From Pelomyxa schiedti (Eukaryota; Protista; Evosea): a stretch of 63,380 nt of DNA. The notes below the pieces were generated by a model. The model worked only from the letters and a program-made list of their open reading frames with translations. It was not told the DNA's origin and did no database searches. This document shows positions 1 through 63,380 of this stretch, piece by piece; within the stretch, counting starts at the first letter, position 1, and the number at the start of each line of letters is the position of its first letter. Made by a program: the position numbers and the translations under genes. The stretch is taken from NCBI GenBank assembly GCA_020536535.1, contig JAHLWZ010000358.1, positions 1 to 63,380 of the forward strand. The letters run 5' to 3'.

Positions 1-62
1 GTTTTTTTTGTTCGGGGGTTTTATTGTTGTGGTGCGTGGGTCGCGTGTACTTGGGCATCGCT

Positions 63-1461
63 ATGTCTTTGATTCAGATCGGCAAAGGGCTACTGATTGT
101 GGACGGGAACTATTTCAACATCGCCGTACCTTTTTTTTTTTACAACAAAGAAAAGAAGTGGTTTTCGTTTTCCACTCATTGTGTGGGTAGTTGGGATCAA
201 GGAACATTGACTATGACGCTTTTACCAAAGCTTTGGAGAAAAGAATTGGAACTACTTTTGTGGACAAATTTTTGTGCGTGCATCGTTCCACGTTACATCT
301 TTCCTCACCTTTTTAAAAAGTATCGATTCCAAGGTTATTTTTATATTGGGGGCATATAGTTTCTCATTTCTCAAAGGTAACAGCTAAAGAAAAGTACAAC
401 CAGCTAGGGTGGCAGTATCCAGAGTTCACCTCCAAAATGTCCACGAAATATGTATGTGCACTTTTCGTTTAATGTAAGACTACTTTATCCTTGTTCCCCC
501 TTCACCGTGTTTAGGCTAAATGCCCAAACTGCAATACAAGGTTCGCGCACAAATTTTCGGTACAAGCAGGCGTTGACGTTGGCATTGCTGTCACTTTGCT
601 GGATTCTGGCGCTTTTAATAGTGATATTGAAGAGGAAGGCAAAAAAAGCCCTGCCAGAGTCATTTCTCATTGTCAATTAGATAGTTTTGGTTGCCGGGGA
701 TGGTGATTTTTACACAGCAGTAGAAAAGACCAAGAACAAGTATCATAAGCACATATGGGTAACTCCCTCCTGAAGATTAAGTTGTAAATCCAAAAGATGA
801 AATAGTTATGCTTGCGAAGGTTGTTTACCAAATAGATTCGTTCAGCACACGTCTAACTGCTTTAGCTGGAATGCGTGCAATTTCCCTCGACGAAATTCTT
901 ATTGAAATCGGTTCCTCTCCCACATCAACTCTTTCTCGAACACCAACACCCCCATCAAATGAGCTTTCCCCTCCAGCGGATTGCATGCGATCCAGGTTGC
1001 ACTTCCTGGTGAATAGCATAACAAAGTAACATTCACCCAGAAACCGCACCTACCTGGCTATGTGTGAGATGCTATCAAACGGCCCAGATTACCCGGTGAC
1101 CTTCCGGTATGACTCAAATTATGTGCCGCCTCCACGGGAGCCACCAAATGCATTAAACCCACAAGTCCAACAATTTCCGCCAGCAATGCCACTACCACCT
1201 CCACTCCAACAACAGCAACAACATCCTTTCGCCCCCTCCCAATCCATTTCCCCTCAACCCATGCCAATGGGCATGCAAATGCAAATGTCAATGCCTATGC
1301 CGATTCCAATGCCCTTGCCCAATCTAATGTCTCAACCACAACCACCAATTGGTTCAAACATGATTCCGGGTCCGTATCCTCCTATGGCCTTTAATCCACA
1401 GCAACCCCCAATCAATGGGCCACCCCCAAGGCAACAAGGACCTTTCTACCCCCGTTACTGA
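63..1461 (+). CDS. NYN/LabA (DUF88) PIN-like nuclease-domain protein with Pro/Gln/Met-rich C-terminal tail; multi-exon
   Basis: Spliced exons give LIVDGNYF, QAGVDVGIAVTLL and IVLVAGDGDFYTAVEK, the conserved acidic NYN/LabA motifs. The last exon (about 1041-1461) is P/Q/M-rich. Confidence 0.8.
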
Positions 1462-1602
1462 AAGCCCTAAACAACAAAAAAAAAAGAAATGGCATGATCA
1501 ATAAATAGCCCCTTCAATTTCTTTCTATTCTTACTGCAGTGAGAGACATATGGAGAGAGTATGTTGAGTAAGTTTGTGGGTTTTGTTGGTTTGGGTGTTC
1601 CC

Positions 1603-3338
1603 TCAGTGGGAATTTGCATTGTGGGAAGCCATGTGGTACAGGGAGAAGTTGGGGTCATCAGTGATGTCCTTGATTACATGGGGTGCAATCCAGAACGGCA
1701 GCGGGACCTTCTCTGACTTGTTGGACACCTCCACCTGCAGCACAAGCTCGTTGTCCGGAGTGCCTCCTGGCTTGCGGGTGTTCTCGTCCAATTCGTAGTA
1801 CTTATCTCCCCACACGAAAGCACGGCGGAGGCGCGTGAATGGGCGCATGGATTGGTCTGCTTGCCTCAGGAGTGAGTTGTATTCCTTTACCGTAATAGGC
1901 CGCTCAACAATCACGTATTCACCTATGATATGGGTGGGTATTTCAGGTTAGTGGTGAGGCTGGAGTGAGAAGTTGAGAGTTAAATAGAGTGTTGTTGGGC
2001 AAGGGAAAGGTTTTGGTTTTTGTGATAATGCAGACCTGTTGTTGCATGTAGCGACGAGGAACTAGTGGTAGATGACTCTGTATGAGCTGGGGTGGGGATG
2101 GGACTTGGGGGTGCATCCGTTTCCGAGGAGGCAGGTGAAGGCCTGAGGAACTTGCGGGCAAGAGAATATGTGCTGGAATCTCCGTGGACACGCATCCTGA
2201 TGCACTGGTTCTCCTGAGCGTTCGAGCCAGCCAAGAACGTGTACTTGACAATGAAGTCAGTAATTCGCAGTTTAGCTCCAGATACTCCGGCGGAAGCTGC
2301 TGTTGCCTTGGCAGCATCCACGGCACCACGAGAAACAAGATATCTCTGCCATGACCCAGTTGGTGTCGGGGATAGGAGGCCCAAGTGGTTAGAAATTTGG
2401 GCAACAACTCGCACAATCTTCCCGTTAAAGTTTGTGCTGTTGTCTATAACAACCACATTGGGGTGCCCGCCCCATACTTGACGAATCCTAAGATCCAATT
2501 CAGCAGCTTCAGCTACTGTTTCGCGCCGTGCCGTGTTATTGGACTAAAAAGAATTATTGAAAAAATTACAAGTTTGAATGAACACCTTGGTATAGAATTC
2601 AGTTGCACCAATCGCAGTTGACACCATGTGCACAACCAGATCATATCTTGAATCGCGCAGGAAATTTTCAGTCCAGCTTTCCATGAGCAACAGCTACGTG
2701 AAAGTTTCAGTCTTAGAAACCCGGATTAAGAACTCACCTCTTCCCACCTTTCTTCAGACATGTAAGCAGCAGCGTCAACAGTGCCCCTGTCGCAAACAAT
2801 GACTGTTGCCTGCTTGCTGCTTCTGGCGATTCTACAGAAGCTGTCCTCCATTGCCATCTGGCACCGTATACGAGATGTCTCCCAGCACATTTGATGAGCC
2901 TTGGTTCCGTGGACAGGGAACCCAGCACCAGCGTTGGAGAATATCGTTGCTATAAATACACGAAAAAGAAAAATGACATCAGAATTAGATTCAACTGCGA
3001 TAAGTAGAAGGAAGGAGTGGTACAGTTTTCTGGAATAAGAAACACTTGGAAGCCACATGAACGCAGACGCTCAGCTATCTCCGACAGGGCTGTTTTGTAT
3101 AAGAACAAAAAATAACGAAAAGGGAACGAAAACCGTTCACAATAATGGGTCACAAAAGTATATTTAAAATGAGCCGCGTTTCTACGATTTCACTTATCGC
3201 AGGAAGGAACAGATCTGTACCTGTTGTCTTTCCTCCGCATGGGCCCCCGGTCAAAACGATGCGATACAACAAAGGGGGTGTGTTCTCGTCACGGGTGTCG
3301 GGTCCCATGAGTAGGCTCTCGCCGGTGGGGGACGACAT
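1603..3338 (-). CDS. TTD14-like protein: AAA_28/NadR-type P-loop NTPase plus CYTH-like domain; multi-exon
   Basis: RIVLTGGPCGGKTT (P-loop), VIVCDRGTVDAAAYM, LRDSRYDLVVHMVSTAIGA, WGGHPNVVVIDNSTNF; C-terminal RRAFVWGDKYYELD...KDITDDPNFSLYHMA. Confidence 0.85.
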
Positions 3339-3626
3339 CGTTTAAATGACTTAGGACAGGAGCTAGGCTTGTTGGTAGGCGCTGTCTACGAAAAAATGCT
3401 TTGAATGTGTTTGAAATTGGACCCGAAACCCCTTGTTGTTTTTGCTTTCGCATTCTGCGATGTGCAATAAGGACTTTTTGAGCAATAGTATCTGATCACA
3501 TTTCATCAACTGAAAAGTCCCATCTCAATTAGCAGCTCCATCCCATTCGTAAGGGCCCACTCCCTGAATCTCATGATGTGGAACTCTTCAGCAGGAACAG
3601 CCACTCCTCAATGGAGAGTCCTTGAT

Positions 3627-3822
3627 GGAAAGGGAAAAAAAGGGAAAAAAAGGGAAAAAAAGGGAAAAAAAGGGAAAAAAAAGGGAAAAAAAAGGGAAAA
3701 AAAAAGGGAAAAAAAAAGGGAAAAAAAAGGGAAAAAAAAGGGAAAAAAAAAGGGAAAAAAAAAGGGAAAAAAAAGGGAAAAAAAAAGGGAAAAAAAAGGG
3801 AAAAAAAAGGGAACAAAAAGGG
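3627..3822 (+). repeat. Polypurine tandem array (GGG A7-9)n, 18 GGG blocks
   Basis: Directly visible; GGG blocks recur every 10-12 bp between the divergent TTD14-like and lipase genes. Confidence 0.95.
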
Positions 3823-3869
3823 ATGTTCGTCTAACTCGTTTGTTTCTTCGTTTTTGAAAGAGCACGCCG

Positions 3870-5504
3870 ATGGCAGCAAATGTTGGGTAGTCGCCTTTTT
3901 GTCTGATAGCTTTGCACAACCAACAACAAACTCCCCTCCCATAATACTGCAGCGGCGCCGGGACACCCGTGATAACTGCCGAGTCTGTGCTGGCCTGCAG
4001 TGACTCCAGCGGAGCCAACTTGGTTTCTTCCGCGCTGCTGGAGGGCGTGACCGGGCTAGTTACGCCAGTGTCGGACACCGGTGGGACACAGTCTGCCACG
4101 GTGGCACCTTATGGGCACGACGCCCAGATGCTGTTCCTGTCGTGCCTGCCGTACTTTTCCAATAAATTTCAGGGAACTCGAGAGGCAATTGAGGCCTCCA
4201 CTGCTACTGCGCTGTCATCTTTTTTGAGACGAGGCGATGTCATCCAGAGAATAGGTTGTTTGGCCAGATAGTACTATGTGAATAAGTTATTCTCACACAT
4301 TTTATTTTTTGGCTATTTTGCTAAGCTTTGGGCCAGGCACTTGGGAAGTTGTCTGGGGACCTGTGTGCAATGTGTCTCTAACTGGAGTTGTTGATAACGC
4401 ATTCCTTGTTCTACGAAATGTTGTAACACCAACAACTTATTGCATATCCATATGTGGGACAAACCCTCGTTCACTAAATAGCTGGCTCTTCCAAGTATAG
4501 TTTGTTCCGCCTTTTGCCTGTCTAAGTGGTGAGACTTGGAAACTAAAAACGGGTTAGGACTTCAACATATCTCTTGTACAGTGGCCATATGCAACTCCTA
4601 CAAGAACTGGTGCCTGCGTGGCACATGGCTACTTAAATGTGATAGAGTGGATGAGTAGTGTCACTGCCACAGGGGTTAGTCTCCATACGTTTCTTTCCAA
4701 AGAAACAGAAGAACTCAACTGTACCCTCGAAATGCAACAGTACTTTTTATTAACAGCAATATTAAAAAAAAAAAGGTCAAGGAAAGAAGATGCATCTGAT
4801 TGTCACAGGCCATAGCCTTGGTGGAGGTTTAACACCTACTTTGGCTTTGTTTTTGGCGGATACTGTGCATCTTTGGGATCCAAAATCTGTAGCCACTATT
4901 GAAACCGTTCCGATTGCGGGTCCCACTAGTGGCATGTAAAATTGGTATTTGGGGAAAAAACTCATTACTACCCACAGGAGACACAAAATTCGCCCAATAT
5001 GCAGAAGAGAAACTTGGTGCACATTTTCACCCAATTCGCAACCACTTTGATATTGTTACGCATGGATGGAATCGTGATCTATTGTTACAAATTCCTTCCC
5101 TTTACGAACCAGTTCTTCCTCTAAAGGAACTGCAATTACCACTGCAATTCCTCTTAGCGATGAACAAAAGCGATTATCAGCACATTAAACCATCACAAGG
5201 ATGGCTTTTGGTATGAACACTTTACTAGCAAAACAAATATCCAACTCGATGATAGACAACAAAACCAACTGTGAAGAAATCCGCTTTCTCAGGTTTTCCC
5301 CGGTATTGGAAGTAAAACCAACAATCTCACCCCAAACAAGAAATCACCTACCAGCACTTGAAAGCTTATTTCTTTGCCCTTGGTTGCACTGACATGCTGA
5401 AAATAATTGGGCCAGAAATTCCCATTTTCCAATTGGATTCTGAATCGGATATGACCATAGTTGGGACCATTGGGCAACTCCTCGGCCTGCGGTCTTCCTC
5501 TTAA
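3870..5504 (+). CDS. Class 3 lipase (alpha/beta hydrolase), bacterial-like; multi-exon; start approximate
   Basis: WEVVWGP, ICGTNP, nucleophile motif IVTGHSLGGG, AGPTSGD, NHFDIVTHGW (Asp) and spliced EITYQHLKAY (His). Confidence 0.85.
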
Positions 5505-5904
5505 ACCCACCATCACCGATAGAAAGAAGAGAACTTGTTTTTCGACACAATTGCTTTTGGGCTTTCTGCCTTCGCTATTCTGCTATAAGTCTATTTTTGC
5601 TACCGCAAACGAAAAACCAATTCTCTGCGAGTTCCACAGCCAATGGCAGGAGAGAAACAAACGTAACAACGATTTAAGTGCGGCCAAAAACCCCAAAACA
5701 TTTTTTGTAAAAAACTAGCTGCAGACAACAAGGTAAAATTGCGATTTCGAAAACGAAGATGAAATATAATAACCGATGATAGGTGTTGTACGCACGTGCA
5801 CCCACAGGCGAGACAATACACAGCCGAAACAAGCAAGCAAACAGACAAGATCTTCGACGTCGTAGATGCAAAACTGGTTTCCCTTCGCCGTGCCGACACA
5901 GACG

Positions 5905-8203
5905 ATGAGATCTCTGACAGCACCAACGCCAACGAAACCCACGCTGGACAACGTCGATTACACTCCGACTACGACACCGACCACTTCGACGAGCACTGCT
6001 CCGATTCCCCTCGGCTCGGCAACGAGCCCCTACCACTATCTTACTACGTCGACCTCTGGCTGGACTCCATCGACGCCGCCTTCGCCGCCGACTCCGCTGT
6101 CTTCCCATCATTACGGAGGGGCCATTACTTTTCCGCTGCCGCTCCTCGCGTTTGGCCCAACCTCGACTTTGCCGCTGCCGCCTCACTCGTCTACTCCTCC
6201 CATAAGTGGCACCGCGAGCCCTACGGATTCTACTCCTACGACTGCCAGCTTCTCGCCTTCGCTTATGCCTTTCTGCAACCTTCCTCCTGGTTTCCCAATC
6301 CCTGAGGCCCAGGAGGACCATCTAGAGGCTTTCACGGCAGACAAACGATTGGCTCATGTCTCCTTTGAAGAGCACAGGTGGCAGTACTTATCAGGCTTCA
6401 AGTATCATATCCCTGGACTAGCTTCAACTGCAACTCCTGCTCTTACTCTTACTCCTGGTCCAACTCCAGCACCGACAAGTGCAAACTTGTCTCAAGTCAC
6501 TACTCCAACTGCNNNNNNNNNNNNNNNNNNNNNNNNNNNNNNNNNNNNNNNNNNNNNNNNNNNNNNNNNNNNNNNNNNNNNNNNNNNNNNNNNNNNNNNN
6601 NNNNNNNNNNNNCAGGCTTCAAGTATCATATCCCTGGACTAGCTTCAACTGCAACTCCTGCTCTTACTCTTACTCCTGGTCCAACTCCAGCACCGACAAG
6701 TGCAAACTTGTCTCAAGTCACTACTCCAACTGCGATCCCTGTGTCTCAAACAACCACTCCGACCAGCCTTGCTACTGATGCACTAACCCATAGAATATCT
6801 GCCCTTGGTGCACCAGCTTTTATAACTGCACTACGCCAAGCCACGGGTTTGAGGTATGTATTCTTCACTCATATTTGTTCCTGATCACCCAAGATCGGAT
6901 GTGTCTGTAGAGTGTACAATTGGAGTAGGTTACCGTGGGCAAGTGGTAAAAGTCAAATCAGCGGATAAATTGTTGGCAGTGAAGGTCTTTGGATTTGATC
7001 GACAAGTTCTCAAGACATCATATATCAATGTTCTACAGGTTAACGCCCTCTTATTAGCAAGAGAAAGTAACGAGAATACTCAGAAAATGAGAGCCGACTT
7101 AGCACATGATCCTCATCTTATTGATATCGTCGAAGTTGTTTCAACCGCTCACAATGAGCTAGTCGTTGCTATGGAATTTGCTCCACATGGCAACTTGCTG
7201 CAAAAAATGCTCAAACCTGAATTTCAAGTGTTGGATCGAATAAAAGCTCTTGTAGGCATAGGTACTATGATCAGGATTGTTTCTCTCTCTCACTTGTTTT
7301 AGCGGAGTCTGCCCTTGTGCTACACGGGAGACTTGCTTCCGCACACGGCAACCTCAAGGTTTTTCCCCTGTTTGCACATCATCTCTTAATCTGGAGTAGC
7401 CAACAAATGTACTGTTCTCTGCCAATGACACGGTACAGCTGTCGGACTACTGCCCAGAGAAGTTGGCCTCTTCTTGCTATGATACCTATCAAATGTTTCT
7501 AAGGCCGAAGCACTACACCGACCCGGAGTATTTTACTCCTGTGTTTCTTCTTTACCCTACTAAATCGTACACAGGAGCGTGGTTAAGGGTCCACTAACAC
7601 CCAAAAGTGATGTGTACTCCCTCGGGGTATGGGCTTCCCTTTGTGAAACTTACGGAAGTCTAAAACGAATATCCTCACAGGTTATAGCAACTGAGCTCCT
7701 GACTGGAAAGACTGCACCAGATATCCCTGCTCTTGAGGAACTTAAGAAAGCGATGACGTCGTTCTCGAAAAGTGACATTACTGCTTTACTTGATAGGCGG
7801 TGCACTTGGTCTGATATGGTTGTGAGCACCTTAGTGAAGCTGATTTTGCGGTGCCGTGCCTGGTGTTCCTATAAGCGCCCCGAGATGGCACAAGTGCATT
7901 CAACACTCTTGGAGCTTCAACATGTATACACATCCTTCCGTTTTCCGTGTCCCTCCCAACCTCCCAAAACAGACCCTTGAAGAGGAAGAAAGGGCAAAGA
8001 AAGAAGTGCCCCCAGCCAACCATGCAACGGCTGCAGCTCAGTGCCCCATTTGCCTCCAACACCCGCCAGCAAAGGCAGCCGTACCCTGCGGCCACATGTT
8101 CTGCGCCGCCTGCGTTGCGGAACTCCAAGAAGAACACAGAGACACCACATGTGCACTTTGCCGGCAGGCTGTTACCAACTACTTGAAGGTGTTCCTGTCC
8201 TAG
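5905..8203 (+). CDS. IRAK/RLK-Pelle-like pseudokinase with Pro/Thr/Ser-rich N-terminus and C-terminal C3HC4 RING; spans an assembly gap
   Basis: IGVGYRGQV, LAVKV, MEFAPHGNL, HGNLK, YTDPEYF, LTPKSDVYSLGV, ELLTGK, KRPEM; RING CPIC...PCGHMFCAAC...CALCR. Confidence 0.8.
6392..6733. other. 121-bp exact duplication (6392-6512 = 6613-6733) flanking a 100-N scaffold gap
   Basis: Identical sequence on both sides of the N run; collapsing it restores one reading frame. Confidence 0.9.
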
Positions 8204-8434
8204 GCACCGACTCTCATCGCACTGGCACTGTATTACTTTTATCCCAACCCACCAACACCTACAACTCTATGGTTAGAATTTGAGGAAACAACAAATTCTC
8301 AGAGCAAAGCGAATAAACAAAATTCTTGTCATCTTCTGACCCTTGTTTTCGTTTCCAACGTGATCTAATTTCCCTGCATCTGAGAAATCGCAGCCGATCA
8401 CAGCTTTCTTCAACATAAATATTAAATAATATTG

Positions 8435-11400
8435 ATGGCTCAGCAGCAGGTTACTACGGCGATCGAGGGGATACAGGAGAGCGGTGCACCCACGGACAAC
8501 AGGGCGCTGAAACTGAGGCACTTGGCTACGTATGTGCATGCTTTGTTTCTGATAATTCCACATCTACAAGTTCCACGCGCAACCGTGTTAGTTGGTGTTT
8601 TTTTTGTGCAAACAAAGCACAAAAGAATTTGCTTCTGTTTGGAACGGGAGGAAAGAGCTAGGGCATTAAGCAATGGCTCCTTGAGTTTAAAAGGTAGAAC
8701 CGCTATTTACTTCCTCTTTGGGTGCAAACTCTCACGTAGGCCTGCAGTCTATTTGTTCAGGTGATGACTTGGTTTTAAAGGTTACTTTCTTAAGGGGAAG
8801 AAATCCAATACTCAACATTTAACTATAGCTCTTTGATTGGTTGACTCATCACTATCAGCGAGATAACGAATTTTTATCATACACTGCTAGAACTTTAGTA
8901 GGGATATTTCGGTTATTCAAAAAGCCATTCAAGAGTTTACCTTCGTTGGACGAAAAAGAAGTATGCTTATTTAAGTTGAAATCATTAGTTACCTTCACAT
9001 TTGACAATAGGAGGACATTGTCAATTGGTTAGTCTCCAAGATAAACTGTGATTGTCCAGCACTGTCAGTATTCTGCATAGGTATAGTTATTCTCATTTTT
9101 TCCCCGTTTTGAATGGCACAGAGCTCCTTTCTGACTTTGCAAGTGATTTCGACTATGGCAGTAGAGTTGTTTTTGCTGGGCCTGGCAGGAGTTTAGTGCA
9201 AAAAATAAAATTACTTCTCCCTGAAGGTTTCTTCCTACTTTTGTCTTCCTTTTCTGAGCACTCTGATCTCCATACCAAAGTTGATAGGCTCTTTCCGGCT
9301 CCCCCAACCATTGATGATCTTCCCCCACTGACATCTGATGCTGGTCCCATGTTTCCAATTTTGCGCCGTGAATCTTCTGACCACTCACATAAGCATCTTC
9401 CACATGTACAAACATCGGCAGCACGTCACAACTTCCACCCTCATCACCATCATCACAACAATGAACCGGCCGCACTCACTGATGAAGGAGGCTCTTCCAC
9501 TGCATCCACAGGTTTTTATTTGCTCTGGTTATATTACCTCAATACTTTCTTTAATAGGGAGTAGTAGTGATAGTGGCTCAGAAGCTACAGCTGCACAAAT
9601 TAATGATACACTTCCTAATGACCTCTCTGACCTTGATTTATTCACCCCATTAAATGAAGACACCTTAAAGCGGCTTGAATTTGTTAGTCGTCCTCAAGCA
9701 GTTGGTATTTTTTTTACAATTAACACTAATAGGTATGTGCCATACACACTTTGAGTGGCATAATAGACTATCAAGAAATGGTTCTACCATTCTATGATGC
9801 AGGTGGCACGGAGATAATTATTCCACTACTCAACATAAAACACCCCCATTTGTTGTGTGGTATGGATCATCAAATTGAAAATACTTGTGATTAAGTATAA
9901 CATTGATGCTAGCCACCTTTCATCTTGTTGCGGGTCTTCTTATACACAAGAGATTTGGCCAAACTCTACTCGAGTGTGGGGGTATAAAGCTTCTGCTATC
10001 TTTCCCAGTGAGTCCATTCTTTGCTGCCTCAATCGGACATTGCCTTGCCAGTTTTGCGGTCAATGGGCCTGCCTTCGCCAGCATAGCAATGGTACCTCCA
10101 TCATAAATTTTTTTACCTAACATCACACAGATGGGACCTGATCTTATCGAACAACTTGTCAAAATTTCCTTGGAGTTACTTTCCGCTCCATCAGAGACAG
10201 CCCAATGTGTTAGTCCAATCACTTTTTTTAAAAGAAAAACCTTCCCCAACCAAATGAACATACCTTTTCAAAATCAACACAGAAAAGTCTAGCTTTCTTG
10301 AGCTTAGCTCTGACATCTGTACAAGTACTACAGCAATTTGATCGGCGAAACGGACTATCAAATCTCATTGGTAGTTACTTTATTATTGAAAGTCAATCTC
10401 ACCAGAAAAAGAAAAACTCCATCTGTGCAGTGGGAACACTACTGGGAGACTTGCATTTCCTTTGTGTTTCTGTCTGCGGCAGTATTTACGGGCCCACTTT
10501 GTATTAAATATTGGAGGATTCAAGCGTAGCCGCGGTTTAAAATCTGCTTCAGTAATCTCCTTCTCAAACTCTTCTCACACCTACAATTCGCAAATTTAGT
10601 GACTTAAAAAGCTGAAAACCTGTGTAGAGATCCAGCATAGAGGATTCAAAGAAAGCTTTGGATACAGATGAAGATACCATTTCTGAGTTATCTTCAGTTT
10701 TTGAATATGCAGTTCAGCAAGGCACCATTCTTATCCTATCCCTTTTTTTAAACTTCAAAGCAGGTCTTTCACTGGATACTGGTTCACCTCCTTGGATCCA
10801 TATCGATTTATTAGTTAAAAATGGGGGTGTGGACTGTATGTTGAAACTTCTTAAACAGGCAATTTTATCACCAATTACTTTCAGGTATGATTTACTTTTT
10901 AAAAAAGTGTGCAAACAACCAACAGATTTGATGTAGTGCTTCATCTCCTCGAGTGCATGCATGTCATAACATTCCTTCCACAAGCACAGTTATTCATTCT
11001 CAATACTGCTACTCCTGACTCTCAGCAAACAGGTTTTAATTATAACTGTTTCTTGTTTACTAAGGATTTATAGGCTTAGAAGTGCTACTTGAGTGTGGTA
11101 CTACATCTCAACCACCTGAAGTCCTGCGTGAAGTTGTACTCATACTGTGTAACTGTGTTTGCAGGACCCCATTACAGTCTGCTATCCTATGTAATTTTAA
11201 AGTTTTCTTATGTCTCCACCAGAAAACGAAGCTTACCATCCCGACCGGTATTGGGACAATCTGCGACACCTTCCGCGGTCTCTAATCAAGTATCTAATAC
11301 AACTGCGCCATCGACTCCCGCCAAGCATAGCAATCAGACCGCTACACATTCAGAAGTTACGAGCACTCCAACCACCACTAGCACCACCACCCCGGCAACA

Positions 11401-14166
11401 CCTGCTCGCACTAGAGCACTACAGCAATGCGAATTTGACGACAATTTGAAAAAAACTTGGAAGCTCTTTAGGATACACCATGGAGTGAAGGTTAGGTTTT
11501 TATCTCTCAATTTTTCTTAACAGAGCTTTTGGAAAAGGTTCTCCTAAATTTACTTCAATACAAAGAGAACGTTCCCCGAGCACCAGAAATACGGGCACTC
11601 AGTTGTCGAGCCTTACTTGGCTTGGCAAATGATACAACCATTTGCCAAATACTAGGAAAGCTTCATAATGTATAAGTGCTAACAAACTCTCCGTACATGT
11701 TTCTTACTATTCACGTTAGTTGTTAACACTATTGCCTCAAATCGTATCGAGTCGCAACCAGCCAATACACAGCAAAGGCAATGACATGCTGTGTCATTAT
11801 GCAGTTGAATTGCTTGCAAAAATGCATGCAAAAATGCAACCCTAGCTACAGTCTCATTATTTCAAAACAGAACAGGAAGAACGTCTGCATCAATTTTGAG
11901 TGACAAAACAGATCCTGTTTCAAGGCTTATTGAGCGGGCAGAAATTGCTGCATCGACTCCAGTGAGGTATCAGATATCCCCCTTGTGTAGGCACTCATCT
12001 GCTGTCCAGATACTCGGGTGATGAATTACTACAAGTTGTGCACCAATACCTCCTTTCAAAGGGACTTTCTAAAACTGCTGAATCTCTTTCAGAAGAAGCG
12101 GTATTTTTTTTCTTTCGCTGTCAAGCCCTGACAACCTTGATGTAGCATCTTTCTGTACCAGCCAGGATAACAAGCCATCCGATTCCCGCTGGAACTCTCG
12201 ACAATATCGTCACTGAAGTATTATTCCTTTCACTAAAGTGCAGTAAATAAAATATTTTAGTACCTGAGAGGTCAACATCAACGGTGTGCAAATCCTGTCT
12301 CACTTGTGCCACCGTTCTCTCTTGTGTTACCCCATCACTGTCCTACTGTCCGCAAAACAGTATCTGCTGGATACTCCCCTCTGTCAGTAACAGCACGAAT
12401 CCTTGGCAGGCAATTCAATCCTCCATATGGTACGCCCATTGCTCTGTATTACTACTCACCAATATAGGAGGGATCTCTGGTCGCCAAAGGGATTGCCACC
12501 TATTGTATTCACGATACAAGCCCACCAGACCGCTGCGTTGTTGGGAGACCACTTTTACCTATGCTCAGTTTGGCAATTCAGGTTTGTCTCCAGTATTTTG
12601 TGTTGCTTGGTGTTCCAAACCTTATGCAATAAATATCACAGACCACTTATTTCTGGGAACTAAAAATGGAGAGGTACAAAGCTGGCAAATTAGGACTGCT
12701 GAACAGTCTGTAAGAAGTGTCTATTAATTTTCCTCCATTTTTGTCACCCTGATGTACAAAAGAATACTTGTCCACTGTTTTCACAGCCCGTAACCGGCAT
12801 GGAAATGTCACCCAATCGTGAATTGATGCTTGTGTCGACAAGACGCACCCCTGAGACTAAAGTGCTCGATACAAAGAAGCCAAATGAATTAGCTTCTCTG
12901 ACAACTCTTCCAGACATCTTTGCAGGCAAGTTTTACTGTTCCGCCATCTCGCTAAACCCCGAAAAGCTGAATTCAGTCACTGTGGAAAATATGTATTAGG
13001 AACGCAACATGAAAAAGCTCTCCTGTACAGTGTTGAAACGTGCTCCTTGATACAGGTTTTCATAATGCACTTATTCCTTCCCCAGTGACCTTTCCCAGAC
13101 TCTCCAGTTGCACAATGATAATGAGCAGTTACCAACCAAATTCAGAGACCGTGCACATTTTAGTTTGTGTGACCAACTTATACTATGCACTGATACACTG
13201 TGGGATTGCCGCATGGGGAAGGAGATTCATAAATTTGACAGATTTACGAACTACGGAAATGGTACTCGTTTCTCCTCTTGGTATGCACTGTTTACACGTA
13301 ATAGGTTTCTTCGCACCCTCGGGAGTAGAAGTGATCATCAATTCTGAAATATGGGACCTAACCACATTCAAACTCCTCAGTACTTGTCCCGTTCTTGATC
13401 AGACACAACTGGTTTTTGGAAATAAGGATGTATTTTATGCCGGTGAGCCTTCCTTTGCGTAATTATTCAACTAAAGAGACCCAGTTTGTCAGCATATGAC
13501 AGGCAGCAGGTCTATTCGCCAGGCACCCACGTTTCACACCATTGACGCTCTAGACTACTCACTCATTTCCACTACTGCCCTTGACAGTGCAATATGGAAT
13601 CTGACCCCCGACTCTACAAACACTCACCTGGCGATTGTTGAAGTACGTGTCCCACATCCTCGCTAAGCCAACTCCGGACGGCTAACTCGAGGTTACAGAA
13701 CGAGAGCATGGACTCGGTCTGCCGAATTTACGATGTGGGACGATCACCACCCTCGGAAGGCGATTCCGACACCGACTTGGATGATCTGGACCTCGACATT
13801 GAAGACGACGACGTACTCGAGGAACTTCTAGAAATGGACGATGCAGATGGCGATGACGAAGGCGGGAACGACACTGACACCAACGAAGACTCAGACGGCG
13901 ACGATGACGACGATGATGATGACGACGACGACGATGACGGCGACGACGACGACAGCGATGATGAAGGCGGAGACGCTGATGACGACGGGGATGAGGATGA
14001 CGACGAAGACGAAGACGACAATGACTTGGAACTAGTGGCTGCTAGTAGTGACGACGATTCCGATGATGGCGAGGAGGAGGACGGGGATGATTCTGGTGAG
14101 GAAGAGGCAAACGCCACAGGTGAGGCACAAGGCCACGAGGATCAGAGCAGCTCCGAGGAAGAATGA
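8435..14166 (+). CDS. DCAF1: DDB1- and CUL4-associated factor 1 (DCAF1/VPRBP): armadillo-like, LisH, WD40, acidic tail; many exons
   Basis: IRALSCRALLGLAND, LisH LLQVVHQYLLSKGLSKTAESLSEEA, LWDCRMGKEIHKFDRF, PSGVEVIINSEIWDLTTFKLLSTCPVLDQ, and a D/E-rich tail at 13708-14166. Confidence 0.92.
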
Positions 14167-14788
14167 ACCAACAACACACCCCATTAGGTCCGTTTGTACA
14201 TGAAGCACCCTGATTCCACAATTTGCACCAGCAAACGAATGTTCTCTGTTTCTGTTAACTTGGGAAAAAAAAAATACCCTGACTCGCTCTGTGACTTTGT
14301 CGCATCAACTTATGTCAACGGTGAAGTGTATTCCTTGGTACTGTGTAGATCAGCGAAACGGAAGTTCTACTCATACGATTAAGTCATGGAAAGTGAGGCA
14401 TCCATCTGGCTTCATGTATTGGTTCTTCTCCCAAAGAAATGGTGGAGTTCTCAATCGAGGACGGTGCATTCCAGAAATAGGTGGTATCTCCTCCTTAGAT
14501 TGTGGTATCCTGGCTTCAACTAATCTTCAACAGTTTCCAAACTTACAGTTACACAACGACCAGTGATATCCCACAGCTACGCTGCTACATTGGCTTGGTT
14601 GGACATAAATCTTACTACCTCCCTTAGCTCACTCAAACTCTGCACGCCCAGCTGGTCCAGCACCCATAACAACCTCCGTCATTTGATTGAATTTGGGTTT
14701 TTCCAAACACTGAAACATTGCCTTTCCGAAATTTCTCAAAGTTGCTTAGATTTTTGGCCCTTTGCGGGCATAAACGAACACGTGGTAT

Positions 14789-17513
14789 TTAATCTAGGTA
14801 CGTGGGGATCTCTGCAATGCGTAGCTTGGTGGAGCCATAGGGTTTTAGTTTCACCACAACTGGAGTGTCTGCTCCAACAGACACCGGGCTGACGGGAGGG
14901 GCGGCAGCTGCATCCTGTTCCTCTACCCACTGCGTGAGAGGCTTGGCCCATGCAGATATGGTGAGTGGGCAACTTTCCTCGGCGAAGGGATTGGTCATGT
15001 CGTTGGTGGTGCTAAAGGTTAAATCGGCGGTAGGGTCGTTGTCGTTGGAGAGGCGAATGCCGTACTGCCAAGGTGAAGTGGGGAGCATTTGCAGGTCGTC
15101 GGACTCATAGGCATAGTGCGCAAGCACTGTGGTGTTATGGGGGATCCAAAGGGCGTACAACAGTGGTCCGCGCATGATTGCAGCTGCATTGTTATATCTG
15201 GAAATATTGGTCAGGGGAAGCAACGCATCCAGTGTTACCTTCTTGTCACTTCTATTTGCATTGTTATTTGAATTGAGATCGTTCCGGCGCCAGAAGGAAT
15301 TTGAATCTTGAGTAAAGTACCAGGAGCGGGCGTGTACTTGACACCAAGGGAGTCACTAACAACCCAGTCACCTGTGTTTTTCACCCACCCAGGTACCCTC
15401 ATATAAAGAGTAAATGATTGAGATGCTTGTGTAGCAATGGAGATAGTTTCAGCAAATGGGTAATCCGTTGTCATGTTGAGAGACACTTTGTTAGAAGTGG
15501 CTGCTATAACGGTCTCTAAAACCATTGGGCCATAGTGCAATATTACCAAGCCATTATCAGGGGTAAGCATGATCGCATTTGTGACATACTGTAGAATCGA
15601 TTAGAGTATTCACTTAAATTGCCTTTCTCACTTTAGGATAGCCCTGATGATAGTTGGCTGTGCAGCAACCATAGTTTGGCTCCAATCCATAAATATTGCT
15701 ATTTGGTCCATCAAAAGCCCAGACATGGTCATCACAGACCATCGAGTTGATTTCATTAGACTGTTGGAGGTACTGGTGTTCCCAGATATCGTCAGTTCTG
15801 AGAGAAATGTAAGTGTCTCACACTGGCGTTCATTGGGGTACAGGGTTGCTTGAAGAGCATTCAAAGCTACTCTCTCAGCAAAATCAACATAAGTAAGATT
15901 TCCTATCACAGAAAATGACACGTCGTAAGAAAACATGGTTTCCACAACTGTGCAGAGCTCAGTTCCCCGGCTTGGCATCAATCCAGCAAGATGCTCATCA
16001 CAAGAAAAAATACCTGTTTACATTTTTTTGTCATTTACACATATATATTTATTCAGTTTTTTTTTTTGTGTGTGTGTGCCAACCAGAAGCTTGTCCATGG
16101 TACATGTCAAGTTTATTAATACGTTCATTTGTACTGGCGACATCATCAGAATCACGAGAAAATCTGTAATAAACTGCCTCTGATTTGACTGCTTGTCCGT
16201 TATTTACACCTTATACCACAATAAGAAAAGGCCACTGGAAACACCGCGTCAATATTGAGAAGTACCATGATTGTCGAGAAGCGGTAGAACTGCAGGTTCT
16301 GTAGGAAACGCGTACCTGAAATAAGCTTTCCAGTCAAATCCTTGGTAGTGTAAAAGTTCAATTAAATCGAGGAGGAACTGGAGGCAAGTTAGGTAAAAAC
16401 GGATATCGGTGAAGATTACTTGCTCTTCTCCTTCTATGAGATAGTTATCGTAAATGTACTCAACAGCAAGAGCCATGTCTTGCCAGCGATAAGCTGCCCA
16501 TGAAGTCAGTGGGGTGTCAATCAACAGAGGGAAAAGCTACAAGACCAATAGGTTAGACAATGGTTTAGAGAAGAAAAAGTACATAGTGCATGAAATTGTA
16601 TAGCGCAGGAATGATCCTTGAGTCCTCAGTGGACTGGTAATATCTGTAATTACTAAGAGAAAGGAAACGAATGAAGCTCGGTACTGTAGAAGAGCTAGAC
16701 AGAGAGGGAACCGAGACCAAGGGTCCATGGAGTCTGTTGGTCCAAACCAGCCATCTTCCAGTTGGTGATCGAGAATATAGTCAACATAATACTCGACTTG
16801 AGCGATCAGGTCCGGGTCCTGAAAGACTCTAAGACGAGGGGAGTAGAGACCTTCCAACAAACGTCAAGTAAGAAAGCCAAAGGGATGACGCCATTGAGCC
16901 AATAGGGTGTGCGTTCATGAAGCCCACCATCTGCAGTACCACCAATCCAAATTGAGTCAGAAATGTCTGCCCAGAACAGGGACAGGTAGCCACTCAAGCC
17001 GTCTGCTTGAATCTACACTATTACTTAATCCACGAGAGGCGAATATGTGAAGGGCACCTGAAGTTGATTTTTCAACCAGCCAGAGGGTTTAATATGGGTG
17101 ACTGGAAGAGGGTATGCAAAAGGTACAGCCAAGGTGGGATTTCGGGAGCCAGAGACACGGCAAGGATTCATAGTAAAATGTTTAGCAGTGCCTTTCAACC
17201 AACACAAAGGGTAGGTGCTCGGCTCAGTGCAACCGCCATCGGTTGTAGCTTTCCCGTACGACTTGAAACATGTAAATGCACCGAAAGAAAAAAAAAATTG
17301 AGAGGAGAAATCAAAAAGTCCAAGGAGTACCCAAGCTACGCAAGAAGGGTCGTCTAAACACATGTCAGCACACACGTCAGGACCGTCGGATGTCGATAGC
17401 GTAAGTGGCATATCACTGAGATCTCCATTGGGCCTATCAACACCGTCGTCCCCAATAGCAACGACGCAACTTACGACAACCAAACACGCAGCCGCAACCG
17501 CCCACGCCCTCAT
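14789..17513 (-). CDS. Secreted GH127/GH146-family beta-L-arabinofuranosidase-like glycoside hydrolase with N-terminal PAN/apple domain
   Basis: Signal peptide MRAWAVAAACLVVVSCVVA; PAN-like DRPNGD...CADMCLDDPSCVAW...CWLK; IKPSGWLKNQL, ERTPYWLNG, GTELCTVVE, EPNYGCCTANYHQGYPK, TTDYPF, RVPGW, RGPLLYAL, LKPYGSTKLRI. Confidence 0.9.
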
Positions 17514-17658
17514 TTTTTTTTCTTTTTGAGATCTCGTCTGTTCGTCTCACAAGACAGGTGCAAAAATCAAACATCAACCGGGAAATCACTGCCATCAATA
17601 TGCCAGAAACAACGGGTGGTTGGGTTTCAACAGACACGACGGCAAAAATCGTAAACAA

Positions 17659-19629
17659 ATGAGTGCGGGCGACAACGACGCGGCTGTGTTGGGTGCTTCT
17701 CAAGGAGATCAAGATCTGGAAACTTGCGACCCTGCTGTTGATCTCGGCGATGTTGTCCAGGCGGGATCTACGATGTCGGATGACGGCCCTGTTGCTGCTG
17801 TCACTAAGAGCGAACAGAGGTGGTTCCGCATTGCCGGGTGGTCTTCTTGGACTTTCATTTGCAGTGCGGTGATGTACTCTTTGTCTGGGATTGTTTTACC
17901 TCACGAGGCAGAGAAAGTGGCTCCCTCAAGCCCCTCGTTGTGCGTGGGTGTGCACCTTAAGTTATGTGACTCCAGTATTTACCGTACATGGTTTCTCAGG
18001 CATTGTCTCGGGAATTGGATGCTTATTTCAAGTCTGGGGATTGATTGCTTGCTTCTTTAGTGATCAATACAGACCTATTTTCGGTCAGTTCCACATGTTT
18101 CCCCTATCATGACCTAATATTAGGAAGGCGAAGTCCATATATAGTTCTCTCTGGTTTATTAATTGTGTTGGGCAGTGGGTTAATGTATTGGGGTGATGCC
18201 ATTGTATCCCTGGCCCTTGTTGTAATAGGTAATTTTTGCAGTAAAAAGAATTTCATGTAACGCTTTTAGCTTATCTTGTTTTGGTCTCGGGAGTGGCAGT
18301 TGGAACCTCAATAATGCATGCAATGATTCCAGATCAAGTTCCGCAATCCCAGTACGGCTTGAGCTCTGGAATTATGGGTCTGTTTGGAGTTCTTGGCACA
18401 GCCTTCGGTATTTCTATTTTCGTCTATTCCTACTGACCAAGCTCAGGTTATGGAATTTTTGCTACTGGCATTAGTGTACCATCAGTCAACTGGATTTACA
18501 TTGGAACATCGTTCCTTTTTGGTGTTACTACTATCATTGCTGCCCGTGAATTTATCATTGGGAGAAGTTATCACACCTTCATACAATTGGAAGATCCCTC
18601 AGGCTCAGGAGGTTTGTTTTGTCTCACGATTCACCTGAGGTTATTTAGGTTCGAAGTCAAAAGACCCTAAAGCAGCCTCTGGAGGTACGATACGAAGTAG
18701 ATTTGTGAAGTTCATCAAAAAATTCTGGTTTGGGTCAAATTATAACTAGTTGTCTAAACTAATTTTCATCAGATACAACACAAAATCTCCCCTCACTTGA
18801 ATGCCAGGTTTTCTGCTCGGGAGCACCCTGACTTTGCCTTGGTTCTTTGCATGAGATTCTTTTTTTACTTCCATCTGGCTACATTGTCTTACCTACCTTT
18901 TTGGCTAAGTGATGTTATTGGGGTCGCAGACTCTGAAACGGTTATTATGAAGAGGAAACCAATTTCTTACTTCCTCTTAGACAATGGGAATTGTTGGGCT
19001 CATTATGTTAATCGCAGCTCTAACAACCTCTTTTCCTTCTGGGAAACTCAGTGACACGAGGCTTGGAAGAAAGGTACCAATTTGTGTGGGACTTGTTCTC
19101 ATGTCCACTGCTACTGCCGCTCTCATGTTTGTAGAAAAAATTCAACCAGTTTATGTTGTGGGTATGTTCATACTGGAACCTCTTCCATGTTACTTACCTG
19201 ATAAATACAAGCCGCCATATACGGACTAGGAAATGGGATGTATTGGACACTTGTAGGTTACTTATTTCTCCTCTCCCGCTCACGTACGTGAAGGAAGACG
19301 CGATGGCGTGCGATAGTTTGCCCTCCAAGCAGCGCAGCGGAATCTTTATGAGCGAGTACGGCCTGGTCCTTACCGTCGGCGGGCTGGTAGGGCAACTCCT
19401 CAATGGTTTAATTCTGGACTTCTTCAAAATCGGACAAGGTTCATACTCAGACCTGGGATACACGGTTTATTTTCCCCTTTCCCTACAAACACAAAACCAC
19501 TAACTCCCTCATAAGGTTTTGTTTTCCACTTCCCTTTGTGCACTGGCCGCCTCATTCATTTTTACCTTCTTCGTGAACCTCCAACGAGCCAGGCAATCTC
19601 AACGCACCAGAGACGACGAATCTCTGTAA
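17659..19629 (+). CDS. Major facilitator superfamily transporter (GPH/SLC45 sucrose-transporter-like)
   Basis: Multiple TM helices; SDQ...FGRRSPYI, AMIPDQVPQSQYGLSSG, GKLSDTRLGRK, DSLPSKQRSG. Confidence 0.85.
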
Positions 19630-19823
19630 CCAACATGCTTTTTCCGTTACGAGACTGCAGTTATTGAAAACACGGTGTCTTTCTTCGTTGTCTTTTCGCG
19701 TCAGACCCATACCCCTTGATCTTTTTTGGTACCGCCGAACTTTCAGATGGTTTCCGATTGTATCTGGTTTTCAACGACCGCAATAGTAAACCAGCGAAAG
19801 AAACCAAAAACAAACAGAACGAG

Positions 19824-20625
19824 ATGAAACCGGGAGAGGACACCAGAACCAAGTCAAGGTGTTCAGAGAGTGGCTCATTCAGATGGCCCTCTGTGAGCTG
19901 CTGTAGCTGCACCAGCCCCCCTTCGCCTATTCGCAGTACTCTCCCTGTGTGTATTATGGACGGTGTGTTTCTGAGTGATGCAAGGACTGCTTACCAACAA
20001 CATGTATGCGGTGCTTTTTCGTTGTTTTGGGGCCTCCTTATAAGGAGTAAAAAGGTGCTGTTTACATTGGGGATTAGTGATGTTCTCTCTGTGATGGAAG
20101 TAAGGGATGCTGTTGCTCATAGGTCAAAATTTCCACCTGGAATCAATGTTTCAGTACTTCAGTACGCTCTTGATTTTTCCATGCTTTTCTCACCAAAGTC
20201 ACAGAGTTTCTGACGATCCCCATACACACATTGAGAAGTTCTTTATGGTCGCCATTGACTTCATATCTAAAGCACTGCTATCTCACTCCAGAGGTCAGGT
20301 TCTGGTTCATTGTGAGAGCGGAATCAGCAAGAGTGCAACCATTGTAATTGCCTTCGTAATGTATGCACTTTCCATGGATTCTTTTGCAGCACTGCAAGCC
20401 GTTCAGAAGGAATACCCAGAAGCAAACCCTTCTCCACTATTCCGGGCCCAACTAGCTGAATTCTCCACAGAACTACAGCGAACCAGAGCCTCACAACAAC
20501 AACTAAGGCACTCCCTATGGGGCAGAAAGCGAAGGTCATCAAGCCCAACCACTCTTCGGGCTCTAAGTCAAAACACGCCATCAAGCCCAGAGCAACACCC
20601 TGTATCCATAGTCAACACACCCTGA
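19824..20625 (+). CDS. Atypical dual-specificity phosphatase domain protein with CX5K in place of CX5R
   Basis: IMDGVFLS, LGISDVLSV, VSDDP, VLVHCESGISKSATIVIAFVM, ANPSPLFRAQL. Confidence 0.85.
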
Positions 20626-20688
20626 GTTTGGAATTTTTTCTCCCACCTCCTCAAATCAAAAACTGTTGATATTACGATAAAAAGAAGA

Positions 20689-22144
20689 ATGGCTGAGTGC
20701 CGTTTGGGTGTAGTCAGTGTGCTGTTTGTTGCAGTTGCTTTTTGCGTGCGGTTATGGCGCAAGAGGCGGCGTCCCATAATGAGGAGGTCGGAGACGCATG
20801 TGGCTGTGAGGCAAGTGCCTTTTCCCTGCGAAGTTCACGACATCATAGCCCCGTGTTACAGGTACTTGCGGCGTTATTGATATTATGGGTTTTGATGATA
20901 CCTGGTATTCCCCCTTCTAAAAAAAAAACAATTAAGGTTTGCACACCTCACATGGTCTTGGACACATCTTCTGAGTGACATGCTCACAGCTTCTGGGGAA
21001 GGGAAAGCTCAACTTTTTCAAGTCAAATCAGAAACTAAGTGCCCAGGTGGTGAGAGCCAGGAACTGCTGTGCATGGCTGCTGCATATCAATGCTCAGTTA
21101 ATTTCCCACAGTACTTACCGTGGCCTCTGAACAGAATTCTTGCCCCATTTGGGTTGGGTGGAATATGGCCAATTTTGTGCTTCACAACAGCTTTCGTGCA
21201 GGTATAGACAAGTAGAAAAGTTAACATTATATACTAAAGAAAGTTCTTTTAAAGTACAACCAAGAAAACGACACACAAAAGATGAACAGATTCCTTTGGA
21301 GAATACTTCTGGTTTAATGATGTGTCAGCGTCATAATGGAGATACAGAAATAGAGACTGCCTGTGTCCAAGCCCTACGGCAATATCTTACTTTCCCTTCT
21401 TCCAGCAAGAAAGCAGTTGTACCGGACTTGATTGTGCTTGTTCGAGAGAGATATGATAATATGATACCCTTGTGTCACGTTGGGGCTAGGTTCCCTTGGA
21501 CTGACACTGTGATTATAGACCATCTGAAGTTGAATACCAGCTTTGATGACTTCCGCAACAAACGACTTAAACATCAGTGGCGCAGGGACATGAAAGTAAA
21601 AACTGATGAATTCGTGGCCAAAGGCGGCAGAATAATGCACATCACCCAACCCGAACAACTTAGAGAGTATGCTCCTTCACTTTACAGGCTGCACAATACT
21701 CTTAGCAACGAGCATGCTGCACAAGGAGACCTAGACTTTCCCATTAAGTTTACAGAGTGGTTCTTCAGGGAATGCGGAAGATACATGAAAGAAGGCACGT
21801 GGAGAGTGATATGCGCCATGGTTCACGATGAACTTGTGGCATTTGGACTGGTGCTGATAAACGTGGAAAGTGGGACAACCTACTTGAAGAGAGTTGGGGC
21901 CAATGCATCAGCACGAGATAGTTTCGCCTACTTCAACATCCTGTATGAAGTTATAAAAGTTGGATTTGAAACCGGCTGTGACCAAGTGGACTTTGGTGAC
22001 GGAGGCTGGGCAATGAAGCACAAACTAAGTGCTTCCAAAAGACCTGCAGATGCATACCTTCTCAGTGTCCGGAACCCCCTATGGAGTGTATTTATCCACA
22101 TAGCAGCTTCTTTATGCTCCCGCTTCCTCAGTCAAAACAATTAA
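20689..22144 (+). CDS. GNAT/FemAB-like (Acetyltransf_6-type) acyltransferase with N-terminal membrane anchor
   Basis: N-terminal TM followed by WRKRRR; SFDDF...RLKHQWRRDMK, FTEWFFRE, ELVAFGL, YFNILYEVIKVGFETGCDQVDFG...KHKL resemble bacterial FemAB-like GNATs. Confidence 0.7.
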
Positions 22145-22223
22145 ACTCTGGAGAGAGTACTTCTTCCTGCCAAAGACCCCAAAACCAATTAAAAAAAAAA
22201 AAACAAAGCGGTTTTCCCATTTG

Positions 22224-23483
22224 ATGGCGGACCGTGGAACATTACCATCGAATGTGACCACGAGTGCGGGAGTTGGGACTAGATTGAAAGTGTGGGTGCA
22301 GGGGGTGCCGTTGGCAACGAGGCTGGTGATTGGTCTGTGCTGCGGCGTGTATTTGTATGAACTCATATTTGGAAACTTACACAAGTGGGTCTGCTTGTCT
22401 CCTTTCTTCTTCAGTCCTGCTGGTTTCCTGCCGAGTCGGTGTAAGTAGCATCGCATTATTGTGACTATTATAGAGCCAACCAATTACGGGAAGAATTCTT
22501 TGTGACAAAAACTATTGTGCAGTTTACACGTTGTTCACTTTCAATTGGTTCCATCAGGGAATACTTCATTTACTGATGAACATGATGGCATTTTATTTCA
22601 TGAGTTGCACCCTTGAGGTAGAATATCCCCTAGTCGTTGCTTACATCATTGAAACGCAAATAGCATAGGACAGGCACGCTTAGATATTCATGGCTTTTGT
22701 TCATAATGGGAGTTTTGGGTGGACTTATACATGTCGGTGTATCATATTTCCTTTCTCTTATTGGATTGGTATCGCTTAAAACATGTGGGTAAGTTCCTTT
22801 TCTTTTCTTTTTTAAATTCAGAGTTTGGTTTTTGTATAATTCAGTAAAGAGTTGGATATTCTGGCGTCATTTTTGGTGTGCTTGTTATTGAATGCCACCT
22901 CTCCGAGACACTTTCGCGGAGGTATTTCTATCTTGGCGTTGAGAAAAAAGTTAGTGACACCTATCAATTTTAGCGTATTTGGATTCTTTACAGTTCCAAG
23001 CAAACTGTATCCATGGATTTTATTAGCACTAATGCAGATCATCATTCCAAATGCCTCGTTCTTAGGTCACATGGCTGGAATCTTTACAGGATACCTTTGT
23101 AAATGTTCCCTCACAAAAACTTGAAGAACTCACATGAATTGTAGATCTGTTTGGCCTCCTTGAGCTGATTCTGATTGGGACACGTGTTGTCCCTGCTTTG
23201 GAAGGCTTGCCTCCACTCAAGTGGATCACCAAGTATGATTTCTACATAGCAAACCAGCCTCCATCACCAGCAAGATTATCGTGGTCTGGTCTAAAGGACA
23301 GGTAACACCAACGCCTCTACTTTTTTCAAACATCTCACCACAACAAAAGAGTGCAGAGTCTGATGCAGAAGATCAGGCCACCCACAGTAAGTAATAAATA
23401 TAAAAATGAGATCTTTGATCTCGTTTGCCAAAGTCTAAGATGTCAAACAGGCAAACAATGCCACAACATCGGGGCGAGTATGA
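22224..23483 (+). CDS. Rhomboid intramembrane serine protease (RHBDL4/RBL-type); 3' end approximate
   Basis: FHQGILHLLMNM, catalytic VGYSGVIFG, VPSKLYPWILL, SFLGHMAGIFTGY. Confidence 0.88.
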
Positions 23484-23629
23484 AAAAGGCCAGTCTGTTG
23501 CCACCCAAAACCAAATTGAAAACAAAAAAAATGTTTGTCTTTCGTTTGTTTTTTGTCATGTGTTTTTTTTCGGCCGACCAGTTGCATGCCGAGAATGTTT
23601 TTCACTTTTTTTCTTTTTTCTTCGGGAGA

Positions 23630-26600
23630 ATGTTGGGACCGAGAAGCACGTCGCCGCCTCCGATTTCCGGCTATGTCGTGTCTTCGACACCAGACCAAAG
23701 GACGAGCCAGTTGTTCATACGACGAGACGCGGCGATAGATCCCATCGATGAAATAGAACTGGTTTGTCACTTGCTGCACCCCCTTGGTTTTCTTTTTTCT
23801 GCTTTTGTTCTTACAAAACACTGTGGACTTAAAGAAATGGGGAGATGCATATGTTTCCATTTTTGATCCCTCAGCTGGTTCGATTCCTAGGACAGGATTG
23901 ATTATTATTCTTGATATTAAAGAGAAGCAGACTGCAGCTGCATTATTCGCCAACAAGGTTCAACTTTACTCCTCTTTTTTTTTTTTTTTGTAACCATCCC
24001 AGGTCAATGAAATGATGATGGTTGGGGGTGGAGGTGAGAAGCAATATGAAACACTAATTATGGCCCTCTTATTTGCAATTCTTTCCAGTCTTTCACTTGC
24101 ACAAGCTACTCCCGTATGTGAAGTTAAATCGGTTGGTTATTTGGTAACCAAGTCCGTAGTATTACCAACAACTTATCAGTGTAATGAGAGACAATCTTCC
24201 CACAACACTTCTCCGGTCGATTTGTGATCGTTACAATAAGTTACTAGACCAACCACGAGCACAGGTATTATCCCACATTTTTTTTCCTTTATTAAGAAAG
24301 AACACAGCTCTTGTGGTTCATAAATGAACTCCTTGTTTACAATGCTTCAGAAGTCGATCTAATTTGCCAGGCACTTCTCCGTCAGATTATTGGTGGAAAC
24401 ATTGACCCAAAAAACCTCTGGTTATGTGATAGGATGTTGCAAATATTTTCCACACACAAGTACCAAAGTCCCTCACAAACAAAGAGATTAAACCGGGCTT
24501 AGGGAATGGTTGTACCGTAATACATCCTTGATTCCATTTGTGTTTTATACATTTACTCGAATGATCATTGACCACTACCAACCAGTAAACATGAGCCTCA
24601 GGCAAGCGGAAATCTCATTGGTGTCCTCTCTAGTCAACGAAAAAGTAGTGCCTTTTTCCATCACCCATTTTCCACTGTAACATTGCTGTGCTCCCATTCA
24701 CTGAATTGGTAGTTCTTAGAGTGCAGTGCAGTGGGAAGAGACGGGCTACGACTACTGCAGGAAGTGTCAAAAATACCAGAATTTGAGGCTATATGGGCGA
24801 AATTACTCACGAGTCCAACTTCTCTTAGGTTTTCTCCACGATTCCTTGATTAAACTTAATTTACTCCTCCAGCCCAACCCTCAGTGATGTATCTCAATTG
24901 TTGCATGTCGAAACACCAAAGCAGTACCTGCAATCAAGGTTAACACCAGAAATGGAGTCACAATTGATTTTTATGATGCAAGACGTATGAAATCGGTGTG
25001 GTAAAAAAAAGTTAACCCTCAAAAAACCCAAAAGGTAAAAATGGGTTGCCAGAGGACATATCAGCATTGGTTCCAGCAACGTTACCTCAATTCAGAATTA
25101 TCAGAGTCTCTTATTGTGGATTTAATACGGTACACATGTTGTGTATGGCACCCCACACATCAGACTTGCTCAAACGTTGTACCAAGGTTAATGCCCTTTC
25201 CCTCAAGAAAAATGTTAACATCGCAATAGATGGGCTATGATTGGTTGGCTCGTCACGTGCATTCAGGCGAGGAACCCTTTTTTTCTTGATCAATTCTAAT
25301 AGACACTTTCTAGAACGATTGGATTGCTGCACAAGCAAAACTGGCTCTGTTTTATGATTGGTTATATTTTGACCCCAAAAAAAATATAATGAACATAGGT
25401 AATTTGTGCCGTAACATTCCAACAAATCTTCTTAATAAGAGGAAGACTGTAATCTTATGCATTAATCAGAACCCGCTATTCTACTAATATACCACTCTAT
25501 TCCAAAATACGCTGGGCTCTCAGCCACTCTACTCGAGTTTCTATTGTTTCTTATAGAGAATTATGATCCTCCCCATCGAGAGAATCTTTTGCACAGTGTT
25601 CAGAGAGCATTAGAAGAAATCCTGAGAAGAAACTTCCTGCAGTAGTGGGCTTTTACTTTTTGTTGTTCCTAACAAGCCCTTTAGAAAGTATGACCCTATC
25701 TTCGCCCATCCCTTTGACTTGGAACTTATGCATAAAATTAAAACTACATTCGCACCATTCTACAAAGCACCTTCACTTCAAACTTCCCAGAAATCTTCGC
25801 AGCAGTTAACATCACAACAACCCCAGCCACTCTTATCGGCACAACCACGTCCATTATCTCCTCCTCAACGCCTGCCACTATCACAGCATATTCTACCATC
25901 ACAGCAATTGCAGGACCAATCACAACCCTCAGAGTACGTTTCCCAGGGCAATCAGCTTGTGGATCACCAAAAAACTGAACCTGCACAAGACAAGAATAGA
26001 GTGGAGCAACCTCTAACTCAAATCTCACAGTCAATTCTATCACTTAAGGGCGTTTTTCTACAAGATCCCACACCCTTCACTCTTTATCAGCTACTAACAG
26101 TCTTTGTGAATGAGGTAGTTCTCTTCTTCATCTACCCCCCTTCAAGCATCACTAGGCAACTAATTTGGATTCCGAACAACGGTATATGAGTATCAAAGAT
26201 GTGGCTAAAACTTTGCTGAGCCGAACTGTATCACTTCCCAAGCTTCCGCTTTCTAGTTCGTTTACTTTGTATTTCTAAAATACAGGAAGCTGAATTCCAA
26301 GATTGCACACCTCAAACTGTTGTTTGTCGTTATGGTCTCTTGCAGACACTGTTCCACATGTGCATTCAGCAAACGCCCAATGGTCCACAGCTTGGATTAT
26401 TGCACAGCATTATCAAAGAATTACGAAATTATAATTCTCTTGCAACACTACGGTATCGTTCCTTGATTTGACACAACTTACAGTATGTAGGTATTTTTGT
26501 TTCCTGATATCAACGATGCCGAATGGAGTTCCTCTTCCACCCACCCCACCACCGCCTGTCCCTCCTATTGTCACTTTATCTCCCGATCAAGTTATGTCTG

Positions 26601-28035
26601 CAGTAGATGGTGATGAAAACGGGGAATCAAAACTCAACAATTTTTATATTCCTGCTCTAGAGATGTGTAAACCTGCGACAACAAATATTTCAGAACTCGT
26701 AGTGTCTGACATATGTGTATGCTTCCAACCTCCTCATCCCAGATTATTGACAATATACTGCTTTATTAGCGCTGTGTTGACTTCAACCGAGTACTCTTTC
26801 TGTCTGTAGTTCCTTTTGCATATTTGTGGTTACCAAGTCACACTGTTGGTAATGCACAATTATTTTATGCTCTATTGTCTGTATTCGACCCATTTCAAGT
26901 ATGAAAGCCCCTTTGGCATTACCCCTTCAACTCAGTTCATAGTAGATGTTCGCTTTCACCAAACGATTACTCACTCGTCAAATACAAATATTTGGTCCTG
27001 ATTTCTTCTCTATTGTTGGTGTGTTTCTGTTGGCTCTTTCATCGCATTCTCCCCCAAATCACACCGCTCACTAAACTCACAGCTATCCCCAGAGGCTTCC
27101 ACTTCATGGGAATCATTTGAACAAAATTGGATGTGGCAGCTACTGGTGGCTGAATACTCACACAACAATCCTCAAAACTTAGAGTCTTTAGTACAGTGGG
27201 CTGTTGGGAAGGCAAACACACACGGTATTACTGGATACTCACCTCAGCGGGCTAATTTCCGTTTAAGGTGCTGGTGACATATGGGTAGGCATTGTTAACC
27301 TGTGCAAAGATGCCACCCCAACCAAAAACCTTGTTCACATACTTCTGACTCAACCTTTTTCAGCACTAACCTCAACAATCTTGTTGCACTGGAGTATCTC
27401 CCCTCATGGGCCTACACTTAGAGTACTCGAGACTATCGCTTTCAGCTTTTCTTACACTCACTTAGGACTGTGTATCCGGACTTGAGGTAGATCAGTCAAT
27501 ACCAGCAGCAGATCAACCCAAAATAAGAGACACATGGTCCAAACTCCAATCCAGCCTCGCATCATCACAAACCTTGTCCAAATTCTCGAGGCTATGTCCT
27601 GAGCCCAAACAGTCTCTGGAAAATACTCGTACACTCTCTAGGAAGCGGAGAAAATTTAAACCGACACCCATCACAAGGGGTTCTGAGCTACCACCATCAA
27701 GCAACACTTCTACACCTGTTAATGACTCTGCGGACTCATACACCCAGAATGAACTTTCTGTTGTTGACACCTCCGAGACAAATGACTTAGCGGAGGGGAT
27801 TGAAACCCCCAACAACAGTGGTGACCAGGCAGACATTTCTAATACCACAAGAAGTGACCATGTGACTGAAATGGAGCCAGAAAGTGAAGGCAGAAAATCC
27901 AATGTGAGTGAGAGTGGGGGTAACAGCGGCAGTGACAGTGGAAGTGACAGTGAAAATGAAGACCAGCTGGAATCCAGTGGAATGCAGACAGAAAAGCCCA
28001 ACAAAGCCAAAAAAGTCAAAAGAAGAAAGTCGTAG
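23630..28035 (+). CDS. INTS3: Integrator complex subunit 3 / SOSS-A; many exons
   Basis: LLRQIIGGNIDPKNLWLC, GRDGLRLLQEVSKIPEF, LQSRLTPEMESQL, YQHWFQQRYL, LIVDLIRYTCCVWHP, VPRWAMIGWL, LALFYDWL. Confidence 0.9.
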
Positions 28036-28151
28036 CAACACAATCACCTCTGTGTACCGAAAGTACATCCATCATCCCTCACCACTTTGTTCAAAGTTGT
28101 CAAAAAAAATTTTTATTTTTTTCCTTGTGATTTAGAAAAAAAGGCAATTCT

Positions 28152-30745
28152 CTAGGTTGTTTTGTTCCGGAACATTGAAAAGTTGCCAGAGTGTTTTGCC
28201 TTTTGTTGCTTCTTCCTTGCCCTTCTTGATTTCGGCTTCCCGGTCTCTTCTTCCTCTGCCTCATTTAGGATTCCTTCCCGCTCAATCGCGGCCAGTGCTT
28301 GTTCTTGCGAACCAAGTAAGAGGTCCACCCTCGCCCTTCCAATTCTGAACACAGGGACTGATGGTGCAACCTTCCGGCAGCTGCACGGCAGGCTCGAAGT
28401 GTTGAGGTGTGAGTAGCGGCCAATCTTGGCACCGCACTCTGGGCATGACACTTTGCCTTCCGGCGGAACTCCGGTGAGTAGGTCTGCAGACATCCACTCT
28501 ACTTTGTTGATGAACAGCATCTTGCACGCGTCCGAGGCGATGGCTGTGGTCCGCGGGCCTTGTTCCTCTGAGGAAGCTGTGTGCGGAAGAATGTCAGAGG
28601 GCAAGAACAGGGTCTTGTGGCACATTTTGCATGTGTAGACCTCCTCTCTCTCGGTAGCTGGGCTCACCTCTGGTTTTGGTTTTGCAATTGCTTTTGGCGT
28701 TGGCTTTGGCTTGGTTGAAGTTGCCGGTGGTGGTGTGTTATCATCATCATCATCGTTGTCATTATTGTCATCACTGTTAGATTCTGAAGGTGATTCTGAA
28801 TCTTCGGTTGGTGTTGGGGCTGGTGCCTTGGTGGGAGGTACTTTTGCTTTTCTGCTTGTATTGGTGGTACTTGTCTGTTTTCTTGGTGGTGTGTCCGCAG
28901 GTGGCGTTGCTCCTTTAGGCACTTTTCCAGAAGGTGTAGTTTTCGGTGGTAAAGGCTTGGGGTCTGGAACTGTGTCTTTCACATGCGGTGTTTCTTCTTC
29001 TTGGCGTTCTTGTCTTCTCTTGCCCTTTTTGCCTTTGGCTGCTTTTGATGTTGGTGGTATGTTCTTTTCACTGGTTACATCTGGATTTTCTTGCGTCACA
29101 GATACTCTGGAAGAATTTTTCTTTGAGACTGGCTTGGATGGTACCGGTTCAACCTCGGGAACTTCTTCCTCTTCTTCAACATTTTCAGGTTCAGTGGCTG
29201 TTGGGGTTGATGTTGCCGCTGAGGCTGTAGTAAGCGGTATTGCCGTTGAGGCTGTTGTACTTTCTGTTGTGGTTTCTTGTGCAAGTGTGGGGTCTGGAGT
29301 ATCACCCAAATGGTAAAACTTGAGGGCGTTGTCATATAAAGTCTGGTACACAGTTGGCTCTGGGAGATTCAGTGCTGCAGCCATTGCCTTGACAATGTAA
29401 GGTGCGTTACTCGGTTCATTTGCGGCATCCCTTATAAAGGTATCTGGAATTGTCTTGGGGGGGTTAAGGTTTTTGCTGTTTAATATTTGGTTTTTTTAAA
29501 AAAGAAAAACTAATGCTCACTTGGGGTGTACCAAATGGTGCATCTGACGCCAGTAAAAGGTGATCAAGGGGAATTTTGGGTAGCTGTGAGGTTGCGAGTG
29601 TTAAATCTTCAGAAACTACTCCTGGAGGTGCAGCACACAGTTGGGCTCCAGAAATACTACAGATGACTGTTACAGGGGTTGATAATCAATTTAGAAGGTA
29701 CCTTATATAAACCCCTTTCGCAAGGAGCATTTCAAGTTCCTGAGTTGTGCCAGCAAATGCATGAACAGCAATTCTTCCTTGGCTTAATAACTCTTCTTGT
29801 TCAGAAAGAAGTTCGCATAATCGCTCCACAGCACCAAATCCAGCTATATTTATCAAAACTGGGAGATTAATCTAAACTAAAATGAGCGTTCAAAAAAGAA
29901 AGTTAGAAAGAAATTACATCTTTGGCCAGTGCAAAGTGGTCTTCTAGAAGTTTCTCTTGTCCAAAGCGTGTGGCAAATTCTGTTCATTAGTTAGTTGTTA
30001 CATAGAAGTTCCCACAGCGCAAAAACCTCGCGTCCAATCCAATCCACAAAACAGTGCCACAACATGACTTGTGAGAGCAGAGTCACGCAGCTGCTCAAGT
30101 TGCTGTTGTGCTAAACGTTCATTGGTTCTTTTCACATTGTCTGAGTGAACACCTAAAATCCCACTCCATAAGAAAATATGATAAAAATCACAACAAAAGA
30201 AATCCGTAGCGACCAAATAATTGTGAAAAATTTTACTTAAAAACCCAGGATATATCCCATAATATAAATGAACAAAAAGCACACCGACAGCAGCGTATAT
30301 TACGCCCTCGTATTGTTTGCACAATTCAATGACACTCTCTTGCTTGTCAAAGTCAGTGTTCATCACAACCATGGCCTGAACCCTGGAAGCCAAACCCCGG
30401 CTCACGAACTTCTGGAAATCCACGGCGAACTGCCGGTTGGCCATCCTGGCGCCACAGTCTATTATGGGAGCAACCTGGGACGCAGACGACGACGAGGACG
30501 AGGACGAGGACGAGAGAGGAGCCAAGGGAGGGGGAGGCAAGCTCACGAGGGGACGCGACGAGGGATCGTGCTTGGGCTTGCTGGCTGTGTCATGCACTTG
30601 TTGCTTGTTCTTTCGAAGGCTCTTTTTACCTTTTGTGGTTTCCCGGCGTTAATTATCTACTACATCGCGACGATGGGATGGCGTTTGTTCTGCTTTTTTG
30701 CCGAGGGCGAAACCTTCTCGTGCGCCGGAACGATCGACCCGGCAT
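28152..30745 (-). CDS. Degenerate TatD (TIM-barrel nuclease) fused through a P/T/K-rich linker to a Yvh1/DUSP12-type zinc-binding domain; start uncertain
   Basis: TatD: IIDCGA, YAAVGVHSD, ALFCGLD, VHAFAG, IPLDHLLLASDAPF, NEPSN. Zinc domain: YTCKMCHKTLF...H...C...KVEWM...EGKVSCPECGAKIGRYS...CSC. Confidence 0.82.
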
Positions 30746-30980
30746 ATCCTCATGAGATCAAAGAGCGAGGGCGATAGGATAGGGTTCAGAGAAAGTGATT
30801 CAGTAAGAACCTCATTGTTCTGATAATGTGCTGAGTAGAGCCTCAAGCTAACCTTGGACTTCTCGCCCAAACACTGCATTACAAGTTGCACTCGCCAGAT
30901 CAAACCCTTTCGCTCCTTCATTTTGTTTCGGCTCCTGTACCAGGTGCAGTTGCCATTCGTTTATTGGTAACGCGATTTCG

Positions 30981-32627
30981 ATGTCGGGCAGGGCGAAAGC
31001 AACGGCTGGTAGGAAAGTGGTGAAAGTAGCAGAGAAGAAGACCCCAAAGAGCGGCGGTGGGGAGGAGGGCCCACTGCGCAAGAAACAAATTGTGGGAAAG
31101 ATAGGGACAGATGAGCTGAAGCAGTGTTGTGTGGCTCTGGCCCACTCCACAAGTGAGTGCTCTCCATGGCCCCTTTTTTTTTTTTTTTTTTTCCCCTCTC
31201 ACTCCTAACATTGGGTGTTTTGGTGATTATTATTAGGTCAGTCTGAAAGGGATAGAGCTGTTGGTGCTGTACGGAAACTTATACGTTCCAATGTGGCTTC
31301 TTTCACGGATATCCAGTTTGGGATATTGTGGCGTGGCTTTTATTTTTGTAAGGCTTCACTCCTATCCCACAGTTATGTGTGCGCTAACAAACCAAGGCAT
31401 TTGGCACGCTGACAAGGTCCCTTATCAACAAAAACTGATGCGTCTTTTGGCACAAATGACCTCTCTTTTTAATACTACCGAGCAATCTATGAAATTTACT
31501 TTGTGGTTTTTCCGAACCATTCAAACAGAGTGGAAGGGAATTGACAAGTGGAGGTTTGTATGGCCAGACACAAAGGATATACAATAACAAACCCTTAGAA
31601 TTGATAAATACATGAGCATTGTGAGGTTCATGATGGAGGAATCCCTCCAGGTTATTGGTAACCATCAATGGGATATTCAATTGGCGGAGTTATGGGTCAG
31701 CACCCTTATCCAAGGGCTTACAACAACGGGACTTGAAATTCAAACAAAGCCGAAGGGGGGTGCCAAAGCACCCCAAGATGATGGCGGCTGGGAAGCTGAA
31801 ATTCGAGGAGCAACTGAAGGATCACTGGTGCATCACATTGCCGATATTTTCTGGGAGACTCTAACAACAAGTGCTAGAAGAGTGGTTTGCACTTTACAGC
31901 TTAATCCTCATAATTGACCCTTGCGTAAGGGTTCTAAGCCACCGATTGCAGTGGTGGTTGAGTTATTCTCGGCCATGGTGAAGCTATCTCTTACGAGCGT
32001 TAATGGTGATACCATGGTGTATATAGGATCAACCTGTTTCATTGCGCCTTTCACTGCTAACCCCCCTGGTGTCATTGCCAAGCGGCAGGCCAAAGTTGTG
32101 CCGGAGTTACGTTCTTTACTTAAGAGGTTCTCCAGATCTAAGGAGTACTCAAGGTAAAACAGTTTGTGGTTATTATGTCATTTTCACTCATCACTTCTAA
32201 CAGGTCCAGAAGAGAATGGCTCACGGGTTTCATTTCCGAACTAATGGCATCCTACACACCAGAACCAGAACCAGAAAGTGAAGAGGAACCAACAAGAACT
32301 ACCGGAAAACGCAGGAAACTTATAATGGAAGAGAGGCCCATATCCACAGCCGAACCAACACCAAAGAAACCCAGGACAGCATCAACCACCACCACCTCAA
32401 CAACCACAACTAGCACCACCCAATCACCGGCACCAACAACACCAGAGGACACTCCAGCTAGTACCGGCCGGAAAGGCAAATACAAGGGCAAGGCACTCAG
32501 TGAGGAAGAGCGAAAGAAGAAGCTGGAAAAGCTGGAGAAAAACAAAAAGAGAAAGGCAATCCTGGCAGCCAAGAAAAAGAAAAGGATGGCCAAGTCCCGT
32601 CCCAGGTATCCCGCTCCTCTCGTCTAA
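30981..32627 (+). CDS. RRP1: Ribosomal RNA processing protein 1 (Nop52/RRP1 family)
   Basis: LWRGFYFC-IWHADKVPYQQ and FFRTIQTEWKGIDKWR-IDKYMSIVR; Lys-rich tail. Confidence 0.9.
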
Positions 32628-32915
32628 TATCTCATACCATATCTCACCTGCCTCATAGAGTACACGGCCATCACTGCCACTGAAGAAAGAAATCCCTTCC
32701 GTCTGTCCACATCACCAACTTGGTGTTCTCCCACAAAAGTAACAACAAGAAAAAACCTTCAGTCACTTTTTTTTCCAAGAACCGTTTTTGGTGAAGAGAG
32801 GTGATTGGGGATGCCTATGGGCAACGTTTATATCTTTGTTTGGTCTTTGGGGTTAATGACACAGGTGATTAAAATCACAGTTGACAAGGAAGGAGGCCTC
32901 CGGGTCTGTCACGGA

Positions 32916-33713
32916 TCACAGCTGAAAGTGGGGTTCTTCTATTGTCTCAGCAGAGATTGCAAAAAGTCCTCGTGGATGCTGGTAACCTTCATGTGGCCCC
33001 GTTTTCCTTTTTTGTGGTTATTTGAGCTTATTATGTAACCGTTCATACCGACATATTCCACGAAGATAGAAGGTACAGACTGCAATAAAGGATTAATTAC
33101 CAAGATATAACTCCTCCTTTGAGAATACCATCAGGTCCAGCCGCTGAGGTTGTGTGAATAGCGTTTGCAAGTGAAAAATACCTTACCTTTGCGAAATAGC
33201 TGTGCGTGGCCATACTTGCATGGTTTATGATGCGTTGCTATTATGTGAAGAGTGAGGGAAATAGGTAAATAGGAGAAAGACAGAACCTTCATAGTCACAT
33301 CTACCTACTCGTAGCCAGGTGATACCTAAAAGTATCATTGAACAAAGATAAGGGAAAGAGAGCGCTTACATTGTGGCATATTTTCGTCTGTATTAAAAAG
33401 GTACTGCTCTTCTGTTACTGGAGGAATGTAGTCTAAACCTGTGGGAACGTTATTTATCAAAGTTGAGCCATCAAACCAACCATAATCTGGCACCGAAGGG
33501 ATAAATGGAGGGCAATTAACGGGTGAACATAGGGGGAAATGTTTCGGTTGAGAATGTGGCGGAGTTATTGTCGTGCCTTCCTGTAGTAGTAATTACAACC
33601 GCCGGTCATTGAATGTGTACATTTGTGTTCGATTCAGTGGAGTTTGGGTAATCTTCAACGGGGCAAACAGCAGGATATCCATCTACTTCCAATACACCAA
33701 GTGCCACTTTCAT
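32916..33713 (-). CDS. Small multi-exon CCCH-type zinc-finger protein (missed by the ORF track)
   Basis: Manual splicing gives CITWLRVGRCDYEATHHKPCKYGH and CTFYLRGICRYE; GT-AG introns of about 40 nt. Confidence 0.6.
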
Positions 33714-33749
33714 AATTACTAAAACAACAGGTAAGAAATCAAAGACACC

Positions 33750-33767
33750 GGAAGGAAGCTTCCTTCC
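33750..33767. promoter_or_regulatory. 18-bp perfect palindrome GGAAGGAAGCTTCCTTCC in a divergent promoter region
   Basis: Seen directly; contains an nGAAnnTTCn unit; function is inferred only. Confidence 0.35.
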
Positions 33768-34206
33768 CCCAATTACTTGATTCCGCTTCCTCGTCCACCG
33801 GAGAGTCTGGATCTACCATGCTTCTGGTTGATTTATTTCAGAAATGAACTTGGCCAAATGCAATTTGTTTGTCCCAGCCCGGCCGGGGAATTGTGTCTTG
33901 GCAAATGGCAGTTACCGGAGCCGCACCTCCCCGATTTTTGGTGGAACTGTTTTCCTTCGCTCTATTTTTGCAGAAAATCCCACTATGATAAATGCATTTA
34001 TCGATCTGAGCCTTCAAAGGAAAACTCCTCTTCCTTTTTTCTCTGTGTTTCTTCGACGTTCCTTGTGTTTTTCCTAACGGGCTAACGTTGATCAAATTTT
34101 TTATGATCAAGTGTTCAACACCGGTTCAACAGTCCATCAATAAGATGCTTTTATTCCCGATCCCCGAAGGAAAGATCCCAAAATAAATCAAACAGCAGAC
34201 GTACGG

Positions 34207-35369
34207 ATGTATCACCTGCGTGTGCTCTACAACGCCCAACGTGAGGAGGTCGCAATCCCGCAAAGTGCTACAGGTGGAGATCTCAAGTGCCGGTTGCACG
34301 ACAGGTTTGTTTTTGTGTCGCCCACCGCACCACACGCTCTTTCTCCATTTCGTTGGTTGCCAACATTTTCCGCAGGTTCGGCATTCCTCCGGATTCGCAG
34401 TGCTTAGTTTGGGGCGGTAGAGTACTTAAAGAGGGAGCGGAGTTGTGCCAAGTCGCACCCTCTGTGGGTGATGCAACGCCGATCTATATGTCACATCAAC
34501 AGCTGCCAACGAAGACTGCCAAATTGGCCGTGGCGGTGATGGCTCTCAAGGGAGGCAGGCCGATTTCCCGTGACGAGATTCCACAGGTTTCCACACGTAC
34601 ATATCTTCGTGACTTTTTTGATCTCGATATCAGCTTGTGCATGACATGACAAGCTCCTCGCCGGTCCCTAGCAGTCCCGGCCAAGTAATATATCACTGAC
34701 ACTGTATTGTGTATTCTAAACATTTCAGGGTCCAGAACAAATCCCAGAGGCATTGCGGACTGCCGTACTTTCTTCCGCTAGTATCCCTTTGAATGCAACT
34801 GCACTGAGAATCCCGTCTTCTCGTGGAACTCTGCCAATAGATAGGACCGCTGATATAGGTTGGTCTGGTGTCATTCGGCAACGTAAATTTTCTTACATGA
34901 TCTCGCTATAGTATCATATCTGAAGGAAACTACGCACCTTCTGGATGTTTTGAAGGAGCGCATGTCAGACTTGATAGTTTCCATGGAGTCTTCTATACCT
35001 CAGAGCGCCGCGTCCACAGTTCCAAGCTCCACAACTCCGCAGGTGAACTCGACACAAGTCTCTCAACACAGCAAGCTTCCACCTTGTGCAACTGTTCCCC
35101 CGCAGCCCAACATCATTCCACCGTCTGCAACCATTCCCGGTGCTCAGGAGATATCACCACTGTTACAACGCACAACTCTTCTCCTAGGAGTGTTAGACAG
35201 TGTGCTATGTAACACACCCGTGTGCAATAGTTGCTGTAACTGCGGCGATTACGTTGCAACGGGACCCGAAAAGCCAAGACAACAGGTAACAAACCTTTCC
35301 ATTCTTTCCACCCTATGGCCGGAGACTTATCCCTTTTGCAGATACATCCGTCCTCCCATTACTAAGTAG
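34207..35369 (+). CDS. Ubiquitin-like domain-containing protein; 3' end approximate
   Basis: SATGGDLKCRLHDRFGIPPDSQCLVWGGRVLKEG matches the ubiquitin-fold pattern. Confidence 0.7.
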
Positions 35370-35598
35370 ACAGAACCTGCCGACGGCCCGAGCCGGGAGA
35401 GAAACAACTTTTGTAACAGCAGAATGTTTTTTTGGGAGACCAAAGAAACAAAAAACCCACACAGCAACAAACATCCCCCACACCGTCTCTCCAAATGCCA
35501 AGTTAAAACAAAAGCTTTTTGTTCCTTGAGACCTCCAAATTTTCTTCTTGTAGTAAAATCTTCTTTGAAATCAGACCCAAAATTTTCAACACGAGCCG

Positions 35599-38460
35599 AT
35601 GTCATCTTCGCAGGACGTGCCGGCACCGCACAACAGCAAACGACCGAGGATAAGCGCAGCCCCCCCAGCGCCGCCGTACGACAACGCCCGCGAGCGCACA
35701 GAGCCCGCGGCAGCAGCAGCCCCCAGCGCCGTCGGAGGCACGGGCTTCGTGCCGCTGCCATCCCCCGCGTCGCACTCGACGACCACCACCACCACGGCCG
35801 CAGCCGCGCCTACGGCGACAACAGCGACGACCACCGCGTCTACCGCCACGGACGACAGCGAGATCAACGGCAGGAAGAGGCCGCCCCCGGCACCGCGACC
35901 GCAGCCGCAGCACCAGCAGCAGCAGAAAAAGCCGGCCGCGGCGGGCAAGCAACAGAAGAAGCAGCGGCTCAACAACACCCGCCGGAAGCAGGTCCGGGCG
36001 CAGGCGCAGGCGCAGCAACAGAGGCAGATGCAGGAGCAGGAGCGTGGGCGGGGGGACACCGCGGAATGGGCCGAGGGAGGGGGTGTCAGCAGCGAGGGGG
36101 AGTGCGGGGAGCAGGACGGGGTGGAGCGGGAGGCGCGGGCCGAGGCGCGGATGAGCTACGCGGTGCGGATGCAGGCGCGGGCCGCGAGCCTGCGGGCGGC
36201 CAAGGCCCGCGGGCCGATGTTCGGCCTGGGCTGGGTGTCGGGCGGCGGCGCCGGCGGCGGCGGCGACGACGACGACGCGGGCGCGGGCGCCGACCCCAGC
36301 ACGCAGTACTCGGAGGCGCTGGGCGAGGCCGCCGTGGCCGACTCGGCGGCCCCCGCGGCCCGCTGGTTCGTGGACCTGCTGCGGCTCCTGGGCATGGACG
36401 AGTACATGGACCACGACCACGTGTGCCGGAAGCTCAGGAGCGTGGTGCGCCACCTGCTGGACCCGGTGCGCCCGGAGCAGCGTTCTCAGTGGTCTCGTGC
36501 CCCCGCTGCAACTGCAACTGCAACACCCACTGCCAATCCAACTGCGATTAAGGCAACTGCGAAGGCGTGTAAAATGGAAAATTCAAATGCAAATGCAACT
36601 TCTTCCGCTGGTGAAGTGGCAGTTGTGACTCCTGATATTATCACTGTTGAAACAAAAGTACCTACTTCTGATATCCAAGATCAGTCGCTCATTGAGAACG
36701 CGGTGGCTGAGTTTCTCAGAAAGTCTGTGCAGGAGTTGACGTCTTCAACGCACATTGATTGGGGTATCATTGTTGTGGGTTTGAAGAAGTACCTACAATC
36801 TAGCCTGTCCCGCAACGGCGCTCGCATTGGGCATGGCGACATATCAAAGATTAACACAAACTCCAATGCTGCATTCTGGGATAGAAATGGGAACATGCTC
36901 TCCAACGGAACATTGCGGGGCGCAATTCATGATCTACGTCACTTAATCTCAAAAGGTGCTGACGAGGCAGCACATTCCTGTGTGGATAAATTGTGGTTTA
37001 TGTGTAAGGAACCCGCCAAAGTTGCAACAGCCTATGCACCACCACCAAATCTCGTAGAGGCTGCAGGTCTTGTTACGGGGTTGCCAGACCTCCTGAATTC
37101 CATGCAGTCATTATCTCTACATCAAATAGCTGAAGTGAGTGGTTACTTCTGTGCTGTCAATTTACTGAAAGTGCGTTGTTCAGGATTTTGCTGGAATATC
37201 TAACTCAAACTCTAGGTCCTCCTTCACACAGTTTACACAAATGTACCCATCCCTCCTCACGTCTCTGCAGAATTATCACATTTGAAATTTCTTGATATTT
37301 GCTTCAGAACGGTTCCCTTGTGCAGCCCCCTCCGTCACACAGTACAGCTTCCAGATCCCATCCCCAAAAGCACATTGTGCCCAGTCGTGGTTGTCTTCCT
37401 CACCAAAATTTTCAAAGCACATACAATTGCTCTTAGGCAAAAGTGGAACGCCACTTTTGCTCTGCGTATGGCTCATCTGGGTAACACAATTTATGCAACT
37501 AAATGTGCTCTCCGTTGCCAATGGCACAAACAGAAGAAGTCAAAACATGTATGGAAAGAAAGTACAAAAGCTGTCAACGGAGGATCGGCACAAGCCTGCA
37601 GACTATTTGCCATTAAATACTCGAATTTCCCAGCCTTACTGAAGGCCTGCTTTCTTGGTGACCCAGAGGCAATGACACACCTCGCCTGGAGCATTTGGTG
37701 TGAAAGTGAAAGGAAGTGCTTGGTGGTCACTGCTGGCGAATTCATCCTTCCCCGCGTCATTGCTGCCCAGAAGGAACTTATTTTTTCTCTACTTGCCTGG
37801 GCAACTGCTGCAGGTTATACTCCAGCGTGGGTGTTGCTTGGTTGGTGGCTAGAGTGCACAGCCGGTAGAAGCCAAACGGGGAAATGCAATGGGACCTTTC
37901 TTGCAGCACATCTCTACCTCAACTTCGTTCTTATGAATGCTCATCTCCAGTACAGCTTCATTGACTCTTCAGTTTCCACACTATACAGCAAAGGCAGGAA
38001 GGTAATATTTCACAAACAAAAATCCAAACTCTCCTCCTAATCAGAAAAGTAGATCTCTAAGGTGTACCGCTTTGCTGTGATGCGCCTTGTCAAGTTGTAC
38101 CTCAGGGGAGACATACATTGTGGTGTAGGGGCCCTCACGGGTGGCATCCAGGACATCTTAAATGTGGTGCAAGCAGAAGCCCGGCAAGAACCCACCCCCC
38201 CTGACATGGCTCTTGAAATCGACCGGAATTCCCTTGCGGAATGCTTCCAGCACTCTAGCATGTTGAAGATATTCTCAGAAGAAAAGAGGCAGTGGATCCT
38301 ATCTGCATACTCACACCTACAGGGAACAATGCGGACCCTCACAGCACTGATGGCACATCACCCACGGGTGGGTCGTCAGAGCCCCCTCAGGGTTCTCCCT
38401 TTCAGGACTCTGTCATACATTGCTGCCCTTTCTGGTGACTTCACTGTATATCAGTGGTAG
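35599..38460 (+). CDS. Hypothetical protein: low-complexity GC-rich first exon, Sel1-like helical repeats, C-terminal HPRVG-SPL motif
   Basis: 534-codon first ORF plus downstream exons; GDPEAMTHLA and AAGYTPAWVLLG are Sel1-like; ends ALMAHHPRVGRQSPLRVLP...IAAL. Confidence 0.65.
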
Positions 38461-38591
38461 TCCTGTTTTCAACAACCCTGTCTAAAAGAACTTCCATTAT
38501 TGTGGCACAAAGAAACAAACTATTTGGAATAGCTTTTTTTTCATGCCTTTTGTTGGTAGAAGTATTACAATGTACAGGAAATGGTTACAGT

Positions 38592-39845
38592 TTAAACACT
38601 ATTCAAGCTCCTCGGTTCCTTAAGTAGTGTCTTCTCTGATTGGATTTTGGGGGCAACGACCGGCTTCCACAAGACTATCAATATCAGCACGGCTGGAAGA
38701 AGATCCAAGAATGGTTGGAACAAAAGTTTGCTAATTGTGGTGCCCACTGCGTTATCAGAGAGAACAAACATGTCAATAATAATCATCCCGGACCGCAGTA
38801 GAAATACAACAAAAAACAGAATTGCTGGGAAAGTTACCTGTGGTTAAAGGAATTAATACCCAGAACAGGAAGAAGGTATGAAGAACGGGGTACCCGTTTT
38901 AGGACTTGACTTGTGCGCTCCGATTTCAACACTGAATGATTTTTCACATGCACAAACACTACAACCCCAAAAATTCCAAATGCTTTAAAGAGTTAGGTTT
39001 TGATTGTTTCTTTTAAGGTCAATAAAGGAAACGCACCCATGCCAGTGACAAATGCGAGTGAGGCAGCATATATAGCCTCTATTTCATGGAATAGGTCCAT
39101 GGCTTCCACGCCCATCAGGATCAACAGTACTATCCAAACAAGATATACAAGGACATTGACTGCTGAGTAAACCTAAGAGATAGTTACCCAATTCAAGAAG
39201 TTTGCACCATTTACCATCAAAGTTGCCCGTTTCACTCGTGGTACTGTAGCAGAAGGAATTAACAATCCAACCCTAGGTGGCTTAGATATCTACAACCCGT
39301 AGTGGTTCAGGATACCAAAAGCAAAACATGAGACTATAGGCAGAAAAAAATAGGTAGCCCGGCAAACCCTAGGGAAGTTTAGAATAATGGCGGGGAAAAA
39401 AAATAAATGGAAGAAAAATACCCCTAGAAAAGTTTGCAGTAAAGTCTGTTTATTCAGGGAAGTCTCAAGATATCCATCCCAGAATATGCTCATCTCAAGA
39501 GCACGTGCTTCATAATAGCATTAAGCAGGTGGAGTTTTGATTGAAAAAGATGACAAAGGAGGAAGGCAGTGGCGCACACAAAAGCGGAAAAGGGATGAGT
39601 ATCAATGTTCCCTTCCTCACAGAGAACCCCGAGTAGGGCTCTCGCACTAAAATCCAAATCACCCGCGCGGCTGAGATGCCAAACGCAATGTAGAAACAAA
39701 CAAGCTCTGCCCAGAACACGTCGTACATCCAATCAGCAACTTGCGTGGTGCTTGAAGACATCGATGACGACCACGACGCGAGGGAAGGCGAAAGCGAAAA
39801 CGACGCGGACGAAGACTCGTTGAGCCACAATGACGACGACGCCAT
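38592..39845 (-). CDS. Multi-pass (probably 7TM) membrane protein, THH1/TOM1/GPR137-like
   Basis: Ser-rich N-terminus then successive hydrophobic helices (FYIAFGISAARVIWIL, VCRATYFFL, NVLVYLVWIVLLIL, FFVVFLLRSG, FLDLLPAVLILIVLWK). Confidence 0.6.
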
Positions 39846-40207
39846 TGTGGGAGAAGACCAACTCGATAATTGGCCGAAAACCAAAGAGACAGCGTTCCGG
39901 TCTGTTGATTATTTTATTATGCCGTTGTGGAAGGACTATCCTATCTGTGGAACTGTCTGGATCCGTGCTCGACCCATGTTGTCTGAAAGGTCTGGGAGAC
40001 CGAAATCTCCAGTCACGAGACTCAGGGAACAGACAACAAAGAATTGATAATTCTTAATTATGTCAGATCTCCAGTCATGGGAGTGCCAATAAAAGGGGGA
40101 GGCCAGAGCTGGACATCATGGAGATGCAAAAAACAAACAGACTGCCAAGGTGGCTCTGAACATTGGACACACCAAAAATGTAGCTTTGAGGATTGAATTC
40201 CACCACA

Positions 40208-40481
40208 TTGCTGCCTCATCTATCACAGGATAGACTCTGGGTCCATTTCAAACATCACACTAGTTGTACCACTGTGTCTCTCTCCATGCCCTACCTAACC
40301 TAGAACACCCTACTAAAAGCTTCCCCTACTGCTTTTAGTAGTGTTTTGTGACAGATAGGGCATAGAGAGAGGCACAGTGCTGAACAGGCCATCTGGCCTT
40401 CCATATAAATGCATGTGTGGTACAACTAGTGTGACATTTGAAATTGACTCAAAGTCTATCCTGTGATAGATGAGGCAACAA
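40208..40481. ncRNA. Long fold-back hairpin A (candidate hairpin-RNA/pre-miRNA or foldback element)
   Basis: 40208-40272 pairs with 40417-40481 (65 positions, 59 Watson-Crick); inner 40270-40320 pairs with 40331-40379; 10-nt loop. The structure is directly visible, the RNA function is inferred. Confidence 0.55.
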
Positions 40482-40631
40482 CATATTGTATTTTTAATGT
40501 TTGGCAGTACAGACATCTGTGCACAGAGTTGTCAGGGACCTTTTTGACTGTTTCATTGAAAAAGGTCCCTGACAGCTCTGTGTGCAGGTGTCTGTACTTC
40601 TGAACATCAAAAATACAATATGTTGTACCTC
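40472..40631 (+). ncRNA. Long fold-back hairpin B (candidate pre-miRNA)
   Basis: 40506-40545 pairs with 40559-40598 with no mismatch if G-U is allowed (36 Watson-Crick, 4 G-U); 13-nt loop; stem extends to about 40472/40631. Confidence 0.6.
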
Positions 40632-40790
40632 TATTAAATGATGAATCACAATCACAACACTGTTTTTGATGCTTAAATCAGACTGAAAGGAGTTTAGGCA
40701 CCCATTGAATACAACACACGGAAAGAAGTATTGACAAAGAGAGGAGGATTGGGCATCTTCTAGTTTTCGTCGAACGAACTTCTTGGTGTG

Positions 40791-43700
40791 ATGGCGGGAG
40801 CCAACACATGTCGAGGCCGGAAGTACGTGCTGTGTGGCGTCTCTGTCGATTTTCCGTACGAGGCTTATCCCTGCCAACTCGTGTACATGGAAAAAGTTAT
40901 TCAAGCGCTCAACAATGTGTGTGCCAACTGATCTTTTTTTTTTTTTTTTTTCTTCCTCTTTTTTTCTCTTTTTTTCGCCGTCCATTTTTGTTGTTGTGCG
41001 TTGGTGTTAATCTTGTTGCGTATCCTCAACCTCTTTCGATTATCAGAGGCAAAATGCACTCTTAGAGAGTCCCACTGGCACAGGCAAGACTCTTTGCCTG
41101 CTGTGCTCTGCTCTCTCTTGGCAAAGAGAACAGTTGTTGGTCAAGTTGCAGTACAACTGGGTGGATTCTCAGGTCATGAAAGCTGTTCAGGAGGACGAGG
41201 AAGAAGACGAAGAAAAGGTGGCTGCTGACACTGCTTCTGCTAAATCTGTTGCTACTGCCTTGGTCAAGTCTGTTGTGGATAATAGTTCTTGTAAGAACTC
41301 AAGCGAGGAGGTCGGCCATACCACTGTTGTTCCCTCCTCAGGCAGTGTCGGGCTTAAGAACTCAATGGGAGATAGCGGCAATGATGATAGCACCTTGGTG
41401 TTTGATGTGTTCCATGATGATGTTTGCCTGGATACACACGTTGACAGCGTTCAATCTTCCAGCTCAGATCACACTCAGCAAAGTGAAGAAACGGAAGAAG
41501 AAAAACCACCAAGACCTCCTAAGATCATTTATACATCAAGAACCCACTCCCAACTCACACAAGTCATAAAGGAATTCAGAAGATCAAGTTACCAGTAGGT
41601 TTTTATTTCCCTACGTCATACAAATGAACAAACAACCAACCACAGAGTGTCAAATGGCCTTCTTGGAGCACGGTCCCAGCTTTGTTTAGAACCAGCAGTG
41701 CGTAAATTACCTGCCACAGCTCAAAACCAGGCTTGCAATGCCCGCACATCTCGCAACGAGTGTAAACTTCGCAACAATTTATCGGGTGGAGTAGCAACCA
41801 AATTAACAGTTCTTTCACTGATAGAGCTATAGATAAACAAGTTGAACACCCCAAAGATTTTTTGGAACTGCTCCGGGCAACTGTGGATGACAAAGTGGCC
41901 TGGGATATTGGTGATTCCAGTACACTTTTTCCCCCAGTTATTCTAACTGGTTCACCCAAGAGGATCTCGAAAAAGTTGGAAGAGAGAACAATATTTGCCC
42001 CTATTACCTTAGTAGAGAGACAATTCAAAAAGCAGACGTTCTGTTCATGCCATACAATTACTTGATCGACCCAAAAATACGGTGAGTAAAATCTCAGCTT
42101 AGTCAGTGTTCCTGTTTCACAAAGTTTCAGTGCCACACAAGCAATAGATTGGACTGATTCTGTGGTTATATTTGACGAAGCCCACAATTTGGTACTTACA
42201 TTAGATTCCTAAAAAACAAAAGGCTAACGACTTCACAGGATTCTGTGTGCCAGGATGCTATTTCCGTGGAACTAACTCCAGAAGACTTGAATGGTTGCTT
42301 GCGGGAACTCGATGACTGTATTGAAGTACTGAAACAGAATACTATCCCAACTGAAAACAACCCTCCTCTTGTCGATTTTTTTCATCTCAAAGGTAGAAAT
42401 TTTATTTTATTACTACCCAATGTTCATTATCCCTCAGATATTATTGCCGCCATTCAGACTCAAATTAGTGCATTGTACACTGCTGTCCGTTCTGGTGCCC
42501 CTCTGGATGTCAATCCTCGACCAACAATCTCTACTGATGGTGACAATTATCGATGTGCGACCTTTGTTGGAAGTTACTTCCGCAACCTTCTTGAAAAAAG
42601 TGGAATTGCTGGTGATCAAGGCGACACAATTGTTTCCATTCTGTCTACCGCAGTGCAGAGCTTGCAAGATGGTACCATCCCATGGGAGGAGAATCAAAAC
42701 TTTAGACTGGCATAATAACTGGACACTATATAGCAGGATCACAGCATGCACATTTAGACCACTTCTCTGAGGCACTTAAGCTATCATTCTTTGTTGAACC
42801 CAAAGATGCAGACAGATACCTCAAGGTTCATTCACCATATTCTATTTTTAAAATTGAATCTTAGACACTAGTAGGTTCATATCTTCACTCAGAAAAGTCA
42901 GTGGTGCCTAGGATATTGGTGTTTTAGTCCTGCTCTCGCACTCCGTTCCCTACTTGGAACTGGAATTAGATGCATGTAGGTATTATCTACTTGACCTATT
43001 GACAATAAGCAACTTCTCTACCAGGATTTTGACTAGTGGTACATTATCTCCACTTGACGCGCTAGAGCAAGAGCTTGGAGTACCGTTTCCTATCAAATTA
43101 GAGAACTCTCATGTGGTCCCACTCGAAAACGTATGGGGTTGTATTGTTTCTTCTGGTAAGTAAAACGGTTTCAATAATATGCCTCTTTTTACACAAACTT
43201 AGGTACAAGAAAGATAGTCCCTCTTAACTCAGGTTACCAAAATCGCTCCTCCGCAGCATATCAAATGGAAGTTGGGGACATAATAGGTATTGGAGTGGAC
43301 CCCTTGTCCTCTCATTCTCAAGTTATCCCAGCTGGTGTCTCGCGGGTAACACCTGGTGGAGTTCTTGTATTTTTTCCGTCATATTATATGCTTACATCTT
43401 GCATTACTCTTTGGAGCCAAGAAGTAACCTTCTTACCCATATAAATGAATACTGATTTGAAAAAGCGCAATGGTGCTTGCATAATGAATTTAATTAAACA
43501 GTACAAGACTGTTGTCACAGAGGTGGGTCTACTTGGCCCTAATTTTACCAGCTCACATGACCTATGTAGCCACGAAATATGACCCAGTTCAATGCCGTAA
43601 TACAACAATATAATGATGAGGTGGCTCAACCAACAAACCGCGGTGCCATTTTTCTAGCTGTTGCGCGAGGCAAGGTGTTTACACCCCACCTCCTACAGGA

Positions 43701-45306
43701 GAGAGATATTTACTGTGATCCTTCCAGGTGAGTGAAGGTATTGACTTTTCCGACCACCACGCACGAGCTGTTGTAGTAGTGGGCCTCCCATTCCCCAATC
43801 TTCAAGATGCAAAGGCAGGCTCGTACCGATCAAATTCCAACTTTGGTAACATGAAGCAAGGTGAAACTCAAAAGACAGTATATGGATGAAGCACCACCAA
43901 ATCCAGAGGTCCTTCACTTCTTATTTTTTTATTGTTTACATCTTTCTGCCAGTGTAAGCCCTTGTCAGGTGAAGATTGGTATACCCAGCAAGCAACACGT
44001 GCAGTCAATCAAGCAATAGGGAGGGTTATTAGACACATTGCGGATTTTGGGGCAATTTTGTTATGTGACGAACGGTTCAGTCGTCCCAAATTGCGTGAAG
44101 CTCTTTCTAGGTATTGATTACTCTTCAGTGTCAACGAAACATTGATCCAAGAAAGGTGGTTACGTCCATGCCTTCAATCCTTTCAAACCTGGGGTGACAC
44201 ATTATCCAACCTCACGAAATTCTTCAATATGCACCACACCAAATACCTCAGTGTGGTAGCGCCAGGTGCTGTGACTGCACCTCCAGCAATAATTCCCTTG
44301 ACCAATCCAAAGTCCCCTGCGAAAAAAATCTCACCAACTCCCATGTCTGTGCAGTATCTCAAGTCCCCCAACCACCCCCCAGCCAAACCCAGCACCAAAA
44401 TGGAAACTTCGTCTGTGACATCACCTCTCAAAACAGAACTAATATGTAGAACTTCTGCTTCGTCAGTATTCCGAGGCCACTCCAACCCCGCAGTGGCTCT
44501 TCAAAACAAACATCTTGACACTAACCAGCCTCAGTCGACCCCCCAGCACCCCAAGCTGCAAGCACAAATGCAACCCCAGCCTCGGGCACAAATACCTCCA
44601 GCTCCTGCTTCTCCACAACAGCCTAACCGACAGGTTGCAATTGCAGACTCTCCTACTAAAGGCAGGTCAAGTAATTCAAGCACATTCTTAGTCCAGGTAA
44701 GCATGCACACTTACCTTTTTAGGTGACACAATGTGTAGGTTAAAGCAGTTCTCTCTGTGGAAAATTATACAATTTTCACGGAAAAACTCAACCAATTCAA
44801 GCAAGAGACCAAAAGCAAATCGAGCAGCAAGATTTCCAAACGTGCACTGGCAATTCTACGTGAGGTGAATACCCACCCCTTTCAAACCCTATCACCTTTT
44901 ACACCCACAATAGGCAGAAGTTCTACTGGAGGGGCATCCCGGACTTGTATCAGAATTCCTCATGTTTGTGCCGGCAAACCTACGGGGCCACCTCAGCCCC
45001 ATCAAAGCAACAAAACCCACAACGGAACCCAACCCACAACCCCAAACAACAACCCCACCAACATCTACAACTACAACAACAACAACCACCAGTGGCATTA
45101 CAACAACATCAACTACGGCCGGATCAGGCTCACCAACAGAAACCCCTCCAAAACAAAAACACACCACCAGTGACAAGGAAACGATTCAAGAAAATCAACC
45201 GAACCTCATCCAGGAAGCTTTGCCTTTGAAAAGGTCACCATCCCCTGTGAATGACAATCCCGCCGCCACAGCCTCCCCATCAAAGAAACAACGCATGGGA
45301 TTGTAG
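40791..45306 (+). CDS. RTEL1: Regulator of telomere elongation helicase 1 (Fe-S XPD/DinG-family helicase with C-terminal harmonin-homology-like domain)
   Basis: [91 protein letters not shown]; C-terminal FLVQVKAVLS...HPDLYQNFLMFVP. Confidence 0.88.
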
Positions 45307-45415
45307 ACGCCCACCTTTCACCTCAAAACTTGTTGTTGTTGTAAAAGAAAAAAACCCAAGCTTGGTTGGTGCTTTGCCTAATTATGAGATTATTGCTATC
45401 ATTTAATTTAGTGTC

Positions 45416-46933
45416 CTACTCCTTGGAGTCGATGATGCCGCCTTCCGAGATGGTGAAAATAGCTTCTTCTTCGGGAAGGCAGGGACTATCATACACCTGT
45501 TGATGTGGTTAGGGTTTTGAAGGGCAGAAAGTGCATTGTGTACCTTACAAATCCTCTGTTCACCTTTTCCTTTGCGTAAGAAGAGCCGAGTTGTGCTGGC
45601 ATGAGCCAATACATGACCCCCAATGGGCTTTTTAGGATCGGCTACAAACATAGCACCAGCGCCTGGGTCGGCACATACTTGGTTGCTCATTAGAACTGCG
45701 ATGTTGAACTCTTCACTACTACAACGTTAGTGCTTTATAACAGGCTATAGTTGCTTGCCTGATCTTAACCATCCTGCTTAACATTTTCCCAAGTCTTTGC
45801 TGCCTCTCTGCCAGTTCTCCTCTTAAATTAATGTGAGTACAGAATTCATTGATTAAAAGGCTGGTACCTTCCAGTGAAATCCACGCGGAAGAGTGCGGTA
45901 ACGCTATCCACAACAAGTAGCGCGAATTTTTCTTCAACCATCCTGGCAGCAACTTTTATTGAATGAATTGAGTGTCACAATTAGCCGTTACGGGTGTACC
46001 TTCTGTGAGAAGATCCATTTGTTGCTCATGAGTATATGCTAAATAAAAAAGCGGTCACCAAAAGTCTTTTGCTCTCAAATACCTCGAGCATAGAGCACAT
46101 TGTCAAGGACAACCTAAGAGACTTAAATGAAAGAACCAGTTATAATGCAATTACTTCTGGATTCAAGTTGAACCGGGCAGCAATTTTTTCTATGCGTTCA
46201 GGTCGAAATGTTCCCTCTATAGATAGTTAGTAGGTATTTAAAACTGCGACATACCAGTATCTATGTAGGCTATTTTCCCTTCCCCCCCACCCATTGATCT
46301 AGGAAGCATTGCCGTCACCGCAACTGTGTGGCATAACTGAGTTTTTCCTGTGCGAAATTCACCAAATACTTCGGTTATTCCCATGGACTCAATGCCTCCC
46401 TGGAAAATGTTTAAAGAAAGAGGTTATCAATGGAAGTACTTTGAGAAGAGTATCCAGGGCGGAACTTGGAAACAATTAGTTTCTTTTCCAAAAAAAAGTG
46501 ACTATACCTCCCAGTAGTTATTCTGACCAACTCCTTTCTATATTTTCGTAAGGACTTGTCGCTGGAAGGCATTACCTTCTGTGATAAAGCTCACTTCCAG
46601 TGATGAAAGATATAGAACGAATTTTGGCTGCTGCTTCCAACAGTTTCTCTACTTTTTGCTCTGATATCCCTTTTACATTGATCAAATCTTTCCTAGTCCT
46701 CATCAGCACAGACTGTTGAAAAAGAAGCCCATTACTTTTGAGGAGGGGAAAAATAGAAAAACCTCAACGGTGTGGCACCCAGCAGCTTTGAGCTTGGTTA
46801 TATCTCCAACATTGATGCCGTGAAGTTGCAAATCGTCGATCGAATGATACCCTAGTTGTCTCTCTTCTCCTTCATCTGCCTCGGCTGAAGTTGTGGCAGA
46901 GGATGTTGTTTTGACTGCGGCTGCAGTGGTCAT
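45416..46933 (-). CDS. DMC1: Meiosis-specific recombinase DMC1
   Basis: [24 protein letters not shown]; DMC1-diagnostic [27 protein letters not shown] and GGHVLAHAS, where RAD51 has ELSARQMHL, AQVDG and GGNIIAHAS. Confidence 0.9.
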
Positions 46934-47342
46934 TGTGTTTGAAACCACAAATATGGAGCACCTATTATTAAAAATACCAAACTGAGATCTCCTTCGTGTG
47001 CCAGAATATAAACCTCGCGCAGGGGAATTACTATGCCAATGGAACAACAAAAACATAATGACAAGTTGTCAAATCTCCTTGGACTTCGTGGTTCATTTCA
47101 CAAAACGGCGTATCAATGTCACAATACCACTTGACGTCACACGTGCACCCAACCGTCATTTCGTTGTTCTTGTGCAGTCAACCGTCACTGCCCCCCAACA
47201 AAAGGGTGAAAGCATCGAACACACAACCCGCTTCTGGAACCCCACTTCCATCAGATCAACGAAACAAAACGAAAGGGCGACAAAGAAAAAAAACAACCAA
47301 AGACCAAAGCACCAGTAGAAGAAGAAAGAAACACCACCGCAG

Positions 47343-50187
47343 ATGCCGCGCCGGCGAACGAGGGAGTACGACGCCAAGCGGTTGTTGTCCCAGCACGCGC
47401 CACGTCTGATGACGACGTCGGCGTCGGGGGGAGGAGGAGGCGTGGGCGTGGGCGTGGGCGTCGGGGTCGGCGGAGTGGGCGTCGGCGGGGGGCTTGGGCT
47501 CCTGAGATGGTGGGGCCTCGAGCTGGTGTCCTCGTGCTGCCCCGCGTCGCCGTCCACGACGCCGCAGGACCTGGCCCTGGCCGACGTGCGGTCGTCGGGG
47601 GGCTCGTCGTCCGCGTCGGTGGGCGCGACGGCCTCTCCCATAATCCCGCCGCAGGCCATGGTCGTCGACTTGGTGCCGTGCGTGCAAGTCAACAAGGACA
47701 CGGACTTGGCCAGGCTGGCCATGGCCCACCCGTGGATCAACGCCACCAAGTTGGTGTGCAAGGCCGACGATCTGATAATTGGACAAAGGAAAGCTTATGA
47801 TTTGGCTCTGATTGATGCCACGCTTGAGGATGTGTGTAATTTTTTTATTTCTTTTATCATGAACAATTCTCTAGCCACACTTAATAGTTTTTTTTTTTTT
47901 TTTGACTTTACCTCTGTTTTCTTAAATGTTATCAGGTTGTGAAGTTCATTGATGCTACCTCAAAGAGGAGCGTAACTGTAAACTCTGTAACTGGTATGCC
48001 TATTCCGTTACAGTGAAGTGTAATTGGCTCTCGCAGGCATAGTTTCAAATTTCCTTGTTGAGCCGTTTGTTCCCCATAGGCGGGAAGATGAATTTTATCT
48101 TTCCATTTCCTCAGAGAGACTTGGGAATAGGTTACTTCCCTGAACCAGTTACTGCTTTCCTTTACCTATTTGGAAGAATTCAATTCGGTCCACGTGGAGA
48201 AACAGTTGAGCAGCGCTATAATGAATTGCACAACATGTTTATTCCGCTTGATTGTAGTATAGCACCAGCACCTATTATCCAGGTTTTATGTCCCAACATA
48301 TCTAGCGTGCCTCCTGCTAGAATTGCCGAGTTTATTTGTATTGCATATAAGGTTCGGTTACACTTTTCAGCAGTACTCTAAATCAAAAGGAAAGATGTTT
48401 GAGGATCTCGAATTTACTTTCATGGAGTTCAACCCAGTGGTCTTCTTACCACCCGACGGCTGTGTAGCTCCTCTAAGTATGCAAGCTGAACTGGACCACG
48501 TGTGTGTACTAACTTTTTGTCTTCCCTCTTCTTTATTTCTTATTCTTGAAGAAACCTAATAAACATGTACAAAGGCATCCTGGTTCCGTAATAACAAAAA
48601 GTGGGGAGATACAGACTTCCCTCGTGTTTTTGGGTTGCATTCACCTGAGGAGGAATATGTTACTCAATTGGATGCTTTGGTAAAATCCCTTTGACACATC
48701 ACATTGTTTCACACAACATCTAGAGCTCATCTTCATTGAAATTGCATGTAATTAATCCAAGAGGTCGTATCTGGTGCATTGTAGCTGGTGCAGGGGCATC
48801 AATGGTATTGGCAGATACTATTGACCATGCAGGAATGATTGCTGATCTTGCTAACTTCGGGGAATACGCAGGTAATCATTTCGAGGAAACCTGCGTTCCC
48901 CTAACTGCTTGAAGGTAACCCCGACGAAGAGGAAACATACAACTTTGCACGTACAATAATACAGCTTTCCACTAGCAACTATGATGGGAGAGGAAGGGTC
49001 TTGCTTGTAGGTGGAGGGATTGCCAACTTTACTGATGTATCTATCACTTTCAAGGTTCATCAAGCCCATTTCCCCAGTTTAACTAATTAATCCTGACCCC
49101 CTCCCCCTCCCACTTCAAAACCTATCTCTGTATCTCCTCCCGTATCTTCCCCCAGGGAATTGCTCATGCCATACGGGAGTACCAGGATGGCCTCAAGCAA
49201 GTGCGCGCCCGGGTATATGTAAGGCGTGCGGGGCCCAACTATGTGCCAGCACTCAAAATCATGCGCGAGCTTGCGGCCGAGACCGGCCTGCAGATCAGCG
49301 TGTACGGCCCGGAGCTCCCGATGACCGCCATCGTGCCCATGGCCGTGGAGTACCTCAAGTCCATGGACGCCGCGGCCGCCGCTCAGCCCCAGGCACCCAC
49401 GGGCCCAGTTCAGCCCGGCACCACCACATCCACATCCACATCGACAACATCCTCGTCATCATCCGGCTCAACGGCAGCAACATCCACAAACTCCGCAACC
49501 AATTCTGCAACGACGACAACAACAGCCACCGGCACCGGCTCCTCTTCAGCATCCGCAGCCACATCAACATCAACATCACCATCAATAGCAACAGCAACAG
49601 CAGCGACCACAACAGCGTCGGCTTCGCAGGCCAACTCATCGGCGACGTCGCCCTCTGCGTCACCGTCGACTTTGGCGTCGTCTACGTCGATGGACTACCT
49701 CAGCAGGTTTGACGGGGTGGCTCAGAACTTGCAGCAGAGCGCCTCTGCCCTCGACTACACGAGCGTCTTTGACGGAGTCAAGCTGTGCCGGCCCGAGGCC
49801 CAGCCGCCGTCCTTGTCAACGTCGGCCCCAACGCCCTCCTCCTCCTCGTCGTCGTCAGCATTGGCGTCTTCGTCTTCGTCTTCGTCTGCTCGAACTTCTC
49901 AGGAGCAGCAGAGGGCACCTCCGTCGTTGATCAAACTTCCTCCTCCACCGATTCCTCTGCAGATTGTGGAACTGGACACTGCAAGTTTGCAGTCGTCGCT
50001 GATGCAACTCCCACAGCAGCAGCAACAACAACAACAACACCAACAGCAGGTGCAGCCGCCACCGCGGGGTTATGGGTCGCCGTCATCGTCGTCGTCTTCG
50101 TCGCCCTACGACTCGGACGATACCCCTCCAATGACGCCACCGCCTCACGATCTCAACAGTGTTGTACTATCGGAAAAACAAGAATAA
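47343..50187 (+). CDS. ACLA: ATP-citrate lyase A-type subunit (ATP-grasp plus citrate-binding half) with Gly/Val insert and long S/T/Q tail
   Basis: REYDAKRLL, FLVEPFVPH, EFNP, FPRVFG, SLKLHVINPRGRIWCIVAGAGASMVLADT, LANFGEYAG, VGGGIANFTDV, VYVRRAGPNY, VYGPELPMTAIV. Confidence 0.9.
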
Positions 50188-50391
50188 ACCACCGGCCGTG
50201 TTAACTTTTTTTCTCACTGCTCAATCTCACTGTGTGCTGGATAGCCAGAACAGTTCCTTTTTTAGTGCGTTTTCTCACTGAGCTAAAAAAAGAAGAAAAT
50301 TCTCTTTTATACGAAACGTCGTTCGCATTTTTAATTAAACACAAAAAACCCCCGACAATAACAAGCCATAACATTCACCCGAACAATAACA

Positions 50392-52342
50392 ATGTCTGTC
50401 GTACTAGAAAACAACACGGTCGTCCGCGGCATACTCAATGTCGGTAATACGTGTTACTTGAACTCCGCGATCCAAGTACTTTTTCACGCCAACGGATTCG
50501 CGTCGCGTTTGGAGCTTCATCGACCTCGTAATGCTGACTGCATCGCCAGGCGATGTTTGTCGTGTGTACTTAAGGTACCTATGGCTCTCTGGTTCTCAAG
50601 TGCTAACTTTTTTGCAGAGCTCATTAGAGCGATACCGTAAAGATTCGGTCACGGACTTGTACGAATTACGAGAATTACTGGCCGCTAAGAACTACGAGTT
50701 CCGGGCTGACCATATGGCCGATTCCGCTGAAGCACTGGTATGTGTTTATCTTGTGGTCTCTTTTCTCACACTTCTCTCAAGACGTTCATATTGGACAGTT
50801 TTGATCAAGAGCTTATGCAGTCTTTCTTGCTTTCTGACACGATGCTTGTATGCGATTTTTATGCGCGAATTCCTTTTAATAGTCGTTCAAGGGAACGTGT
50901 CAACACTGCCGTGAAGTTGTTACTACTGAGTATTCCGTACCAATATGTGTGGTACCTCAGAAAACGTGCGCACAGCTAGAATACCTTTTCCTTCCTCACC
51001 GTTCTGTAGGCTCACAGATCAGCATTGGGACCTCAATGCTGCTATTGTTTCTTCACTCCGGCATCCTATGTCATGTCCGGTTAGTCAATACCCCATTTTT
51101 CTATTCATTAACTTGTTTGTAGCACTGTCAAAGTAGTGTGACGCAGGATGCCCTACTTAAGGAACCAGCAAATGTTCTAATAAGTCTCACAGGTTTTTCC
51201 TCGCCTTCTGCTCCTCTTGACTTAAAATTTACGCAGATGCGGGAGGCTTTTATTTTGGTTCCAGTGTTGCCAGTCATCTGGGTACTCATGGCTCTCTGAG
51301 AGATTTGAACCTTGAGGGGACACATTATAAACTCCACGGTCTTGTTTCTTTCGCTCATGCCCACTACACGGCTTGGCTTCTCTCCGGGTCTGAATGTGTT
51401 GAAATTAGTGACAGCTGGACGGCAAAGGTTTGAAAATTGAACATTATCACATAGTTTGACTAATATATCTAGCACGACTTGCGTGCACTTCTAGATATCC
51501 CTCATCCAACACTTCTGATGTACAGCCGTGCCGTAGAGCAGAGCGAGCCACAGCAACGTGATTACTCTTTCCAGGAGCTGCAGAACAATCAAAGTCAACA
51601 GCACGTGAGTGAAACCGAGACCCAGTACCTTAGAACCAAGCCTAGTTACTATCAAGCTGGTCAACCTTCTGATTCGGCATTGTATCCATCCAGGTCACTT
51701 TACAGCACCAGGCCCCGGTACCCACAAGAAAACGGGTACACTATGGGCATAACACAGAATCCTACAAGAGGAGTTGATGACACGATCAAACCGGTGCCAT
51801 ATGAGCAATTTGCTGCTAGATTGCGAGCAGTTTCACCTGAAGCTCTCTCTGATCCTCTCAACTCTTTCCAGCCAGCGCATAATCCTTACACGAAATTGTC
51901 CTACAATACCCAACCACAGCTACAGCCGCAGCCACAAATTCTATCTCCCTCCTACAACCAACAACAACCCCAACCCCCTACTGACAGGTAATTTCTCCCT
52001 CTTCTCCCTTTTCTGTTTAGTGTCACATGCCCGTCACCCCGGCTCTCAGCCGCAGCCAGTCTCGTCACGTCATTCACTCTTCAGTTCATTTGTGCATCAC
52101 ACCGTCTCTCACAGTGCGCCGTTGCCGTTGCCATTGCCATAGCCTTAGTAGCAGCCAGCTCAGCCTCACCTGAATCAGAATCAGCCTTTCACTTGCTTGT
52201 TTTGTGTTGTGCATTACACCTGGCCTCTCAGTCAACTTTAACTCTTTTTACTCACTTGTACTCTCAATACAGGACCACAGTGGTTATTGGAGGTCTGGCT
52301 TTGGCTGCAGCGTGCCTATTCATTGGTCACATGATCCCCTAA
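50392..52342 (+). CDS. Ubiquitin-specific protease (peptidase C19) with Q/P/Y-rich linker and probable C-terminal tail anchor
   Basis: Cys box RGILNVGNTCYLNSAIQVL; MADSAEAL; His box YKLHGLVSFAHAHYTA; final exon TTVVIGGLALAAACLFIGHMIP*. Confidence 0.8.
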
Positions 52343-53323
52343 GCAACAAACTACAACATTCCCAGTAGTTACACCATAACAAAATACAAAGATCACAACC
52401 ACAGCAGTACCACCAGAAAAAACCACACAAAAATAAAGAGGAAGAATTGAAGTATTTCTTTCCAAAACTTGTTCTTTTGTTTCCACTCTCATTCCATTTC
52501 GGCATGTTGCTTCCCCAACTCTTAGAAAGGGAAATCAAATGGCTGCATAAAATAATCAACAGACGGAACGCTGTTGATTACCTGGGTCTCTTTTCTGCTG
52601 AGAGAGAATCCAAGAGAATAGAATTCATGTCCAATACAATCAGCAACCCAAAATGTGCACTTAAAATCCACACCACTCACACTCTTGCTGCCTTTTGGTC
52701 CGCCGGTCTTCTTGCTTTTGCTTGGGGTTCTCTAGTGATTATATTAGTCAATGGAATGGATTAATATACGCCATAGTAGAGTGCTGGCTGGCAGCCCGAA
52801 AGACGCCCACAGCAGGACTCCAAAGTACGGGGAGAGCCGAGCCTGAGAAGGCTCCCCCTGAGGTGTGACACCCTCCAAAACCAAACCTCAACGACCACCC
52901 CACCAGCAGCCCTCTCCCACGAGAGAGGCTTGGCAAAATGGCTGAGAGGCAGGGCTTTGGCAATGCTGCATCAATCCGATCACGATCACGATCACTTCGG
53001 GAATCAACGGTGAGCAGCACTCCGTTTCATGTGCCAGAGTACTAAAAGCGAGCACGAGCCACCAGCAAACACCCAGCAGGCACCCAACACAGCTTAAGAC
53101 AACACGTAGATCGAGCAGCAAAACAACGTCACACGTCACTTGCGGAAAACCTAACCGCCAGTCACCGGCACTAACCCGCGCTTTTTTTTCCTGTTCTTTG
53201 GATCTCAAAAAAGATTCATGAAGGTGTTTCATTACCTCCTGAAAGGTTCATTCGAGGTGGGCCCTGGAAACAACTTGGTCTGGAAGTTCCGAGGGGAGAC
53301 AAAAAAAAAATCAGGAACACTGT

Positions 53324-56300
53324 TCAGATTGGAAAGAGAATAGGTTTTTTTTTTGTTCTTATATACGTCGAACCCACACTTAATGCGCACTGTTCTAAGG
53401 AGCACATGCAACTTACAGTGTTATTACGATAGAAACGAACGGCACCAGAAAAAGGAGTTGTGAACTGTTGTCTGATCGGGGTGGTTGTTGAAGCAGGGGC
53501 GGAGGCAGAGGTGGTGATGAGGAACCAGGTACCACACACTGTATTCTGCCACTGTGCGCTCGGCTACATGTGGCTTCTTGTCATGTGAGGATGATGATGA
53601 ACCCGGCGATGAGGGCGAGCTGCTGGTGCCCAGCGTGGGCGTGGTCGCCTGGTGGTTGCTGCCGCCGCTGCTGTGGGGAGTCGCCGCGGGCCGCAGAGTC
53701 GGCGGTGGCGGGGGTGAGGAGGTGCGAAGCGGCGGAGGTGGGATTCCCTCTCCCTCTAGGAAGGAAAGTACATCGGGAGTATCTGTAATATCTGTTTGGG
53801 ATTCGAATTAGTGAACCAAGAGGGCTTGGTGACAATGGCACTTACAATTGGCCTGGTGCTTCGCTGGGTCGGAGTTATCTCTTGAAGAACCCTCCTTTGA
53901 TCTGTGGTGACCTTTGGGTTTTTTCTCTTTCCGATGATGTCTTCTATTGGCAGCATATTGCATAGCAACTATAAGGGCCTCTGCAGTAAAAGCGGAAATT
54001 CTCCTCAAATCCTCTGAAATAGCTTTCTTTCTCTCCGGTCCCGAATTTTTGATGCCATGAAAGTAATTTTTGGCAACGTGCACAGTGTTGAGAAATTTCC
54101 AGTGGGTGTGCAGAAATCTAGGATACTGACCAAGAACATGCGTTCTATCTTTTCCTCTTGTCACCTCACACATTCCCAATAGAGCCCCTATCACAAACCG
54201 TATCTCAGATTCCTCGTCTTTAGTCCAGGAGAATTCAAAATTTGAGGGAGGTGCACTGCATAAGACTTAGAGAATACAGGAGATGGCAACCCAAAACACC
54301 AAGGAGCAGCATTTGTACACACTGGGTGAACAGTCAACAGATGTCCAATCCTCGCATCAGGAAAGCTGTGATTCTCCGAAACCCCATCAGCAAATCCACC
54401 TTGTCTTCCTCCGCCACCTTGAACAGCAATATTTGCGTGGCCTCATCACCAACACCTCCTCCTTCTCCTCGTCCCACGGAGACTGCTGCGTCGTTGAGCG
54501 TGTGGATTTTGTCCCTTTCGCCCTTCCTCTCCCGAAACTGCAACCCCCTCCCCGCACCGTCAAGGAGAACAAAAATAAAAGAACTGGCACGCACACTCAC
54601 CTTGCTTCGTGGGACAATTTAGAGCATAATGCCCGAGGCACCACATGAGTAGCACGCGTTCGTGTTGGACATGTTCACCCGGAAACAAAAAAAAACCGTT
54701 GAAATGCCCTAGTGTCGGCGGTCTGGTGGTTTTTTTATTCAGCCAAATCACACCACTTGGTGACAACTGCTGGTTGCAATTCTTTTTGAGAGGATTCAGT
54801 ACAAAGAGCTCTGATAGGTAATGTGGCAGCATCAACAAAGAACCTGGCAAGAAAAGGCTCCTGCCAAAGCACTGATAATGCACGAGAAAATTAAGAAGAA
54901 GCTGGGTAGTGGCAAGAGGGCATCAACAGTGAAATGATCTATCTTAGTCCTTCAAGATTCCTTTGACTTTCTCTGCCCTTTGAATCATGCTCTTAAGGTG
55001 GTTAAGACAATTGAAAGATGTGTACTGCTTTACCGGAAACATCGTCTTGAGATTGGATTTGGTTACTTGGGTATTTCTAGAGAACGGAATGTTTAAAAGC
55101 TGCAAGATAGTGAGAGTTGTAGAATCGTCTAGTCCCCACCATTCTAGAGCCAAGGCACACTTCGGGACCCATACACTCTCTTTTTTTTTTTTTTTTTTTG
55201 GTTGTTAAGAGAAAGTAGATAGAGATTTTTACTTCGACATCCAGATTCTAGCGAGTGTGTACAATCGGCTAGGGTGCAATCCAGAGTATCGCGTTTCTGT
55301 ATTGTAAAATGAATAAACTTCCAGTCAGTTAATTCCCTAACAATGAGAGGGTTTTATTTCCAGTAGGGTATCGGAGTTCAAACCATGGTCTTTCTTCCTG
55401 AGGTTGCTTGCCTTTGCAGTACCACAGCACTGCCAATATGTCGCACCAAATAATAGCTTCCATCGTACTATCAAAATAACTTCGAACAGCTACACTGTTC
55501 AATAATGTTTTGAACACTGTTGTGTACGACAGAGATAGTCCTGCAAGTTTGTTGAGTTGATAGTCTTTGTGTCACAATGCAGGTACTCGATGAAGAAATT
55601 TCTTGTGTTAAGCACATATTTATTGCTTCGATATATGAAGATAGTGCAAACGGATCATGCTGTGCCATATTCACCAATTCTTCAACGTAATCTTGTTTTT
55701 TGCTTGGATCTTTATTATAAATCTCGGCCAATAAACTGGTTCACAGGAATACTGTAAACAAAAGTGCAATGAAAAGAAAGAAGACCTGATAGGATAAGGA
55801 TCTGGCGTGCCTCGTGCACATTTTAGAAGCCTATCTTTCACAAACTTGGGAGTTGTTCCAACCATGATTGATGCCTTTCATTTTAAGCTTCTGTAGGTTT
55901 TTTAAGGAATACCATACCTCATGTAAAAAGTATAAATGCAAGTCACTAAAAAGTGACTCTTTTTGCCAAACTTCCTCCACAACTTTCACTTGCTCTTTGT
56001 CATGTGAGCCCCCTTTCCTTGGGTAATGGACAACGTTATAAACAGAAGAAGAAGAAGAAGATAAGGATGACCTGAGGTTTACTGCTATTGCCTTCACTGG
56101 TTGCAGAAAATATGTTTTAAATGGCTGCAGTGGATATACATCATCCACAACTCGCAGCAGTTTCCCTGGGTCGTTGGCGTACCGCTCCTTGACCAACTTG
56201 ATAGCAGCGTCGATAGCATCCTCCGGCAATTTCGGCTTTGTTGGCATCACATCAGTAGCAACTGCGGCCGCTGTTGTTGCAGTTGCAGTTGCATTTTCGC

Positions 56301-56565
56301 CAGCGCCAGCCTCCGCAGGAGAATCAACTGGCGCCGGTCGCTCATCAACAGAAGCAGCTGCTTCGGCCCCCGCGTCGGCGTCGGCTACAGGAAGCGGGAC
56401 ATCTAGCCGTGCCTTTGACCGAGACCTCGACTTGTACGACCTCGGCGCCGAGCGCGGCTCCGATTCGAGTACCGGCGTTGACAGTCGAAATGAGGGCGAG
56501 GGCCGATGCGACGACGGTTCGTTTGGCTCGCCGTTTGCCGCGTGCCACTCCGTATCGTAGTCCAT
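53324..56565 (-). CDS. Hypothetical multi-exon protein; no family recognised; 3' end approximate
   Basis: 244-codon first exon from ATG 56565 and a chain of minus-strand exons separated by short GT-AG introns. Confidence 0.6.
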
Positions 56566-56867
56566 TTTTTCGGGTTGTCCAATGTGTGAGGCTAATAGAT
56601 CGCGTTCCCAACTTGGTTCCCAGCGGGGCCTCCGAGCTGGCTCACATCAGACAACTCTCTCGTGTCACACAACATACCGCACAAGGGACCCTGGCACTCC
56701 CGAAGATCCGAATGAATGGACACTGGCCTCCTGACCGGTTGGCGAATTTCTCATTTGGCTGAATAAAAAAAACACCAGACCGCAATCCTGAGCGATGATA
56801 AGGAAAATGACAACGTTCCGGTCTGTTGATTATTTTATTCAGCCATTTACAGTTTCTTCTCAGAACA

Positions 56868-58709
56868 ATGTACAGCTGTGAGCTGCCAAAGGACCCACAG
56901 TCGTGGACTTCGTTTGGTGGCCTTTGTGCTTGCCAAATCACCGTTGTGCCACCACAGATCTCCGAAATGGTCAATTTGACGTCTCTGAACTTGTCAGGAA
57001 ACTCCTTGTCGGATCTTCCTGACACACTGACGGTATCACCTACTTTTTAATTTTGATTTTGATTTGATTTTGTCTTACTTTTTTTTTTTTTTTTTTGGTC
57101 TTTTCCTTTTGTAAAACACTCTCCAGGCCTTGGGTCAATTGAAGGTACTTAACATTGGCTGGAATTGCTTTAGAAACTTCCCAAGTATCTTGTGTAGACT
57201 GCCCTGCTTACTATCCTTAAACATGGAATATAACCAGCTCCGAGTGTTGCCCGATGAGATTGGTTTCTTATTCATTTAGTCCTTCTTGAGTTGATCATTT
57301 ACAGGAAATCTCGCACAACTATCACGTTTATCTCTTGCTGCCAACAACATTTCAACAATTCCTGCTTCCATAGGCACATATCTTGTAAATCGTGGTTCAT
57401 TCATACCCTTTTAGGGTGCATGAAATGCCTTTCTGATCTGTCTTTGCTGGGGAATGCATTGGAGACTTTTCCTTCATGCCTATATTCCTTGGTATCTTTA
57501 TCGAGTTTGAATCTGGAATCAAACAGCATCAGAGAATTTGAGGGTGATTCTTCCAATATGTCTGGATTGATCTCTCTATCCTCGTAGGGTTCCAGCCTTC
57601 ACGTATTTCGAATTACAAAGGTAAACACTACTAGGCTGATTTTACGGCAGAACTGCCTTCAAATATTCCCAGAAATATCACTTCCCAAATTGGAACACCT
57701 AAATTTAGGGTATACAGCTTCAAAACTACCCCATGCTTACAACTGCAGCGAAAATTACTTGGTTGACTTCCCTTGTACTACAGGATTTCCTTCCCTCGAG
57801 ACTCTGGTTCTCGATTGCAACTCTATCACAACAATTCCTATTTCTATAGCAAGATCCACGACTTTGACTAGCCTGAATCTTAGGTCAGTAGGTACCTGAA
57901 AATTTGTAAGTTTTACCTTTTTTTCCCCTAGTTTCAATGAACTAAGATCTCTTCCGCAACTGACTGGACTCAGTTTAAGGAATATAGATATAGCTGGAAA
58001 TTTAGTTTGTATCTTTTTACTTTTTGAAAATCAACACTCTCAGATACCTTCGATGCTACCCTTGCCGGTTCCAGAGGATTGCTTTATTGAAAACCATTCA
58101 GAAGAAGCAAATGAAATCATTGCCGGGCTTTTCCTGGGGTCTGCGGCATCAGCAAAATGCAAGGCTCTTCTTCAGGTTTACATACTGCACACTAACAACT
58201 CTAATACCCGTAGGCAAACAGAGTCACTCATATCGTATCTGCTATCAGAACAAAGCGTCCGTTATATCCCCTAGTAAACAATTTCTTTCCTGGCTTGCTT
58301 TTCTAATACTTTTTTTGCTGGAAGAGCTTCAGGTATTTGAATGTACCTGTGGATGATACAGATGAGGATGATATCCTCTCTTACTTTCCTGCAACGATGG
58401 AATTCATTGACCAAGCAAGAAAGGCAGGTTCTTCAGTACTTGTGCATTGGTATACGAAATTTTATCTCGTGCCTAGCCAACTAAAGACAAAATAGTATGG
58501 CCGGAATGTCACGGTCGGCTACCCTTGTTATAGCATACATCATATTCAAGTTCAATTGTTCTGTTGAAAAGGCCCTAAGTCACACACAACAGAAAAGGCC
58601 CATTGTCTGGCCAAATGAAGGCTTCATTGAGCAACTAAACAAGTGGTATCTCACATTACAAGCACAACAACCATACAGAGAAATCCTACCAGCAGAGGGG
58701 TTGATCTAA
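56868..58709 (+). CDS. Leucine-rich-repeat dual-specificity phosphatase (LRR-DSP); start approximate
   Basis: Repeated LxxLxLxxNxLxxLP (LTSLNLSGNSLSDLP, LETLVLDCNSITTIP); ANEIIAGLFLGS; intact VLVHC-MAGMSRSATLVIAYI; WPNEGFIEQL. Confidence 0.9.
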
Positions 58710-59000
58710 CTCCTCACACTCACCCACACAAAGTGTTTATATACAGTTGGATCACATTCTCATCATACAGATGGCAGAGCAACAACATTATTAGAAATAG
58801 AAATACCTTATGCACTAAAACACAACCCGGACTGACGTTTTAGTGCCCTTCTCCTTTTTCGCTTCATCGACGAAAGTTGATGAAAATAAAAAAAAATAAA
58901 ATAACATCACACAACTACCGATACGCCTTGTGGTGCGACACAAAACCACAAGCGAGAGATCTAACAAGATCTTGCATATAATAACAGAGAGGAAGCGACA

Positions 59001-61700
59001 ATGGCCACGGTGGAGCGGGAGGGGTACTTAAACAAACAAGGAAAAAGAGTCAAGTCGTGGAAGCGGAGGTGGTTCACTCTCACACTGTTACCCCCTCGTA
59101 AAGGAGGCACCGGCACCGCCTCTCCCAGCTCCAGTCCTTCCACAAATGCGCCTGATCCCGTTGGCACCATCGCTTATGCAAAACTCCAGGTGCCCTCTAC
59201 TTAGATTTGTGGTTTCTTTTTTTTTTTTCCTCTTCCTCTATAGCCTAAGTGAGTTTCTAATTGGTTTATCAGGAGGGAAAACCAATAAATACCATCAACC
59301 TGGTTTCTGGGTGTAAAGCGTATATTGTTGCCACAAACGCAAAAGCATCCTGCATGTTTAATCTGGAAGTAACAAATCGTACTTTTATCATTGAAGGTAA
59401 AATTGTACACTTAGGCATATCAACTCATGTACTTCTAGCATCATCCCCTGAGGAAGCTAAAACTTGGGTAGAGGCTATAAACAGTGTAATCAAAGGAATT
59501 TCTCCTAGTACGTATTCCTATTTCTCCCACGTATTTATGTGTTAAAAGAGAGCCCAGTAACACCTCACATGTCAACACCTCCACTAGCAACACCTCCAAT
59601 TTCGATCTCATCATCAACTTCTTCTTCCTCCCTCATGTACCCTGGATCCCCTGTTGCTTCCCATGCAAAACAGCAATCCGACTCGAACCTGTCCAGCAGT
59701 CTACCCAATCAGCAACAATTCAAACGAGGAGTTCCACCGCTTAGTAGTCAGCGAGTTAAATCCACATTAAATCTGGCAGAAGGAACTCCCTCAAACAGTG
59801 CAACTGCAACAACTTCCAGCGGAGATCCGGCCTCCAATTCTACACCTGCAACTGGTTCTACATCTTCCTCTGGTTCAACTAGCGCAAATAGTGCCACCAC
59901 ATCTGCATCTACCACACCTGCAACAGCAACGGCAACACCTGCCTCAACCTCGCCTCCCAAATCACCAGGCAGGGATAGCACACCTCCTGAGACACCTTCA
60001 ACTCCCACAACATCCAGGGCTACCCAACCATCACCCCTTAAAATTACACCTTCGACGAATGCTCCTCCTGCTTTGAATCAAGTACGTATTTGTGCCTGGT
60101 TTTTAGGTTGCGAGTTGATCCACATAAGATATGGAATTTCGCCCTCACAGATGCAGCCGACTTGATGAATAGGCAGCACCTTATGACAACTTTTTCTTCT
60201 TTTTCTTCCAAACACGAACTGTTGATGCAAGAACTCGGGAAAGTGAGTAATTCAAATTGTTCAATGGTTTTACTTTATCCAGATGGGTGACCTACATATG
60301 GTAAATGTGCTCCCCAACTCGAGACAGCAGCAAATCGTTTCCGAACTTTGCATGTAGTGGCATTTATTTAAAAATCTCTTTCCTAATGGGTATAGGCTCC
60401 ACCTAGAGTGGGGCGTGGCTCTTGGTGATTATGCAGCAAAACTATCTGAGGCGAATCGGTCTGAGCCTGAATCTCAACCGTCACCAGCTTTCTCTGCCAA
60501 TAACTTTTTGTTGACACATTTGGCCTTCCATGAGTCACTTGTGAAACTAATGTCAGGTTCGTAAATGTGTTTCCATTTTAGATTTTCCACCTTTGACTTT
60601 TCTAAATACAATAGCACAGCATCATATGCACGTAGCTGGCGTAGAAAAAATACCGGAAGCCGTTGTTCATGCACAACGATTTTTGGATTTGTGGAAATGT
60701 CTTCTGGTATCACAAATTATTTTCCCTTTATCAGACCAACAGGCAACAAGGACCGAACAGAAGAAACAAATCGAAATAAATCAGAAGAGGATATCGAGGC
60801 ACAGGGAATCCCCCCAATTCTTCACTTGCATCGTTTGGGAATTGAAAAGTCACTAATATATGCATGGGTCCCACAATTGTTCAGCAAAAAACTTGTCTTA
60901 TTTGGCTTTTTGCACATTGATGTGTGTATAGTTTGCACAACTGTGAAGCTTCGTTTAACTTACCTTTAGAACCCCAGCACTGAGGATAACTTTGCACGTA
61001 GCATTGGGAGGGAACCCCCAAGTGTAGGTGATTCTTCTCCTGGAACAATCGGAACTGGGCAAATGCCAATTGGGAGGGCGTGGGCAACCCTGTCCCCAAC
61101 CGCTCTTTCTCTTTATACATTTGATCCTGCACAATATTCTGCCGGAGATTGTGTTCCTCCAGATAACCCGTAAGCGATTGTTACTGTGCTGAGAACTGCT
61201 CACTCAGAAATAGTGCAATACATGTTCCCCTAAATTGGATACGAAAGTTGGACATGTCAACGCAGCCACATACTTACATGAAGTTTACGTGTGTCCTTGA
61301 TACTCCCCTTTCTTCCTAAACACCGCACTCAGTTATTTCGTGTCTGAGCCCAGCCTTCAAACACCTTTGTTGACTGTTATTCTCAAGGGAGACAGTGCCC
61401 AAGAGACGGTATGTCACCCTCCCCAGGAAATTGATAGCTTCCAACTCGATTCCACAGACCACGTGGCTCTTGGAGATCACACAATCATTTCAAGCTTTCC
61501 AAATAAAAAGGAAACAACACGCGGCAGCGTCACACCAGCACAAAGCATCAACACTGACGAGTTGATCAACACTTTTGCAGGTCATTCATTCCACAGTTGT
61601 GTTTGTAGAATTTTTTTTTTAAAACCAAAGTACCTTTTAAAAACAAAACCCCAATGAAGGAAACAAAAACCCAAGAGCCGACGTCGGTGACCAATCGTAA
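59001..61700 (+). CDS. PH-domain protein with S/T/P-rich linker and helical region; 3' end approximate
   Basis: REGYLNKQGKRVKSWKRRWFTL, KPINTINL, RTFIIEASSPEEAKTWVEAIN. Confidence 0.8.
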
Positions 61701-62646
61701 CAGAACCACTCGAAGTCCATTCCAACACCACGAAACAGCAGTGAGGCAAGGGGGTGTGAGCCATCTGAGCACGGGATGAATACTAGCAATACCCCCTTAG
61801 CTCCACAGAAGCTGTGGTGTGCATTAAAAACAAAGAAGGGTGCAACATTGCCATACTATGCTGTTGTAATGTTTCTGTATCTATATTCAAGAGGGTTATT
61901 ACAAGTTAGAAGTATTATCAACATACCTTTCTTGTCCTGCAGTATCCTTGTACAAGGTTAAAATATGAAGAATGAACTGTCTTTGTACCCAAATTTGAAG
62001 CTTCACTTTTCTTCCTTCAAGCACAACCCTTTTTATCTTGAAGTCAATTCTGGTTTGTCTTCAAAAAATAAGAATCCACCATAAAAAGGTCATGGACCTT
62101 GGGGACTGTGGTTTCTTTGCAGAAGAAACTCACCCCCCTCGACTCCCAGGTCTCGCTCTGGCCAGTCTTTTCCAAGTTCCTTTGTACAGCTGTTTTTTTG
62201 GGGTTTCTTCTTATCCTGAGCTATCAACATTCCGTGCACCTGCTGTTTCGAAAACGGCCGTAATTATTTATCTGAATGGCATCGACGGGGGGTGCCGCGA
62301 CGCCGATGGAGACTATCAATATGCTAATAATTAGAAGACGGGTGTGGATCTATGGGACCAAAGGCCATTTCGCAGCATCGTTTTCATTTCAGTGTGAGAA
62401 GTGGCAAGGTGACAAGAAAAGAAGGGCACCTTGTGCTTCTTCTCATTGTTGATCCTGCTGTTGTGAAGCTGTCACTTTGGCTGGATTAACCTGCTAAAAT
62501 GATAATGCGTAACGGTACCAGCACAGCAACACCGTTTGGAGGATGTNNNNNNNNNNNNNNNNNNNNNNNNNNNNNNNNNNNNNNNNNNNNNNNNNNNNNN
62601 NNNNNNNNNNNNNNNNNNNNNNNNNNNNNNNNNNNNNNNNNNNNNN

Positions 62647-63003
62647 TCCTCGTCGTCGTCAGCATTGGCGTCTTCGTCTTCGTCGTCGTCTGCTCGAACT
62701 TCTCAGGAGCAGCAGAGGGCACCTCCGTCGTTGATCAAACTTCCTCCTCCACCTATTCCTCTGCAGATTGTGGAACTGGACGCTGCAAGTTTGCAGTCGT
62801 CGCTGATGCAACTCCCACAGCAACAGCAGCAACAACAACAACAACAACACCAACAGCAGGTGCAGCCGCCACCGCGGGGTTATGGGTCGCCGTCGTCGTC
62901 GTCGTCGTCTTCGTCGCCCTACGACTCGGACGATACCCCTCCAATGACGCCACCGCCTCACGATCTCAACAGTGTTGTTGTACTATCGGAAAAACAAGAA
63001 TAA
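62647..63003 (+). CDS. 3' fragment of a second copy or allele of the ACL-A gene
   Basis: Encodes the same tail ending ...VLSEKQE*; the 5' part is lost in the gap. Confidence 0.7.
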   Translation, partial: SSSSSALASSSSSSSARTSQEQQRAPPSLIKLPPPPIPLQIVELDAASLQSSLMQLPQQQQQQQQQQHQQQVQPPPRGYGSPSSSSSSSSPYDSDDTPPMTPPPHDLNSVVVLSEKQE

Positions 63004-63205
63004 ACCACCGGCCGTGTTAACTTTTTTTCTCACTGCTCAATCTCACTGTGTGCTGGATATCCAGCCAGAGCAGTTCCTTTTTTAGTGCGTTTTCTCACTG
63101 GGCTAAAAAAAGAAGAAAATTCTCTTTTATACGAAACGTCGTGCGCATTTTTAAACAAAAAACCCCCGACAATAACAAGCCATAACATTCACCCGAACAA
63201 TAACA

Positions 63206-63380
63206 ATGTCTGTCGTACTAGAAAACAACACGGTCGTCCGCGGCATACTCAATGTCGGCAATACGTGTTACTTGAACTCCGCGATCCAAGTACTTTTTCA
63301 CGCCAACGGATTCGCGTCGCGTTTGGAGCTTCATCGACCTCGTAATGCTGACTGCATCGCCAGGCGATGTTTGTCGTGTG
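63206..63380 (+). CDS. 5' fragment of a second copy or allele of the USP gene (runs off the window)
   Basis: MSVVLENNTVVRGILNVGNTCYLNSAIQ is identical in protein to the copy at 50392. Confidence 0.8.
   Translation, partial: MSVVLENNTVVRGILNVGNTCYLNSAIQVLFHANGFASRLELHRPRNADCIARRCLSC

Follow-up and report, generated by a model that had tools for sequence, protein, structure and literature searches.

The window, i.e. the whole 63,380-nt stretch of DNA analysed here, comes from contig JAHLWZ010000358.1 of Pelomyxa schiedti and is eukaryotic DNA with short introns. Its minus strand carries a gene that joins a TatD-fold barrel to a Yvh1/DUSP12-type zinc domain (referred to below as the fusion gene). 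The protein was deposited as KAH3763698.1 (782 aa; "hydrolase TatD [Pelomyxa schiedti]"), here P0001. The features of the gene are as follows:

30714..30753, minus strand: exon 1, predicted from the deposited model and the motif position; start ATG at 30753 and first half of a DRxGxREGKKSLR-type motif
30630..30713, minus strand: intron 1, predicted, 84 nt, GT-AG; from the deposited model, absent from the RNA cover
30285..30629, minus strand: exon 2; basic helix, Ser run and TatD barrel strands 1-3; RNA cover 30281-30481
30027..30152, minus strand: exon 3; H187 (His62 equivalent), K192, F219 (lost Glu91 site) and R226 (Arg98 equivalent)
29918..29979, minus strand: exon 4; RNA
29702..29871, minus strand: exon 5; Asn in place of His127, His152 retained; RNA
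29521..29656, minus strand: exon 6; Ala in place of Glu201, Asp203 retained; RNA
28152..29453, minus strand: exon 7; barrel end, linker, zinc domain, tail and stop; RNA
29310..30462, minus strand: class I TatD-fold barrel, P0001 residues 126-397, spread over six exons; Pfam, Foldseek
28650..29258, minus strand: Pro/Thr/Lys/Glu-rich linker, residues 415-617, predicted to be disordered; pLDDT < 50
28317..28640, minus strand: Yvh1/DUSP12-type zinc domain, residues 621-728; putative ligands C624, C627, H640, C659, C686, C689, C706 and C708
28161..28184, minus strand: NFSxFRNK-type C-terminal motif, behind a basic run; family conservation

Structure of the fusion gene and its neighbourhood

The RNA data comprised three runs, all from one sample of one study; the region is also contained in a further run of unknown kind. 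RNA contig X1 record 2 (1914 nt) runs unbroken from 30467 to 28217, joining the beginning of TatD to the zinc domain. Five GT-AG introns are spliced out of it (30284-30153, 30026-29980, 29917-29872, 29701-29657 and 29520-29454). A second contig, X2 record 5, spans 29656-28149, crosses the last two joints and reaches the stop region. The joined exons form a single open frame ending with the stop at 28152, and this frame is identical to P0001 from residue 57 onward. The first-pass annotation had placed the TatD and zinc domains in one frame, and the single spliced contig bears this out; it also settles the joint at 29400-29520, which had been singled out for RT-PCR. Two adjacent genes, or a mis-joined gene model, were ruled out by the spliced contig and by transcriptome-derived fusions in five other species.

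At the 5' end of the fusion gene, no RNA contig extends above 30514. Based on the deposited model and on the N-terminal motif of the family (of the 16 members with this motif, 14 have its Asp 4-8 residues away from the start), ATG 30753 is the likely start, giving a predicted protein of 726 aa with the motif Asp at position 7. The deposited start of P0001 is probably too far upstream. An extra first intron would lie at 30713-30630 and would remove an in-frame TAA at 30651-30649. Position 30745, previously taken as the gene end, proved to be an ATG in another frame.

A Nop52/RRP1 ribosome-biogenesis gene (30978-32624, plus strand; Pfam PF05997, E 6.6e-13) stands head-to-head with the fusion gene, the putative ATGs being about 225 bp apart, which is a single post-hoc observation. 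The neighbours given for one side of the Chlamydomonas relative of the fusion gene, Cre10.g429601, differ from those found in Pelomyxa. An Integrator subunit 3-like gene (about 24000-28035, plus strand; Ints3_N matches), with two introns visible in RNA, lies tail-to-tail with the fusion gene, and a dual-specificity phosphatase exon was found at 20104-20622 (plus strand; DSPc E 5e-18). Runs of N (assembly gaps) with near-repeated flanks occur at 6513-6617 and about 62545-62650 (coordinates approximate).

A TatD barrel altered at its metal-binding residues

Pfam assigned residues 126-397 of P0001 to TatD_DNase (PF01026) at E 2.4e-37, with 129 bits against a cut-off of 27, and exon 2 alone gave E 1.5e-6. 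This was the only Pfam domain in the window protein at E up to 0.01, and a phosphatase domain was absent. The solved sequences closest to the barrel are those of E. coli TatD (E 4e-21) and P. putida TatD, with human TATDN1 at 8e-7. In the AlphaFold model, built on a 19-sequence alignment (mean pLDDT 65, pTM 0.52), the barrel is confident and the zinc domain moderately so. Its top Foldseek match is E. coli TatD 1xwy (E 5.6e-18, TM 0.90 by target, rmsd 2.5 Å). The disordered linker proposed earlier agrees with the predicted model, where residues 415-617 have a pLDDT below 50.

The motifs LFCGLD, INIA, VHAF and ASDAP, from which the first-pass annotation had deduced a change of several metal ligands, are present as quoted and align to E91, H127, H152, E201 and D203 of E. 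coli TatD. The window protein has Phe at E91, Ala at E201 and Asn at H127, and keeps H152 and D203. In E. coli TatD, each of the changes E91A, E201A and D203A abolishes activity, and H62A lowers it strongly (PMC4176340, in part); in TATDN1, where E112 takes the place of the bridging metal ligand E91, the variant E112A cuts both activities (PMC10085689, in part).

These losses are family-wide. Among the 28 TatD fusions analysed (see below), each column was scored in those members whose residue there is reliable, and the N-terminal stretches of P0002, P0040 and P0047, which are garbled, were left out; since the members are related, the counts do not represent independent events. Glu is absent from the E91 column (0/25, with a one-residue deletion common to 24 of the 25) and from the E201 column (0/28). 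His is found in 5/26 at H127 and in 4/28 at H152, Arg in 1/26 at R129, while the D203 column contains Asp and Asn in 13 of 28 members each. The Asn (N7) of the (G/A)xN motif, defined for TatD in PMC10085689 (in part), occurs in 8/21 members, and the window protein reads G-A-R. The loss of catalytic ligands is thus borne out well beyond the Pelomyxa protein, and a decayed gene restricted to Pelomyxa was ruled out because the whole family has the losses in common. Judged by the defining features E91, E201 and (G/A)xN, the fusion protein would not be an active class I TatD. That it is nevertheless an ordinary, active TatD DNase whose zinc domain is an accessory, as its database names say, is very improbable: the Pfam match far above cut-off and the presence of H62, H152, D203 and R98 in the window protein speak for it, but no member has E91 or E201 and the NCBIfam TatD models score far below their cut-offs (107 versus 395 and 105 versus 206).

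Other positions of the barrel are strongly conserved, i.e. H62 (24/25, the window protein included), R98 (25/25), D95 (23/25) and N221 (28/28). In the numbering of the window protein, the conserved family residues are H187 (24/25), D189 (23/25), N190 (23/25), K192 (25/25), D127 (21/21), D353 (25/25) and R226 (25/25). The basic or polar residues R135, K192, T347 and D353 are newly invariant, and R357 is present in 23/25; D189, N190, K192 and D353, fixed in the family, are absent from the standalone TatD reference (P0166). E. coli TatD digests both ssDNA and ssRNA, and in its complex R98 shifts toward, and then contacts, the DNA backbone. For TATDN1, H77 is described as binding phosphate and R119 as required for DNA engagement (PMC10085689, in part); we infer that these two correspond to H62 and R98 of E. 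coli TatD.

The metal ligands are gone, the substrate contacts are kept and a new invariant loop has appeared, which is the pattern expected of a nucleic-acid-binding pseudoenzyme. Nucleic-acid binding by the fusion protein is likely, and a non-cutting nucleic-acid-binding factor is the most likely reading, to which we give slightly better than even chances. The intact fold and the recurrence of the architecture in 28 proteins argue for it. Against it stand the D203 column, which is Asp or Asn in 26/28, the H152 that the window protein retains, and the loss of E. coli R129; moreover, the conserved residues may be structural or part of a new catalytic site.

Indeed, the same residue pattern would leave room for new metal-free chemistry. 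We consider it unlikely that the barrel was repurposed as a metal-independent enzyme (e.g. an AP lyase or a phosphoesterase) acting through the His-x-Asp-Asn-x-Lys loop and the arginines. The conservation of H187, D189, N190, K192, D127, D353 and R226 across distant protists would fit such an enzyme, and so would the Asp-Asn and Lys by which the loop differs from P0166. However, the same residues suit plain phosphate binding, and no precedent was found for a TatD without the bridging Glu.

The zinc domain and the family of TatD fusions

Searched in full with HMMER, the 118-aa zinc domain had 274 matches at E up to 0.001. Pfam was applied to the best 150 of these 274: 19 carry TatD, counting the window protein, 48 carry DSPc and 2 carry HAD_SAK_2. 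Nine TatD fusions were added by two more searches, giving the 28 analysed; longer cluster members replaced three fragments, and P0005 and P0022 were removed from the match list as repeat and C2H2 artefacts. A word-index homolog search with the zinc domain of the window gave no match. No relative of P0151 turned up when prokaryote genome contigs were scanned by pattern, nor any of P0169 in metagenome contigs; this is weak evidence, as such scans find close relatives only. Atlas searches returned only generic TatD clusters (0.78-0.79) and zinc-domain leads below 0.9.

The zinc domain matches yeast Yvh1 (6n8m_Y) at E 1.2e-6, residues 623-726 of P0001 align with Yvh1, and all eight putative zinc ligands are present in the window protein, so that the homology to Yvh1/DUSP12 suggested at first pass stands. 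The model of a relative, P0004, matches Yvh1 in the pre-60S structure 6n8m (Foldseek E 7e-6).

In the yeast pre-60S particle, Yvh1 stacks on H43, H89 and the SRL through W329, R269 and F260, W329 being the residue that meets rRNA helix 43 (bioRxiv 10.1101/444414, in part). Trp occupies the W329 column in none of 22 TatD-fused copies (of 28, four lack the segment and two were not parsed) versus 42 of 47 phosphatase-fused copies (one of 48 was not parsed), and the window protein has Val. The W319 column is similar, with Trp in 0/26 versus 44/47. This contrast was not favoured by the selection of hits, as the search query itself lacks these Trp residues. A F260-like Phe was scored in 6/20 TatD-fused versus 33/45 phosphatase-fused copies by a crude window count in a loop that aligns poorly; the loop of the window protein contains no Phe. 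At the F283 column the window protein has Leu, and F283L of yeast Yvh1 is a loss-of-function, dominant-negative allele (PMC9404827, in part); human DUSP12 has Tyr there, hence the column is not invariant. A further column is Lys/Arg in 16/21 TatD-fused copies and mostly Gln (27/47) in phosphatase-fused ones. In a zinc-domain tree calculated by a quick method from 25 TatD-fused and 43 phosphatase-fused sequences (117 columns, long branches), the TatD-fused copies form one side of a branch with an SH-aLRT of 94, and 0/500 shuffles were as low; they may have a single origin.

These alignments mark the zinc domain as homologous to that of Yvh1, with an altered binding face, and the whole protein would not count as Yvh1/DUSP12 by the defining features tested. 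As the rRNA-stacking W329 is missing in the TatD-fused copies, Mrt4 release in the manner of Yvh1 is doubtful. The proposal of a nucleic-acid-binding pseudonuclease recruited to ribosomes was thus supported in its first half, by the retained nucleic-acid-contacting residues (H62 and R98), and weakened in its second, since W329 and F283 are replaced in the window protein and an F260-type aromatic appears to be absent from it.

The same observations bear on whether the protein is a Yvh1 stand-in or paralog, which would bind pre-60S at the P-stalk/SRL and release Mrt4, with the dead barrel replacing a dispensable phosphatase. In yeast it is indeed the zinc domain of Yvh1, and not the phosphatase, that does the job (PMC9404827, in part; PMC2753163), and the homology with its eight putative ligands, as well as the head-to-head Nop52/RRP1 gene, would agree with such a role. 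It is nonetheless improbable, given the absent W329 and W319, the Leu at F283 and the scarcity of F260-like Phe. In addition, supplement 5 of PMC3919561 gives a YVH1 candidate for Chlamydomonas under the old id 195801, although this may be the same gene as Cre10.g429601.

The named bearers of the fusion, besides Pelomyxa, are Mastigella eilhardi, Gefionella okellyi, Soliformovum irregulare, Andalucia godoyi, Clastostelium recurvatum, Cavostelium apophysatum, Cyanophora paradoxa, Volvox africanus, Chlamydomonas reinhardtii (CHLRE_10g429601, i.e. Cre10.g429601) and Sanguina aurantia, which we take to represent Amoebozoa, Discoba, Archaeplastida and, nominally, malawimonads. The named members so far include nothing from animals, fungi or land plants. 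The remaining members are environmental records, and several members come from transcriptome assemblies. A barrel tree (26 rows, two outgroups) united the green algae (99/94) and Soliformovum with Cavostelium (98/95), without firm order at the deep nodes. The sequence labelled Gefionella okellyi in EukProt (P0151 / P0007) is sister to the Pelomyxa protein (99/97); it may be a contaminant of that transcriptome, or a transfer, and the record was not relied on for the former reason.

Both ends of the protein carry short motifs. The N-terminal DRxGxRE(G)KKSLR-type motif was found in 16/28 members, most others beginning downstream of it, and the C-terminal NFSxFRNK-type motif, behind a basic run, in 22/28 TatD fusions versus 0/48 phosphatase fusions. 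The linker between the domains varies from about 65 to 329 aa in the relatives, one probably mis-modelled protein apart. The maintenance of short motifs at both ends of an otherwise variable protein suggests that they may serve a fixed partner.

Several relatives have additional peculiarities. In P0111, a family member, the linker is interrupted by a WWE domain and the second zinc site is degenerate. In an environmental clade (P0009, P0010, P0015, P0026, P0040, P0047, P0068, P0172 and P0180), long insertions interrupt the zinc domain, and a short conserved W-containing motif precedes the third Cys. In P0061 and P0093 a DUSP12-type zinc domain, with both Trp kept, accompanies HAD_SAK_2 (Swiss Army Knife RNA repair), and in P0052 and P0101 it follows a common N-terminal domain without a Pfam match.

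Possible function and comparison with known systems

The sole phenotype found for the family comes from Chlamydomonas. Strain CAL007_03_46, whose one mapped lesion is in Cre10.g429601, requires acetate and has a dark Fv/Fm of 0.127 (PMC8448359, in part). In the same source, the gene is on the higher-confidence candidate list with one allele, an empty genetic-linkage cell and the predicted location "O" (other). The phenotype is a lead only; the supplements of PMC9110296 that were searched gave no match to Cre10.g429601. It would be compatible with a role in organelle gene expression, at least in algae, and so would the barrel, which is nearer to bacterial TatD than to human TATDN1. Such a role appears highly improbable to us, as the single allele, the empty linkage cell and the predicted location weaken the lead, the family is present in plastid-less amoebae, and the id of the Andalucia member was absent, in the form searched, from the Andalucia mitochondrial-proteome supplements covered. 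To our knowledge, the mitochondrion-related organelles of Pelomyxa have no genome, which also counts against this role.

A non-cutting nucleic-acid-binding factor therefore remains our preferred reading, and it might work as follows. Having lost its metal-binding glutamates, the TatD barrel likely cannot cut, but it likely still grips single-stranded RNA or DNA. The mouth of the barrel would bind a nucleic-acid end and shield or position it. The tethered zinc domain, together with the basic terminal motifs, would give a second contact and dock the protein on a larger RNA-protein particle, which could be a ribosome or pre-ribosome, though the contact would then differ from the known Yvh1 site.

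The fusion was presented at first pass as an unfamiliar architecture, and literature searches on TatD together with DUSP12, with Yvh1, with pseudoenzymes or with protist fusions found no description of the pairing (subscription papers and bioRxiv supplements were outside their scope). We suggest that these proteins constitute an undescribed, old protist pseudonuclease family. Their database names ("hydrolase TatD", "3'-5' exonuclease TatD", "cell death-related nuclease 2") are at odds with the essential glutamates missing in every member examined. That amoebae, a jakobid, a glaucophyte and green algae have all retained an apparently dead enzyme, along with its invariant surface residues and two terminal motifs, suggests an old function, one invisible to yeast- and animal-centred work. 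It is conceivable, though we advance this tentatively, that a bacterial-type TatD stripped of catalysis and a duplicated Yvh1 zinc domain gave rise to a protein of nearly LECA age, which in protists acts as a so far overlooked factor associated with RNA or the ribosome. If true, the absence of this factor from yeast and humans would explain why it was missed. The family also offers a natural experiment, i.e. a Yvh1 zinc domain without the rRNA-stacking tryptophan. Chlamydomonas, a model organism, carries the gene, and the existing mutant strain, listed as available, makes the idea testable.

Among known systems, the class I TatD proteins (E. coli TatD, P. putida 3RCM and human TATDN1) share with the fusion family the TIM barrel (TM 0.90 to 1xwy), the lack of an HxH motif, and H62, D95, R98 and the NEP motif. 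Unlike them, the family is devoid of E91 and E201 throughout, drifts at H127 and H152, mostly lacks the Asn of (G/A)xN (8/21), and adds an N-terminal motif, a linker, a zinc domain and a tail. With Yvh1/DUSP12 it has in common the two-zinc Cys/His pattern, the C-terminal position behind an enzyme-like domain, and the match in sequence and fold. It differs in the absence of a phosphatase domain, in never having Trp at W329 or W319, in its separate tree branch and in the extra tail motif. The zinc module may also be used without a phosphatase as the N-terminal zinc domain of RNF180 (an Atlas "putative RNF180" at 0.86, a lead only), and the HAD_SAK_2 fusions P0061 and P0093 have the same module, likewise without a phosphatase; in both cases, however, the partner domains are different and TatD is not among them.

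Follow-up and report, generated by a model that had tools for sequence, protein, structure and literature searches.

What role, if any, is played by the long and nearly perfect inverted repeat that lies just upstream of an RTEL1-like helicase gene in the anaerobic amoeba Pelomyxa schiedti, and is it the RNA or the DNA of this locus that has shaped its mismatches? The repeat, here called hairpin B, is situated in a window of 63,380 nucleotides (the whole stretch of DNA analysed, contig JAHLWZ010000358.1) of a genome that was assembled into 52.4 Mb and 5337 scaffolds from micromanipulated cells through a single-cell approach with GenomiPhi MDA (PMC8887013), the deposited assembly comprising 52,367,397 bases in 5337 contigs. 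The original prediction described it as a pre-miRNA-like stem, the G-U pairs of which hinted at selection on a plus-strand RNA. The work reported here leads to another reading, held tentatively, namely that an old local inverted duplication has been silenced in the manner of a repeat and is probably a source of hpRNA-type siRNAs.

Table 1. Coordinates of the features discussed (window positions unless a contig is named).
Feature	Position	Strand	Description
Hairpin A	40208-40481		274-nt fold-back, ~111 pairs
Hairpin B, left arm	40478-40550	+	Repeat search and pair table; pairing extends to 40472 with one indel
Hairpin B, palindrome centre	40551-40553		Effective RNA loop 40546-40558 (13 nt)
Hairpin B, right arm	40554-40626	+	Repeat search and pair table; pairing reaches 40631
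CpG-free run	40017-40718		703 nt; encloses hairpins A and B; flanks CpG-dense
RTEL1-like helicase, exon 1	40791-40916	+	Exon 2 from ~41047, with Walker A (ESPTGTGKT) and start of DEAD_2 domain
Probable divergent upstream gene, first exon	39620-39761	-	ATG at 39761, GT donor near 39620; from reading of the sequence
TATA(A/T)A	40404-40409	+	Only one in 39900-40900; 68 nt upstream of the hairpin B base
MITE copies in the window	56753-56845; 39870-39918; 52546-52567		Full; internally deleted (+); diverged
CpG-depleted domains, contig C791	90361-94000; 157300-160100; 172300-172900		73, 76 and 24 genomic matches, respectively
C5-cytosine methyltransferase domains (PF00145)	C902:6486-6833; C151:24841-25206; C829:24213-24608; C1048:11181-12555		Domain matches

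The repeat search returned two arms of 73 nt (Table 1), 86% complementary, 3 nt apart and mismatched at 10 of their 73 positions. The pairing described in the original prediction was reproduced by our pair table in its 40-bp core (40506-40545/40559-40598; 36 Watson-Crick and 4 G-U pairs, closed by the 13-nt loop) as well as in its extension to about 70 bp, which contains two further G-U pairs (40502/40602 and 40503/40601), an 18-bp perfect run (40478-40495/40609-40626), one A-C (40496/40608) and one C-U (40505/40599), so that 6 of the 8 stem mismatches are G-U; its distance of 160 bp between the hairpin end at 40631 and the RTEL1 ATG at 40791 is likewise correct. Folded as RNA, the plus strand attains a minimum free energy (MFE) of -108.5 kcal/mol (z = -19), which none of 200 shuffled sequences reached, and the minus strand attains -95.5 kcal/mol (z = -17); the plus strand is more stable by 13-16 kcal/mol, and by 15.7 kcal/mol in the core alone. 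The structure of hairpin B is far beyond chance. It has the defined hairpin secondary structure that is asked of miRNA loci (PMC11014262), and it also has the long near-perfect inverted repeat with a short spacer that characterizes hpRNA and inverted-repeat (IR) siRNA loci.

MDA generates inverted chimeras, and such chimeras have identical arms, whereas the arms of hairpin B are only 86% complementary. Moreover, four runs from one sample, which must be DNA because their contigs run through the RTEL1 introns, show zero differences within 40208-40631. Therefore, hairpin B is genomic, and an inverted chimera of MDA or assembly is ruled out. Separately, one of these four runs, X4, departs from the others across RTEL1 (position 40053 and 41142-43298): about 20 single bases differ, a deletion of 3 nt is present at 42407 and an insertion of 1 nt at 42123, amounting to about 0.6-0.8% elsewhere in the 4-kb stretch with none in 40208-40631. 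Alleles, variation between cells or errors of MDA at low depth may account for these changes. Run X4 also contains a joint between opposite strands at 40985/42032, as is typical of MDA chimeras.

Own-genome BLAST gave self matches only for 40440-40660, 40478-40626 (E≤10) and 39930-40790 (E≤1), and hairpin B is a single-copy sequence in the 52.4-Mb assembly, which is ~82% complete. Membership of a high-copy MITE family, which the original prediction had named as the result that would count against it, does not apply, as many dispersed copies would be expected of a MITE. The genome does possess a MITE-like family, the elements of which are ~93 nt long with imperfect terminal inverted repeats (TGGCTGAATAAAAAAAACACCAGACCG ... 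CCGGTCTGTTGATTATTTTATTCAGCCA); a 22-mer of it has 347 matches (≤2 mismatches) on both genome strands, its read depth is ~100x the local depth, and it is unrelated to hairpins A and B. No direct repeat flanking 40472/40631 or 40208/40481 was found that could be a target-site duplication. Against Rfam, no match of hairpin B exceeded the gathering score, the best falling well below it (mir-5014, 60.1 vs 101 bits; mir-3938, 45.5 vs 94; mir-3926, 42.5 vs 82; mir-2012, 38.3 vs 90), and some of these sub-threshold miRNA matches fall on the minus strand too; they represent generic hairpin similarity. Without an Rfam match above threshold and present in one copy, hairpin B appears not to derive from another structured ncRNA or a repeat. 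It is a DNA palindrome whose arms are separated by 3-13 nt; it did not arise as an artefact and belongs neither to a MITE family nor to any catalogued family of RNAs.

A census of inverted repeats covered 318 kb, made up of the window together with various other loci and 200 kb from contigs C791 and C790. With arms of at least 35 nt at ≥80%, it contains only hairpins A and B and one pair of MITEs arranged head to head, and relaxing the arm length to 24 nt adds one 25-nt pair and MITE copies; in the about 255 kb sampled outside the locus, no non-MITE fold-back with arms of at least 35 nt was found. Two large fold-backs abutting each other are therefore exceptional. Hairpin A, which overlaps hairpin B by 4-10 nt and is unrelated to it in sequence, is built in tiers: its outer arms measure 65 nt (91%) and its inner arms 39 nt, its tip has 17 nt, and it carries an insertion of ~37 nt at 40380-40416. 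Its MFE is -162.5 kcal/mol on the plus and -172.7 kcal/mol on the minus strand, the latter being 10 kcal/mol more stable. A direct repeat of 12 nt at 40192/40704 does not exceed what chance would give.

The main argument of the original prediction was that, on the plus strand, six G-U pairs stand against a single A-C, a ratio thought to hint at selection. The counts stand, but the ratio is not significant, with a two-sided binomial p of 0.125. Decay of a perfect palindrome was also simulated under neutrality, with 8 substitutions and the MFE difference between the strands as the score, and a difference at least as large as the 15.7 kcal/mol of the observed core was reached by 5.4% of the runs when the transition fraction was set to 0.6 and by 9.8% when it was 0.875, i.e., p = 0.05-0.10. 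Further, four of the six G-U pairs are contributed by two TG/TG doublets (40502-3/40601-2 and 40520-1/40583-4). A palindromic CG/CG site decaying in both arms turns into TG/TG, with two G-U on the plus strand, into CA/CA, with two A-C on the plus strand, or into TG/CA, with pairing restored. Since each doublet arises from one decayed CG/CG site, it represents one trial, and the ratio becomes 4:1. The neighbouring hairpin A leans the opposite way, with one doublet of the opposite type (CA/CA at 40253-4/40435-6) and, over its whole stem, 8 G-U on the minus versus 4 on the plus strand. The suggested selection on a plus-strand RNA is not supported. Divergent selection, acting on the minus strand of hairpin A and the plus strand of hairpin B, was not adopted either: the outer arms give 10:2 (p = 0.039), a post hoc figure, which becomes 14:5 with the whole hairpin A stem and is lower again once CpG doublets are counted once. 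The G-U bias is real, but it does not show selection on a plus-strand RNA, the case for which is weak, and we infer that CpG to TpG decay, together with chance, accounts for most of the excess. More generally, tandem TG/TG wobble pairs arise by mutation in the palindromes of a CpG-decaying genome, and therefore a G-U excess in such hairpins is by itself no evidence of RNA selection.

Both hairpins are enclosed by a CpG-free run, a new observation here, which has 0 CpG in 40017-40718 between flanks with 27 (39719-40016) and 13 (40719-40880). The window has no longer run of this kind, and in 263 kb only one exceeds it; among 424-nt windows, just 0.35% lack CpG altogether, and the genome as a whole has a CpG observed/expected ratio of 0.65, the value for TpG/CpA being 1.23. 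Within the 263 kb, every other CpG-free run of at least 429 nt falls into one of three domains on contig C791, all of which are dispersed repeats, so that the link between such runs and repeats comes from three domains on one contig. These domains are sharply bounded (e.g., 19 CpG vs ~156 expected in 3.5 kb), and their ORFs match no Pfam family. Since the abundant MITE family keeps its CpGs, the depletion is not universal among repeats. The hairpin locus carries the repeat-like CpG-free footprint though it is single-copy, its own inverted arms being its only repeats. In a different part of the window, positions 36000-36450 reach 77-79% G+C inside a 534-codon open frame (35599-37203), with ~45% around it.

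Three decayed CpG doublets, two in hairpin B and one in hairpin A, imply that at least some of the decay postdates the duplications, and we infer that, once these had occurred, cytosine methylation was directed to the locus over a long period. MDA amplification erases 5mC; it is the CpG mosaic of the assembled genome that suggests repeat-targeted 5mC in Pelomyxa, and C5-cytosine methyltransferase domains are encoded at four loci (Table 1). In another amoebozoan, Acanthamoeba, repressive 5mC on repeats has been reported (PMC12344493).

As to the RNA side, the Dicer and Argonaute genes to which the original prediction had directed attention were found as Piwi and Dicer-like RNase III domains, albeit with weak accessory matches. 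At least 4 contigs carry Piwi domains; RdRP is present at 2 loci and RNase III at another 2, one of the latter with an upstream PAZ match (E 8e-4) and the other with a C-terminal dsRBD match (E 8e-5), both weak and below the Pfam cut-off. With Piwi, Dicer-like RNase III and RdRP encoded, the machinery to dice a 70-bp hairpin is thus present. One RdRP (C351:50873-54715) is an intronless frame of 1280 codons in a genome averaging 7.4 introns per gene, and the Atlas clusters closest to it consist of metazoan-type RdRPs that have a PH_met_RdRP domain, a result of no taxonomic use.

Hairpins A and B sit within a spacer of ~1 kb between RTEL1 on the plus strand and a probable divergent gene on the minus strand, the first exon of which matches no Pfam family. 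The TATAAA at 40404 is a weak candidate promoter that could drive a separate plus-strand transcript. Directly 3′ of hairpin B, at 40634-40641, a TATA-like TATTAAAT suggests, as a weak single motif, that RTEL1 starts downstream of the hairpin; if so, the hairpin would probably be outside the RTEL1 5′UTR. A U6-type small-RNA gene is ruled out. At least 20 U6 snRNA genes are present, and all 8 of those examined have ACCCATAA, a Dictyostelium DUSE-like box, ~60 nt upstream and end in T8-11; in 39900-40900, this box (≤1 mismatch) is absent from both strands, and T5 runs occur inside the hairpin B stem. An RTEL1 homologue at JACLAD010007030.1:17341-23655 has no intron at the position of Pelomyxa exon 1/2, and no inverted repeat of at least 20 nt was found in the 6.3 kb of that locus, which belongs to a distant eukaryote, too distant to inform on conservation of the hairpin.

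Based on these findings, we tentatively propose the following course of events. First, an inverted duplication would have formed hairpin B in the spacer between RTEL1 and the divergent gene, beside hairpin A. The spacer, as a bidirectional promoter, may then be transcribed through, this being the most likely trigger, and the read-through transcript could fold into a dsRNA hairpin of ~70 bp, which Dicer-like enzymes would cut into heterogeneous siRNAs. Upon loading into Argonaute, these siRNAs could mark the locus in cis, and either they or a recognition of the repeat at the DNA level would recruit cytosine methylation, by which the CpGs would have been erased and much of the apparent wobble bias produced. 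The fullest version of this proposal, an hpRNA locus at which a single-copy inverted repeat recruits RNAi-guided cytosine methylation in an archamoeba, i.e., an RdDM-like process outside plants, appears unlikely to us. If true, it would point to a possible epigenetic control of RTEL1, a genome-stability helicase, through a CpG-free island in its promoter region.

The main rival of the silenced, hpRNA-type locus is an inert palindrome: template switching or repair by fold-back would have created two inverted duplications in an unstable promoter spacer, which undergo no transcription or dicing and decay neutrally, their CpGs having been lost to DNA-level methylation of repeats or to local composition. 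This is a serious possibility, though we find it somewhat harder to accept than the reading above. It is consistent with a G-U bias that is non-significant, partly CpG decay and reversed in hairpin A, with the lack of a DUSE promoter and of a detectable trans target, and with the fact that recognition of the repeat at the DNA level would give the identical footprint without any RNA. The run search with 39400-42400 likewise returned four runs, none recorded as RNA, although this 3-kb query is too long for an RNA of 150 nt. However, both stems show only ~6% non-CpG divergence and no indel in their arms of 65-73 bp, and no decayed older palindromes were seen in the 255 kb; transcriptional silence would hardly be expected of a spacer flanked by divergent promoters, and a full RNAi set is encoded. 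These points argue against an inert palindrome.

Part of the original prediction concerned the class of RNA, and here the stable hairpin is real but its near-perfect stem of 68-73 bp looks more like the hpRNA type than like a miRNA precursor. A miRNA-like gene would have its plus-strand transcript folded and processed by a Dicer-like enzyme into one dominant 5p/3p duplex, with its wobble pairing maintained by selection. The excess of G-U among the stem mismatches, the higher stability of the plus strand and the TATAAA 68 nt upstream fit such a gene, as do the amoebozoan miRNAs in being mostly intergenic, species-specific and plant-like, a few with precursors >200 nt (PMC11014262). Against it stand the p of 0.125, or 4:1 with the CpG doublets counted once, the maximum Rfam score of 60 bits against a threshold of 101, a stem far longer and more perfect than that of usual precursors, and the failure to find a target or a homologue in its own genome, in the JGI metagenomes or in viral contigs. 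Whole-genome BLAST (E≤10) found no extended complementarity elsewhere that would indicate trans targets, and a 19/21 match of a 21-mer at C791:85028, seen in 353 kb scanned, was rejected as a target, ~13 such matches being expected by chance in 52 Mb. The apical-stem pattern of hairpin B gave 0 matches in the JGI metagenomes, and a 21-mer search gave 0 in the viral contigs. For a 163-aa antisense ORF over the hairpin, no encoding transcript contig is on record, in a search from which the genome records of the window itself were possibly excluded. Hairpin B is probably not a precisely processed miRNA, and a miRNA-like gene in general seems improbable.

We give equally little credence to a relic of a transposon or foldback element, the other copies of which were lost or are missing from the ~82%-complete assembly and which would have been methylated as a transposon. 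Its CpG-free footprint equals that of the dispersed repeats, its structure is one of long terminal or internal inverted repeats, and a truncated MITE lies 290 bp away. Nevertheless, no part of 39930-40790 has a second copy at E≤1, and the edges of the domain show neither a target-site duplication nor terminal repeats, nor does the domain contain a coding remnant. The poorest candidate is a cis-regulatory element of RTEL1, acting as a 5′UTR hairpin that blocks scanning or, within the bidirectional promoter, as an insulator or DNA cruciform. Its place in a spacer common to divergent genes, at a distance of 160 bp from the ATG, would allow such a role, but the role is very unlikely, since a hairpin of -108 kcal/mol in a 5′UTR would almost abolish translation, the TATA-like motif suggests a start 3′ of the hairpin, and the distant RTEL1 homologue, too distant for much weight, has no upstream inverted repeat.

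Among known systems, the MITEs and foldback transposons resemble hairpin B in being short non-coding units of inverted repeats, but hairpin B is present once in 52.4 Mb, has no target-site duplication and is unrelated to the MITE family of its own genome (~93 nt, about 350 matches). With the amoebozoan miRNA genes, such as those of Dictyostelium (PMC11014262, PMC6161686), it has in common an intergenic position, lineage specificity and a plant-like long hairpin, whereas their stems are imperfect and membership requires mapped, precise 5p/3p reads; their usual precursors are 75-125 nt long, the few >200 nt being read as newly evolved (PMC11014262), and the surveys took in no Archamoebae (PMC11014262, PMC6161686). 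Hairpin B stands as a rare, single-copy and concrete test substrate for the Dicer-like enzymes of Pelomyxa. To our knowledge, the small-RNA biology of Archamoebae is known only from Entamoeba, the pathway of which is unusual and the small RNAs of which bear a 5′ polyphosphate, and we know of no miRNA or hpRNA locus on record for free-living Pelomyxa.

The closest likeness of the silenced duplication that we propose is with the hpRNA/IR endo-siRNA loci, i.e., the Drosophila hpRNAs, the plant IR loci and the 'young' MIRNA genes, which also are long near-perfect inverted repeats at a single locus with a short loop, in hosts with Dicer-like, Argonaute and (optionally) RdRP genes, here recognized as domain matches. 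Plant IR loci attract DNA methylation, and 'young' MIRNA genes are born by inverted duplication. The differences are that hairpin B is known from sequence alone, that its stem (~70 bp) is shorter than those of classic hpRNAs, and that its arms match no founder or target gene, whereas hpRNA arms are derived from or complementary to their target. For Pelomyxa, we know of no description or map of 5mC. The sharply bounded CpG-free domain with its TpG/CpA excess resembles repeat-directed 5mC with CpG decay, as in Acanthamoeba (PMC12344493) and in plant RdDM, but here the sole repeat is the inverted one within the locus, and methylation is read from the CpG loss; as a hint from sequence only, this loss suggests that the methylation system of Pelomyxa may treat inverted repeats like transposons.

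Follow-up and report, generated by a model that had tools for sequence, protein, structure and literature searches.

Two long hairpins occupy a divergent intergenic spacer

The window analyzed here is a 63,380-nt contig of Pelomyxa schiedti (JAHLWZ010000358.1), in which two genes diverge from a spacer of 942 nt, measured from the inferred start of the minus-strand gene at 39850 to the helicase ATG at 40793. The first exon of the minus-strand neighbor was inferred at 39513-39850 by six-frame translation, from the ATG at 39850 and the hydrophobic segments that follow it; exon pieces of this putative 7TM gene gave no match in Pfam. On the plus strand, sequence reading places the first exon of an RTEL1/XPD-family helicase at 40793-40918, beginning with its ATG at 40793, and exon 2 begins near 41044; DEAD_2 and DEAD matches on exon 2 were weak and sub-threshold. 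The first intron of the helicase gene contains a T-rich tract of ∼45 nt (40924-40968). A metagenome scan with RTEL1 exon 2 returned one distant relative with the same N-terminus (L035), which has a different upstream gene and no hairpin upstream. The two hairpins described below, A and B, fill 424 of the 942 nt, in agreement with the first-pass annotation, which had estimated that they take up ∼45% of a ∼950-bp divergent spacer.

Between the start of the minus-strand gene and hairpin A lies a truncated solo end of a mini-transposon (39885-39918, plus strand), whose word depth is ∼100-400x that of its surroundings. The complete element is 90 bp long and consists of two 30-nt terminal inverted repeats; a full copy is present at 56756-56845, where each end immediately precedes the ATG of one of two divergent genes. 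Motif matches identified further ends at 52546-52571 (minus strand) and 54720-54745. The window has five copies of the element, and 190 kb from other contigs have none. Genome-wide, 265 + 272 = 537 ends were counted, often paired at 65-nt spacing, as compared with 0 in a reversed-pattern control. A general role of the motif at 39885-39918 as a terminator or core promoter was considered and rejected, since those 190 kb lack it and it belongs to the terminus of a 90-bp inverted-repeat element with 537 ends. It is not evidence for a transcription unit.

Architecture and stability of the hairpins

Hairpin A (40208-40481) is a 274-nt fold-back with ∼111 paired positions, as delineated by a repeat finder and by RNA folding. 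Its outer arms (40208-40272 and 40417-40481) are 65 nt each and 91% complementary. The inner part (40270-40379) is more diverged and closes on an apical loop of ∼10 nt; within it the repeat finder detected a nested pair of 39 nt with 79% complementarity (40270-40308 and 40341-40379) and an innermost pair of 17 nt with 88% complementarity (40304-40320 and 40331-40347). On its right side alone, A carries a further 37 nt (40380-40416), which form a side branch in the folds and make the junction of inner and outer arms asymmetric.

Hairpin B (40478-40626) is a near-perfect fold-back of 149 nt that forms ∼69 bp. The repeat finder gave arms of 73 nt (40478-40550 and 40554-40626) that are 86% complementary and separated by a gap of only 3 nt. 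Mismatches between paired arms affect 9-14% of positions in the two hairpins and are mostly transitions. B can be extended to 40472-40631 by pairs added across a small internal loop (2x1), beyond which 40472-40475 pairs with 40628-40631 to add four pairs; in this form B enters the right arm of A by 10 nt.

Folding of 40200-40640 as RNA yielded exactly two rods, A and B, with a free energy of -265.8 kcal/mol. Shuffled versions of the same segment averaged -111 +/- 6 kcal/mol (z = -24.3), and 0/100 folded as well. Folded alone, hairpin A gave -162.5 kcal/mol on the plus strand and -172.7 on the minus strand, and hairpin B gave -103.2 kcal/mol on the plus strand and -87.5 on the minus strand; the extended form of B reached -108.5. 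In a window-wide survey for strongly matching inverted repeats with arms of at least 30 nt, only A, B, and the 90-bp mini-element at 56756-56845 were recovered. Nothing above 8 nt is common to the sequences of A and B. The repeat finder, the folding, and the limit of 8 nt in common together bear out the earlier description of two unrelated long hairpins placed side by side.

Neither structure resembles a catalogued RNA family at the level required by Rfam, where the best match, to mir-5014, scored 60 bits and so fell short of the gathering score of 101. Sub-threshold matches fell on several unrelated miRNA models and on both strands, which argues that they are generic matches to a hairpin. A 163-aa antisense ORF spans hairpin B; an exact-protein look-up with its product returned no match, in a collection from which records of this genome may have been left out. 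Small ORFs inside the CpG-free block that surrounds the hairpins (see below) had no match in Pfam.

Both stems form at the same time

The first-pass annotation had noted that the segment 40472-40481 can pair in two ways and had concluded that the bases of the two stems compete, as in an RNA switch. The two-way pairing is present, in that the A and B repeats have four bases in common (40478-40481) and the extension of B adds four base pairs. The competition did not hold up. A and B folded jointly gave -265.1 kcal/mol, as compared with -265.7 for the sum of the two, a cost of 0.6 kcal/mol, and the contested bases account for ∼5 of 265 kcal/mol. Both stems can thus form at once, there are no mutually exclusive folds of comparable energy, and the locus does not have the properties of a switch.

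G-U wobbles had also been taken to point weakly to the minus strand for A and to the plus strand for B. The raw counts lie in these directions: the outer arms of A contain 1 G-U pair on the plus strand and 4 on the minus strand, and hairpin B contains 6 on the plus strand and 1 on the minus strand. Neither bias is significant, however (for B, two-sided p = 0.125). At three adjacent double mismatches (40253/54, 40502/03, and 40520/21) both arms carry TG or CA, and these positions are decayed CpG sites. When a CpG that was paired in the ancestral stem is deaminated independently in each arm, TG or CA is left in both, and the resulting double wobble always appears on one strand. Part of the wobble pattern is thus mutational, and selection for pairing is not required to explain it.

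The hairpins lie in a sharply bounded block without CpG

No CpG occurs in 40016-40719, a block of 703 nt that comprises A and B, ∼190 nt to their left, and 93 nt to their right. From base composition 30.5 CpG would be expected, and ∼20 at the window mean observed/expected ratio (o/e) of 0.67. TG and CA have o/e values of 1.64 and 1.50 in the block, as compared with 1.20 and 1.22 in the window. The block edges are sharp, as the adjacent 700-nt bins contain 37 and 24 CpG. No other CpG-free run in the window is as long, the runner-up measuring 368 nt, and only one is longer in a sample of ∼255 kb of the genome in which the density of long hairpins and their association with CpG loss were evaluated.

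The 255-kb sample contains four long inverted repeats: A, B, and one in each of two other contigs, L020 and L021. The repeat at L020:2800-3009 (G000:C6) is a 210-nt nested fold-back with arms that are 92-100% complementary, and an 85% copy of it is located at G000:C107:1120-1341. It also lies within a CpG-free run, of 578 nt, and so represents a second locus of the type found at 40208-40631. The repeat at L021:8672-8891 (G000:C7, 360 nt from the contig end) has 55-nt arms of 98% complementarity, sits in GC-rich, coding-like sequence, and is matched over its left part by C7:4593-4770 at 98%. It probably reflects a chimera formed during amplification or assembly, or else a segmental duplication of recent date.

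Additional CpG-free blocks with excess TG/CA and sharp bounds were found at L032:6492-7565, L034:8064-8721, L017:7195-7708, L017:1454-1963, L018:6620-7035, and L020:2554-3132. They measure 400-1070 nt, with 12-49 CpG expected, in a genome whose mean CpG o/e is 0.64. The largest of the sample, in L032, is a low-copy repeat, and it is the sole block for which copy number was tested. The block at 40016-40719 is probably the footprint of long-term cytosine methylation, a footprint being indirect evidence because DNA amplified by MDA retains no methylation signal. The blocks as a group suggest a mosaic of cytosine methylation that is aimed at repeats. The loss of CpG could equally mark an old extinct transposon, or be a general trait of long spacers in this genome.

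C5 DNA methyltransferase domains are present at no fewer than four loci (at least those at L038:1273-1914, which corresponds to G000:C829, and on C902, C151, and C1048). In L038 a weak chromodomain match (E = 0.004, below the cut-off) is located just before position 58 of the methylase profile, a placement of chromodomain before methylase that, as far as this weak match goes, is like that of plant chromomethylases. The only enzyme of this class that we know of in Entamoeba is of the Dnmt2 type, and beside this relative such a complement of C5 methyltransferases would be unexpected.

Both hairpins are single copy and identical in four sequencing runs

Whole-genome BLAST-type searches (52,367,397 bases, 5337 contigs) using A, B, or the two joined as query (the joined query at E <= 10) returned only their own locus. 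As positive controls, the same search recovered the 85% copy of the L020 hairpin on C107, the duplicate of the L021 repeat, and 83% copies of the L032 repeat. Because copies of other elements at 80-85% identity were found, the sensitivity is adequate and A and B are single copy. Membership of both hairpins in repeat families had been named beforehand as the result that would speak against a small-RNA locus; the search was run, and each proved to be single copy genome-wide.

The boundaries of the hairpins were likewise free of the marks of insertion. No target-site duplication was found around A, B, or A+B, the flanks having by reading at most a 2-nt CA in common. Terminal inverted or direct repeats bounding the hairpin pair or the CpG-free block were also not detected, the alignments scoring 17 and 16 where shuffles averaged 16.4. 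Two defining features of MITEs and fold-back transposons, a multi-copy family and a target-site duplication, are therefore lacking.

The P. schiedti assembly (52.4 Mb, 5337 scaffolds) combines Nanopore reads with the MDA products of seven single cells, and the transcriptomes are Smart-seq2 poly(A) libraries only (PMC8887013). Four runs from one sample were compared, using DNA-like contigs with depths of ∼47, 5, 18, and 4. The contigs of all four runs (4/4) carry the hairpins (40208-40626) without differences, and the sole difference in the stretch, at position 40053 in run X2, is outside the hairpins. Run X2 also has 13 differing positions and two indels within the helicase gene (40985-42500, depth ∼5-8), together with an opposite-strand joint, 40985/42032. 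These differences in the helicase gene may reflect alleles that vary from cell to cell, or else errors and chimeras introduced by amplification.

A proposed origin by two local inverted duplications

We propose that local inverted duplication took place twice in succession in this long noncoding divergent spacer and gave rise to A and B, a reading to which we assign a probability of about one half. Each hairpin would have formed when replication or repair copied DNA by fold-back or template switching. In the proposed order A would have arisen first, and the tract copied in the second event would have taken in the outermost 10 nt of A, with the result that the stems abut and have bases in common. 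The stable first hairpin may itself have been the barrier at which copying stopped. The arms would afterwards have drifted apart by 9-14%, mostly through transitions, and the locus would then have become cytosine-methylated, every CpG in the 703-nt block being converted to TG or CA. Were the block transcribed, the hairpins would be Dicer substrates, and the resulting siRNAs could recruit methylation.

Template switching can create whole hairpins in a single event (PMC10710096). A and B have the characteristics of such local inverted duplications: they are single copy, their spacers are short, and they carry no transposon hallmarks. The 3-nt gap between the arms of B and the asymmetric center of A are further evidence for inverted duplication. 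In addition, the reach of the B repeat 10 nt into the arm of A fits a copying tract that entered the neighboring hairpin, and not two independent insertions. A selected small-RNA function is not needed to account for any of the observations; hairpins that originated in this way could still have gained a function afterwards.

The locus as a possible source of small RNAs

The principal alternative is that the spacer contains a candidate hairpin-RNA cluster, in which one transcript, or one per strand, would carry A and B and be diced to siRNAs or miRNA-like RNAs that would regulate the two neighbors or genes elsewhere. Such a cluster is itself compatible with an origin by inverted duplication. 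A hairpin-RNA locus is possible, given that the hairpins are single copy, with no repeat family, and that the genome contains RNAi machinery; on balance we consider it unlikely. The stems are extremely stable, and two of them adjoin even though long inverted repeats are rare (4 in 255 kb).

The machinery includes loci for Piwi-domain proteins, of which there are at least four, Dicer-like enzymes, and RdRP. RNase III is represented at two loci, one of which, L011 (G000:C866:3704-6907, minus strand), has a Dicer-like layout in which a 483-aa open frame containing a weak PAZ match is followed by two RNase III domain pieces on the same strand. One RdRP gene has an open frame of 1280 codons, and there is a second RdRP locus. 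Dicer-like and Argonaute genes, as called for in a miRNA system, are thus present. For the related Entamoeba, by comparison, a single-RNase III protein only has been described (PMC4521922), together with an active pathway of Argonaute-bound 27-nt small RNAs (PMC2582682).

The locus had been judged especially noteworthy as lying in a lineage without established miRNAs. This applies to the Archamoebae, which are outside the sampling of Edelbroek et al., 2024 (PMC11014262), but not to the Amoebozoa, since that study reported stringent miRNAs in Dictyostelia, Physarum, and Acanthamoeba that are mostly intergenic, young, and lineage-specific, with precursors mostly of 75-125 nt. B, at 149 nt, is close to this range. 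Measured as stems, however, A (274 nt, ∼111 bp) and B (∼69 bp, near-perfect) are much longer than canonical miRNA stems. The three sequence arguments that had been offered for an RNA function, namely stem competition, wobble bias, and a miRNA-free lineage, do not hold.

Transcription signals and targets likewise give little encouragement. No CCCAYAA box is located beside the hairpins: a pattern search of the spacer region listed none, and by eye there is one minus-strand match at the 7TM start codon, ∼350 nt from A. Runs of T5 within both arms of B argue against transcription by Pol III. In neither the window nor the 255-kb sample did complementarity to a possible target exceed 14 nt, and no target was found genome-wide at E <= 10, where matches of 20-25 nt may be missed. 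By this genome search, the extended complementarity to a target gene that characterizes hpRNA and endo-siRNA loci is absent. The nonsignificant wobble bias weighs in the same direction, and the total loss of CpG suggests a silenced, methylated locus over an active gene.

A further proposal is that the block is transcribed, and that RNAs diced from these candidate hairpins by the Dicer-like/Argonaute/RdRP machinery would direct methylation of their own locus, or would act as the first hairpin-derived regulatory small RNAs of the Archamoebae. We regard this as doubtful. If true, the self-methylation option would amount to a loop resembling RNA-directed DNA methylation outside plants, and it would explain the sharply bounded CpG-free block.

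Less probable readings: transposon relics, cis-acting palindromes, and artefacts

A and B might instead be what remains of one or two ancient insertions of fold-back or MITE-type elements whose families are extinct and whose silencing by methylation led to the loss of CpG. An active family of inverted-repeat elements, the 90-bp element with 537 ends, has left a truncated end in the same spacer, the one CpG-free block tested for copy number consists of repeat DNA, and near-complete palindromy is frequent in MITEs. Against this, a search that detects 80-85% copies of other elements found no second copy of either hairpin, a target-site duplication flanks neither A nor B nor the pair, and the CpG-free block has no terminal repeats. 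Moreover, the B repeat takes in 10 nt of the arm of A, which independent insertions would not do. We therefore consider an origin from transposons rather improbable.

Still less likelihood attaches to a role in cis at the DNA level, in which the palindromes would form a cruciform, separate the two genes as a boundary or insulator, bind a dimeric factor, or serve as a replication origin. The position of the hairpins in the middle of a divergent spacer would suit such a role, and one report on yeast (PMC13100816) describes the expansion of promoter inverted repeats by template switching. Arms of 65-73 nt, however, are far longer than factor sites, the block appears methylated and decayed rather than conserved, and no comparable element is present in the other spacers of the window.

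An MDA inverted chimera or a hybrid-assembly error is very unlikely: MDA products of seven single cells did go into the assembly alongside Nanopore reads, inversion is typical of MDA chimeras, run X2 has an opposite-strand joint nearby (40985/42032), and the L021 repeat resembles such a chimera or a duplication, but a chimera would be an exact copy whereas the arms here are 86-91% complementary and differ at 9-14% of positions, mostly by transitions, the hairpins lie within a 63-kb contig, and the contigs of four runs with very different depths carry 40208-40626 identically.

Discussion

Viewed by itself, the locus is ordinary, in that inverted duplications arise in junk DNA. Its value lies in the combination of a clean pair of single-copy long hairpins with a full RNAi toolkit in a member of the Archamoebae, which provides a concrete place for a small-RNA search. 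A CpG-free, TG/CA-rich block coincides with the fold-backs both here and at the second hairpin locus in L020. This coincidence suggests that a free-living relative of Entamoeba methylates selected DNA, possibly DNA that is self-complementary or repeated.

Decay of CpG driven by methylation takes several forms, among them the depletion seen in vertebrates, RIP and MIP in fungi, and RNA-directed DNA methylation of inverted repeats in plants. The P. schiedti block is similar in lacking CpG, in its excess of TG and CA, in its sharp limits on self-complementary DNA, and in its occurrence in a genome with C5 methyltransferase and RNAi genes; it differs in that methylation at 40016-40719 is deduced from the sequence alone. 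What is new here is the sharp-edged 703-nt CpG-free block around both hairpins.

The hairpins can be compared with four further kinds of element. MITEs and fold-back elements, including the 90-bp element of this genome, are also hairpin-forming, noncoding spacer DNA that is probably methylated; A and B differ in having no family and no target-site duplication, whereas the 90-bp family has 537 ends. Drosophila hpRNA endo-siRNA loci and young plant MIRNA genes formed by inverted duplication derive from their target genes and match them. Like A and B they are long, near-perfect, single-copy inverted repeats that would give a long duplex for Dicer, but there a matching gene exists, and for A and B none was found in the P. 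schiedti genome. Amoebozoan miRNA genes (Edelbroek et al., 2024; PMC11014262) are similar in being intergenic, lineage-specific hairpins in genomes with Dicer-like and Argonaute genes; the P. schiedti stems are two to three times longer, nearly perfect, more like siRNA hairpins, and known from DNA alone.

The closest parallel to the proposed inverted duplications is provided by the hairpins that arise by template switching (Monttinen, Frilander and Loytynoja, 2023; PMC10710096). In the P. schiedti case the event is deduced with no ancestral sequence for comparison, and the primate events are mostly short, on the scale of a miRNA stem, whereas here the arms are 65-73 nt (∼110 bp in A) and two hairpins abut. 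In other respects the two correspond: template-switch hairpins are single copy, have a short spacer or none, lack a target-site duplication and a family, and arise, as here, in noncoding DNA, where they are raw material for hairpin RNAs.
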